The notes under the pieces are model-generated. The model worked only from the letters and a program-made list of their open reading frames with translations, did not search any database and had not been told where the DNA came from. DNA of 62,664 nucleotides, counting the filler, from Circinaria calcarea (lineage: Eukaryota), in the NCBI GenBank assembly GCA_051942165.1. It is 9 parts of 9 records of this genome, joined end to end, with 100 filler letters (N's around TTAATTAATTAA, not from the genome) between each part and the next. Parts side by side here need not be neighbours in the genome. Positions count along the whole stretch, not along the records: positions 1 to 6,895 come from JAVECS010001464.1; 8 more parts are not named here. One strand, given 5' to 3'. Numbering within the stretch: position 1 is the first letter of the stretch; each line of letters starts with the position of its first letter. Of the stretch, positions 1 through 62,664 are shown one piece after another. The position numbers and the translations under genes are program-made.

Positions 1-188
1 GATACTGTTTGTATGAATGAACTCCCATGATTGCACATTAAGGCTGAAAGGCTTCTGGTACAGAGGCCGCCTCCGGTATCAGAAGGCTAGAGTGATTCAG
101 TATTGTTTCTGCCTACCAGTCTCGCTGCTGATGAAAAGTTCCTTTCTATTTAGAGCAGATCGAGAGAGCATCATCTACCTCCCCCATC

Positions 189-2492
189 TCACCCATAGAA
201 GCGCCCACCATTATGGCCGTTGGCAACCTTAGTCGTACCGTTACTGAGCGGCATGCGCTGTTCGGTTAAGCGATTCCAGACCTCCAGAATTTCTGCGCGC
301 CGCGCTGGCAACATAGAGTATTGTAAGCTATATAAATTCTTACGATGGATGGGTGGTATGAATTGGCCCGTGGCTAGATACAATACCACACTCGGTGACA
401 TGTAATGCCTCCGAATGCGTTGGGCAAGTTGGAAATATTGGTCAAAAATGGCTCGTAGAGATAACGGCACCGACTATTGCAGCACATTAACATAGCTAAA
501 GCCATACATAACCAAGAGAAACGGACCTTGAGTATTATGTACGAGACTGGAGGAATCTCGTTTATCTGAATAGAATGCAATGTAACACAGGGGGTATCGA
601 GCAGTTCAAAACAAACGCCACCTGGATTAACATGAGTAAGAGTTCTTTCCGCTACTACGGGAATGACTCACCAGGTAGACGCCGCGAGTCTTTCAATCGA
701 AGCATCAATGCGAAAAGTGGAAAGTGATTGAGACACGCCAGCAAGGTGTCCAACGCAGCCTTTAGCGTGATGATCACCATTCTCGCGGATGCGAAAGTAA
801 GGTAAAACACGAAAACTGTTGGTAAGAGGAAGAATAAGAGGGTGAATAGGATCGTCCCTAACAGTAATTGATCAAGATCATAGTCACACGAGTCGATCCG
901 ATTCCGCAACACATTATGCTTCTTGCCGCGAAAGAGATGGAAAAGCGAGATGAGGATGGTCCACTGCCAGTGGAAGATCCGAGCCGATGCTACATAGAAG
1001 GAGTAGATGTGGATCGTCAAAAGCGAGAGCAGATCTGAAAAGAGAGCTATTGGCATAGTGGCTCCTGCAAAGCTTGAGAAGCCGATGAAGTATATGATAT
1101 GGGGAAGAATCGGTCTAAAGTTATCAACGCAAGCTGTAGTCGTTAGCGCTTGAAATAGTACTGTATCAGCTGATCTAGAGAACGTACTGGACCAGTACTG
1201 AATGACCCAAAGAAAGAGACCTCCAAGAAAGTTGGCCAGTTCAGTATTCAGTTTCAGACCAGCCGGCCAATCCGTTAACCAAACGATTCTTTCTTGCAAC
1301 CCCACCAGTGTCCAGGCAGTTAATGCGGCATTGATCTGGGTTGCTACCAAGTCGGCGTTATCAATAATGTATGAGCCTAGGGCAATACCGATAATCACAT
1401 CATTCGCCACAAGCCAGAGACTGTTGTAGAAGCGGATATACTCGGGATGCCTGTCTGTTACACTTTCCCAGTCGTCTCGTCTCTTGCGCAATGTCGTGTA
1501 CTGGATTGGCCAATAGCAAAACTGTTGTAGGCGGATGTCGACCTGTTGAGCCGTCGCGGATATATCTTTTAACGCTGCAGCCTCTGGGCGAACGCGCCAA
1601 TCTAGGACGCGAAGAATCACTTCGGCGACAAAGCGATGGCATATCAACCCGATGATGAATGCTCTGGTCAATACCGGATAGACCCATGCTGTAATGACCT
1701 GCCATATGCGGAAAACCGCATAATCCCAGATCGTGGTAGCAGATTCCACCACTCTCTCACTGACACTCAAAGTTCGCCGCTGTCTGGGCCCTATCACGCT
1801 AATATTTTTCAACAGCAACTGCTCGAGTTCAAGTGAAGAATTGATCTGGACAAGAATATGAGAGAGTGCTTCTTTCTGCGCGGGTGCATTCATAACCACG
1901 GAATGTAAGCGAAGTTTGTCGATCAGTCGTGACTTCGAGTCTATGTGAGTTTCTGTAGCATGCGATATACCTCCATTGACGGATGATGACGGTATACTGC
2001 CCAGCGCTAAGGATATCGGCTCCAGGGACATGTATTGCATTTTCGTTGGAGAGGGCCGGTCGAATATAATGACTTGAACAGAGATTTCATGATCACTGCG
2101 GCAGAAAATCTGCGGCGAAGGTGATGAAGGACTAGTGTAGGCGTATAGTTTTGAATGGTCGAAGCTGCATGGCTTTGTTGGTGAGTTTGTGACGCCTAGG
2201 ACTTGCATCGATACTTTCCCACATAATCGAAATATCCGGTCAATTGGGTGTGGGCTGTTGCGGAATAGTGTACGAGCTCGAAGGGCATTTTCAATCCGAC
2301 GTGGCTAGGATTCGATGGTTAAAATTGTTCGGGAGGCCGTGAATGAGGGTACTCTACCTCAACATCTTCTAGTATCGAGACGACGAAGATATCTAAGTCA
2401 GAATTCCTCCACCCCACAATGGTGCCTTGTAGCTCACTTCGAGGTGCATCAGATGGCCAGAATACCCTCAAAAGCCCATCGGCACCGACCAT
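189..2492 (-). CDS. GPI1: GPI-GlcNAc transferase subunit Gpi1 (PIG-Q), multi-exon
   Basis: Starts MVGADGLLRVFWPSD...GTIVGWRNS at ATG 2492. Carries Gpi1 core motifs QQVDIRLQQFCYWP, YIRFYNSLWLVANDVIIG, WPAGLKLNTEL, FHLFRGKKHNVLRNRIDSCDYDLDQLLLGTILFT and LNHFPLFALMLRLKD. The last exon ends at stop 189. Confidence 0.93.
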
Positions 2493-2511
2493 ACTGACAT
2501 TGTCGTCACAG

Positions 2512-2901
2512 TCAGAACGACCCACGACGCCTCAACTGTTCTCGTGCCGATATACCGCCCTCAATAGATCTAGGATGCTGAAAGGTAATTCAGCAATCAA
2601 TCAGCATATAACAGTGAGAGTACCCAATACCAGCGTAGATTCTCTAGCTGCGACCCGCTCGACCGGTATGATGAAAAGTAAGAAGAATATCGAGAGTATG
2701 GCAAAACCTTTTGCTGCCCGAGTCTGTTCGTTCGTGAGCCTTTACGAGGACCCATGACTACGTTTGACAATGCAAACTTACGACAACACTATGATCCCAG
2801 GCGAAGATAGCAAGTTCGTACAGTCGTGTCACGAGATCCCAGCGCGCGGTAATATAGCCAGCAACAAAGATTCCAAGGGTGAGTACAGAGAAAGGGTGCA
2901 T
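2512..2901 (-). CDS. Small 92-aa spliced membrane protein immediately upstream of GPI1
   Basis: Exons 2901-2782, 2723-2631 and 2577-2512, separated by two phase-0 introns (GTAAGT..CAG and GTATTG..CAG). Spliced product: MHPFSVLTLGIFVAGYITARWDLVTRLYELAIFAWDHSVVTRAAKGFAILSIFFLLFIIPVERVAARESTLHPRSIEGGISAREQLRRRGSF*. Confidence 0.8.
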
Positions 2902-4041
2902 TAATGGGGGTCTTGTGTTCTCTACATCGACTGCAGATAGTGAACTGGTAGTTCGGGAGTAATTGTTCAATGTAGACTGTCGCTGAGAAAATGGAAAGAT
3001 TGATGAAGACAACCAGAAGACGGGTAGATTTCCAGAGCTATCTGATTTTTACCGCATACTCTCTGATCCCTTGGTGTCTATCAAATCCATCGGATAGAGT
3101 TTGTCGGAATAATGTTTGCAGCGTAGCCTCATCATCCAAGATCTACGACATGGGGCTGATGGACATGGTGAGAAAAACAAGCTTTCTCGGCTGCGCTAAT
3201 GATACTCTATTCCATTGTTGACACGCGGTTCCCGCATTCCGTACATACCCTTATCTTGCTGGGTAAGGTACCTATCCAACAAGACAGGAGATGCTTCACT
3301 ATGGGACAATGAACAATGGCCAGAGGTGGAGCTGTCAGCTTGCATCTCACTTGAGTTGACTGTTCTAAAATTCAGAGCCCTATGAAGTCTTGAAGGGGTG
3401 TCACAGGATCACAGAAACTTGGCTTCACGGCCGCCTCATATGCTCTATATCTACTTCCTTTGTATTGTCTCTCGCCTCCTCGATCATCTTGTCTATCCCT
3501 CGGTCTTTCAAGGCTTTCTGAGAAACTGTCAACTAAATTGATGAAGGGTGAGTAAGTGAAAGAACAGACAGTCAAGCATGCCTGGTACTGCTTGAACAGC
3601 GGTTCGCACTCATCGGTTGAAGCGTTACCCCGTAGGAATTCTATCTCTTTTTCAGCACGGGGCGACGGCGAAAGGTATCATTCGGTAGATCTGACTTTCA
3701 CTGTACCACTTTAGAAAGCAGCTGTCATAACGTCTTGTAAAACTTAGTAGATTTCTCCCTTGTAGATATTCTAAGGGGTCGATAATTTACGTACTCTTTG
3801 ACATCGTTGCATTCTGGTGCAGCTGATGCTGACATGCTGTGGTCGTTTCCTTTAAGTCACGAAAACGTGATCACCTTTGCTAAAATTGATCCCCGGGAGC
3901 TGAGGCTCTGATCGGCGGTAAACCTTATATTTGCCCGACCTCGCTCCGATATCGATATCCTTGCACACCTTATTTCGCAATTTTGAGATTTCGAGAGGAT
4001 GAGCTAACGTCTTCAAACAGCGTAGCAAGCACAACACCTAG

Positions 4042-6699
4042 ATGAATGCCGAAGGATTCAAGTCCGTCCAGGACGCCATATCGGCTTGTCTAGTCGATAC
4101 TACGCGAACAGCAGGCCAGGTTGCCGCAGAGGATCTTGCGTTCCAGCGCTCATCCAATCCATCGGTGGCGCACTTGCTTGATAGGCAAAATGCACGCCTC
4201 CTAAACCTCGCGCAGAAACTGATCAGCAATGCCGCGTCAGGAAGTGGAGTCGCGGTCCCTCGGCTTTTGGACGCGGATGCGGTAGATGAACATTGGAGAG
4301 GAGTCGTGGATGTTGTGGACAACCTATTGGAGAAGGCAGATGCCTGCTTGGATGAGTATACTGGGGTTATCAAACGTCTGAGTCCTTCTCGAAGGGAGGA
4401 CCCGACATCCCGCCCTGCTCTACGAAAACCGAGACTAGGTCTTGCCTACCGGGACAAGGATCTTCCAAAGCCCCAATTGCTGTTCAATAACATTCCTACA
4501 AATGATGAAGCTGCAGCATTCAAGCCATTACTACGTACAAAGCCTCATGCAACAGTGCCTCTTGAACATAGTCTGGGACCAACAGTATCCGAAGATGGTT
4601 TCAAGCAGTATGACACTCAAGTTCATTTGACTATCTGAATCAATCTACCACGATGAAGAAACTGATTCGCACTTTTTAGTTACAAGCATCCCTATGAGAG
4701 TGAAATTATACAATCTTCCTACCCCTCCTCAGTCTACGAAAAAGCCGATCCTATCCCATACCTTCCTTTCGATTCCACTGAAGCTGTTTTTGTTGATACC
4801 TTCGAGGGTGTAATGTCTATGCTTGCAGAGTTAAAAACCGCAAAGGAGATAGCGGTCGACCTAGAGCACCATGATACGCATTCGTATAGCGGTCTGGTGT
4901 CGCTAATGCAAATCAGTACGAGGGACAAAGACTGGGTGGTAGATACGCTTAAACCTTGGAGAGAAGATCTCCAGATTCTGAACGAGGTTCTCGCAGACCC
5001 CGGTATACTCAAGGCACGTACACCGAAAGGGCAAAATCTTTGTTCTATATGCTAAAATTAATTTCTAGGTTTTTCATGGGGCAACTTCTGATATGGTCTG
5101 GCTGCAAAGAGACCTCGGCCTTTACGTTGTTGGCTTGTTCGACACGTATCATGCTTCACACTCCTTGGGCTACCCAAAACATAGTCTAGCCTCACTCCTC
5201 CATAAGTTTGCGAATTTTGACGCGCAGAAGAAGTATCAGACGGCGGACTGGCGGATACGGTTTGCTAAGTTCGGACACATTTCCTTGTGCCGCTGCTAAT
5301 TTGTTTCTCTTGTAGCCCACTTCCCGAGGAAATGTTCAAGTATGCTCGTTCAGACACACACTTTCTTCTTTATGTCTATGACAACATGCGCAACGAACTA
5401 ATCGAAAAGTCCAAGGATGACCAGTCGGATGGTAACTTGATTGACGTCGTATTAGAGAACTCCAAGAAGGAGAGCCTGCAGCGATATGAGCGACCGTTTT
5501 ACGATGCGGAACGTGGGACGGGGGCCAACGGCTGGTACTATATGCTAATGCGAACACCGGGTCTATTTACAAATGAACAATTCGCTGTCTTCCGAGCGAC
5601 TCATCAATGGAGGGACAGTCTTGCCCGACAAGAAGACGAAAACGTTCACGTGATTATGCCCAAGGCCGTCTTATTTAATATTGCTAGAGAGATGCCTGTG
5701 GACATGCCTACGTTGCTTGGGTGCTCCCGCCCGGTATCTGAACCGTTGCGTTTGCATATCGAGGAACTACTCGAGGTAATCAAACAAGCTAAAGCTCGGG
5801 GGCGACAAGAGCCAGACTCGAAGGAGTTTATGAAGTCTTATCCACCGAATGTTGAACAAGCTATAGGAAGCACTTTCCAGGGTCGATATCATCCGACACG
5901 GAATCCTCCCACCGTGCAAGCATCAGATTCTACTCGGATTGGACAAACCGCTATCTCCGTCCGGTCTGGCACATCTCGCTTTTGGGGAACGACAGCTGGC
6001 ACCAGCTCGTTGCATCCTCCCAAGGGAAAGGAAACAGATCTGCTAATGCGGGAAATGCGACTTGCAATTCCACTCCCCCAGCTTAGCGCTCAAGTCATCG
6101 GCATTGTAAGTAGCAGCGATAGAGCCGACATCGCTACGACCCTTGCAGAAGCTCCCACTCGTGCTGAGCATCAGTACACTAAAGACCGGAAGCCTGTGGA
6201 GAAGAGTGTCTTCGTTATCAAAGAATTAGGAGGGTCTCGCAAACGAAAGGCCGCAGAACTAGAGGAGGCCCAACATCCTGTTCCATCCATGCCCTCGGGG
6301 TCGGGAGGAGACAGCGTTCGGGCTTCTGTCGGTCATGAAGACGATGCGGATGCATCGGCCTTTTCAGGGACCGCAGAACAAGCAGCCATAGAAAAGGCTG
6401 AACAAAAGGCCGAACGGAAGGCCGAGCGGAAGGCGCAGAAAAGGGTTGAGAAGTCGCACCGGAAGAGGCAAGAAACGAAGCAGATCAATGGTTTAAACGA
6501 AAATGGGGCACACGTTGGGGAAGAAGAAGCATTCGATTATGGGAGTGCTCCTTCGGTGCTTCATGCGACGCGCGACAACCATGATCGGAAAGGACCCAAG
6601 AAAGCATTTGATCCGTACTCCAAGTCATTGGATGCTCCTAAAGGCATGAGGCAGTCCAGAAAGGAGATTGCAGGCAAGAGCTTCACATTCAAGAGCTGA
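4042..6699 (+). CDS. RRP6: Nuclear exosome 3'-5' exoribonuclease Rrp6, multi-exon
   Basis: PMC2NT-like N-terminus. DEDDy exonuclease motifs [43 protein letters not shown] and [18 protein letters not shown] motif [13 protein letters not shown]. Confidence 0.95.
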
Positions 6700-6895
6700 G
6701 ATTAGAGCCTGTATCGGGGGGCATTTCCGTCCTTGGTGGATCCCCGAAAAGTATAACGATGATTCTAGAGCATGCATCAAGCACATAGATGTTGCTCTTG
6801 CAAGACGCCCTGATGTACACGGCGCCACCCGTGCCATAGGCTAATCCCGTCCCTTGTTACCTCCACCGCAGAGGATCGGCCATTGTGTGTGGCAT

Positions 6896-6995
6896 NNNNN
6901 NNNNNNNNNNNNNNNNNNNNNNNNNNNNNNNNNNNNNNNTTAATTAATTAANNNNNNNNNNNNNNNNNNNNNNNNNNNNNNNNNNNNNNNNNNNN
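6896..6995. other. Artificial contig linker
   Basis: 100 nt of N with a central TTAATTAATTAA (stops in all frames). Confidence 0.98.
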
Positions 6996-7039
6996 TGATT
7001 TATGACTAATGGTTGCGTATTAAATAAGCAATTTGCTGA

Positions 7040-7088
7040 TTTTCGAGGTGGTTTTTCGAGGTGGTTTTTCGAGGTGGTTTTTCGAGGG
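7040..7088. repeat. 13-bp tandem repeat (TTTTCGAGGTGGT), about 3.7 copies
   Basis: Read directly near the contig start. Confidence 0.85.
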
Positions 7089-7249
7089 CCCGAGATTCCA
7101 AAAAGTGGTGTTCGTTTTGGAACAGGATTTTACATACGAGGGTAGAAGCTCCCCTCCGATCGCAAAGACAACTGCTGCCTCGTACATTTGGATTGTCTTC
7201 TCGGTTCTGCTGTCTGAAGCCGGGCGGAAGCCCCATCTTTGGACTCAGA

Positions 7250-8750
7250 TGGTATCTACACTACTAGACCTAAGGAAAAGGACCATGTCGTAGTCTCTGA
7301 TGGGATATGAGTCATCCGGAGGACCCAACGGATCGTTCCGCTTTGCTATGTTCTTGACCTCGTGTTTGCCCAGAAGATGCATCATCGGGCTTTGGCATAC
7401 GCCGAGACACTGGATGCGCTCAAGGTCCGGAGAGACATGACATGGCTCAACGAAACCGCCAATCTGTTTTACTCCGTCTGCTGCGCCCAGAATTGGCGAC
7501 AATGCACTTAAAGTAGAAATAAGTGCAAGCCTGATGCTGGAATCAGAGTTCGGGAATTGATGGTCAGGTCCCTCCAATCTGGTCCACGACATCGGGGTTG
7601 CAATCCGTCATCATTTAAATCATGAGCTATGCGGTAGAGGTCCAGGTAAGATCAACCGCAGCGATCAAAACCTGCTCACTGCGCTTTGTTCCCCTATTGG
7701 CATGTCCTTGGCGTAGTACTCGTTCACAACCCGCTCAACTTCCAGAAGGTTCGGCCACTTCATCTCCTGCGCCACATGCTTCAGCAAACCAAGCTGAGAA
7801 GATTTCCGACGTGGAGCCCATCGTACGAGTCTTCCATGTTTTCGTCATCTTTCGTTGTTACTTCTATGTTCTATAGCCAGCGCTGAGCAAGTGCAACGTC
7901 CCAAATAATCTTAATCGGTGGATTCGCAATACATAGCTTCCGCTCCTCTGCTGTAGTTTTGACCAGTTGTACATAGTGGGAAACTTCTATACTGAGCAAA
8001 AAGTGAAGGAGAACCGGAATGAGAGATCTGTATTCTTTGTTTTTAAAGACCTTCCAATAACCTGATCCTCAGAGATAGTGAAGACGATGTTATACTGCGC
8101 GAAAACTCATATCTCTTATCCTAGCAACGGGAATTGCTTACCCCTCGGCAACTGCAGCGACAGATACACCAGCAATCTGTTTGGTGTTACTGTACCTGGT
8201 ATGCGACTAAGGCAGACCCTCATGCTCGGCTGGTCGAGACTTATGTGGGGCTCAGTAGGTTTCTTCTAAGAGGAGAGACATGATCGATATCATCAGGGAA
8301 GGTATGGGCCCAGTGGAATAGTCTTTGTTGCACTGAACGTGGAAATAGCGATATCGTTGTCGCGAATGCTGGGCCAATCACATTCCCATAAAAGGAAGTA
8401 GCAGCGCGAAAGATGGCTGCCGACGCAAGGTGGAACGAGAGCTTAGCATTATTCTTGGGTAGCATGCTTCGTTTAACGTCTTGGGGACTTGGCATCGATC
8501 CGCAACATGTATAGCTGTTCGAGAAGGATGACATGGGAACAGTACTGGGATCTTGCGAGCCGAGTGGATTGGTGTTGTGACGATGGTATGATTCATCTGG
8601 AAAGTAATCTTGCCGACGTTCACCGGGTCCGCCAGAGTCATTCTCTGACTGTTAGTCAGAGAATCGATTGTAGTCCATAAAACGACTGCTATACCTTGGG
8701 GATGGGGAAGGTGGGACATCAAATGTTACTTTTACCTATCTTCTCCTCTG
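7250..8750 (-). pseudogene. Possible decayed spliced gene of unknown family
   Basis: Intron-like signals (GTATAG..CTAAC.AG near 8695-8650; GTAAGC near 8141). Protein-like fragments sit in different frames (RAATSFYGNVIGPAFATT; LLKHVAQEMKWPNLLEVERVVNEYYAK) and are broken by stops. Confidence 0.3.
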
Positions 8751-9477
8751 CCAGTATGATGGGGTGATTTGATAAATGGACTACTTCGATACATATACGC
8801 GAAGTCTGAGAAACAGCAAAAGTGAGAGAAGTAAGAGAGAGGTGAAGTTAGATTGCAATGCATAGGTCCGTGACTGTGAACGTAGCTAATTTGGGGAGTT
8901 TATAATGGCTGGTGATATTAACTGTATACGGCAAATCTCCCTTAGTTGAAGACCTCCGCTCGACTTAAGCTAGTACAAGAACTAGAGACACAAAATATTT
9001 CCCTGAAGGATGACAGTCCACTTAAAACCAAGGGTAGAAAACGAGGGAACTTGAAAACCCTTTGGAGAGAGCCAACGTTAGTATATGTGCCATCAGAAAG
9101 ACCGAATTTGAATAAAACTGTTTCGATTCGCGACTCGCGACCCATTCAATACCTGTTTATCACCTATCGATAGCTGAAGGTATACTGGAGTTTCTCAGGG
9201 GGAAAGGACAGCTCGTCTGGGTATATCGCGTCCAGCAGGATAGCTGCGGCCAGGAGCTAGAAGACGTATGGCAGAAGCTCTGCATTGTGCAAGCTTCTAT
9301 AGTCCTGTCAAGGAATACGCCTACCTTGTTTCGAGTAGTGCTATCAAGGTTAATTAATCGAACCTCTCAGCTAGCTCGATTTTACATGGCTTGCTACACC
9401 GGACATATTTTCTGACAGCACCTGAAGCACGTACTATAATTGCAGATACTCACTCTAAGCGGAAGACCTTTGTCGAA

Positions 9478-12072
9478 TTAATGACCCGACGCTAACATCT
9501 GCTGATTGATGTTATCGTAGTGATATCTGCTCGTGTGATTTGACAGCTCCATCCAATTTGTTCCTTGGACAGCCACTCGGTACTATTATGCGTCAATGTG
9601 ACTGTATCGAGAGCAGAGGCTTCTTCCTACCTTGAAACCAAAATTCAAGCACAAAGCCACAATGAGACTTATGCATATCACCACAGGACCAGCGGCATTA
9701 TCAAAGTCCTTTCCACTCCTTTGCTCTATCATACGGCTACGGACAATAAATATCCACCATCCCCAAACCCCAGCAGATACAGCAATGAGAGTATAGGCGA
9801 TGGCCAAGCCACGAGCCACTGGATTTGATTCGCCGGCTGCGTTGTATAGACCCAATGATAATGAAGCAAGCAACACTGAAATATGGCACCATTTCACAAA
9901 CGTGCGCTACACTGCTGTTATTGACGGAACATATGACCCTTGAAGTTATTGTACATACCTGATTCGCAAGCCAGACTTTAGGTTCAACACGAATAGGATC
10001 TAGATCTTTGCTAGGTTGACCAGGCTCACGCACTCCTGGTGGTAGAACGTTCTTCGAGGCCAGACGCGCGCGAGCATATTTCGATGTTGAAAACAAGGGA
10101 AATAACGAGCGCAGACCGTGCGATGTTCCTGATTGAAGGGAATTTGCTTGGGGATCATCATCATCCGAATCTTCTTCCTCCACTACTTTGTCAACACCAG
10201 GCTTCGGTTTGGATGAGGATTCGAGCGAGATGTCACTACGTCGGCCATTTGGAGCAATCATGAAGGAGGCCTGTTTACCCGCAGGTGATCCAACAGCAGC
10301 TTTGAAGGAGGACGCCGACTTTGACCCAAGGAAGCTGCCAACGGCAAGATCATCTTCTGCTCTGCGAGCCTTCTTCTCTTGTTCCTCTTGAAATGCTTCT
10401 CCGGGATCTTTCCTGATGTCGGTCTCCAGGTAAGAAAGCCAGAACGGGAAACTATTAACATAGTCCTCGAATAATTGGGCAATACCGTGCACAAATTTCG
10501 AGAACCGCGGGGCCTCTTTCAAAAGGTGCGAAGACATCAGCTCGTCAACCCACTCATTCGTTCTCTTCCTTACACCATCCCTTACTTTAATCTCCAACAG
10601 GGCATACGGGAACCGTGCGATCTCACCCTTTGCGAGGCTAGTGAATGGAAATTCCATATTCGCACAGTCTATGTCACTGCGATGCCACTCGTCTGGGTTT
10701 CGGCATGGCTGGTCAACATTCCAGGAGTCCTCCCGTATTAAAGCCAGATTCGTATCAATAGAGATTCGCACCCCGTTATCACCTGGAATTTGAAACGCTG
10801 TACGTGTATAGTTTGCTCGAAGGACAGGCTGAAGCTCATGCTCTCGTATAAAGCTTGAAAGTTCTTCAATGTTAGTTTGAAAGCGCTTTACTTCCTCTCC
10901 GTTGTCCCCTTGTCGGTCCCTGAGCTTCTTCAGGCTCTTCCCCATTTGATAATCACCCTTGAGGAACGAATTGATGTACTTTTTTTTGATAGGGAAGCGT
11001 ATTTCCTCACTGGACTCGTCATCCTTGAGGGTCTTCTTCTCCAGCAATATCTCTGTCTTATCTTCTAAGTGACCAAACCAGCGTAATCGAATTGACGACG
11101 CAGGTGCAGCTTTGTTCACTTTACGGTTGTACAGTGAGAAGTTCGAATTGTCAAAATACAAGGACGTGATAGTAGGATCATCTTGGTGGCCTTCCACAAC
11201 TTTAGACGTTTGAGGATTGTAAAGTAAAACAGGCAAACGACGAAGGATGTAAGTCTTGACTTCCAGAAGATTCTCAGGGTGAACCCAAACTAGACCGCAA
11301 TGATTAGCCCCGAATATTGCATGCACTGGAAGTTTCCAACATTTATGTGATTTGTACTCATCTCCTCCTGGCTTAGAGTCTGAAAAAGATTGTGTTCGGT
11401 CGGTGTGACCGTTCAGATTTTGCCGCACGAAGGAATACATAGCGGAGAGCCTCAAGACCAAGTTATCAAGACTGTTCGGAGCATGAAGGCTGTGTGCACC
11501 TTTACTCACCGGTATAACAAAGGGGAATAGTCCTCGGCGTTGAAGGGGAGCGCCGCGAGACGTACCTGGAGCAGGGGGCGAACTTTGTAATTTGAGCCAC
11601 GCTTCCGGTCATGCTTTTTCGCAGCCTTCAGGAAGCCAGTGTAATTGATGCGGCTGTATTTTTCTAGCTCGCTGATCTCCCTACTAATGTCGTCTAGCTC
11701 TCCAAGTATATCGTTCAACTCTTTTTCCTTGTTTTCTTTGACTGCGGTATCAATGCTCCCAGCTGGCTCATTTCCCTGCGCCACCAATGGCTCTAACCTC
11801 GCTTCGAACTTTGAAGTACGCTCCCGTAAGGCACTATACGTATCCGCCTGGAATGCGTTGACCTTCTCCAACTGCACATTCACCAATTCTTCAACAAAAG
11901 CACCTTCGTCTGCCTCCGTCCAGATCTTGTTTCGGTTTCCAAGCTTCCCTCGAGATCCATCGTCGGCGGCGTTATCGTCATCCCGGAGTAACCTTTTCAG
12001 CTTCACGTAATCGATATAGTTCAATTTCCAAGGCTGATAAATGGATTTCTTTAGGGTTTCTTCAAAACGCAT
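9478..12072 (-). CDS. Vacuolar transporter chaperone (polyphosphate polymerase complex) subunit, Vtc2/Vtc3-type: SPX + VTC + DUF202
   Basis: SPX: MRFEETLKKSIYQPWKLNYIDYVKLK and LEKYSRINYTGFLKAAKKHDRK. VTC: WVHPENLLEVKTYILRRLPVL, ITSLYFDN, IRLRWFG, YTRTAFQIPG, FPYALLEIK, RFSKFVHG. C-terminal RVEPKVWLANQ followed by transmembrane segments. Confidence 0.92.
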
Positions 12073-12404
12073 GACGGATGAGGACACGAGAGCGCAATGA
12101 TTGGAAGGTGTATTAACAGTAACAGGAGGAATAGATTTACAAGAACCAACCACAGCTCATTAATAGACGCCAGTATCGCATCATACTCGATCAAAAAGAT
12201 ATGACGTGAGCGTGAAGCCTGAGATAAGAAACTTGGAATCTATCTGAGGTGTAGTGACGGCGTTGTAAACACTTACCTTCATTAACTCTCAACGTCCATT
12301 CCCCACAAGCCTCGGGAGTTTTTTTCTCCGTCCCGACGATCACTTAGGCGTTCCGTTCCTCCCGTACAATTTAGATATATCTAGCAACCTGGGGTTCCGA
12401 TGCA

Positions 12405-13773
12405 ATGAAGAGTCGAACATCAGAAGATTTTCCGCCATTGCCATTAACTAAGGACCTTAGACTGCTGCTACATCACTTACATGCTAGTACTTTCCCCGAA
12501 GTAGCAGGACCCCTGTCATGTAAAAAGAGAGCATCGGTGGCCTTGATTATCCGCATTCGGCCCAACTTTCCAGATCATACGTTTCAAACCGTTGCCCGGC
12601 CAGGTCTGGAAGATCGACTCGGGGATCATGTCTTCTCTGAAGAGCTCAACTCCTTTTTCAACCTAGGCTGGGTCCAACATGGGGATCCGGAAGTTTTATT
12701 CATCAAACGAGCTATGAGAACAGGAGATAGATGGACAGGCCATGTTGCTTTCCCGGGCGGAAAGCGGGAAGCAGCTGATGTTGACGATCGGAGTACAAGT
12801 ATCAGGGAAACGTGGGAGGAGATAGGCCTTGACCTTGCAGCAAATCATTCCTTGTACATAGGAAATTTGCCACAAAGAATTGTCACAATGGGTTGGGGCA
12901 AAGTACCGTTGGTGCCACCAAGCTATTGGGTGATGAGGACCAGCTGACGTTCTCAGACTTATGGTTCTTTGCCCGTTCGTGTATTTGATTACTCGCTATG
13001 ACATTCCACCTTTGCAGTTACAACCGTCGGAAGTTGCTGCTGTCCACTGGATACCTTTGCGGGTAATGCTCTCCTCAGCATTGAGGACTTACGAATTCTG
13101 CAGTGTCTCCGATCGCCTAATCCGCCAAGGTGGCTGGGTGGTTAGAGGTTTGCTGGGACTCATGATGGGAAAGATGCTATACCCTGCCATACGTCTAGTT
13201 CCTGGGGAGAGCATATATTGCACATCTGCACCCGGCTTTTTACCCAATGAAAAATTAGGTTCCCACAACTGTACTTGCTATAGCAGTATTTCAGCCAAGT
13301 GCGGCCTGTCGAAACTCTCGAGTTATAACAAGTCGAATCCACCGCTGCTCTTGTGGGGATTGACTCACGGCATCACGACTGATTTCCTGGAATTACTCCC
13401 GTTATATCAAACGTTGGAGCTGCGGGCCTGGCCAACATTTTCTCACTGGGATATTCAATTCGTGCTTTGGCTTGTGACGTATCGCTTTAGGAGGGGGAAG
13501 TGTCATCGATTCGCATCTGATAAGCGGAGTTCTACAAGCATCGTCGAAGAAGGCTTTGCCACTTCGGGCGAAAAGGGTGAGCTTGGAACCAAGTGTGTGT
13601 CCAGCTCGCTACGTGGTCCACCCAGCAAGGGCAGTACTACTCAAGCACTTGATGGATATTACGATTTCGTTAAAAAGGCTATTTTTATTGTAATTATACT
13701 ACGTCTCGGGCTTGGTTTTACTATACTTCTTAAAGTTCTCAAAAAATTACGGCGACGAAAATATTTTCGATAA
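12405..13773 (+). CDS. Nudix hydrolase family protein (CoA-pyrophosphatase-like), one intron near 12909-12957
   Basis: Nudix box GHVAFPGGKREAADVDDRSTSIRETWEEIGL, plus KKRASVALII, LQPSEVAAVHWIPL and LLLWGLTHGI. Confidence 0.88.
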
Positions 13774-13874
13774 ATTATAAAAATTCTTTACGAATAATAC
13801 AATAATTCTACGAATAAAAATCGGGAATTTATATATTAATATATTTAATTAATTCGTATAATATATAAATTCCC

Positions 13875-13974
13875 NNNNNNNNNNNNNNNNNNNNNNNNNN
13901 NNNNNNNNNNNNNNNNNNTTAATTAATTAANNNNNNNNNNNNNNNNNNNNNNNNNNNNNNNNNNNNNNNNNNNN
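13875..13974. other. Artificial contig linker
   Basis: N run with TTAATTAATTAA. Confidence 0.98.
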
Positions 13975-14390
13975 AAGGCGGAAATCTCCTCCTCGTCATC
14001 AGCGTCAGACCCGTCCCAGCTCTCTTCGTCGTCTTCCTCCTCCATGACATCCGGGAGTGAATCGGCCCATTGAATGTGCTGGGGCTCTTTGGAGGCTTTG
14101 GCGGCGCCCTTGACGGTATGGTGGAACCAGCTCTCTTGCTCGCGCTCGGCTTCGGCGAGATCAAGCATTAGGGAGTCGAGGAGGTTGGCATGGCCGACAA
14201 GAAGTCGCAGGTTGTGATCAGCCCGGGCAGCCTCCTTTGAGAGCTTGCCCCGGGCTGTGTGGGCGAGATAGTATGTTTGAGTGAGGGACATCTTTTGCTT
14301 CTTCTGGGGTGGTTGGACCGTGGGACTTTCTAATGAAGATGCTGGTCTGACAGTAGAGGGCGAGGATGAATGGCGAAGTTGGGAAGGCAT
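13975..14390 (-). CDS. Ecm13-like protein (3' end cut by contig edge)
   Basis: MSLTQTYYLAHTARGKLSKEAARADHNLRLLVGHANLLDSLMLDL followed by an acidic tail, as in the yeast Ecm13/YJR115W family. Confidence 0.8.
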
Positions 14391-17300
14391 CGTTGTTTAT
14401 ACTGGACGATACCGACGGTGAGTCAAGTTGGTTGGTTCGGGCCCAATGGGGGTTAGGCGCAGTAGCCGAAAGCGGTGAAGGTGATCGATAGGCAATTGGG
14501 TCGACGTCCAAGGTGGATAGAGTGGATGAGCTGCAAGGCAAGTCCAGATCTTGAAGATGATTGAAGCTCGTGATTCTTGAATGATGGTGGTGGATAGAAG
14601 AAGGCCATGGGGTGGGCATCGTGGCATCTTATGTAGGCATCCTTCAGCCTTTGGGAGCTGCCCTGGAATTGCCCATGGTGAGTCGGAAGCGAGACGGAGT
14701 TTACAAATCGCATTTCGGTACAACACCAAGATCCATACGCCGCATAAGCTTAATTCGAAAAACAAAGCCCCTCCACCTTTGGTAGCAGCCGTCTACGGAT
14801 GCTCGGGGCTAAGAGATGACGAGGTCCCAATCCGCTAAGCACCCACCCCTGCAGACACACCTTTTTCGGGGGACCTTTCCCCGGCGGAGTTATGAGCAGA
14901 CCGCTCCTTCACTTATGTCCGTAATTATGAATCAGTTTGGCTTACGAAAGGGCATGGGCGGAGTCACCGTCTGCCTGCAGCCCATGACTCTGGCATACGT
15001 ACAGACGCGTGCTCGGTCATTTGCTTACAATTGCGGTCAATTATTCATCTCCCCGCTTGGGATTGTTAATGCGTCAAGTTCAATCAATCAACAGCTTCCC
15101 TCACCACGTGTTATCCCTTTCGCATGTCTGTAGATTGTGCCCTGAGGGGGGGGGAACGCCCATTGCCCTACGACGTCTTGAACAAATAATACGAAGTGTC
15201 CGTAACGAAATGTCCGTAGATAGAATACCAACATCCTTTCAGCCCCATACCGATTGGGAGCGACCACCCCCGCCATCATCTTCCTCCATCCTGACTGGGT
15301 TGAAACGTGCGGCCTTCCCATCCACGCAACTGCTCCAGAGTCCAACAGGGGCGGGATTGCTGTGACAGCCCTGTGCAGACACGATGCCCACCAAGTCCCA
15401 CGCAGACCCCTGCATGCCACGAGTCTCTCCCCCATCGCTTACGACCCTAAATCAAATGCTGGTGTTTTTTTTCCACAGCCGGGCATTTTCAATCACCCAT
15501 TCGCTTGGCAAGTTGCATTGCTCGCTCAAGGGTTGCAATCGAATTTCCCCATACTTTTTTTCGTACCTGCGCTTTCTCTGGTCGCACCAGTCGTCCCGGA
15601 TGACGATGGATGATGGGCAAGAGACGATCGTCCTGTTTCGAAAGGGCGTTTTGGCGAGACTGGTTTCTGGATTTGCAATTTGCTCGATAAGGAATATTAT
15701 TTGCATGTAATCGAGACACCCATTCGCTCACCACGATGATTACGGACCAATTCCACCCGAGACTGCCAAGGCTAAATGTCGGCGCCGGGCTGTCCTCCTA
15801 TCCATTTTACCCTTACCGTCAATTAATGCAAAAAGTCTTCCGGCCGGCACGGATTATTTGCACTTTTAACGAGCGCGCGGGGAGATTAATCGCCGAAGGT
15901 ATTTGGGGTACCTTAGGCAGCAGATTCTGGTCCATGGCTGAACAGCTCGGAGCCTCCTTAACTCCGGATGACCTTGGATCTTACCGTACAGTAGGCAGCA
16001 CTTTTTGTCTACTCGTACGGTCTGTTATCGCAACCAGAACAACGACTCAGTGGGCAACCTGCGGACCTCTCCGCCTCCTACAACCGACCGTGAATGACTC
16101 TGACTGTACAGAAGAACCATCACCGACCGCCACCGTACTTTTCGGATGCGGGTGAGCCATGCTGCTTCAACCCTTGTTCACCGTCTTTCTGTCACTCCTT
16201 CTAGCGTACTTCCAACGCCCTTCTAGGGCCTGGGAGTTTCCTGCAGTCATTACTCGGCCAATCGGCTGCTCCAGGAAACGAAGACGCGCCCACCCCGTCG
16301 CGAAAGAGCGAATGATTCATCATTGATAAAGGGTCCCAATGTCGGGTGGATTGCTTAGAATTCCTCATCCCATCTGTCGGGACGCAAATTCCCAAAGGAG
16401 CAAATCTGACAAATGGTGCCAAGAGGACTCGCAGCTCTGACTGGACAGCGACGGTCACAAACCTGCAGAGATGACTATTTGACAGCCAATTGAACACGGA
16501 GTCATGTACGACCAGGGGCTCATCTGAGTAAGGTCCTTGCCATGCCTGTGATTCACAGGGCGGTCACTGTCAGCACCGACCGCTCTCGGGGAACACGACT
16601 AGTACTCTGGAGTAAGCTGCATCGCGTGGCAGATGGAATAGATTAGATACACTACAGTTCCGACTGAACCCAGCATCTCCATAGGCTCACCGATGTTCAA
16701 CCACTCGCAGAGCCTTGTTTTTGGCTCCCATGTGTCACAACTCACATGGTCTCCTGACCTGCCTTGGCTCTGGAACAGTAGGGAGGTATTCGAATGTGGG
16801 CATGTCCCAATCAGCCGATCCAATCAAGCATCGACTCGAGATCAGCCTCTACATGTACGGAGTAATCCATGGGAAATGAGCAAGGCCATGACTTCGCTTG
16901 TGCAAATAGACACTCGCCGTGGTTCGCTAAGCATCTATACAAGTATGGAGTTTGCCTCCAGCAACATTCCATCTAATCTCGCCCTCTACACTGTCTGAAT
17001 ACGCTGTAAAGCACTTAGCCAGTGAGCGGTAGATCAATTTCACTTTTGGTGTATGGAAGTGGCTTGCTGTCGTTGGGTATCTCCGCATAAATTTGCTTGC
17101 TTAGGTATTTTTCAAACGTCTTTCCGTGCGTTCTTCTATGCATTAGTGAACCGGTTTCACCCGCCATTCTAGCAATGGTATCACAGCTTTCAGTTGCATG
17201 TATCATCGTGGCTGTTCAGGTGTAACAAGATCGCTCGTGAGCTATGGCTCCGCATCCCCTTTTCGCAGTCTAGCTATTTTCACGTTAATGTCCATCATTC

Positions 17301-19025
17301 GTCGGTTATGCGAACTCAGCCTCCTAGTTTCGAGACGTGTACCTTCACTCACTGCCCACAGCTAAAATTTATTGGACCATAATCACCCGTCCGAGATTTC
17401 CACACGAGTACGCTTATGTTTCCTCTCATAGCTGTTTTTAAACTTCAGGGGCGTGGGGGCTTGGACATGATCCGGTGAAGGAATGCTGGGTTTGAGTGTA
17501 GCACTCTGTTTCCCCTGAGGATCATGTTTACCTAGAGCTGCTAGGATTACCAAGCTGAAGGGATTCCCCCCGCATACGACGTTGTAGCCATGGCTCTTCT
17601 AAATCTGAAGGTCATATACAGGCTTTAGTTGTGGGAATTGGCCAAAATCGACTTGGTAGAGCCAGCTGGTACGCCTTAGGCAATGATAGCGGATCAACCT
17701 GCGACATCCTCATGGGGGTAGTAGCAACACATTTTTAGAGGATGAAGCGTGATAGCTCAGACGGTCACATTAGGCGAGAAACCATGTGGACCACCGGGAT
17801 AGCCTGCAGGAACAGGGCTGACGATCGCCAGGAACAGTTTGTCTGAAGAGGGCTGTCGGAAGGGCATTCTCATCCATCCATCGGGTGAGTGAATGAAAAA
17901 GCCGGTCGGGCCAGGGAATTCGTCTCCTGTGGTCATGCAGCCCAAGGCATCGTACAGGACGGGCCGCAACGTGTGGTCCTTGTCCGGCGTATGGTTGCAT
18001 AGAGAGAGAGCCATGTAACGATGGGCCAACATCTGCTGTAAGAGCAGCCTGGGCAGCTAGAGACGATGAATCTGGGGTAGGGTAGGGTACCTTGCTGTAC
18101 CTGCATTCTCACACGAGTATGACGCAGGCTGAGGAGCTGTCACATCCTTCTTCGGTCAATCCCTGGCGAGTGTAACCCATCAGCCTGCTCGTCACGTTTG
18201 ACTGTTTTAGAAATCACGGTGCTCGTAAATCTGGGGTCCGGTTTTGGAGTCTGCGGGCTTGCATAGGGAGAGCGTAGAAGGAAGAGGAAAGCTGGAATCA
18301 CGACATGCATACGGAGTAGAAGATGGCTAAGCGCCTTGCCCGGATGGTTATGCAAAGATCTCGGCCAATCATATCGCGCTCGATCGTCAAAGAGCATTAC
18401 TTTTGGCTTTTGGTGGTTCATCGGCATTGTTCCACGACAGGGATCTCGCCGACAATCTGCGAGGGGGAGATGCAACGGCCAGTCAGATGCTCCTCTCGGC
18501 CCAACTTCGTGGCTTTCCAGCCTCCTCTTCATGCAATGCACAGGCTATTCTTTGCCGTTCCTGACCTCCCCGGATTTGTTGCACGCAAGCCTATCCACCA
18601 TGATTGTCCTTGACCAAAGCCCGTCTTTCCTCTTCATCTGATGCTGCCTTGCCGCAATCATTCCTTATCACTATGATTATTTGTATAGCCATATGATAGA
18701 CATTCTGACCTCGTATTCCAAATTCGACGTTACCTCCATCCCCTGGCCAGCCGCTGGCTTTGCAACCCCAGGCAATCCTACCCAACATCGCACAGTTTCA
18801 ACCCCGTCTTCTCGACCGACCAACTTTCGACCCTATTAAAGATAAGGCGGACCACTAAAGGCTTTCAAGTATATCCTGGGATACACCAAGTCTAGCCATA
18901 TTCCAGTCCTCTATCCGTATTGCTGCTTGATCCGAGCCTCCACAGCAGACAGACCGCCCGGCGCGAACAGAAAAAGACAAACGGAAGCAGCTGGCTTGCA
19001 TCACCGATTCATTGACGCCGCGGCA

Positions 19026-20852
19026 ATGTCCCTAAAGCAGGTTGGTCGTGCCCGATTCCCGACTCCAAAAGGATCACTACTGAACTTCACTGCCAAAATA
19101 GGAGATCGAGACGTGGGTCGTTGCTTTGGGTCATTACGATAGCAACGAGTTCGAGGCCGCATTGAAGACGTTCGATAATATATCCGATACCTCGAAAATA
19201 CTCTTCAATTGCGGCATTATCCACGCGACATTAGGAGAGCACGACAAAGCGGTAAGCGCCAGGAAAGAGCAGGCAGGCATAAGATGCGGGGTGCTAACCA
19301 TTCTCCAGGTTGAGTGCTATCAGCGGGCGGTACGACTGGATCAGTACCTTGCGGTAGCCTACTTCCAACAAGGAGTGTCGAACTTCCTGGTGGGAGACTT
19401 CGAGGAAGCGTTGGCCAATTTCAACGACACACTACTGTACTTGAGAGGGAACACGTATATTGATTATGAACAATTGGGTTTGAAATTCAAACTGTTTTCC
19501 TGCGAGGTTCTCTTCAATCGAGGATTATGCTACATCTACCTTCAGCAAACCCAAGCCGGTTTGGGAGATTTATCGTACGCAGCGAAGGAGAAGGTGACGC
19601 CAGATCACGATGTCATTGAAGAGGCCATCGGGGAAGAAGCACAGGTCGGTTTTTGAAGAAAATCTCATGCTTCGTCTAGCTAACGAATTCAGGGCTACAC
19701 CGTTTTCTCCATACCTGTCGGTGTCGTATACAGACCTAACAGTGCTAAAGTCAAGAATCTCAAGACCAAAGACTACCTTGGGAAAGCTCGCCTGATAGCA
19801 GCAGCTGACCGGGGAAACAACTTCACTAGCTTCGCTGGCTCGGAGCAGAAGAAGGAAGTTCGACTTGATCGCGACGAACGACCTGCGGAGCAGATATCAT
19901 TCGGCGCGTCCAATCTTGTTAGAACCGACCTACAGAGCAAGGATAGCAGATCAAGATTACAATCCGCACCGCCAAATAACCGCAATGTGTTCCCTCCTAC
20001 TCCACCACCTGATAGTGAACTCAATAGGCCCCATTTGCAGACTGCCCAGACCTTTGCCTTCGCATCCGTTCCCCGATCACTAGGAACAACTCGTGCCAAC
20101 TCCATTCGAAACAGCCCCCCTGTCCAACAAGTAGCGGAAGATCCAGTCTCGCCCAAATCCGTTCAAGAAAAGCCTCGTCTAGGCACAAGCCGTACAGCTA
20201 GCGAACCACGGGGACCTTCGTCGAAGCAATCCAACCCTAAAAGCCAACAAGATCACCGAGATGCACGTGAACTGCACTCGAGACGTGAGCGCCTCTTTAG
20301 AGAAACTACACCGTCCATTCGCGACAACGAGGGTCAGAATGACGCCGATGTTGACGAATATCCGGATGAATTATATGATTTATACAGCAATACGGCCCGT
20401 GGTAACCCCTATTCTGGAGGGCAGAAGAGGGGAAGCTCACGGACAAGGCGTCGGTCCAGAAGCCGTCAGCGCAACGACTTCATCGACGAAGACGAAGAGG
20501 TAACAAGTCCTTCGGTGCATTCTTCCCTGGAAGATTTCGAGATCCTCAACAATGCTGGTGGTAGCTTATCCCGCCCGGTTCGCGACGAAAGTCGTGTTCG
20601 AGGTTCTTCCCGCGTCCGCCGCCAGAACGATGTTCGCACCATCAGAGTGAAGGTGCATGGTGGTGACGATACCCGGTACTTGATGGTCAGTACCACGATC
20701 ATGTATGAGGAATTCCTTGATCGCGTGCGGGAGAAGTTGGCGCTGCCGACAAAGTTCAAGGTCAAGATAAAGGACGAGGGGGATATGATCACGATGGGAG
20801 ACCGGGACGATTGGGAGTTGGCGGTGCAGACGGCGAGGAGGGATGCGAGGAA
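19026..20852 (+). CDS. noxR: NADPH oxidase regulator NoxR (p67phox homologue), 3' truncated
   Basis: MSLKQ|EIETWV start. TPR region SKILFNCGIIHATLGEH, LDQYLAVAYFQQGVSNF, LRGNTYIDYEQLGLKFKL. Activation-domain region GYTVFSIPVGVVYRP. C-terminal PB1 domain IRVKVH...KIKDEGDMITMGDRDDWE. Confidence 0.95.
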
Positions 20853-20952
20853 NNNNNNNNNNNNNNNNNNNNNNNNNNNNNNNNNNNNNNNNNNNNTTAA
20901 TTAATTAANNNNNNNNNNNNNNNNNNNNNNNNNNNNNNNNNNNNNNNNNNNN
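20853..20952. other. Artificial contig linker
   Basis: N run with TTAATTAATTAA. Confidence 0.98.
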
Positions 20953-22826
20953 CTCCGCCCATATCCCAAAAGCCTCCTCTCCCCAGGCTCGGAAACTAAC
21001 TTCCTCTACAATGGTTGGAGTGACGATTTCCTTGCCCGGAAACGCGCCCCAGGTTACCGCATTGACTGCCTCCCTGCTCTCACTACTCTCAAATTCTGTA
21101 CAGGAAGAGTTTGTAGCGTACCAACTGACCTGAGGCGCTATTGCTGGGTCTTGGAGTCTAGAACGAAGGACATTATGCCAGTCCGGAGTAGGGATGAAGA
21201 ATTCCACAAAGGCTTTCTGGAAAACGAAACCTCCTTTCGGACCCCAGCCAAAGATAGGATCGGAGCTAGGAAGACCGTCAACGGCAGGTTGTGAAGCGAC
21301 ACTCCACCAGCCCCTTTCTTCAATCAGCCTGCATAGCTCGTTCCTGATAACCGCCGTTTCTTCGTTCAGACCACCTTCGCTCCAAGGTAATTGATCCAGC
21401 TCACCCAAGACATGGCGCTTGAAGAGAGAACTAATACCTTGGCGGGTGGCTGGCAAACCCCATTTCGACCGCGCGGCGGCAGGTGAAAGATGTAAGGACA
21501 GACCGTATCCGTCTATCTCGCCAAAGGCAGGAGACCGGGCGTCACCAAATCGACCATTGGGGTAATCATCCCAAGTTGCTTCGCGGCCGAGAGACCCTAC
21601 ACCGTGGCTTATGGCAAGTGTCGTCGCGCGTGATGGAGGCCCGAGAGGAGAGGTAGCTGTAGTGGATGAAGAACAATCTGAATCATTATTCACATGATTG
21701 TGTGGTGAGGAAGGGCGGCGAATGGGGATGCCATTTGTAAGCTTTAAGGGGGCACTTGTCGGGTGCACCCCGTTGATCGTGGGAGGACGCTTGTCCTCAA
21801 AAGCGGAGGTATGACCGTTGGTACCGGGTGTAGTTGGCGGAATAAGCTGACACCTTTCGAGGACAAACCCAACCGCTTTTTCTAGGTTTAACGTATAGAA
21901 ATGAAAACCTCTGGGTTTGCTGTTCTTCACATGTTTAATGCCTTCGACTATGTCGCTGATGATATCCACCCCTACACTCTTGACCTCTTCATCGTCACCT
22001 TTGACACCTTCTAATTTTGCTAGTATGTCCTGAGGTAACCTTGCATGACTGAGCATCGAGGTTCGTTTGAGGATCTGATAGTTCTGAATTGGCATCAAGC
22101 CAGGAATAATTGGTACATGTTTCAGTATGCCCCCATCCCATTCAGCTACGGTCCTTTCGTATCGTAAATATGCGTCCTTGTCATAAAATAATTGCGTCAT
22201 AATGAAGTCTGCACCAGCTGCAATCTTCTCTGCTAAGAACGGCATGTCTTTTATCGGATCCTGATCCACCGGATGCGATTCGTCTGAATGCCCCTCGGGA
22301 TAGCCGGCCACACCAATACAAAAGCAATCCCCATGCTCCTTTCTTATGTACCTCACCAGATCCACCGCCCAGACGAAATCCCCGTCTTCCTCTTGTGCCT
22401 CCCCTTCGATCCTGTACTCCTCCCCCCTTGGCGGGTCACCCCTCAACGCAAGTATATTTCTGATCCCTAATGCCTTTGCTTCCTCCAGCGCATCGTCCAC
22501 TATCCTTTTACTCATGTTCGTACATGTTAAATGCAGGCATGTCGTTAGACCTAATTGCCGTTGGCAGATCTCGGCGAGTTCGAGGGATTTGGAGGAGGTG
22601 GTGCCTCCGGCGCCCCAGGTCACGGTGACGAAGAGGGGACGCAGAGCGAGGGACATTCGAGAGAGACGGGCCTGAAGGTTTGATAGACCCTAAATTGGTC
22701 AGTAAAGTAGCAAATGGTTGTTGGGGATGGGGTACAAACCATCTGAGTTTTGGGCGGGAAAAACTCGAGGGAAAAATAATTGGCATCCGGGGGGAGGGCG
22801 GCGATCTTCTCTGTGATTTTCTCCAT
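20953..22826 (-). CDS. MET12: Methylenetetrahydrofolate reductase, Met12-type (3' truncated)
   Basis: FSLEFFPPKT, LFVTVTWGAGG, HLTCTN, NILALRGDPP, IGVAGYPEGH, TQLFYD and FHFYTLNLE. Regulatory domain WDDYPNGRFGDARSPAFG and GWGPKGGFVFQKAFVEFF. The N-terminus resembles Met12 more than Met13. Confidence 0.9.
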
Positions 22827-23270
22827 GGCACAAATGATGGAGATGAGGTCGCCGAGTCGATAGATTGTGATGTATAAGGTATGCATATACTCCGTACAGT
22901 CAGTTTAAGAAAGACTACTATCGACTTTGTCGAATACACCAAATTAATTTTCGCTTGGCTGAAGATCAACATCGATACCAGTATGACATACATTGTTGGG
23001 GCTTACGTAAGCCGACCAGTATTTTAGCGAACTTTCTTGCTCTTACCTAGTTACACGAACATGCAGAAATTCCATGATCCTTGAACGTAGTGCATTGCAG
23101 GAATACAACATTACCGCAAGCGCCCGGTATTAGCTTATCTTTAGGGTCTACTCCGTACTTAGTCACGCTTGCGTGCTTAGTTAAGTGGTCATCCTCGTCT
23201 AGTGAATAGAGAATCGTCTCCACACCACTTACTCCGTACATCGTCTTTGTGGATAATTTTGTTAGGTAAG

Positions 23271-23547
23271 TATATATATATTATATATTCCCCGAGATGG
23301 GGGTGAGCCTGATCCGTTTTCAGTATGGAAAGGGAACAAGGCTGCTTTAAAACGGAGCACGAGGGAGCATAGGGGGAGCGGAAAGGGAGCAGAGAGAGTA
23401 CAAGCAGCTGAATACAGCTCAATAAGGGGAGCAGCCTGTTACGGCTCCTCAGCTCGGTTGTAGTTACCTAGTGGCCTCTTAAAAAGGTCAGCCAATAACT
23501 GCTGCCTAAACTCAGCCACTTCCTTTAAAGCCTAAGGATGTCACCCG
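23271..23547 (+). repeat. Dispersed repeat, copy 1 (copy 2 is inverted at 62350-62664)
   Basis: Colinear match by eye to the reverse complement of 62350-62664, for example TGTTACGGCTCCTCAGCTCGGTT and TGCTGCCTAAACTCAGCCACTTC. Confidence 0.9.
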
Positions 23548-24451
23548 TAGAATATGATATTTTATACTAGGTTAACGATGATAAGAAGGGGATGAGCACG
23601 TTACGCAGATGTAATAACGTTGAGTATATGCTACGGTACTATATTACCTCTCAGTTTATAAGGATCCTCTACGAATATTATGATGATCTTACGAATAAGG
23701 GTCGGTAAATTGTGTGATGATGAGCTCAATTGGTTCGCATAACGTGTGAATTATTGCTAAAGAATTCTGGTGTAACGCTTCGCGAAGAAACCTTTTCTCG
23801 CTAAGCCAACACCTCGTGACCTCGGTGTATAGTTCACCCGTAGGGTTTGTAGGGGTTCTCGGGTAGCCCTTACATATAATTGAGACGATAAAAAGGGAGA
23901 TGAGCGTAGCGAGAAAAATAATACGGTAGAAAGAGTCGCGGCGGGAACAACGAGTGGTCGGCGAGAATCGCAGGAATTGGTGACGCACTTGATATCTCCT
24001 GGCCCAGGCATGGGGGATAGGGTCGTTCCGCGCGTTTTTGTAAAGAGTAAGGATAAATAAGAAGCCAGAGCATCAAGTCTGCGCAAAATGGGATTCATCT
24101 CAGTCCATCCGGGAGCTTAATGGCACTCGGGAGCCAATTGGAGCCTTCGGCGTATTCGCTTATTTTCGCGCTATTCCGTATCCGCACATTCATCCTCAAA
24201 GGCCGAAAGAGCCACATGAACTGGTCCCCCTGGTCGCCTTGCAGAGTATTAAGATTAGGAATCATTCGTGGTTGCCTCTCGGCCTTCGGACATTCGCTCT
24301 TACAATTTATCGACCTATGGTAGGGGAGTTTTTTGCTGCGGACCTCTATATAACTTCACTGGTCTGCCCCATTTTGGTACACCATATATCGCTAGCAGTC
24401 AAAGATTTGTCCACTATAAAGAACTACCATCGACGGCTGCCATCCCTTGCC

Positions 24452-25479
24452 ATGGCAACCACCACTTCTGCCTCACCGTACTCTCCCACTGGGGCTGGCT
24501 TTCAGAACCCGAATTTCCCCAATCGAAACGGTCCAAATGATGCAAGGGTCATCATCTATGGGTAAGTCTCAGGCTAGCAATTGTCAAGTCGTTGCTGTTG
24601 AGCGGATGGCTGATTCTGGGCTTCGAGTGCAGCTACACGCCTTCGTTTGTTCTTTGCATCCTGGCCATCGTGCTCTTCGCTATAAGCAGCGCTGTGCATG
24701 TTCTGCAGCTGTTGCGCTACAAAGCCTGGTTCTTCACACCTCTTACGCTAGCCTGCCTCTTGGAGGCGGTGGGCTACATATTCCGCTCGCTCTCGTCGAA
24801 GGATAATCCGTACAGCATCATCTGGTTCGTGGTCCAGTACTTTCTCATCGTCGTTGCTCCCGTCTTCATCTCGGCTAGCATATATGTTTGCCTCAACAAA
24901 CTCATCACCTGGGCCAAATCGTATGGCTTTGAGGCCGATCGTTGGTGGCTTGCACCGAAAGTAATTCTGTGGGGCTTCGTCACCGTCGACATTCTGACCA
25001 CGATCATACAAATTGCCGGCGCAGCTCTGGTCGGCTCATCCCAGTCTGACCAGAAAGATCCAACAACAGGAAATAATATCCTGCTCGCAGGCCTTGCTAT
25101 CCAATCTTTCTCCTTCACCGCTTTTCTGACGGTGTTGACGCTGTTCCGCCTCGCCCTTGTCAAAGATCGCAGTTTACCGTCCACAATTCGGACAAAGGAT
25201 TTGTTTATTTTGGCATTAACTCTTGCTAGTATTTTGGTCTATCTTCGAACACTTTTCCGCTTGGCCGAGACCGCCCAAGGGCTATTTGCCTCCATCTCGA
25301 CTAATGAGGTTTTCTTTGGAACACTCGAGTTCGCGCCAGTAGTGATTGCAGTTTGGATTATGGCCATATGGCATCCAGGTCGATGGTTACCGAATGTCAC
25401 GAATACAGGCTTAATAGGTTCACCCACAGCAGTGATCGAGACAAGCTCTGACAAGGAGACTCCTACGTCTAACGTGTGA
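24452..25479 (+). CDS. RTA1-like (lipid-translocating exporter) multi-pass membrane protein
   Basis: IYG|YTPSF across intron 24562-24632, then LEAVGYIFR, VAPVFISASIY, FVTVDILTTIIQIAG, ILLAGLAIQ, LRTLFRLAE and WHPG. Confidence 0.92.
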
Positions 25480-25644
25480 TCCGAAAGTCGATGATGTAGC
25501 TTTGAGGCTGTTAGCCGACAAAGTGTCCCGGATATATATTTAGATTCTCAATTAGCATAGTTAATGGATTCTGCAAGTTTGATTTTCACTATTCAACTCG
25601 TAATAATCGAGATTCTGTAAATACCATTTCGTGGCTTCACCCGA

Positions 25645-26871
25645 CTAGCCTGATGGGACATAAACCCACGCACGTTGTTCTTCCCTTTGTCCCAATTGGT
25701 AATCACAACATTTTGCGGGGAACGAAAGCAATCCACGGATGTCATCATCACCGCTCAAGTCCAAATACTTGCAACAGGCAAAGCATTCTGATCTGGCCCT
25801 GCTAAAGACCCACCATAAATGGACATTGCACATCAGGCCCAGCCAGTATGCCAGCAAAAGCAAAGCCCGCAGATCTCTAGACAGTAATAATTGGTAGAAT
25901 GCCGGCTTAAAACGATGTACAACCGCCATCAGAAGAGTTAAAGAGGTACCCTCAGGGTAATCCGCCAGCAAAGAAACCAGTGACCGGAGTGTCGAGTAAT
26001 AGGGGTTATTGCATGAGCTGGAATCATGCTTGATGCCAAAGAGGGTTCTGAGGTCTTCTGGGATGGCTTCCGAGCCTAAGTAGTCGTTATCAAACGATGC
26101 ACGTGTTTTAGCACCAAGGAAGTTGGCCTTTTTTCTCGTATACAAGATTGCCCACGAGCTTTCCATGAGTATGTGTCGAGCGTTAAATAATATACTTCTA
26201 AGCCCGGTTTGTACAGTAAGCCACTGCAGATCTACCGAGCCAGTGAAGAGCCAGGAATCTGGAGGTGTATGGCGACAATTGCTGAAAGCTATCGTGTTTA
26301 ATAGCACGCAGCACGTAAGGACTGCATCTACTTGAGTTGCTGTGACAGTAAACGAGAGCCGTTGGCGAAAGGTATGCAGTGCTCTGTCGAGGTGATGGTT
26401 CATGCTCAGGTCATGTCGCTCTGACAAGAACATCGAGTGTGACGCAGCAAGGGCAAGGATAGCGTGCTTTAAGAAGTCGAACTCGAGCGCAGCTGCAAGA
26501 CAGCCGGTAATGACTTCCTGCACGCTCAACGAACCGAGAGTGCGTAATGTTTGGGACCGGAAATGATGGAGAAGCTCGATTTCGTCGGACTTCAAGCCAG
26601 GCAGACCGTGGTATGTGATTATTGTGCTGGGTGACGGTACTGAATTCTTCTGGCCGACATGAGATAATCTGGCGTTGTTGTAGTGGCAAATGATCCCTTG
26701 CTTTGAACAATTAGAGCAACCAGGTTTTGTTTCGTCGCATTTCTTCTTGCGCCTTTTGCATGCATCGCAACCTGTCCGTGACTTGAGGTGACTCGTACGA
26801 GGATGGAAAAATTTGGTTGGTGTTGGCAATACACGATGGCCGGCATAGCTTGTTGGTGCAATAGGCATCAT
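25645..26871 (-). CDS. Zn2Cys6 transcription factor (Upc2-like)
   Basis: [28 protein letters not shown], then [19 protein letters not shown] and ALLLLAYW. Start taken as MMPIAP at 26871. Confidence 0.9.
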
Positions 26872-27285
26872 TCGGCCTACAGAGATAAAATATAAACTAC
26901 ACAGCGACTGGTGGCAATAGTGTTTCAATGCCCTGAAACCAAAGAAACGACGTTGAAGTACGGTGTCGAAATTTTTTAAATATTGCACTATAACCTAATT
27001 GTTAAAGGTTCAGCAGGGAGTGACTTAAGCAATGCATTGGAACGGTATTGGAAGTGTACGCAATAGTCGATATATTGTGTAACGTGTATAGTTCGCAAAG
27101 TGCGAAGTAAAAGGGGAAACCCTGCAACCCGCGCTACTACTAATACGGGTAGTGCCCTGAAACGAGGAACGAAGTTGAAGGGTTATAAATCTGGGCACGA
27201 CCCGGTCCGATCCGAGCAAAATTCTACCGGAGTCGCAGCAGAACATTTAAGATTACCGTAAAGAATTTAGTTTTTTACGTTTTCT

Positions 27286-27388
27286 GGCCTAGCTGTTTTG
27301 CCTCCTTGGGCCTAGCTATTTTGCCTCCTTGGGCCTAGCTTTTTTGCCTCCTTGGGCCTAGCTTGATTACCTCTTTGGGCCTTAGCTC
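27286..27388. repeat. 23-bp tandem array A (GGCCTAGCTNTTTTGCCTCCTTG), about 4.5 copies
   Basis: Units start at 27286, 27309, 27332, 27355 and 27378. Confidence 0.92.
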
Positions 27389-27454
27389 TTACTTTTTTAA
27401 GGTCGTAAAATACTCGATTATACACTCTCCGCGCATATATTCAGAACTTATATG

Positions 27455-27690
27455 CAGCGTGCTATATACTATGCTATATGCTCTTTTTATGCTATACTGC
27501 ATGCTCTTTCCGTGCTATACTGCATGCTCTTTCCGTGCTATACTATATACTCTTTCCGTGCTATGCTGCATGCTCTTTCCGTGCTATACTATATACTCTT
27601 TCCGTATTATGCTGCATGCTATTTCCATATTATATACTATATTATACTGCGTGCTTTCGTTATACTATACTGCATGCTCTTTCCATACAA
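27455..27690. repeat. 23-bp tandem array B (ATGCTCTTTCCGTGCTATACTGC), about 10 degenerate copies
   Basis: Units at 27501, 27524, 27547 and onward. Variants are mostly C>T/G>A, and the array grades into an AT-rich contig end. Confidence 0.88.
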
Positions 27691-27827
27691 TTTTTTAAAA
27701 TATTATTTAAATAAACCGAACCGTGCACGCTATATTAATAAAAAAGGGTCCAGGGGTAATTAATATGTATTTCACCGTAATATATATATTATTTTTATTT
27801 AATAATTAAAATTATTCAACATGCTAC

Positions 27828-27927
27828 NNNNNNNNNNNNNNNNNNNNNNNNNNNNNNNNNNNNNNNNNNNNTTAATTAATTAANNNNNNNNNNNNNNNNN
27901 NNNNNNNNNNNNNNNNNNNNNNNNNNN
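27828..27927. other. Artificial contig linker
   Basis: N run with TTAATTAATTAA. Confidence 0.98.
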
Positions 27928-29896
27928 TGTAGTAGGCCTTTAATCTAACTGATATCCTACAGACCACTTACTGAACCCCTTTCTTTTATAGCAACTTAAC
28001 GGGCGGGAGTTCCATTACGCCCAGGGCAAATGTCTTGGAGGAAGGTATTCGCCTGCGTCCCTGCAGCAAGTCCAAGTAGATTTTTGCTAAGTGAAGGCCG
28101 TAGCTCCGCTCGGAATTATATGGCTTATCAGCGGTTGTATCCCATGTCCTATCAAATGGTGAAATCGCACTAATGATCCTTATAGGGGAACAGTCGGCTC
28201 ATACCAACAGTGGGCAGATATCGTGGGAGATCAGGGTTATACGTTTAGCAATATCTCATCATACTTCAAAAAGAGTGCACAGTTTACGCCTCCGAACTAT
28301 GCCAAACGTGAAGCAGATAGTTTGATCACTTACGATCCAGCGGCCTTTAATTCCACTGGAGGGCCCCTTCAGGTCTCCTACCTCAATCGATATGCCCCCA
28401 TTTCCAAGTACTTCAAGGCCGCCTTTACGAGCCTTGGGTTGAAAGAGATTCCAGGCCTGAATAGTGGTCAGCTTTTTGGCTTCTCCGAGTTTACTCGCAC
28501 CATAGATCCTCAAGCTGCTACTCGAAGTTCATCAGAAACCTCCTTTCTACAAGAAGCGATTGCATCTACGACATTAATGGTCTATCAGAGGACCATAGCA
28601 AGGAAAATTTTATTTAGTGCCAACTTATCAGCAACAGGGGTCGGTGTCGACACAGCGGGAGTCCAATACACTCTTTTTGCAAAAAAAGAGGTCATCCTAG
28701 CCGCCGGAGCGGTAAACTTCCCCAAATGATATGTCGAGATAAGTAACTGACGGCTAAAAGCTTCGCTCTCCTCAAATACTTATGGTTTCTGGCATTGGTC
28801 CAGCAGCGGCTCTCGAGAAACTGCACATTCCCGTACTCTCCAACCTTCAAGGAGTGGGCCAGAATCTTTGGGTGCGCAATCCCTTTAAAATATGATGAGT
28901 ATAGCTTTTTCTAATCAACGACCATCACAGGATCAGCCATATTACAACGCGGCGTATCGGGTGAATGTCACAACACAAACGCAGCTTACGAGTAATAGTA
29001 CATTTGCAGCGCTAGCAATGGAAGAATACCTGACAAACCAGACGGGCCCATACGCAGATGCCGGAGGGAATGTGGTTGGTTCGTTATCCTCACTACCCTG
29101 GCTGATGTTATTTTGATACTTACTGTGCCGTGGTTTAGGATGGGAAAGACTTCCAGAACCATTTCGAAGTCAACTTAGCCCAGGCACGGTCTCTGAACTC
29201 TCCAAATTTCCCACGGACTGGCCTGAGCTAGAACTTCTCCCGACAGCTTCAGCAAGTACAACTGTCAACGATACTTTTAATTACGCATCCATGTCGATTG
29301 CTCTCCTTAGCACCACATCACGAGGGAATGTGACGATCAACTCTACCGATACCAATCGGAATCCTCTTGTGAGCCCAAACTGGCTGCTGACAACCACCGA
29401 TCAGGAACTCGCGGTCCAGGCCTTTAAACGCGCACGACAAGTCGCCAACGCCACAGGCATCATCGTCGGCCCCGAGTACCTTCCAGGCCCTACAGTACAA
29501 ACAGACGCCCAGATACTAGAGTATCTCAAGCGGACAGTGGGAACTATTTGGCATGCATGTGGTACCTGTAGAGCTCCCCCTTAGCGACTTCAAGACTGTA
29601 TCGAAACTGCTCAAAACTAATCATCTTTTCCAGGCGCAATGGGTCAAGTCGGGGACCCCCACGCAGTGGTCGACTCCTATGGTAAGGTGTTTGGAGTCAG
29701 CGGATTACGAATTGTGGATGCATCTGTATTCCCTCTACTTCCACCAGGGCATCCGCAAGCAACAGTCTGTGAGTGACGAGGTCGAAATTTATCCTTGAAG
29801 CTGATGAAGCTTTCTCGACTTCTTGCTAACTTTATCTTCCGCCTGACAGATATGCTTGCGGAGAAGCTGGCGGATGACATTAAGAACGGGAGGTAG
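27928..29896 (+). CDS. GMC oxidoreductase (AA3_2-like), many introns, 5' truncated
   Basis: [95 protein letters not shown] and [10 protein letters not shown]. Stop TAG at 29894-29896. Confidence 0.92.
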
Positions 29897-30552
29897 TACG
29901 CGAGGTTTGCCGTAAGAGGCCCGTGGTAGTTTTGGGTATGACAGTGTCGAGAGCGGTGTATCTTTGTGTATATATATATATATAATATACATAAAATAAA
30001 TGACACCATGAACAAAGAATGCAACTTCCTCCAAACCCTTGGCTATTAATACTCCTCAATATACACATGAAACCGCTCCAAGGGGGGCCCTGGCCTGCCT
30101 CAAACTACTCCGCTCCGCATATGACGAACAAACACTGTCCCACCAGTCACGCAAGCCTCTCCTTTACTAGGCTACTCCCCCAAAGCATCAGCCTATTCCT
30201 ATCCTACAAGTCTCGCAGACGGCGACAAAGTGTCGGGAAAACCGCAGCTGGGCATACCCAGGAAGGCCACGCCTTTTCGTATTCTCGTTCCGTGTCCTTT
30301 TTTGCTCCTCCTAGGAGCGGCAGATGATCATGCATTCCCGACGTCCATTTATTTACCTCCCTGGAATAGATAAACGGCGGATATCTGTCCACACAATCCT
30401 GAAGATGCCAATTCACTGCTCTCATGCACCCTACCATTACTCCCCCCTTGGTAAGAATATGGAGCACAAGTCATCAAGTTTAGAAGTGGTATGATGTTCA
30501 ACTTTAGATCTAGCTAATGCTGCGCCTCACTTCCATCCATCCACGTCCCGAG

Positions 30553-31236
30553 CTACTCAAACTGCCAAGAAGGCACATCCAGGTACTCCCTCGGCGTCAC
30601 CACCCACTCCCCCGTCACCCCGTCCACGCGCAAGTGCGACTTCCACCCCATGAACCGGTCCTCCACCAGAGCCACGTGTGCGAGCGTCTTTGACCGCCGG
30701 CAAATCTCCAGCAGGCCCATCTCCCACGCCTGCCATTCATCATCGCCGTGCCGGTCCGCGACAAACACCTCCAGGTCCTTCACGCCTTCGAGGCGATTGT
30801 ACAACTGGCACACGCCCGCGTGGCCCTCCTGCTCGTGGCGACCCTCGAAATGCAGACCGACGTAGCGGATGGCGCGCATGTTGGCTGTGCCGATGGCCGC
30901 CAGGAACTCCTGCATCGACCGGGGGTTGCGGAACTGGAAGGCCGTGTTCGCGTACCAGACGGGGCCGGCCTCGAGGTACATCTGACGGCAGGTAAAGGCC
31001 AACGCGAGCGTCCCCGGGGCGTTTTCGTACGGGGGCAGCGGACGGGGACGGATGGTCTTGCCGCTTCGGGTGGTGCTGGACTTGCCCGCTTCGAAAGATC
31101 CCACGATGTTGTACTTGGCGTAGGCCATGTGGGGCTTGCACATGACCAGTTTATAGATCATGTTTCGGACTTCGGTGGGCAGACGCTGGAAGGGGAAGAC
31201 CGACGAGACGTCAAGATGCGTGTTGATGGTCTGCAT
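30553..31236 (-). CDS. Hypothetical protein with an F-box-like/2EXR-type N-terminal motif
   Basis: FPFQRLPTEVRNMIYKLV, ALAFTCRQMYLEAGPVWYANTAFQF and FLAAIG. Strongly GC3-rich coding. Confidence 0.7.
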   Translation of the reverse strand: MQTINTHLDVSSVFPFQRLPTEVRNMIYKLVMCKPHMAYAKYNIVGSFEAGKSSTTRSGKTIRPRPLPPYENAPGTLALAFTCRQMYLEAGPVWYANTAFQFRNPRSMQEFLAAIGTANMRAIRYVGLHFEGRHEQEGHAGVCQLYNRLEGVKDLEVFVADRHGDDEWQAWEMGLLEICRRSKTLAHVALVEDRFMGWKSHLRVDGVTGEWVVTPREYLDVPSWQFE

Positions 31237-31769
31237 GTTGGATGGAACAATTGAGTGCAAGAAGGGTAAGAGACGTTAGTCAATCGAATGAACAAAGTAT
31301 GAATTGGTAGACCGTGGGTCAAGGAAGTATTGGTAGTAAGGAAATCAAGTAAAGAGAGATGTAGGAACTGAACTGGAAAGTCTTCGTTGTGGTGCTGATG
31401 GGAACTGTCTACGAGTGGGTAAAATCTTGTTACCCCAGATTAGCCCGACTACGAATCGAAAATGAAGGGGCTGGTCTATGAAAAACAAGGGGGTTGGTTT
31501 TTTCCAAAATAAATAAATAAAGGGGCTGGTATTTCGTAACACATGGAAGGTTTCGCGAGAGTGAATGAAGCGCAGAAAAAGACGGTACAACATATGAAAA
31601 GATAGGTCATATATATGGCAGGAGGGTGCCCCAAGGAACATGAAACTGATCAAGTTGCATGCCCGAAGCTGGAACGGTTTATCAAACTTAACCTTAACAA
31701 GGTCGCTATTCCGATCCCAATTTACATATAACTCCGGCAGAAACCGGCCTTAACCTTGACCCGATCCCC

Positions 31770-32481
31770 CTATTTCGTTATCTTCTTCTCTGCATCCTCT
31801 AGAAAGCCCTTTCCATCCTTCACTATCTGCCTTCCCTCCTCCTCCACTTTCTCCACACCAGCCTTTAACCCGCTCATCGCATTTGCTTCCATCGACTTCT
31901 CCCTGCCTCCGAAGCTATTGCCACAACCACATTATCAGTCCCCGGCTGCCATTTTATCGCAATATCCAAGGGTACTAGTCATAGCTCACTTCCAGTATTG
32001 TAAATATCGGTACCCCTGCGTCAATTGCGCGTTGAAATTTACAAAGTGACAGGCGAAGAGGAGATAGTTTCTCGGCGTGACTGCCATGGAGTAGCGCATG
32101 AAAGTGGCAGAGTATAGGGTCAAAGCGGCGGTCATTTTTCCGGAGATGCTGTAGTAAAGGACCAGGATATTTAGTGACTGTAGAGAAGGACGCATTGTCG
32201 GGCCCCAAGAGCTAACAGAATGGTACAGGAATAGATTGCGTAATCAGGAAGACTTGAGCGGTGGAACGTACATGTCAGGGTCTTTTTGAGTGTCCATAAC
32301 TGCAGCCACTGGGATGCCGAAGTTGGAGACGGGGCCCCAGAAATCTAATGATAGCGTCAGTACCTTCAAAAGCCATGTACATGGACAGCTGTAAGAGGTC
32401 AGACATACGGGTTGAGCAGACATAATTGAGAATAGGATGAGACCTTAATTTGGCGTTGATCGCCGAAATTGCTGCCGCCAT
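31770..32481 (-). CDS. MPC1: Mitochondrial pyruvate carrier subunit 1
   Basis: [23 protein letters not shown] and ISGKMTAALTLYSATFMRYSMAVTPRNYLLFACHFVN; three introns. Confidence 0.93.
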
Positions 32482-32842
32482 TGATGGTGGGGAGAGTGGT
32501 TGAGAGTCGCGAGTTCACGGAAAGTACCTGCGTTTCGATTTGCCGGGATTGGTGGACCGATAACTCCAAAAGTCACGTGCACCTCGCGAATCGAAACACC
32601 ATGTGCAAAATAAACATTTACGGGGTCACAGAGTGACTACATTCATCAAAGGCTTTATCTTTTCTATGCAAATAATACAGTGGCGCTTTTTTGGTATTTG
32701 GTAAATGACCCAGACGCCTGTGCTTTAGCCCACTGAGAGCTGCAGCGATCCTCGATACCATATGAGATGTCAGATCGGATGCCGTATCCCAAGGGACCAT
32801 ACCCAAATGCTACTGATTGTGTGCAACGCCAGAGCCATATGC

Positions 32843-33796
32843 TTATCTACCCCCGAATCCCGGTGGTGGGAAGCCTCGTCCTCCTGGTAGTGGTTGGAAT
32901 CCTGGTGGCGGTTGGTAACCTTGCGCTAAAGTCAAGTCAGCCCCTCGTGTATTTGCTGACGACATGTAAGAAACTCACGTGGTCCTCCTGCGAAGCCTGA
33001 TGGCGGCGCAAATCCAGCTGTAATTCATCCTAATCAGCATTTCATACCAAATCTGTCATATGAAGCGCAACTTACGGGGACCTCCAGGAGGCCCTCCTCT
33101 TCCTGCAAAACCTGGCGGAGCACCTCCGGGGAAGCCCGCAGGCGGGAAGCCAGCGAATCCAGGTGGTGGAGGTCCGCCAATACCTGCAGCCGGGCCCGCC
33201 AAACCAACAGGTAGGCCTCGTCCAGCGGGTCGACTTATACCTGGTCCAGCTGCTAATGTTGGTGGGGCTGTTCCAGCACCCCCAGGCGCACTGGTACCCA
33301 GTCTTGCCGAAGGGTCCGCAGGAGGTGGGCCGTCGACAGAACAAGATATTATGTGAGTACCACGCACAATGGTTAGTCCAAGGGTGCGCTTCTCTTCCGA
33401 TTCCACAAGAGCTGGTGCTGAGCTGCCGGGCGCAGATTGGGCGCCTTTGGTGGGTTTGCGCTTGACGCGACGGAATTCTTCGGTATCTGCAAGAACAAGA
33501 TTCATGTGCTAGTCCTGATTAGTACCTTCCCTATTCATAGAAAAGGATCAAACGTACCTTATCGAACGCGAGCATTTGGCCAGTCATTTGTCGTCCGTCA
33601 TTAAGGGTAACCCTCATCCGATAATTGATCTAAGAGTATTAATTGTTAGAAACATCATTGATCACGCAGAAGACCACCAAATCATATGGAAAGACTCACG
33701 AGATTTTGCTAGAGGAACTCGTCAGCTACTGGAGTCAATAAGAGTAAGTTATATACTAGGATGTAAACTCACCATCTTTCCCTGCTTATTCGCCAT
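32843..33796 (-). CDS. SMB1: Small nuclear ribonucleoprotein SmB
   Basis: MANKQGKM|QNL|INYRMRVTLNDGRQMTGQMLAFDK|HMNLVLADTEEFRR and EKRTLGLTIVRG, with a Pro/Gly-rich tail. Confidence 0.93.
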
Positions 33797-34055
33797 GTTT
33801 GTATTAAAAATCGCTGGCGCGACAGAACCCTTGGATATCGTATTCCAGCAATAGAGGTAGCAAAATGTCAATGGTAGTGAATGAATGGTGGGATGAGTTC
33901 GAAGCCTTGATGGAGATTTGACGATGGGTCGCTTATCGCGCTAATCGCAAGGCAAAGCTAAGGGTTTTCGCTAACAACTCCCACAATGAACGAGTACCAG
34001 GTGTTAACAACAGCAGACCTCAACAATCAATTACCTTCTACCCCAATCCACAGCA

Positions 34056-34778
34056 ATGGTATGTCGGCATCATTCTAACCTATTGCATGATCATGCTAAT
34101 AAATTGACTAAAGGCGGAATCTGGCAAGGACAAGAGCGCCAACCCCATGCGCGAGCTCCGCATTGAGAAGCTCGTCCTCAACATCTCTGTCGGCGAGTCC
34201 GGTGATAGACTCACTCGTGCCGCGAAAGTGCTCGAACAACTGAGCGGTCAAACGCCCGTCTACAGTGCGTTCTTTATTCGCTATACTCTACCAGCATACC
34301 AGCTACTAACTACGCCTCTCCCTTAGGCAAAGCCCGCTACACTGTCCGAACGTTTGGTATCCGTCGTAACGAGAAGATCGCTGTTCATGTTACCGTTCGT
34401 GGACCCAAAGCCGAAGAAATCCTTGAGCGTGGGCTTAAGGTTAAGGAATACGAGTTGAAAAAGAAGAACTTTTCAGAAACTGGCAACTTTGGATTCGGTA
34501 TCAGCGAACATATTGATCTAGGAATAAAGTATGACCCTGCCATCGGTATTTACGGAATGGACTTTTATTGCTGCATGTAAGTTGGCTACAATTGATGTCG
34601 CTCTTTCTAACATCAAACATGGCTGATCCTGAGTTTTAGGACTCGCCCCGGGGAACGTGTTGCGAAACGGAGACGGTGTCAGACCAAAGTTGGTGCTTCG
34701 CATCGGATCAACCAGCAAGAGACAGTCAAGTGGTTTAAAAATCGGTTTGAGGGTATCGTACGTGGCGACCGATCGTAG
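34056..34778 (+). CDS. RPL11: 60S ribosomal protein L11 (uL5)
   Basis: ATG-only first coding exon, then [58 protein letters not shown] and [19 protein letters not shown]. The exact 3' end is uncertain because GTACGT near 34758 could be a donor. Confidence 0.95.
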
Positions 34779-34799
34779 GGATGGTAGAAGGAAGACTTT

Positions 34800-34899
34800 N
34801 NNNNNNNNNNNNNNNNNNNNNNNNNNNNNNNNNNNNNNNNNNNTTAATTAATTAANNNNNNNNNNNNNNNNNNNNNNNNNNNNNNNNNNNNNNNNNNNN
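34800..34899. other. Artificial contig linker
   Basis: N run with TTAATTAATTAA. Confidence 0.98.
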
Positions 34900-35318
34900 C
34901 TCTACCTCACCGCCGACATCAGCGACGAAGCCGGCCTCCCCGCCGCCTTCCCGGCCGCATAATCCGCATTTCCCCACGCCCCCAACTCTCACTGCCCACG
35001 GCCACGGAGCGCAGCAACCTCACGGCGTTCAGCAGCCTCACGGCGGCCCTTCTCACGGTACGCACTTTCACGAAGTGCCTTCTCTTTCTCACGGAGCGCC
35101 CTCTCACTCTCACGGAGCGCCCTCTCAGTCTCTTTTAGCGCCCTCTCTTTCTCACGGAATGCACGGTTCTCGTCTGCCGAAAGCATGGTGCGGCAGCAAC
35201 GCTGAGGTTGAGGCTGGCGAGCGCGATGCACGTGCTTGACGAGGCTGAATCGTGCGCGTGCGGACTCGAAGGCGGCGGGGAGGCCGGCTTCGTCGCTGAT
35301 GTCGGCGGTGAGGTAGAG
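34900..35318. repeat. Perfect 51-bp inverted repeat (34900-34950 / 35268-35318) enclosing a 21-bp-period heptad-coding repeat
   Basis: CTCTACCTCACCGCCGACATCAGCGACGAAGCCGGCCTCCCCGCCGCCTTC and its exact reverse complement. Confidence 0.9.
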
Positions 35319-35780
35319 GAGGCTTGGGGGAAGGGCCGGAGGTTGAGGTCTATGTTATCTATTGTGAGAGTGCTGGGGATGGGTTAGGAGATGTGGGGAG
35401 TAGAGAGGGGTAGGCGTGCAGTGGTTATGCCCGTCTTACTTCGGTGCCTAGTTCAATTAGTACGCTAGACCCAGCCTGATGAGCCCATGCAAATCTTCGT
35501 GCAAATGTTTATATGCTGATCAGCATGATTATAAAGTACTGCAGTACTCAGATTTGGTTGTTAAACAACATTTTGTGTGAACTTGAATCCGAAACAATAG
35601 GAGCCAAAGACTCGCCCGAGAACATCAATGATCCAAGTTGCAGCCTTCTCATCTAATAAAGCCGAAAAGCTCATGACTGACCTTCGTGCAGTCACTGCTT
35701 GAAGCCTATACCCCGTCTTACCATATCCAAGGGTACTAGGCGTTGATCTCTCGCTATCAAGAAATGTGAGTGAATCATAT

Positions 35781-37496
35781 CTACTCCATTGCCCACGCCT
35801 TCTCTCCATCTTCTTCCCAAACCGGGGCCGGATGCACACTATCCATCATCAGACTATCTGGGAGCAGCTGGCTATCAGTCAATGGTTTCCCATCCCAAAC
35901 GGCTGAGTTCTGGCTCCCATGGTCGTTCTCGCTGCCGTTGAACGGTGATAAGGAGAAGTGAAAGGGTTGAAATGACGAGCGTGTAGTTACACCGAAGGGT
36001 GCTTGGGTCAAGTCGGCGGTAGTAGCTTGGGATGGAGGAATTGGTAACCGAGGCAGAGCAGGAGGTGGTAGTGGTATCTCGGAAGTGGCCGCGTGGTAGG
36101 AGTCGGGACCTTCAGGCTGTGCAGATGTATCTTCGTCATCTGGGCTGAGAAGACGATTGGGGGGGCAGTAATCGTGGAAAAAAATTTCGAATTGGGACTC
36201 CGTTTCTAGAATAGGGCGATGGTTCTTGGGTTGAGTAAGGTGCCGGAGTTCATTAGTCAACTGAGCAGAGGCTTCGGCGGAGTAGGATTGAGATTTAGAA
36301 GGTGTAATCGGGCTGGAATTCGGCGGGCGGGGTTGATGATTGTCCTTTGGCTCCTTCTGAGATAATTTAATGGATTGCATGGGTTCTCTCCATGTGTTGT
36401 CGTGAGTCTCTTCCAATAATTGGCCAGGCTCATTAGTCCTAGGAATAGATTTTGGTCCAGATTCTACCGCCTTCGGCATCAGGAGACGAGCTTTGTCCTT
36501 GTCCATCGACTCCGTTGCCTCGTCAAATGACCAAGCATCTCCAGCACCCAGATCATCGGAAGATATCCCTGCGTGAACTAACGCGGCCTGCGTTTCATTG
36601 CCAACACCAAACTTGATATCCTCTTGATTTTCTGGTTCCTCTTCTCCATCACCGTCAACTGAGTCCTCGATTTCTACCTTGATATTCTGGATGCCATGAT
36701 ATGCCGAGAGTTCTTCAACTTGATCTTGAGACTCTTCCGACATGAGCCCTCTTTGCGACGGCTCGGATAGTTGTAAGGGAAATCCACTTTTGTCCAGAGA
36801 CATTTCACCCGTAAAGCGCACTTGAGCAGACAACTCACTTCCCTCACTTTCGTGGTCGAAGGTATCCCTTATCTCAAGCTTCGGTACAAAGTTGACCTTC
36901 TTCCCCACCCCGGATTGCAGCCGCTGTATGATCGCAGAATTAGTAGACCTCTCTTTCAACGGCGATCTTGAAATACTCCTAATCGACTGTCGGCTTCGCG
37001 TAGAAAGTGGTGTAGCCGTAGATTCTGAAGATGGTATCTCTGTTTTTCTTATGGTCCGTGGTGTTTTAGGAGGTGGCATAGCTGTTTCGGCCGGTACCGT
37101 CAAGGGATTGTCGGCTTCTTGGTGATATCGTCTTTCCCCAGTGTTGTCTTTAGGTCCATCATCTCCATCGTCTCCTTCTGCTTCCTCTTTGACGGATCTT
37201 CGTGTGGCAGCCCTTGTCAATACCGTTCGCGGGGTTGCGGGCATCGTCTTCCGCTTCTTTCGTGCCCTAGGTTCATCTTCTTCACCAATAAGCGCAAGCT
37301 CGTCTTCATCAGCTGGATGAAATCGTTGGACAAAGTCGATCTGCGTAAGGGTCTGTTGCCTAGCACTGGGGGTTGATAACGAGACGTTCCTGGCAGAGAC
37401 CGTGCGATTCCGAGGGGTGAAATGCGTCTGCTTGGGTCTCGTAGTAGTTTCATAGACTCGCCCTGCCGGCTGTCGTTTCTTTCGTCGGGTTGGCAT
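35781..37496 (-). CDS. Hypothetical 571-aa, probably disordered nuclear protein, divergent from RAD4
   Basis: Long uninterrupted ORF with basic NLS-like motifs (RRKKR, RKKRK), QQTLTQIDFV, EIPSSE and a C-terminal LTDSQLLPDSLM. Confidence 0.8.
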   Translation of the reverse strand: MPTRRKKRQPAGRVYETTTRPKQTHFTPRNRTVSARNVSLSTPSARQQTLTQIDFVQRFHPADEDELALIGEEDEPRARKKRKTMPATPRTVLTRAATRRSVKEEAEGDDGDDGPKDNTGERRYHQEADNPLTVPAETAMPPPKTPRTIRKTEIPSSESTATPLSTRSRQSIRSISRSPLKERSTNSAIIQRLQSGVGKKVNFVPKLEIRDTFDHESEGSELSAQVRFTGEMSLDKSGFPLQLSEPSQRGLMSEESQDQVEELSAYHGIQNIKVEIEDSVDGDGEEEPENQEDIKFGVGNETQAALVHAGISSDDLGAGDAWSFDEATESMDKDKARLLMPKAVESGPKSIPRTNEPGQLLEETHDNTWREPMQSIKLSQKEPKDNHQPRPPNSSPITPSKSQSYSAEASAQLTNELRHLTQPKNHRPILETESQFEIFFHDYCPPNRLLSPDDEDTSAQPEGPDSYHAATSEIPLPPPALPRLPIPPSQATTADLTQAPFGVTTRSSFQPFHFSLSPFNGSENDHGSQNSAVWDGKPLTDSQLLPDSLMMDSVHPAPVWEEDGEKAWAME

Positions 37497-37971
37497 GGCT
37501 TACGAGCTCCGGTTGTATTTCTTGTTCGGTGTCTATTCTATCGAGTCTGAGACGCGATTGGGTTTACGCGACGAAATCGCCAAAGGACGTCATAGGGCTG
37601 GAATGAGCCGCTCTATTTTGTAAGACAAAGCTTACCAATGCAGTAATAGTATCTCTATAACCTTTAGCTGTCAAGTAATGGGTTTCTGTATTCCGTGTTT
37701 GATTCCGTATATACAGTTCCGCGATGAAGAGTCTTTATCCAAGACCTTAAGATATACCATATCTTTGGGTTCAAGCCGCCTTGCATCGTGTCCTCTACGC
37801 CCAAAGGGAAATACGCCACCCTAATGTGTTTTAATTATTTTCTAATGTACCTTTACGTGTGAATAGAGCTGTATTGTCCTTTGCTCCTGTTTGGGTGTTT
37901 CGAAAGTGTCACGTTCTGTCTCCTTGGACCATTTTCAGGTTACTTCATATTACATTTTCCCTATAACTAAA

Positions 37972-40900
37972 ATGGCGCGAGGTCGCGGCAAACGTGCTGG
38001 ACGTCAAAGTGCAGGTGGTCCAAGGAGAAGAGAAGCAAACCCGATGCCCGGCGCCTTACCTAAGGTGTATCAGGACATGCTGGCTGATGCTGTTCCCTCA
38101 TTAGCAACCAGAACAAGTGACGAGGGGAAGACAGTCAAGAGACGCCGAGTCGGGGGTCGTGTGATATTACTCGGCCAGGTTGCTGCATCTGACAATGCTA
38201 CAGACACAGGGTCAGATACTGCGCGTGATACTGATCTAGAAAGGAAGCACGTCCGTGAGGGGAAGGCTCCCCAGCAGATCGTGTATAACGAATCGGAGGA
38301 CTCTGCAGATAGTGATTTTGCTTGGGAAGAAGTTGACCTTGGGGACGATTCGAAGGTGGATATCTCTGCTGAGGATGGTAAAATTGATAGTGAAGGATTA
38401 GATCTCGTCCTCAATGCTGGAGATACCAACGCTCAGAAGCGTATTGGCAAGAGGAGGAAGCCAGCATCTGCTGCTGATCGCAAAATGAGACTTGAGATTC
38501 ACAAATTGCATCTGCTCACTCTTCTTGTCCATGTCCACCTGCGCAATGATTGGTGCAATGATGAACAAGCCCAGGTGTGCTATAGTTTATGCCCTTGTGT
38601 TTCCTGTAGCTAATTACTCCCAGGCTGTCTTGAACAAGCTCCTATCCAAGCGGAATATTTCTTACTTGGACCCTGACGAGAAGCAGTCGCAGTTCCAAAT
38701 GTCTCGGTCCTTTATGGATGGCCTTAATCAAGCCAGTGAAATATTCAAAAATAAATTCCAAGTTAGTGCAAGAGGAATGAGTAGACCATACTGGGCCGAA
38801 GACGCCAAAAGCCTCGCAGAAGTACGTGAACTTAGCCATACATCTTCAGACTCATTGCTATAGAGGCTCTAGACTGACCTCGAGTTATGAAGTGTAATCT
38901 CCCAGACGATATTGAATTGCCAACTCAGAGATCAGACTTTCAGGAGACCGCGTCCAAGCTCAAAGCGTCCCGTGATATCGGGGCTCAACTCTTTTGCGCT
39001 CTTCTGCGTTCAGCTGGTGTTGAGGCAAGATTAGTCTGTTCACTACAGCTATTGCCCTTTGCAGTGACTTCGAAAGGCACCACGCCGCAAAAACCCAAAA
39101 TGCTCGTTATGGCAGATCCGGGTAATATGACGACAAGTGGCGATGAAAGTGCTGCAGATACAGGTAGCGATACCTCCATCCGTACTGCCGCGTCGATTGG
39201 TTCGACTGGTATTCCTGCTCAGATCAGATCGAGGCTTGCCACAAGACTAGGCCGGGTACCACCAACAGCGGGAAATGCTCCTGCTAGTACACAGGAACCA
39301 CCTAAAAGTAAGAATTTCCCAGTATTTAGAAGACAGAAACTGATAGTAAGTAGAACCTCGGCGAAAGCGTATCCGTGAATCTCCATATCCTGTGTACTGG
39401 GTCGAGGCGTTCAACCGCGCGGTTCAAAAGTGGGTCCCTATTGATCCTCTTGTAACTAACACTATTGCAAAGCCTTCTCGGTTTGAGCCTCCTGCTAGCG
39501 ATCCGGAAAACAATATGACCTATGTCATAGCATTCGAAGAGGACGGATCAGCGAAAGATGTTACAAGAAGATATGCGAAAGCTTACAATGCGAAAACGAG
39601 AAGGGGTCGTGTCGAAAGCACGAAAGGAGGTGAGAAATGGTTGCGTAGAGTACTGAGGAATTATGAGAGGGCCCAGGATCTTGATCGAGATCAGGTTGAA
39701 GATGCCGAACTCGCGGCAAAAGAAGCTGCAGAGGAAATGCCAAGGAACGTGCAAGATTTCAAAGATCATCCGTACTATGCATTAGAGCGGCATCTGAGGA
39801 GAAATGAGGTTATACATCCGAAGAAAGAAGTGGGGAAAGTATCGACGGGCAAGTCGTTGAGTGATAACGGCAAGACATTAGAACCTATCTATCGCAGGCG
39901 AGATGTGCATCTAGTTAAAAGCGCAGACAGCTGGTATAGACTTGGCAGAGAAATCAAGGTTGGCTTTGCACGACAATTTTTACCAGATGGCTATTGATGT
40001 GCTTCTAGGCCGGTGAACAGCCTTTGAAAAGGGTCCGACCTCGACGAAGGGTTGAACGAATGTCCGATGACGAAGTCTCCGGTGTAGAGGAGAATGCTGG
40101 AACGGCCATGTACGCTGGTTTCCAGACTGTCGCATATCAAGCACCGCCTGTTGTTAATGGCAGGATACCAAAGAACGTTTACGGAAATCTTGATATCTAT
40201 GTCCCAAGCATGGTCCCTCCAGGGGGTTTCCACATATCTCATCCTGAGACAGCCAAGGCAGCTAAGATTCTTGGTATCGACTATTCGGACGCGGTTACTG
40301 GTTTCGAGTTTAAAGGACGGCATGGTACTGCCGTTGTCAAAGGTGCGGTCATAGCAATGGAGTTTCAAGAGGCAATCGAAGAGGTCATTCGAGGCTTCGA
40401 GGATGAGAGAGCACAGGCTGAAGAGGCAAGGCGCAGCTCGGAAGCATTGCGGATGTGGAAGAGGTTCTTGGCTGGACTAAGGATCAGGGAGAGAATTGAT
40501 GGGTATGATGTTGAGGGTGAAAGAGATGCTGTACGAAAAGAAATGGATGAAGTGGATGAGGATATTGAGGAGGATGAGATGGGAGGTGGCTTCATACCTG
40601 ACGTCAATGAAGAAGCAGTTCCAGAGCCCACCTTTGGACGGTCCGGTCGGAGATATGTTGTAGAAGACGATGAGGGAATGGGAGGGTTTGAAAGGGAGGG
40701 CTATATTGGTGATCTGAATCCACTCCACCAAGATCCGGCAGAGTCCACCACGTTTGAAGAACAAGGCATCAGTGCAGTAGACTATGGAGGATCTGGTGGT
40801 GGCTTTGTCCCAGAGGATAATGATGATGGCGGAGAAGATGGGGATGCCGAGGAAGCTTTGAGAGCAGCACAGGAGAATGGTTCAAACATTTACGCAGGAG

Positions 40901-41406
40901 ATAATCCCGCCCTACCACCACGCTCGATTGTGAGAAGTACCATCCCCCCCGAGCTACCCAACCAGTCCAACAGCGGTGGAGGTTTTCTACTCGAAGAACA
41001 CAAGGAGCAAAGCGCAAGCGACGACAAGCCGATTCTTCCTGTACACCAAACATTGGCAGCCGATGAGCTTGAAGAAGCACTCATGCTACAACGTCTCCAC
41101 GAGTCCGCGAACCAGCCTTTACCTAATGACGCAAGGCACAACCAGAGCAACCTCCTTCCAACAATTCCAGAACAATCTCTCCCATCACCCACCGAGAATG
41201 TGGATACCTCTAGTCGAAGGAGATCTGATCCATCTCTAGACGTTGAGAATGCCTTGCAGCCGCAGACACCGCCCGAGGCAGTGGAGATGGAGACGGAGAT
41301 GGAGACGGAGACAGCGATGCCGGTAGGAAGCGAGGAGGAGGATAAGGGATCTCTGCTGTCGGAGGACCCGTCGGATGAGGATGCGGATCCGGAATGGCTT
41401 GCATAG
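37972..41406 (+). CDS. RAD4: Nucleotide excision repair damage sensor Rad4/XPC
   Basis: RLEIHKLHLLTLL..RNDWCND, SRDIGAQLFCALLRSAGVEARLVCSLQ, YWVEAFN, KDVTRRYAK, DFKDHPYYALERHL, GRIPKNVYGNLDIY and AVTGFEFK. Confidence 0.94.
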
Positions 41407-41770
41407 TTTTTTTTATATGTGCCTCTTCTTTCTGTATGTTAATGGTTCGGTTCCGTGGTACTGCTCAACTTGGTAGTAGCTCCGCATGGTTGACCTTTTT
41501 TTTTTTTTTTGGAATCGGCGCTTGTTTTGCTATTCTATTCTCCAGAATCCTTCGAACGGAGAGTTAATCGCTGTCACTTTTTTTTCTTCCCCCATATTCT
41601 TTAAGGTGATTGAATTACCTAGGTCAATATCCCCTCCCCTCATCCCATCCCATCCCATCCGCGGCCCCTTTCCCTACAGCTACCAACCTGTCTATCCTTG
41701 AATTTTTATCAGACGTAAAGGGTCACGGATGAATATTCGTTCCTTGGAGCCCTTGCCCATTCCCCATTCC

Positions 41771-41870
41771 NNNNNNNNNNNNNNNNNNNNNNNNNNNNNN
41801 NNNNNNNNNNNNNNTTAATTAATTAANNNNNNNNNNNNNNNNNNNNNNNNNNNNNNNNNNNNNNNNNNNN
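41771..41870. other. Artificial contig linker
   Basis: N run with TTAATTAATTAA. Confidence 0.98.
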
Positions 41871-42798
41871 TTCTTCCCATACCCCTTCTCTGCCTGCCTT
41901 CGCCTCCAGCATTTTCTCTACCCTCCACCCCACTCGCTCTCCCTTCCCCTTCCAATCTCCGCCTTAGCCCCTCGAACCCTTCACCCTGCCTTCGTTCCCC
42001 AACGAGCCAGCCGGCAACCCTCCAAGCCATCAGCTTCTCCGGCAAGATATCGTTCCTCCACGCAACGCCTATACCCCATCCCACAGCAGCACCGAGTAAG
42101 CTTCCTGGAACTTGCGAGAGTGCAAGCTGAGAGGCTAGCAGATAGGTAAGTGATTTGTCGCTAAAGACAATTCCTTCCGGGGGATTGCTGTTGGATGAGG
42201 AGGCGGCTATGCGGTACTTGTAGACATGGGGAATAGTGGCATGATACTGAGCGAGGAGGGCAAAAAGCAGAGGTGTGGGCCCCGCAGGGAGATAATTCAC
42301 GGTGTTGATTGAAAGGGGCCTTAGTACCAGCGCGAGTAGAAGGGGGGGAAGCAAGGTCGTGGCAGGAAATAGGGTAAGGAGGAAGGACTGAGATACGAAT
42401 CTGTTAGCTGGGAAAGAATCAACAAGAAAAGGAAGAAAAGTACCGCGAATTTACTGGAGCCCCAAAGGCGTTCAATGATGCGCATATGGTAAATCGTCAT
42501 GGCCGCGAATAGAAGCTCTGTCGAGTTTGTATAGCATGTCTACATATATACGTACATTCATGAGCCTCCCACACCGTAACAGCAGTGCGAGACAGTTCAA
42601 GCCCACTGGCCCTCGGGTTGGAGCACTAACCTGCCATATCAGCAATCGCCAGACTTGCCTATATCGCCAGAGGTGGGGGACGACCTGAATATAGAAGTAA
42701 TGCTTGGAATCAGTGATGCTGACAGCAATCGACGAAGTGATGATACCGAAGAGGATGGCCTTGGAGACAGGCGCATTGGTGAAGCCTGAAGACAACAT
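41871..42798 (-). CDS. DSC2: Dsc E3 ligase complex subunit Dsc2 (rhomboid pseudoprotease), 3' truncated
   Basis: [69 protein letters not shown] and [13 protein letters not shown]. Confidence 0.82.
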
Positions 42799-43475
42799 GT
42801 CTGCCTAAGCTCCCCTCTAGGAATTGAAGCTTCCTTAGGAAATCCCAGGGTCACACAATGCAAGTACCGAGATACCAAATTCCCTAGTGCTCATTATCAT
42901 CGGCGTTTCGTAGATGTTGTCGCCGCTCGGAACTCTCGGTTTCCGAACCCTCCGCACGGAAACGTTGCACTCTCACGTGGAATCGAGGTCAGCCCTGGAA
43001 GCTGACGCTGACGCCGACTGTTACGAGGCCCGAGGCTATTCCCTCTCCATGTGTTCTGCAAGACTTGAACACGTTGTGCCTACAGGAGTACGTACTCCAT
43101 ACTCCGTATTCCGTACTCCGCAACCAAAGCTCCGCCGCAAGAAGACGTCTGTCTGCCTCCTCTAGAGCAATGGTCAAGATCGGGTAAGTTCTGCGCAGCC
43201 GCGCCCATTGACACCCTTGTTCTCAAACATGTAATCAAGTGGCAGCAGGCACGGCTGTATGGACGGTTCGCACCTGGCATCTTCCTGATCCTTTGGAGCT
43301 GCAGTTACATACTTTAGTCAGGTTGTGGGGCACCGGCTATCTTGGCAAGTCTGCGCATTCCTCTGAGCTTACTCACTATTGTTGGCTGTTGATATAGTCG
43401 GACCTCACCTTCTGGCTTTCCGTTACTGTCCCATTTACACTGTCTGTCAATCGGGGAGGCGCATCTCCATATCAT

Positions 43476-45296
43476 ATGTCTTATATTTCAACTCCGGCCG
43501 CTGTTGCGGCTCCTTCTCACCATTATGAGTTTTGTTTCGTCGCTGCATCTATCATGAACCCCAATTACAGTCTCTCTTACCCACTGCAGTATCTTCAAGC
43601 ACCATTGCAAGCCTTAAAGGCTTTCACAACAGGTAGCCCAGCCATAGCAGACCCGGAAACAAGTACTGTTAGCATGGAAAGTTCCGAAGACGAGCACAAT
43701 ACCGAAAAAGAATTCGCATTACCATCGAAAGCCGCCTTACCACCCGCTGCAGTATCCGCAATAAACAGTAAGCCAATTCCGGTACCAAGACCAAAGACTT
43801 CCCTCCAACTTGCACACCCACCGCCAGCCTCGAAGCACAAACACCGCCTAAAGGTCCGCCCAAGGCTATTACTTCAATTGCGACAGATCTCAGACAAGGC
43901 TCGGCCTGTACCTGCCTTCGATATCCTACCCTCCATCCTTTTTACATCAAAGCTTGCGAGACGGTTCTCTCGAATCCTCAACGGCCGTACGGGTCTAGGA
44001 GTGGATGATCTCGTTATCGTTAAAAGTCAGACTTACGATCGCTCGCATAAACTGGAAAGGGGGGTGGATGAGTCCTCGGACGAAGAAGGTTGGGAGAATA
44101 GAGAGGTTATAGCTGCCATATGTCAGACCAACAAGTCAGAGAATGAGCTTCCAGACCAAACAGACATATGTTTGAGTGATGGTCCACCCTGGATAGCGTC
44201 TTCATTAGGAAACGGTGGTTACGAATTCATATCGCTTGATAATAATGGGCAAAAAAAGATAGCTAGATGGATTCCAAGATCGAATCATCACGATCGTCGT
44301 CGAGCAAGCTCCAACCCTAACAACATGACCCGCACCGTACATTCCACTGAAAAGAAGTTTCACTTTAGTATACTCACCCCGGGCGTGCGGCGGCATCCGG
44401 TTATCGCTTCGCTGGACCGAATAAGTATTGATATCTTTGATCATTACATGATTCCGATGACTCCGTTGGGAACTTCAACACCGAACTCTCCAGCAGCCGC
44501 GTCCTACATCTCAGATTCCTCATACGAATCCTACTTCAACAGTTCAAGCATGCCACCTGTGCAGACCAATGCATACCTGAAGACACTCATCATGGTTACC
44601 GGGGTTTGGGTTGCTTTCGTGGAGGGTTGGTCGGAGAACTTCAAGTATGACAAAGATATGAGCGCGTCGAGATCTTCCTTCAGTAGTCATTCGCCTCTTA
44701 AGAGACGAGGGAACTCTGCAAGGTTAGACGCCTGTATTGAAAATCGTGCTCCCACACCGCAGAGCTTTGCGAGTGCTAGGTCTCGTTATGCGAGTTTGAA
44801 CATCCTGCACCGCCCATCTACTTCAATGGGTCGAACATCACCAAACCCAGATTCTGTTAGATCTCGTCAAAGAGCTGATTCGCTAGGAGCGCCGTTCCTG
44901 CAACCCATCCGAAACCAGAGTCTTGATTTGGCTGATCCGTCAAATGGTATATGCGCAGAGGACCCCGTCGCTGGTCACGACGCTTATCCTGCCCTAGCTA
45001 AACCTCCTGAACAATATAATGAGTTTGTCCTACCCGAACCACCCAAAACGTACGAATCGACCGAACACAAGTTGTCAAATGCTCATAAAGACGAGCTGTC
45101 TCACCTAAACTCAAATGGATTACTCCAGGCAGACTATAGGACCCCATCCACATCTATGGACGCCGACAGAGGCCACTACAATCTCGATACGAGTCAGCTA
45201 GTAGCGGTTGGAGGGTCCGTGTCAACCACGCCGAAAGTTAAAAAGCTTGGGAATCTGAATCGGTGGCGTAGTGTATTCAGCAAAAAGAAGAAATAA
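43476..45296 (+). CDS. Hypothetical fungal protein (about 600 aa)
   Basis: Long uninterrupted ORF with structured-looking blocks (PKTSLQLAHPPP, RPRLLLQLRQ..PVPAFDILPS, FHFSILTP..RRHPVIA, LIMVTGVWVAFVEGWS). Start codon uncertain. Confidence 0.8.
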   Translation: MSYISTPAAVAAPSHHYEFCFVAASIMNPNYSLSYPLQYLQAPLQALKAFTTGSPAIADPETSTVSMESSEDEHNTEKEFALPSKAALPPAAVSAINSKPIPVPRPKTSLQLAHPPPASKHKHRLKVRPRLLLQLRQISDKARPVPAFDILPSILFTSKLARRFSRILNGRTGLGVDDLVIVKSQTYDRSHKLERGVDESSDEEGWENREVIAAICQTNKSENELPDQTDICLSDGPPWIASSLGNGGYEFISLDNNGQKKIARWIPRSNHHDRRRASSNPNNMTRTVHSTEKKFHFSILTPGVRRHPVIASLDRISIDIFDHYMIPMTPLGTSTPNSPAAASYISDSSYESYFNSSSMPPVQTNAYLKTLIMVTGVWVAFVEGWSENFKYDKDMSASRSSFSSHSPLKRRGNSARLDACIENRAPTPQSFASARSRYASLNILHRPSTSMGRTSPNPDSVRSRQRADSLGAPFLQPIRNQSLDLADPSNGICAEDPVAGHDAYPALAKPPEQYNEFVLPEPPKTYESTEHKLSNAHKDELSHLNSNGLLQADYRTPSTSMDADRGHYNLDTSQLVAVGGSVSTTPKVKKLGNLNRWRSVFSKKKK

Positions 45297-46086
45297 GATT
45301 TGACGGAAAAATATCAGGTTCTTGAGGATTTCCACCGAAGTTATATGTGCTACTGTCAGAGCGGGCGTCATGGAGTTCCACGGTGCTTCGGGGACAGGTA
45401 GAAGGTACGAATAACGGCGTGGATGATAACGAGACATGAGGAAGTGCTTGTACAATTAGAATCTCACAGCTGTATAGCGTAAAGCTGTAATATCAGAGTA
45501 TCAGGACCCAATTCTGCCGCCTAACGGTGTTTCTGACAAGTATGGGTTTGACTGTGCAAAAGCATACAACTTGCCTTTCTTCAAGCGGAGCTTAACCATT
45601 CATATTTGATTATGGCTCATTTTCGCTGTCTGAAGGGACCATAGTTAGGTTCTACGTTAGAACCTTCACAACTGAAGGGGGCTAAATTATGGATCTTGAT
45701 ATCTGATCTTTGCCAGGCGGGCACGGTCCATGCGTTTTTCGCGTCAACAAGGATTTCTCTGTAAATCTTAGCACAACTTCAACCCATCATGATCAACTCA
45801 CATCAGTGAGTCGAAGAAGACTCCCCACGACAAATCGAAGCATCTCACTTATGTAGACTATCACGAAATAACGATAAGTCCGGCGTACGTTACAGTTCAC
45901 CTGGTGGTACTCGGCTCTCTTGAGTCTGAACGAAGTGAACCTCGGTGCACAATAAATATCGAAATCTGACTGCACCAAAGCAATCTGAGTCTTGGTGAAA
46001 GCTTACTGCTCCGAATAGTCCCCTATCAAACACGCAGCTTCAGATAACGTTCAACTTTATCGATAGAAGAATTGACGAGTCTGAGG

Positions 46087-48714
46087 ATGTCCCAACATTT
46101 CAGCAATTACACCGGGAACCCTGATCAACGCATCGATAGTACATTCGGGGAGCTCACCAACTCGCTGATATTTCCTGGTTCGTTGCCATTTCAGCCAATG
46201 CTTCAATCTACATGGCCGATGCCGTCAGGATGGCAGGTGAACGGTCAAAACAACTATCCTATGGGCAACTTCTATGAGGGACAAATGATAGGATCCAACA
46301 GCTATTTCCCAGAACAACAAGACTATGCAGCTCTCGACGAAGGCGACGATTTCTATACCAATGGTGACGAGGATACTCCGATGGGTCAAGATTTACAGGG
46401 ACAGGCAAATCAGGCAGGTGCCACCAGTCGAAGCACACCTAGTATTCAGCATGGGATCAAACATAACACCACAACCACATCAGGTGCAGCCACGCCTAGC
46501 TCCAGATTGTCAGAACAACATCAAGCCAAGGGCCACATCACTAAGGACACTACGGCAGAAGATCCCGCAGTAAAGTTGGCCACATTAAGAGCTAAACTCA
46601 TGGTCAAGAAGGATGGGCAAGGAAAGACACCGACGCCGGAACCTAGAGTAAGTAAACCAAACGGGCACGGTGGGACCGGGAAAGGCAATAATGAGTCCCC
46701 AAAAGAAAGCAAGGCATCAGGAGAATATGCAGATTTGGGTGGGATCAGGAAACCGTCACCTGGAGTGGCCAAAGCAATATCCTTCGATACTCAAAGTGAT
46801 GTCAAATTCGTGGTCAATTCTCAAGGTCTGCCCTTGCAGCAGCAAGCATCTGGCACTGACATCGAGGCACTCTTTGATGAAGCTAGGGCTGTCGAAGCTG
46901 CCAAGAAAAGCAAGCTGGCTGCAGAGAAGGAACCGGAAGGCATAACAGGCCATAAGAACAGCATAGTCAACATAACCCACGCAAAATCCGATATAGCACC
47001 CTCGGCCAATGGCCCTCAAGGGACACTATCAACCAGTCGCCAGCCAAGCGCGGATAGTGGTAAGGCATCATCATCAACCTCCGAGCAAGGTGAAATACGC
47101 GAGGAGCCAAACAAGCTAGATCGAAGGCTTGAAAATGGACCACCCGAGCCCAAATTGTTGATAGAACCCAATGGTCTGAAGGAGAAGCTTAAGCTCAGTG
47201 CTCAGGAAAGCAATAACTACCCCCAGAGCAAAGCTACCTTAATCAAGCAGCAACCTCAGAAGATCGACACTAGTGCCTCGAATGCTCGCACAGGTGGAAC
47301 AGGTCTAAATACTACCAAGCCCAGATCTCCAGATCCTGCAAAGAGCCCAGCTGCTTTAAAGGCAAAAGGCATTCGCGATCTTCCGGCCTCTACTGACTCC
47401 AAAGATGAGTTTGAACGTTACAAGGAGCCTTTAGAATATGCTTATGAACGTCCCAGGGATCGTCGTCCTCAGCGAGATTACGATCGAGACCGTCCCAGAG
47501 AAACATACTCACCTCATAACGTATTCCGTCCCCAACACAAATACCGAGCAGACGAGGCAGAGCAGGCTGCTGCAGAGTACAAGAAGAATTTGCAGAAGGT
47601 TAGGGCCGAACCACGGGATGCCACCGTGGCACCGCAGGTGGCTGAAGAGACTCCAACGACACAGAAACCGGAAATTCTTGAGAACTATGAAGATGTCAAT
47701 ACATGGCTTGAAATGACTGGATATTTCGACGAGGTTTACCGGACCAAGGCACTGGCTCGTCATCGAAAGCTCGTCGAGCTTGACAAGCAGCGAGCAGAGC
47801 TTGAACGTGAAGACCAGATTGAGCGTGAAGAACGGTTACATATTGCACGTGCACAATCAGTCCGGCCCCGAGAAAGTATTGAAGGTCCTTCCCTACGTCT
47901 TAACGTTACCCCTCAAGAACTTCCCAGCTTCTCCATGCCCCCACCTCCGCTCCCGACGAAAGACACACAGGAAGATGTGGGCATGCAGATTAAAGATTTG
48001 GCTATTCGCGACGCTGCGAGTGCAGCAAAACGAAGCGAGGATGACTTGCGCGCATCAAGACAACTACTCAATTCTCCCACCATGCTATCACCAGCAGTAA
48101 AGCGACAGTATTCAGAGGAAGACTTTGGTTCTCCCACAACTCGACGTATGGGGAAGATTGCTCGTACTGACTCGAGAGATTACAGCTTTGACAAGAGACA
48201 ACAGCCAAGTCCAAAACCGGTCAAGGCGGCTCCTCCATCTCTGGAGAGTCGAATCTCAGTAGATAACGGTTCGTACAGACAGTACCAAACCAGGAGCAAA
48301 TCGCCGGATTCCCGTCGTCGAAGTTTAAGTCCATACCGCGGAGCGTCAGGCTCTGAGATGCAATTGGCGCGGCAGCACTCGGGTAGCTCGCGCAATGGGT
48401 ATTCCCCTCTCCGTCGAACCGGGATGAGTCGAGATGCTTCACCGGGTCGGAGAGACAATGGGATCTCGTATGATGATGGTTACGACAGTGGCACACGCGG
48501 CCGCTACAATGCATACCGTTTCGACCCGGACAACCGCTCCAATTCAGGCTACGACTCATATACTGCTAACAACCAGCGTGGGCATTATCATAATCAGCAA
48601 TATCAATCTACCGGTTATCGCGCTCGTGGTACCCGTGGCAGAGGGAGAGGCTATTACAATCACAACAGCCGTGGCGGCAGTTACAAGCCCTATGACAGAG
48701 GTGGTTCTGAATAA
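46087..48714 (+). CDS. Large low-complexity protein with an RS/RGG-rich C-terminal region; probable N-terminal part of a YTH-domain protein
   Basis: ORF of about 875 aa containing WLEMTGYFDEVYRTKALARHRKLVELDKQRAEL, RSKSPDSRRRSLSP and RGRGRG. The ORF ends 26 nt before the contig edge, and no YTH domain is visible. Confidence 0.7.
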   Translation: MSQHFSNYTGNPDQRIDSTFGELTNSLIFPGSLPFQPMLQSTWPMPSGWQVNGQNNYPMGNFYEGQMIGSNSYFPEQQDYAALDEGDDFYTNGDEDTPMGQDLQGQANQAGATSRSTPSIQHGIKHNTTTTSGAATPSSRLSEQHQAKGHITKDTTAEDPAVKLATLRAKLMVKKDGQGKTPTPEPRVSKPNGHGGTGKGNNESPKESKASGEYADLGGIRKPSPGVAKAISFDTQSDVKFVVNSQGLPLQQQASGTDIEALFDEARAVEAAKKSKLAAEKEPEGITGHKNSIVNITHAKSDIAPSANGPQGTLSTSRQPSADSGKASSSTSEQGEIREEPNKLDRRLENGPPEPKLLIEPNGLKEKLKLSAQESNNYPQSKATLIKQQPQKIDTSASNARTGGTGLNTTKPRSPDPAKSPAALKAKGIRDLPASTDSKDEFERYKEPLEYAYERPRDRRPQRDYDRDRPRETYSPHNVFRPQHKYRADEAEQAAAEYKKNLQKVRAEPRDATVAPQVAEETPTTQKPEILENYEDVNTWLEMTGYFDEVYRTKALARHRKLVELDKQRAELEREDQIEREERLHIARAQSVRPRESIEGPSLRLNVTPQELPSFSMPPPPLPTKDTQEDVGMQIKDLAIRDAASAAKRSEDDLRASRQLLNSPTMLSPAVKRQYSEEDFGSPTTRRMGKIARTDSRDYSFDKRQQPSPKPVKAAPPSLESRISVDNGSYRQYQTRSKSPDSRRRSLSPYRGASGSEMQLARQHSGSSRNGYSPLRRTGMSRDASPGRRDNGISYDDGYDSGTRGRYNAYRFDPDNRSNSGYDSYTANNQRGHYHNQQYQSTGYRARGTRGRGRGYYNHNSRGGSYKPYDRGGSE

Positions 48715-48740
48715 CTATTTGTGTCAGATGTGACTTTCGA

Positions 48741-48840
48741 NNNNNNNNNNNNNNNNNNNNNNNNNNNNNNNNNNNNNNNNNNNNTTAATTAATTAANNNN
48801 NNNNNNNNNNNNNNNNNNNNNNNNNNNNNNNNNNNNNNNN
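48741..48840. other. Artificial contig linker
   Basis: N run with TTAATTAATTAA. Confidence 0.98.
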
Positions 48841-49486
48841 TGAGACTTTCACAATGGCCACCTATACCAAAATCTTCCTGCAGTTCCCTCCTGACCAAGT
48901 TTTCTGGAATACCTCGACCCAGTTCTTCCTCTATGCAGATCCCAACGAACGTGGCTACTTCCCCCTCTTCCAATCCCTTGACGGGCCCGGATTCCTCCCT
49001 GGTTCAGGCATTCTTTTTGTCACGGTCGTTTCATCACAATCCTACCGCGTCGAAGCTCAGAACGATCAAATCACCAAGGAACAGGTTCTTGCGGTACTTC
49101 GAAATATGTTTGGCCCCGAGAATGTGCCGATGCCGACTGCTTTCATGTACCCACGGTGGAGCCTGGAACCCTGGACTTACGGCAGCTATTCAAGCTGGCC
49201 GCCCGGGACGAGTCTGGAAATGCATCAAAATCTGAGGGCGAACGTCGGGAGGCTGTTCTTTGCAGGTGAGGCAACGAGTGCGGAGTACTATGGTTTCCTT
49301 CATGGGGCTTATTTCGAGGGGCAAGCGGTCGGAATGCAAATTGCCGGCTGTCTGGCGGGAAACCAGACCGCGTGTGCAGGGAAGGTGTACTATGAGGTCT
49401 TGCACGGAACGACGCTGCTGGAAGAGTACAACGAGACCAACGGGTGGGACGTGACGAGCTTCCAGACCTATGGGATTGTGGCATAG
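48841..49486 (+). CDS. Polyamine oxidase / flavin amine oxidoreductase, C-terminal part
   Basis: YTKIFLQFP, YPRWSLEPWTYGSYSSWP and LRANVGRLFFAGEATSAEYYGFLHGAYFEG. Confidence 0.9.
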
Positions 49487-52400
49487 CGCCCCAGGTGGAA
49501 GTAGAGATAACTAATGTTGTTAGATACGATGGGATTGTAATCTTAGATCGATCCAGACTTGTTGATATCTAGTGAAGTACAAGACATCTAGTCATTCATT
49601 CTCCACGCATACTACTGCAAGTTAAGGCATTCAACGGACCCCAACATTTAATCTGAGTCGGTTAACACTAAGATCGTTAGGGTACTGTGAACGCAATATT
49701 CCTATGTCACAGAGACTGACGTTTTACCCATTGCAATTCCACAGGGGAAGAGTGCATGGAAATTCGATCGCGTTCATTGAGAGCCTGCCGTAAAGAAGAT
49801 CCTATTGGCTGCAGATGTATCTTTAGCAGATACTCCGCAAGCGTATTATGTAAAGCACATTCTCTCTTCTCTTAGGTTGTTAGTTAATGCGCTGAACCAT
49901 ATTGGTAGTGGCAATGGGAAAAGTCTTATGGTAGCAAGTTATTATAGTACGGCTATCCTAGCTACCATAGCGCCTTCGCCAAACCCTTGCGGAGATTCCC
50001 CCCAAGAAAAAAAGAAAGAAAAATCCTGAAAACGCGCCTATCATTTCTGGATACACTGTATCTCTCTCTCTTTCATAAGCTCGTACCTTTTTTGCAGCTT
50101 TCACAGCAGCCGCGAGAGTGAAGCTTTCTCCGTGATATGTATTGGTGATTCGCATAGCTTGGCTCAATGTATGCCAGGCGTTGTGACACATGACACACTT
50201 GATGGAAGAGAGGCGGGGTTTCCGAATTCGACCGAAAAAAGAATTACTCTCCCGCACGTAAACTCGTATTTCCATGTAGAGGCTAACTAACGGGCTTGAA
50301 AGAGGCAAGGATGGCTTGAATCAATGTGGAAGCAGTTGCTTTTAGGGTCCTGCTTGTTTGTGAGTTCATTTTTGGGAATGGTGTGTAGCTTGTGGGCAAC
50401 TTTCGAAGGAGCATAACGGTTAAGAAAAGAATGTTGTGTCCGCTTGTGTGGGGGATGGTCGACGAATCCGGAACTAGAGCAAGCGTGTGGGCTTTTCAGG
50501 GGATTGGCCGAGCGAGGCTATGGTAAGCAAATGAAACTCCAGGGCGTGTACGTAAGGACTTATGGAAGCGTGTAATCCATGGACCTAGTTTTTCATGTTT
50601 GTTCCAACTATAGCTAGCTAACCGAAAAGCCAGATGTGGAAAGGCACGGCCCTAGATATAGGAGGGTAATTCCAATACTGAGTCGTAACTCCATGGCTTC
50701 ACGGAAACAAGTATGGTACTCATATGATATATAACAAGTAAGGTCAGTACAAAAAACTTCCTTCATCTCCGTTGCACGCTACTCTTAGTTACAGACTTTT
50801 CCTAGCAAGGGGCCTGATAAAGGCCCCCTTCTAAGGATTTTCATAATTAGACTCCTATGGTCTAGCTTCCTAGTGCCACTTACTGACCCTATCTCAGAGT
50901 ATGCTACAGTTGCGAAGTGTATTCTGGGACACTTCCGCGGTCAGCTCAATCTTAAACCTGCGATTGCTTACTGCCACCTACAGGTTTTCAAACTTCTATA
51001 AGCTCTGCTGCTTGGCGAGTCAGACCTCTACCTTAAACAAGGTCAAATTGCTAAAGTTATATAAGCCAAACCTATACTATCCTGAGCTGTCAGTCCTGAA
51101 ACTCTCTCCTCATAGACCGCTTTTCTTACCAAACAGTTTGACTCGTCAAGTCAAGGTCCACCTCTCGATGAATTTCGAAAATCCTCTCCAATCTGGATGG
51201 TTGAAACATCGATAAAAATATCGTCGGCAATAATACCTCGACCAAGTACCGCATTAGATGTGGATCCCCGCAATACTTTTGCCGCCGCTTGTACTTAGCT
51301 TCGCTACATATTGAAAGTCATCATCTAAGCCCTCTTTACAACCTTCCTATGAATAACAAGATGGGTGATGACTTGGGGGCATTAGGACCTGCTTCTTCGA
51401 AATGGGTTTCCACTTCCACCAGATTCCAGACGACAGAGCCGTTCATGCTATGGGTATTTAATAGTTCCAAGCTTCAAGTCGCCCGATACATAGCATGCAT
51501 TGTCTTGTTGTCGGGGATTTGTTCCCTGCTAGGAGCAGTCGAGTAGGGCGAAAAAATAATTTGGTTGATCATCACGGTTGTACGACCAGGTCGTACACTG
51601 GACCACGTTCAGGTAAGTATCGCCATCTAGCTTTGGCTAACTTCTGACGTAGGAGTTTATGTTCGACTCAACATTGAATATGCGATATATACCAAACAAT
51701 GTCTGAGCAATAATAGGACAGCGCCCTTCCTTCTAAGCGAGAGTTATTACACAAGAGAGACATGAATAAAACTAAGGCCCCGTTTTAATAGGATGAATAT
51801 AAGTTCTAAAAGTATATTTTATGTGCTTATTTCGTTTTCTGTTTAAGACCTCGTTAATTATCTCGCCTTTTGTGGTTGGGTGAAGTTAATCTTACGTCAG
51901 AGTAGGGCTAGTACCAAAAGGTCTGACTTAACCCCGAGGGTCAACGGGACTAACTTCACACCGGCACAATAAGAACAGAGGTAAACTGAAGCTTGAAGTA
52001 ATGATAGACAATTAGCGAAGCGTACAAAAACTTAGAGTTCTTCAACGGCAACAGGATGTATGACCTCGCCATCACTCACACTATAAGAATATTATGTGAT
52101 GCTAAAGGTAGGCCTTACCAATCTTTACATGAGCGAAAAGAATGATTATGAATAGATTGGGCATGAAGGGGTCATATAGATAATTAGAAACAATGGCAAA
52201 TCAAGGGTTTGAGTTTTCTTATTGTTTTTAGTCACGATAACCAGTTCGACAATTAAAGGACGCATAAAACTGAGATGAAACATAGTGGTAATCACACGAC
52301 CATTGTTTGACGGGGGTACCGGCGGGGTCAAGTTGCGATCGTAGTGAGTATCTCTATACAATGTAGGTAATGCATAATGGTACGACGGTAGAAGCAAGAC

Positions 52401-54391
52401 GAGAACAATATATAAACCGTTATAGGAACCAGAAGATTATGAAGAGCTAAGATACCAAGTATAAGTTAGGGATAGCTCGGGATACTCAATCTCTCTAGGT
52501 ACGCTTGGAGACTTGTATCATGTGGGAAAGGGGACTTACTATGTCTACTGTCCAATGTAGGAAACCTTGGGGTCGAAAAGGCAAAGGAGCAAACAAATAA
52601 GAGGTGGACTAAGCTTACTCATATAGGATAAGTTGTTTGTGTGATACAGGATGATAAAGGTATAAATAGGACGGAGCGACTCGAAGTGAAGTTAGAACTT
52701 TGAGATCGTTTTTGTTTTTATATATTGAAGAAGAACGGAAGAGCCTGGATAAGGATTGCTCTTTTAAGTTGCGGGATGACAGGCAGTGAAGCTTTTGTGA
52801 AGAGAAAGATTCACCAGGCAAGACAGTCGTGGCTAGGGCAGGATATTTGACGTGGGTATGCGCCTGACTAACCCCAGTATGCTTTGGGAAACTGTAGATC
52901 CGTGGCCTGGTCCGGGCAGAGATGCCTAAGAGTGCTCCAGGCTTTTCTCGTGGCGAGTCTCAGTAGCTATAGGATCTCATTTGAGTCTGCCTTAAGAATG
53001 AGGTTTTTCTTGCAGACTGCACAAGATGTTCGTCTATGTCTCCCGCGGCAACCATCGCACTCCCATGGAGCTCACTCGGAACCTGGTCCTACCTTTGCTC
53101 GGTAATCTAACGAGGAGCTCATGGCATGTATGCTTGGCAAGCTATGGTAAGGTCGGAATTATAGATAGGGGAGGCTTAAAAGACATGGACTCTGTTATCT
53201 CCCGAAATGACTGCGGCAACCATTGTAACCCTTGCCACCACCGACCATGGTAGCGGAGGATTCTTATCAAACCCTTATGTAACTCTGCAACGCTTTGGCC
53301 TAGAGCGTAGAGCGCCTACAACAATCGGGTGAATCAGAGTATTCCAATGATGGTGGCTTGTATGAACATCCAGCCAAAGGTTTACCAATTCTCCAAAACA
53401 CCATTTCCTCACGGGTAGAGTACATATCATGGAGTAAACACAGGCAGCGTGGAGCTCTCGGGCCAGAGTGCCGGGGTTGAATACAAACGGTGTCAAATCT
53501 ATAGTCGCGCCAATGACAACATGCGCTTATCGCAGCCATCGTCAATGGAGGAGGCGGAGAAGATTCCGATCATAGTCGCCTTGGGCCAAGGTCAACAACT
53601 GGCTGACGTGCCCCTGATTCCGCTGTGCTCGGAGCCTCTGACAGACTCTGGTACCTTTGCCACTCTGGCCGCTGTCGCCAACCTCCCTTTGTCGAAGTTG
53701 CTGCAGCCTCGTCCCCCTGTCGAAGCGAGCCAATGACTGGTTGCATACTTGCACACCCCTTTCCCGTTCCGTCGCCCACGGGCAGACTTCGCTCGATCTG
53801 AAGCAAACCAGACGGGACTTGATGTCGGAGGATTGATGAAACAACGTCTCCGTGTTAACCCTCCGATAGGGGGAGGCACACTGTACATGCCATGACGCCG
53901 AAGCGAGAACTGCTCATCTACTCGATAACAAACCTTTCAACACCGGGCCTCCCTTGGGCACAGTCAATATCATCTTAGGCCCAAGCGACGAGCTCTAGGT
54001 CCCCTTTCCAACATTGAAATCTTCCCCGCTTGCTCCTATTGCAAGGTGGAAAGGTTGTCACACAGTACTAAGAGACGGTTACTCTTCTCGCCAAGTGGCA
54101 TTGCTTACCGACAGTTCGATCTTATCGAGCCTTTGTTGACCAAGGCAAACCCTACGGAGTTACAATAGCACGGGCTCAAACGAGTATGCCGTGCCCGATC
54201 CTTCATACCAACCTTGGCCGCGTGAAGCCACACTATCTCAACTCATTCCATCATGGTTGTGTGTATATGATCATGGCTTTTTCTCAGCAGTCGAGCTATT
54301 TCCTTTTCTTCAGTACATACTTCAGTACCTATACGCATTTCCTCTATCTCAGCGTCCAATAGCTTGTATCTATCTCCCAACTATCTTCATT

Positions 54392-55209
54392 ATGCTTTCT
54401 CGATTCTCCCTCTCCCTGGTTGCCCTGGCTGGCATCGTTGCTGCATCTAAACCCGGTCTTCTCTTTGGCCGTGATACCTACTCAGGCGTTGCAACATTCA
54501 ACAATTACGCTGCTCAGGGAAATACCGTCTGCGGTCCCAAGTCTGGTATATATTTTCCTCCCTGTCTGTGCTTCTTCCACCAACACCTTCGCTCTGTTCT
54601 CCGCCCTTTAAACATTCTCTCCCCTAAGCATTCTCCCCTCAAAGCATTCTCATCTCCTGCAATTCTCCCTCCCTCCCTCCCAATCCCGTTAGCTCCATTA
54701 TCATCACCAGCTAACCACTTTCACCCAAGGCATTGACAGAACCTACGGCGCCGCTGCCAGTACAGCCTCCCAATCCATATCCGGAGGTGCCTGTTTCGCC
54801 AGAATCGACCGCAACCAATGCGTAGGCCAATCTCCTCGCCCCAACTATGTCGGTCCCGGCTGCCCAACCTCCAATTGCGGTTTCTGCTACCGTGTCACCA
54901 ATACAGGCGGTTACGGCGGCGCCGGTGTTGGCGGAGTAGGAAAAAGTATCGTCGTGCAAATCATCGACTGCTGCCCTGCGGAGAGCGCGTTCAACTACTG
55001 TAAGACCAGTGTTCCGGCAGATCAGAGGTGCGGGGCTGGAAATGGGTTAGATATTGATGAGAGCGCATATAGAGCGTTGACGGGCAGAGGGTTTGCCGGG
55101 GTAAGTCTTTGATGAGACTGTTTTGCTTTTCTTTGAGAAAGAGTACTAACTTTTATTCCAGGGCGTACCAAACTTGTATATCAGCATTACGCCGGTTAGG
55201 TGTCCATAG
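54392..55209 (+). CDS. Secreted Cys-rich double-psi beta-barrel protein (expansin/barwin/GH45-like)
   Basis: Signal peptide MLSRFSLSLVALAGIVAA. Introns 54546-54729 and about 55101-55161. Motifs GVATF, CGFCYRVTN, SIVVQIIDCCP and LDIDESAYRALT; ends ITPVRCP*. Confidence 0.8.
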
Positions 55210-55703
55210 GTAAGGGGTCATCGAAGTGTAACGGCACCCAACGGGCAGGGGCCAACTCCTGCGATAACGTATTCGTTGTTCCCTGCCTACTTAGCCTTGC
55301 ATGATTGTATATAGACAGTCAAGACATACTTGTTAGTTTTACTCAATTCAATCCAAGCCATAACCTCTTAACGAACCAAAGGACTTCACTTCCGGCTACA
55401 CAAACGGCACTGCCGAACCTACTTCAGAGCGATTCGAAGGAAACACAAAGAAAGGAGGCTTTCAAACACGACGGGATGGATGTTACGGCTATCAAACCTA
55501 CCTCATTTTCTTTGATTCTGCTGTTTCACATCTGGCCTCTAAGCATCGAGCCTAGTTGGTCTCCTTTTCTCTTCTCCTCTCCTTTCTTTTCCTTTACCGT
55601 TGTCTATATCCCCTCCACCCCCTCCACCCTCACTTCCCTCCCTCTCCCTTTCATCATTTTGGCCATCTACGTAACCGCTTGTTCCGTTCAAGCAGGCCTC
55701 CGC

Positions 55704-55803
55704 NNNNNNNNNNNNNNNNNNNNNNNNNNNNNNNNNNNNNNNNNNNNTTAATTAATTAANNNNNNNNNNNNNNNNNNNNNNNNNNNNNNNNNNNNNNNNN
55801 NNN
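55704..55803. other. Artificial contig linker
   Basis: N run with TTAATTAATTAA. Confidence 0.98.
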
Positions 55804-56968
55804 CCTCGATTGTTGAATGAAGAAGACCTGGCCTTTGAACTAGCCCTTGCTGGATGTTGACGATACTCTGATTCTACTAAGGTGTAAGCTTCATGGTTCT
55901 CATTACCCGTATCTCAATCACTGACCAGTTGGTGATAATCACTATTGTGCTGTGATGCGCCTAGTTGAATTTGGTTCTGGACTTGGTCCATCTGACGCCC
56001 ATACTGCTCAAGCCGGCCCACTATGGCGGCTTCCAGGCTGATGGATAATCGACCGAATTGCACATCAATACCAGATAGTTGGTCTAATTTGCAATTGACA
56101 GCCTCAATCTTGGCTTGGAGTTCCTCGGCTTCGGTGGTTGTGTTAGCCGTAGCGGTTTCAATTGACGCCAAGCTGCTGCCTTGTTTGACCTGGTTATATC
56201 TGCCTAAAAATATTAGAAAAATATTAGTGGCTTGAGTATCATAAATCAGAAGAGAAGAGTAGGCAATGATTCACCGGTTGTTATCTAATGAAATACAAAA
56301 GGGGAACCCATATCAATCAAAAATCTAGATAGCAATGGGGAAACAAAATAAACAGCGTAAATAAGAAAGTATTCGTCACAGCAAATACATTGCCTCATAA
56401 TAGATTTTTGACCAGCTATGGTTAGTAGTAGCCATATTAAAGGTATGCCTACAAACAGAATCACTCTGAAACAATACATTCTGGAATTATAAAACGTTAA
56501 GACGTGAACATTTACTTACAATACAAGCACTTGGACAGCACTGTCTAGGTTAGCCTGTAGGTCCGTCACAGTACTTCGTAGCTCTTTCAAAACGTCTTTA
56601 CGAAAGGGGTATAAACTTTGTTGCTTGAAATTCCGCAATGATTCTCGGAAGCTGGCTGGTGTCCCAAGCGTCTTGTCGAACTTAGTCAATGCTGCCTGTA
56701 ACTTGCCTAAGCCGTTGTTGCTAGATGAGATCTGTCTGTAAACTGCCTGCAGCACCGGTAAAGCGGTCGGGTCTGAGCGTTCAATTTTCGGCATTATATC
56801 CTGCAATCTCTCAAGAGTGAGTCGAAGGCCAACAAGCTTTTCCGACGCATCGCCGATGTCCTTATCATGCGATTTCCATGCATTGCAATACGAAACTAAA
56901 CCTTGGCAAACCTGAATACCCAGAGAGATAACGCCCACAGCGCCCGCAGCAGCACCGAAGTCGGCCAT
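55804..56968 (-). CDS. Protein with a fungal HeLo-like N-terminal domain (NLR/ankyrin-associated), 3' truncated
   Basis: MADFGAAAGAVGVISLGIQVCQGLVSY...LYPFRKDVLKELRSTVTDLQANL. Intron 56519-56200 joins in frame to a coiled-coil exon, which continues towards the contig edge. Confidence 0.78.
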
Positions 56969-57182
56969 GGTCTAGCTGTAGCAGAGTGACTTTTCACAGT
57001 CATGAAAGACGGGACATCTGGTTACAAATGTGGGCTTGACTTCGATCGGGATTGGATAATTTGTGGTTAACCAGATGATGCCCACTCTTTCGGTATCTCA
57101 GCCGCAACCGTACCCCCGCCAATAATGATCGCAACGTCGGTGATTTGCGTTTGGTTGACTTGCTCGTAGATGTTACTAGTGA

Positions 57183-57262
57183 TGGAAAAGGCAAAAAGGG
57201 AAAGGCAGGATGGGAAAGGAAGGATGGGAAAGGAAGGACGGGAAAGGCAGGATGGCAAAGGT
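57183..57262. repeat. Purine-rich tandem repeat, period about 14 bp (GGGAAAGGCAGGAT)
   Basis: About five copies read directly. Confidence 0.75.
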
Positions 57263-59081
57263 GAGAAACGGAAGAATTTCTGCGAAAAACTCCTTCGCAT
57301 TGCTCCGCAGACAGAAGCTGAGCCCCGCCCAGCTCTGCAGCATATCCCTACCCCCATTGGCTATAGCCCAGTGTTACACGAAAGACCTGGCAAGGCAAAC
57401 GTCAACGAGGCTGAACGAGGCTTTCTTTGATGATGGGTTGCAGACAAATGCCTTCCTTCCCAATCGGCGACCGGAGGAACTTTGATGCGGAACATTCCTG
57501 CTACAAATTGTCAACATCGACATCAATCACGTTCAAGCACGTCGAACGCGATCCTTACAGACTCTATCTCCTGGGTTCCCCAAGCTCAGGTCAGCTCTCA
57601 GAACCTCAACCACCACCCTGGTATTCCAGAAAGGAATAGAAAAGCGCTGAAACGTATTCCACCAATCTGAACTCTAAGATCCGAAAATGGGCGGTTCGCC
57701 CGACTGCTGATACACCATGACCGATATCGAAGACCAACATTGCAAGCTTCTCTACTCAGCGGCTTAATGCCAGCTACTTGTGAGAGCCTATCAAGGCATC
57801 TCTCGATGTACCAACGGGTCTCCCTGACCTTTAAAGATGGCGGCACTTTATCCGACCTCTTTCTCAGAGGATGGAAAGTCTAGCACGGTTTGTGGGATAC
57901 GGGAGGTTTGCCTCTTTCGAAAGGCCGTCTAGGAGGATAAGGCAGTATAGTGGCTTTAGATGGGGGTATCTGGGAGGGGAGGCTACTGACAGTAGAGATG
58001 GCTTTTGTATCAACTCTATTATGTTATGTTTGAGTAATGCAGGCTGAATAAGCCAAGTCTATCTACTTCTATAATCCCCAATTCCAGCAATCTCGTTGAT
58101 GCATGCCAACACAACATCTCACCTTCCCAAAGGCCCTTTAACATATTTCCAATCTAATCCCCAACTCCTTCCATACCTATCTTAATCATACTCGAAAGTT
58201 TGTATTGTGACTTTTTTGAAGTTGCGATTTTCTAGTCTAAACTAAATCAGGACGACCAGTCTATTTGACGTTGAACGGTCTGGTTGTACCGTTCAAGACT
58301 CGAACTCAGGAGTTATTGTTATACACACAATGCTTGGGTCAAAGCTCAAGATTCCACGGGAAGATATTTATGACCGCCGGCTTTCTAAGGGAAACTCGGC
58401 AATTATTTTTACTCTTCTAAGCAAAACGGATTATATATATTATAGTGAAGATACGCGACACTCCACATCCAGGACTTGGGGACAGGACTTGGGAAGATCT
58501 AGTCTCGTTGTCTGTAGGTATTTACAGTCGTGTGACTAATTTCCACGTGTGACTTTTCTTTTTACCGGGAATACTTTTTGCATCTGTCGTAAGGTTCATC
58601 AGCGAAAAGCTCTTAGTAGTCGTTTATGTTCTCGAGTTCCTATTAGTAGGGGGTCGGTTCAGAATTGGCCTCAACTACAGCTGGCCTGATCCTATATATC
58701 ACCATTAAAAGACAGGGCCTGGTATATTGTTATTCATACGAAAGCTACTATGAATGCAAACGGCATGATATCGCGCATGACGACCAGAAGCTTGAAGAGA
58801 TCGTAGTATTCGTGGACCCCTATGGACCCTGAACGATCGAAGCGAGCCGTGTGTACGCTAAGCCATAGTAGCCTCGCATGCCACGTAGGTTAAATTGCAA
58901 TAGCATGGGGCTGAATCGTGGCGGTACCACCATCCAAACCATGAGATGTGACTCACCCCCAAGAGCTGCGTGTCTGCAGTAGAAGAACATAAACACACCT
59001 GCTCGTCTTCACTCTCAGAAGGACAGGGAGACTTTGTGATTGTTATATAAAAGGACATTGTCCAGATTGGCCTCAGTCATC

Positions 59082-60911
59082 ATGCCACGAAGCTACGCCG
59101 GTATCATGGATGTCATGATGTCTACATTTTCTGGCGGCAAGGACGAATATGGCAAGGATGTTGTACCTCCAAACTGTCTCTCTTTTGATCGAGTAATGGA
59201 AAACAAGCATATTGCTTCAGAGTCTCATATGCTCACCCTACCCATAATGTTACTAGGGCGGGTGATCCAACACCTTGCAGGTAGCGATCTGAGGAATTTA
59301 GCGCTTGTGAACAGCGATTGTCGGCAATTGGCAAGGTCTCAGCAATTCAAGAGTATACTTCTTGACTATAGCTTCAACAGTTCTCTGCTTCTCGAAAAAG
59401 TATGCAATGAAGCAAAAGCACGAGTACACGCTCCAGCTCCTGGCACGTATCTTGGATCATGCATACGCCGCCTGACAGTTGCTACTCATCCGGGCTGGGT
59501 GGAACGTCGACATGACTTGACCTTCAGTGGGCTTCAAGGACTTGATCGAGAGATTGCTAAAGAGCGCCTTGGAAGTGCGACAAAGGCTTTCTTCGACGTC
59601 TACCTCAGTTCCATTGAAGCCGCGCTTTCTTCGAGAAGCATGCCCCATCTAGAACTTCTGGATTGGGAGGACATGGTTGTTCTACCTAAATCACTCTTCA
59701 TGGCAATGATCTGTTCGGCAATTCAACACCTCAAATTGTTTCGTGTCAAGGTTGATGAAGAGTACGAGGTCCAGGTTCCGAACGACCTACCATATCGTCA
59801 CTGGCCACTTAAAAGTCTGCACCTAGAGCTCGCCTGGACGTTGTCGTCAGCTGGAAATGGTGGAAGCATACGCCCTCTTTCTACCAGCATTCTTTATCTA
59901 TGTGCCCCAACTTTGGAAACGTTGAAATGGATAGCTGGCATATCTTCGTCGAGAGACTTTTATTCTTTCGCTTTGTTTGGAGATGAACTATGTTTTCCGT
60001 GTCTACGTCGCCTCACGCTCAAAGGAATTGGATTCTCCGATTCATCTATTCTAAGAATACTGTTGGGCCCTACGACGAAAGTCCGTGAGCTCGAAATGGA
60101 TGTTGAAAGCGGCGGTATCACAAGCGAATTCTTCGCAAAGCGCGGAAACATCGAAACACTCGAAACGCTGTCTTGTGAATCATTCGAGTCCCTCGATTTT
60201 CTCCATGCAAACTGTCAACTATCAAAATTAATGATTTCTCGACCACTCTCTCCGTCCTCACTAGACACCAAAATTATTCCCCTGCTATCAAAGTGCTTTC
60301 ATAATCTTTCGTCGCTGAGCCTAATTTGGGAAGGGTTGTCCATAACAGAGAACGCGCTTGAGCAGATTAGCACTCTTCGGGGCCTTCGTCAGTTGCACCT
60401 CAGTACTGGCGAGCAATTTGGATGGAGGCATAACTGGTTCGTGGATCATGATGCAATTCGTTCAAACCTTTCCAACCTCAAAGATTTACGCAATCTGGCT
60501 CTTAGTCGCGACACGTACAGAACCAATTTTGATGTCGAAGACTATTACGATGGCAGGTCTTTGGAACCTCGAGATGACAGTGAAAGGGGAATCTGGCACG
60601 GCATCATGTTTCAGACGAATAGCGACTTCGCCGATCCTGAAACGGATGACGAAAGAGAGAATGCATCCTTCGATAGACGTCGGAAGGCGGTATTCGCTAA
60701 GATTCATAGTATGCGAATGCTAACAGAAGTGAACAAGTACGCTCGTGCGTTACCTTCGCTAAGCTGGATCTACATTGGCAAACTTCCATTTGCCATAAAA
60801 ACAGATACCGAGGGCAGACAAGCAGCCAACTTAATTTATAAGCAGGATGAGCAGGATGAGCACTGGACTGCTTTGCAACAGATGTTCGGCTTGCCCAACA
60901 GTGCAGATTAA
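59082..60911 (+). CDS. F-box-like / LRR-like hypothetical protein
   Basis: MLTLPIMLLGRVIQHL..DLRNLALVNSDCRQLARSQQF, followed by LxxLxL repeats (LKSLHL, LRRLTL, LSSLSL, LRQLHL, LRNLAL). Start uncertain. Confidence 0.78.
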   Translation: MPRSYAGIMDVMMSTFSGGKDEYGKDVVPPNCLSFDRVMENKHIASESHMLTLPIMLLGRVIQHLAGSDLRNLALVNSDCRQLARSQQFKSILLDYSFNSSLLLEKVCNEAKARVHAPAPGTYLGSCIRRLTVATHPGWVERRHDLTFSGLQGLDREIAKERLGSATKAFFDVYLSSIEAALSSRSMPHLELLDWEDMVVLPKSLFMAMICSAIQHLKLFRVKVDEEYEVQVPNDLPYRHWPLKSLHLELAWTLSSAGNGGSIRPLSTSILYLCAPTLETLKWIAGISSSRDFYSFALFGDELCFPCLRRLTLKGIGFSDSSILRILLGPTTKVRELEMDVESGGITSEFFAKRGNIETLETLSCESFESLDFLHANCQLSKLMISRPLSPSSLDTKIIPLLSKCFHNLSSLSLIWEGLSITENALEQISTLRGLRQLHLSTGEQFGWRHNWFVDHDAIRSNLSNLKDLRNLALSRDTYRTNFDVEDYYDGRSLEPRDDSERGIWHGIMFQTNSDFADPETDDERENASFDRRRKAVFAKIHSMRMLTEVNKYARALPSLSWIYIGKLPFAIKTDTEGRQAANLIYKQDEQDEHWTALQQMFGLPNSAD

Positions 60912-61720
60912 TGAAGAGCTTATTGCCGCCCGACAGAACATGAACTCGGGTCATACCGGATCGGCCGAGTCGGTCATCCATTAGTTAAATCAATTTTTAT
61001 GACTTTTTCGCTGCAGCTCGCCATGCTATCTGTTAGTCCAATGCAATGCCACTTTCACTTTAGCTGGAATTTTATATGAACTGGACAGCAACTTCTGGAG
61101 AGGCGAGCCCGTATGTGTATTTTGATAGGCATATGGACTCACTTCCTTTGCCAGTCGATGTCGCGCAATCAAGGCCTCGAAATGCTTACTATCATAACCA
61201 TCCATCTCCTTGAGCGCTTCCAGCATATCTGCTTTTTATCAGTCTTATACGACTTCCACGTCTGGCCACGCCGAACCATCCAATCAGCCATTACTGTCTT
61301 TCCTTCGGCTAATGTCTGAATATATACCCTTCCTGGTATTGCTCCGCCATCTCGATATAGACAAAGAAGTTGGTTGGTGGTGGGTGGGTGGGTGAATAGA
61401 TGGGTAAGATGAAAGCTATGAGCTGGCAGGAAAACTACGGGGGGTGGCATAATTATGAGGAAACAACTACTGCGCAGTTTGAGGAGTCAATTGAATAGGG
61501 GGGCCGTGGAATATGCAGCTAGTCTACTGGTTGCAGGTTATTAGATCATATACAGCCAGTTATACGTTACATCGCGTGGTTTTTTCGATCATCACCACTA
61601 TAATATGCATAGTGCTTGATAACATATACTAATTGCAACAACAAGAGGTTTTGTGTTCGATTCACGATTAAATTTAAATCTGGCCGGTGGGGTATAAATT
61701 TGTAAATCGGAAAATTGCAA

Positions 61721-62038
61721 TTTCATACCCCACCCCAAATTTTCAGGGGGTTACCCCGAAGAACACACCAATGTCAGGAGGGTAAGAAACCGGCCCGAGG
61801 TTAATAGGCTAAGTTCATTATCGCGGTTTTTAGTGGGTCGCTCTCGCATTTATATCGCAATACCAGTGTGTCGTAATGCCATTATCGCAATGCTATTTTC
61901 GCAAGGTCCCTGGCGACAGTGACCTCTGCGATAATGGGTTTTTACGGCAGTGATAATAACCTTCCGTAGTGGTCTTAATAATAGCTGCCTTGCATTAACA
62001 GAAGGTTAATCATTAGAAATTGGGGGTGGGGTATGAAA
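61721..62038. mobile_element. MITE-like element bounded by ~21-bp inverted repeats
   Basis: TTTCATACCCCACCCCAAATT (61721) versus AATTGGGGGTGGGGTATGAAA (ending 62038), one mismatch. Non-coding interior; no clear target-site duplication. Confidence 0.5.
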
Positions 62039-62349
62039 GCATTGTCGTTGAAAGCCAAGGCCAGAAAGTGTATCACCGGGCAGCCGATAGGGTTGTAGTA
62101 AGGCTAGGGATTTAATATAAGTATAGATGCCTGACTGATACTAGCAGAACTATTTTTTTATACTGATTATCTACTAGTGATTTCGGATGGTAATACCTGA
62201 ACTGAAGGAAACATATGTCTAATGGCGATATTATAGCAAAGCATATTCTATAAATAATGACTTCAGCCGTTCTTAACCATTATGGTGCCGTAATAATCTC
62301 TATAATCGTTGACCCTTCCTCCGCCGACCGGGCTTCATTCGTTTTAATC

Positions 62350-62664
62350 CGGGTGATATCCTTAGGCTTTAAAAGAAGTGGCTGAGTTTAGGCAGCAGCT
62401 GTTGGCTGACGTCTTTAAGAGGCCATTGGGTAACTATAACCGAGCTGAGGAGCCGTAACAGGCTGCCCCCCATATTAAGCCGTATTCGGCTGCTTTTACT
62501 CCCTCTGCTCTCTCCCTGCTCCCCCGTGCTCCCTCGTGCTCCCTCCCTGCTCTCTGGTGCTCCCGCGCTGCTCTCTCGCTGCTCCCTCTTAAAGCGGCCT
62601 TGCTCCCTTTCCACACTGAAAACGGATCGGGCTCACTCCCATCTTGGGGAACATATAATATATA
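62350..62664 (-). repeat. Dispersed repeat, copy 2 (matches 23271-23547), with an expanded GGGAGCA(C/G) internal array
   Basis: Reverse-complement match to copy 1; runs to the end of the window. Confidence 0.9.

Follow-up and report, generated by a model that had tools for sequence, protein, structure and literature searches.

The fungal cell wall cannot do without GPI-anchor synthesis, an area of antifungal targeting. For GPI-GnT, the first enzyme of this pathway, the list of subunits used for filamentous fungi has been carried over from yeast and mammals. Two of the small proteins on this list, Eri1 of yeast and PIG-Y of mammals, are about 70 aa in length. PIG-Y is encoded 3′ of PreY on the PYURF–PIGY mRNA, the downstream ORF of which is reportedly reached by leaky scanning, a result ascribed to Murakami et al. 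2005. The PYURF–PIGY pair is listed among the characterised bicistronic human transcripts (PMC13303939). The composition of the GPI-GnT complex is given in PMC3184424 and PMC7125958, and PMC7125958 and PMC7728079 describe DPM2, or Yil102c-A, as a small regulatory subunit that is common to DPM synthase and GPI-GnT and modulates the latter. For filamentous ascomycetes, the main texts of two preprints describe read-through polycistronic transcripts detected by Iso-Seq in Fusarium graminearum and Zymoseptoria tritici (bioRxiv 10.1101/2021.11.08.467853, 10.1101/2023.04.26.537486).

The locus considered here lies in the window, i.e. the whole stretch of 62,664 nucleotides of Circinaria calcarea DNA (filler included) that was analysed, and its features are collected in Table 1. 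The earlier note on this DNA had described a 92-codon ORF in three exons on the minus strand (2901-2512), ending 19 nt 5′ of the GPI1 ATG, and translation reproduces this exactly to the base. Also as stated there, the frame of GPI1 differs from that of the small ORF and is closed by a TGA at 2534-2532, leaving a stop-to-stop ORF from 2531. The sole AG between this stop and the GPI1 ATG is at 2495-2494. The assertion that this AG would be out of frame as a splice acceptor stands for both phase-0 donors of the small ORF and fails for a weak cryptic donor, CA/GTTGAG at 2536, which together with the AG at 2494 would delimit a 43-nt intron and yield an in-frame fusion with GPI1 in the window sequence.

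Table 1. Features of the small ORF–GPI1 locus, in coordinates of the window.
Feature	Position	Strand	Description
Small-ORF exon 1	2782..2901	-	ATG 2901-2899; 40 codons; helix 1 and amphipathic helix 2; near-invariant part
Small-ORF intron 1	2724..2781	-	58 nt, GTAAGT...CAG, phase 0, after codon 40
Small-ORF exon 2	2631..2723	-	31 codons; hydrophobic helix 3 / TM2
Small-ORF intron 2	2578..2630	-	53 nt, GTATTG...CAG, phase 0, after codon 71
Small-ORF exon 3	2512..2577	-	21 codons and TGA 2514-2512; invariant tail HPR....G.SAREQL(R/K)RRGSF
Intercistronic spacer	2493..2511	-	19 nt, small-ORF stop to GPI1 ATG
Mini-uORF	2468..2500	-	ATG 2500-2498, 10 codons and stop; overlaps GPI1 ATG, out of frame with GPI1
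GPI1 exon 1	2358..2492	-	ATG 2492-2490, 45 codons; N-terminus aligns with annotated Gpi1 starts (M..GLLR.FWP)
Remaining GPI1 exons	189..2304	-	long exon 2304 to ~672, further exons, stop 191-189

Relatives of the locus were surveyed in 80 metagenome loci, in which sequences of less than 95% nucleotide identity were counted as distinct (50 for the upstream AUG, 47 for the spacer and 46 for codon usage). An ORF of 91–93 aa could be rebuilt in 79 of the 80, a length within which the ORF of the window also falls, and the lone remaining locus, L006, is cut by the end of its contig. L078 has its ATG one codon further upstream, and the ORF of L051 begins with 14 foreign residues. When 12 annotated 92-aa proteins are aligned, 56 of the 92 columns are invariant, and the 40-aa peptide of exon 1 in the window is 90–100% identical to the 120 proteins listed. 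At these invariant residues the synonymous codons vary freely: across the 46 distinct sequences L23, L86, R74, R88 and R89 are each encoded by six different codons, and the invariant residues of the tail by four to six each. Both ORFs therefore bear the mark of purifying selection as proteins, the small one in its invariant columns combined with free synonymous change, and GPI1 in the 63–73% identity of its product to proteins named Gpi1 or PIG-Q, with PF05024 in all 120 of the matches listed. The family is present in Orbilia (Orbiliomycetes), Morchella (Pezizomycetes) and the Eurotio-, Dothideo-, Leotio- and Sordariomycetes. The position of intron 1 is common to the relatives with two introns, and is absent from lineages with none and from part of those with one. 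The conservation and protein-level selection on which the earlier note had staked the peptide are thus found, with the ORF rebuilt in nearly every locus, its amino acids near-invariant and its codons free. Since the ORF is intact in 79/80 loci and selection acts at the level of the protein, we regard it as a real protein gene; judged from these alignments, it is far beyond chance, and the strong purifying selection indicates that it functions as a protein.

The description of this gene as 'hidden' has to be given up, as the annotation of many Pezizomycotina already includes 92-aa models, usually labelled as a hypothetical protein or, wrongly, as 'PIG-Q'; the small gene is uncharacterised rather than hidden. 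In the ESM Atlas the only matches were clusters of this same family, auto-named 'pig-Q', with 159 and 58 members. PF05024, the Gpi1 domain, has no match in any of 12 members of the small-protein family, and the precomputed Pfam column is blank for all 120 small proteins listed. The 'PIG-Q' name of the 92-aa proteins most likely derives from fused gene models. The arrangement accounts for a recurrent misannotation, in which 92-aa proteins are called 'PIG-Q' and Gpi1 models of 740–800 aa carry spurious N-terminal extensions.

The upstream product is predicted to be a 92-aa ER-type membrane microprotein, with a cytosol-type basic tail ending in RRRGSF. Hydropathy and an AlphaFold2 model agree on the two hydrophobic segments (residues ~1–18 and 43–63) and basic tail that had been proposed from the sequence; the model places helices at residues 2–18, 21–36, 39–71 and 82–88, with a mean pLDDT of 82.5. 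Two hydrophobic helices are a feature of the small membrane proteins PIG-Y and Eri1, and they are found here both by hydropathy (1–18, 43–63) and in the model (2–18, 39–71). Searches for a recognisable relative gave little: with 12 members as queries, hmmscan against Pfam-A (E up to 10) returned no family, with no match to PIG-Y/Eri1, DPM2 or PreY, a PDB sequence profile search at E up to 10 returned no match, and Foldseek against the PDB found none at E up to 0.001. A wide VIA-align search gave generic helical matches only, the best having a Z of 6.2 and an rmsd of 9.0 over 89 residues, a range common for helical models. Its linkage to GPI1 suggests that the microprotein may work together with Gpi1, either within the GPI-GnT complex or on it, which we put forward as a candidate role. 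A bolder version, which we hold only tentatively and consider rather doubtful, is that the 92-aa protein is an unrecognised core or regulatory GPI-GnT subunit, a Pezizomycotina counterpart of Eri1/PIG-Y that would assemble co-translationally with Gpi1 at a fixed ratio from an ER-targeted mRNA and carry a putative phospho-switch in RRRGSF-COOH. This tail may hold a basophilic-kinase site (PKA-type RRxS) beside a putative ER-retention motif of the arginine-based type and a putative 14-3-3-type motif at the C-terminus.

The synteny and spacing to GPI1 that the earlier note had asked of relatives hold throughout: GPI1 starts downstream of the small-ORF stop in 75/75 loci with enough sequence, the remaining 5 of the 80 ending no more than 80 nt past the small ORF. 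The spacer measures 6–63 nt (median 20) among 47 distinct sequences, and is at most 32 nt in 46 of them. All three relative frames of the small ORF and GPI1 occur among lineages. Two relatives are represented by fully spliced contigs that hold both ORFs, as a shared mRNA predicts, albeit as assembled contigs. One of these, L029, equals the genomic L042 at 99.8–100% identity minus three introns (one in the small ORF and two in GPI1) and retains the small-ORF stop and a 20-nt spacer; comparison of L029 with the genomic L044 shows the first two of these three introns, the L044 record stopping before the third. The other, L051, is the counterpart of L033, L034 and L036 with four introns removed and the spacer retained. 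Both are short-read-type assemblies, in which overlapping neighbour transcripts may be merged. An apparent alternative 5′ exon in L051 was rejected as an assembly chimera, its first 114 nt being unlike the genomic twin with no AG at the junction, and the intronless contigs of transcript size (L010, L011, L022, L028 and others) were set aside as RNA evidence as intronless genomic versions exist (L007, L008, L015, L019). Taken together, the locus is probably a bicistronic transcription unit kept across Pezizomycotina, in which a 92-aa microprotein cistron is followed by GPI1. No paper on this bicistronic arrangement was found among the openly accessible papers and preprint main texts searched.

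The same tight linkage could arise from two separate, overlapping monocistronic transcripts, with the 3′ UTR of the small gene entering GPI1, the GPI1 start site inside or just 5′ of the small CDS, and the spacing reflecting only genome compactness and a promoter region common to both. Same-strand overlaps between neighbours are common in dense fungal genomes, and work on Zymoseptoria describes how short-read assembly merges such overlapping transcripts into false bicistronic contigs (bioRxiv 10.1101/2023.04.26.537486), a caution that touches the two spliced contigs, which do cross the junction between the small ORF and GPI1 and to that extent speak for one RNA. Set against separate transcripts is the gap of 6–32 nt in 46/47 distinct lineages, which would force the promoter and start of GPI1 into a near-invariant CDS or its introns, while the genomic L007, L008, L015 and L019 have no introns at all in the small ORF. 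The start codons bear on this as well. At -3 of the small-ORF AUG, 43 of 50 distinct sequences carry T and the other 7 carry C, hence a pyrimidine in every one; the stretch from -12 to -4 is variable, with purines predominating. A conserved pyrimidine at -3 would not be needed if ribosomes did not have to pass the upstream AUG. On balance we consider overlapping transcripts unlikely.

Much less probable still is that the small-ORF exons form an N-terminal extension of Gpi1 through (alternative) splicing, as the automatic models of 740–800 aa would have it. Fused models do exist in the databases (P0142, P0129, P0309, P0286, P0337), and joining the window's cryptic donor at 2536 to the AG at 2494 would be in frame, with a branch-like CTGAC before the AG. 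The fused models, however, disagree on the join, which some place at the end of exon 1 or of exon 2 and others within exon 3, and one model, P0148, takes in even the upstream MDM35-like gene. The N-terminal residues encoded by GPI1 line up with the beginning of unfused Gpi1 proteins, the small ORF is intronless in some lineages, and its tail is invariant in amino acids right up to the stop codon with synonymous change free. Because the relative frame is 0, 1 or 2 depending on the lineage, no fusion can be conserved, and both spliced contigs keep the stop and the spacer; the earlier view that a simple spliced fusion is unlikely is upheld, and the 2536-2494 intron was rejected as a candidate on these same grounds (inconsistent joins, variable frame, invariant tail and retained stop). 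Scarcely credible, finally, is a regulatory uORF that acts on GPI1 by being translated and not through its product, or at the extreme a chance ORF. Its position is uORF-like, and a weak upstream AUG with mini-uORFs is typical of translational control, yet 56/92 residues are invariant across fungal classes while codons are free, length is held at 91–93 aa in the 79 rebuilt loci and the window, and a confident helical structure of membrane type is predicted. As a peptide-independent uORF would not preserve an amino-acid sequence, it is ruled out, and with it the suggestion that the small ORF serves purely as a regulator of GPI1 translation.

Returning to the bicistronic unit, its two start codons fit leaky scanning. 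The AUG of GPI1 has a purine at -3 in 42 of 47 distinct sequences, and in the window itself the -3 base is T at the small-ORF AUG and A at that of GPI1. Judged from sequence context, a weak upstream and a stronger downstream AUG are consistent with a bicistronic mRNA, in which leaky scanning past the weak upstream AUG (-3 pyrimidine, +4 C) would be the main route of ribosomes to the AUG of GPI1. Within the small ORF, the 50 sequences hold 48 out-of-frame ATGs, all 48 with a pyrimidine at -3, one of them recurring at nt 82 in 35/50; additional ATGs lie within 200 nt 5′ of the small ORF. ATG is the second-rarest trinucleotide there (48 occurrences, where the median is 217 and mononucleotide frequencies predict 170). 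This depletion was considered as a signature of leaky scanning and was dropped as independent evidence because the amino-acid sequence dictates comparable rarity, synonymous-codon shuffles giving 55.7 ± 5.7 and 10.7% of them being as low. The mini-uORF of the window begins 8 nt 5′ of the GPI1 ATG, and an ATG at exactly -8 occurs in 25/47 relatives, 19 of these 25 giving 3–10 codons. As it sits in a purine context in 25/47 and scanning ribosomes would be intercepted, pure leaky scanning is incomplete as a mechanism, and short-range reinitiation near the -8 mini-uORF may assist GPI1 translation. A reinitiation RNA element in the sequence encoding the invariant tail was also sought and rejected, the synonymous sites there varying as elsewhere. 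A single bicistronic mRNA could provide a fixed ratio of the two proteins and the delivery of the mRNA to the ER.

The microprotein is more conserved than most known GPI-GnT subunits and is specific to Pezizomycotina among the sequences seen here, and its lock to GPI1, with a gap of 6–63 nt, predates the split of Orbiliomycetes and Pezizomycetes. This conservation and ancient lock therefore make it a concrete and cheaply testable candidate component or regulator of GPI-GnT. If bicistronic, the locus would be among the most ancient fungal units of this protein-coding kind and among those conserved most uniformly, and would offer a natural system for studies of leaky scanning and short-range reinitiation.

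Considering how this locus relates to the systems introduced above, it resembles the Fusarium and Zymoseptoria read-throughs in having two same-strand ORFs on what is probably one RNA in a filamentous ascomycete. Those read-throughs, as far as the preprint main texts describe them, are mostly rare or stage-specific and come from genes that are transcribed separately as well, whereas the small ORF and GPI1 are probably too close together to leave room for an independent unit, and have kept this spacing since the subphylum arose. GPI is unmentioned in the main text of either preprint, and the Fusarium screen would miss a 92-aa cistron because ORFs of 100 aa were required (bioRxiv 10.1101/2021.11.08.467853). 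Like DPM2/Yil102c-A, the microprotein is small, hydrophobic and a candidate accessory protein, without a sequence match to it (Pfam-A, E up to 10). Like Eri1 and PIG-Y, it is small, has two hydrophobic helices and is genetically connected with the initial step of GPI synthesis, but at 92 aa it exceeds them in length, carries an amphipathic helix in addition and ends in a basic tail that is invariant, is far more conserved, and gave no Pfam family match in 12 members at E up to 10. The closest parallel is human PYURF–PIGY, where, as probably here, one mRNA carries two conserved protein ORFs of which one is a GPI-GnT subunit. In the fungal locus, by contrast, that subunit (Gpi1/PIG-Q, ~700 aa) is the large downstream cistron and the microprotein lies upstream, the latter shows no similarity to either PreY or PIG-Y in a Pfam-A search, the gap is 6–63 nt, and the range is Pezizomycotina and not animals. 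The arrangement is of the PYURF–PIGY-like kind, which is already known, and this fungal member of it is new.

On the minus strand of the window, reading and translation of the sequence bear out the proposal of an earlier note that a three-exon small open reading frame (ORF) ends just before GPI1, the PIG-Q homologue and a subunit of GPI-GnT, the first enzyme of GPI-anchor synthesis. The GPI1 ATG lies 19 bases past the small-ORF TGA, in a different frame. Exons 1 and 2 of GPI1 show 63–73% identity to proteins named Gpi1 or PIG-Q (120 matches listed, all 120 with Pfam PF05024), and the best among the matches listed, at about 70%, are from lichen-forming ascomycetes, which places the window within Pezizomycotina.

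Features of the small ORF and GPI1 in the window
Feature	Position	Strand	Description	Basis
Small ORF exon 1	2901-2782	minus	40 codons, ATG 2901-2899	translation
Small ORF intron 1	between exons 1 and 2	minus	58 nt, GTAAGT...CAG	sequence
Small ORF exon 2	2723-2631	minus	31 codons	translation
Small ORF intron 2	between exons 2 and 3	minus	53 nt, GTATTG...CAG	sequence
Small ORF exon 3		minus	21 codons, closes at TGA 2514-2512	translation
GPI1 exon 1	to 2358	minus	45 codons, ATG 2492-2490	translation
GPI1 exon 2	from 2304	minus	long	similarity to Gpi1 / PIG-Q
Mini-uORF	2468-2500	minus	10 codons, out of frame, overlaps GPI1 start	window sequence

Judged by comparison among its relatives, the small ORF is a genuine protein gene under strong selection. 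Its 40-aa exon-1 peptide gave 1010 protein matches at E values up to 10, and the 120 listed are 90–100% identical over that peptide; many of those listed are 92-aa models, and the classes named are Eurotio-, Dothideo-, Leotio- and Sordariomycetes. The microprotein had been called hidden: it is indeed a conserved gene, but 92-aa models already stand in the databases for many named fungi. A divergent member reached more named species, and since these include Orbilia (Orbiliomycetes) and Morchella (Pezizomycetes) beside the other classes, the family spans Pezizomycotina; no name known to lie outside this group occurred among the matches listed. Twelve annotated 92-aa proteins align without gaps, with 56 of 92 columns invariant; residues 1–42 and the tail HPR....G.SAREQL(R/K)RRGSF are near-fixed, and the second hydrophobic helix is variable.

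A scan of metagenome contigs yielded 220 confirmed relatives, from which 80 loci (L001–L080) were kept, and an intact ORF of 91–93 aa could be rebuilt in 79 of them. The one miss, L006, is truncated by the contig end; of the others, L051 begins with foreign sequence and L078 has its ATG one codon upstream. Introns occupy two constant phase-0 sites, one following codon 40 and the other codon 71, and their number (none in 27 loci, one in 11, two in 41) indicates repeated intron loss, intronless versions being present on long genomic contigs such as the 328-kb contig of L007. In 46 distinct sequences of 92 codons, up to six synonymous codons encode an invariant residue (such as L23, L86, R74, R88 and R89) and third-position entropy is as high in the tail as elsewhere, which places the conservation on the protein rather than on an RNA element.

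Linkage to GPI1 is equally consistent: all 75 loci with enough downstream sequence have a GPI1 start after the small ORF, and the remaining five end at most 80 nt past its stop. When the set was reduced to 50 sequences (the window among them) that share less than 95% nucleotide identity, 47 reached the GPI1 ATG, with a spacer of 6–63 nt (median 20; 32 nt or less in 46/47). Peptide, linkage and close spacing are conserved in the loci compared, points which the earlier note had proposed to check across Pezizomycotina. That note had also considered a simple spliced fusion unlikely, and this judgement holds, as the frame of the small ORF relative to GPI1 is 0, 1 or 2 by lineage and its stop codon may be TAG, TGA or TAA, a variation which excludes any conserved read-through, frameshift or spliced fusion. 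The window does contain the reported GPI1-frame stop at 2534-2532 and, between it and the ATG, a single AG at 2495-2494. Splicing from a cryptic donor at 2536 to AG 2494 would give an in-frame junction, for whose use no support was found.

Two metagenome contigs bear on the RNA itself. L029 (2669 nt) begins 177 nt ahead of the small-ORF ATG and continues past the GPI1 stop; it matches L042 at 99.8–100% but lacks three introns, of which the small ORF has one and GPI1 two. Comparison with L044 shows the first two, that record stopping before the third. L051 corresponds to L033, L034 and L036 but lacks four introns. Both spliced contigs retain the small-ORF stop codon and spacer, as a mature bicistronic mRNA would give, with the caveat that short-read assemblies may merge overlapping transcripts, as indicated in a Zymoseptoria preprint (bioRxiv 10.1101/2023.04.26.537486). 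Other intronless contigs were left out of this evidence, since genomic copies without introns also occur. L051 departs from its genomic twins over its first 114 nt (L051:1-114), with a joint inside codon 15 and no AG acceptor, and this 5' end is probably an assembly chimera. We regard a bicistronic, two-protein reading of the small ORF and GPI1 as likely.

Database gene models give a different picture, in that proteins of 657–797 aa fuse the small ORF to GPI1. The joints are inconsistent, falling behind exon 1 or exon 2, or within exon 3, and we regard these models as artefacts; Gpi1 proteins with such N-terminal extensions include P0142, P0148, P0129, P0309, P0286 and P0337, of which P0148 also takes in the upstream MDM35-like gene. 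Many sources label the 92-aa protein 'PIG-Q' or 'phosphatidylinositol glycan, class Q', including two Atlas clusters (159 and 58 members) with automatic names of this type, and the Gpi1 domain PF05024 was not found in the 92-aa proteins so labelled. The name most likely derives from the fused models. Extended Gpi1 models and misnamed 92-aa proteins together amount to a systematic error in the annotation of public fungal genomes.

As to translation, the base at -3 of the small-ORF AUG is a pyrimidine in 50/50 sequences (T in 43, C in 7), with C at +4 in 49/50 and variable, mostly purine, positions -12 to -4; for the GPI1 AUG, position -3 is a purine in 42/47 and position -1 a pyrimidine in 47/47, and each of the 48 out-of-frame ATGs within the small ORF likewise has a pyrimidine three bases ahead of it. 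This pattern fits leaky scanning, whereby ribosomes would pass the weak-context small-ORF AUG and start at that of GPI1. Two features complicate this picture: ATGs are scarce in the small ORF, but its amino-acid sequence accounts for this, and in 25/47 sequences, the window among them, an ATG in purine context stands at exactly -8 relative to the GPI1 ATG. The latter opens a mini-uORF, which has 3–10 codons in 19 of the 25 and whose stop overlaps the GPI1 AUG as ATGA in several relatives. The consensus around the -8 ATG, ahead of the GPI1 ATG, is A-T-G-T-T-G-A-C (window; loci L002–L079), and lineages without this ATG keep the A at -8 (37/47) plus TTGAC or CTGTC. GPI1 translation may therefore depend in part on start codons lying close together and on reinitiation over a short distance. 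Further upstream, at 2922-2927 (minus), an ATG is directly followed by TAG, 26 nt before the small-ORF ATG, and in several relatives, e.g. L029, a stop codon or 3-codon uORF ends immediately before that ATG.

The next upstream same-strand gene (about 3425-3835, minus) presumably encodes a small twin-Cx9C protein resembling Mdm35/TRIAP1, and 13 of the 29 distinct loci whose upstream sequence reaches 1500 nt or more have a same-strand relative 600–970 nt ahead of the small ORF. Divergently oriented ORFs at 4042-4638 and 4666-5055 (plus) resemble what we take to be an exosome Rrp6-type 3'-5' exonuclease gene. Neither the arrangement nor the protein was found described in the openly accessible papers and preprint main texts searched. 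A Fusarium Iso-Seq polycistronic screen, according to its preprint, required 100-aa ORFs (bioRxiv 10.1101/2021.11.08.467853) and would thus have missed a 92-aa cistron.

An AlphaFold2 model of the microprotein from a 23-sequence alignment (mean pLDDT 82.5, pTM 0.47) predicts helices at 2-18, 21-36, 39-71 and 82-88, with membrane-type residues by hydropathy at 1-18 and 43-63. The C-terminal RRRGSF resembles what we assume, as a lead only, to be a basophilic-kinase site beside an arginine-based retention motif. Pfam yielded no family and PDB no sequence match, and fold searches with the model returned no specific match; by sequence the microprotein belongs to none of PIG-Y/Eri1, DPM2 and Gpi1. 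Its ancient cis-linkage to GPI1 and small-membrane-subunit character, with GPI-GnT small subunits and the human PIGY mRNA as precedent, make it a plausible, if tentative, candidate GPI-GnT partner. Small membrane subunits are reported in GPI-GnT (PMC3184424, PMC7125958), and human PIGY is reported to belong to a bicistronic mRNA (PMC13303939). By analogy, the small ORF and GPI1 are best filed as a putative eukaryotic bicistronic unit of the PYURF-PIGY kind, the human pair being likewise bicistronic and the unit here combining a microprotein with a main protein.
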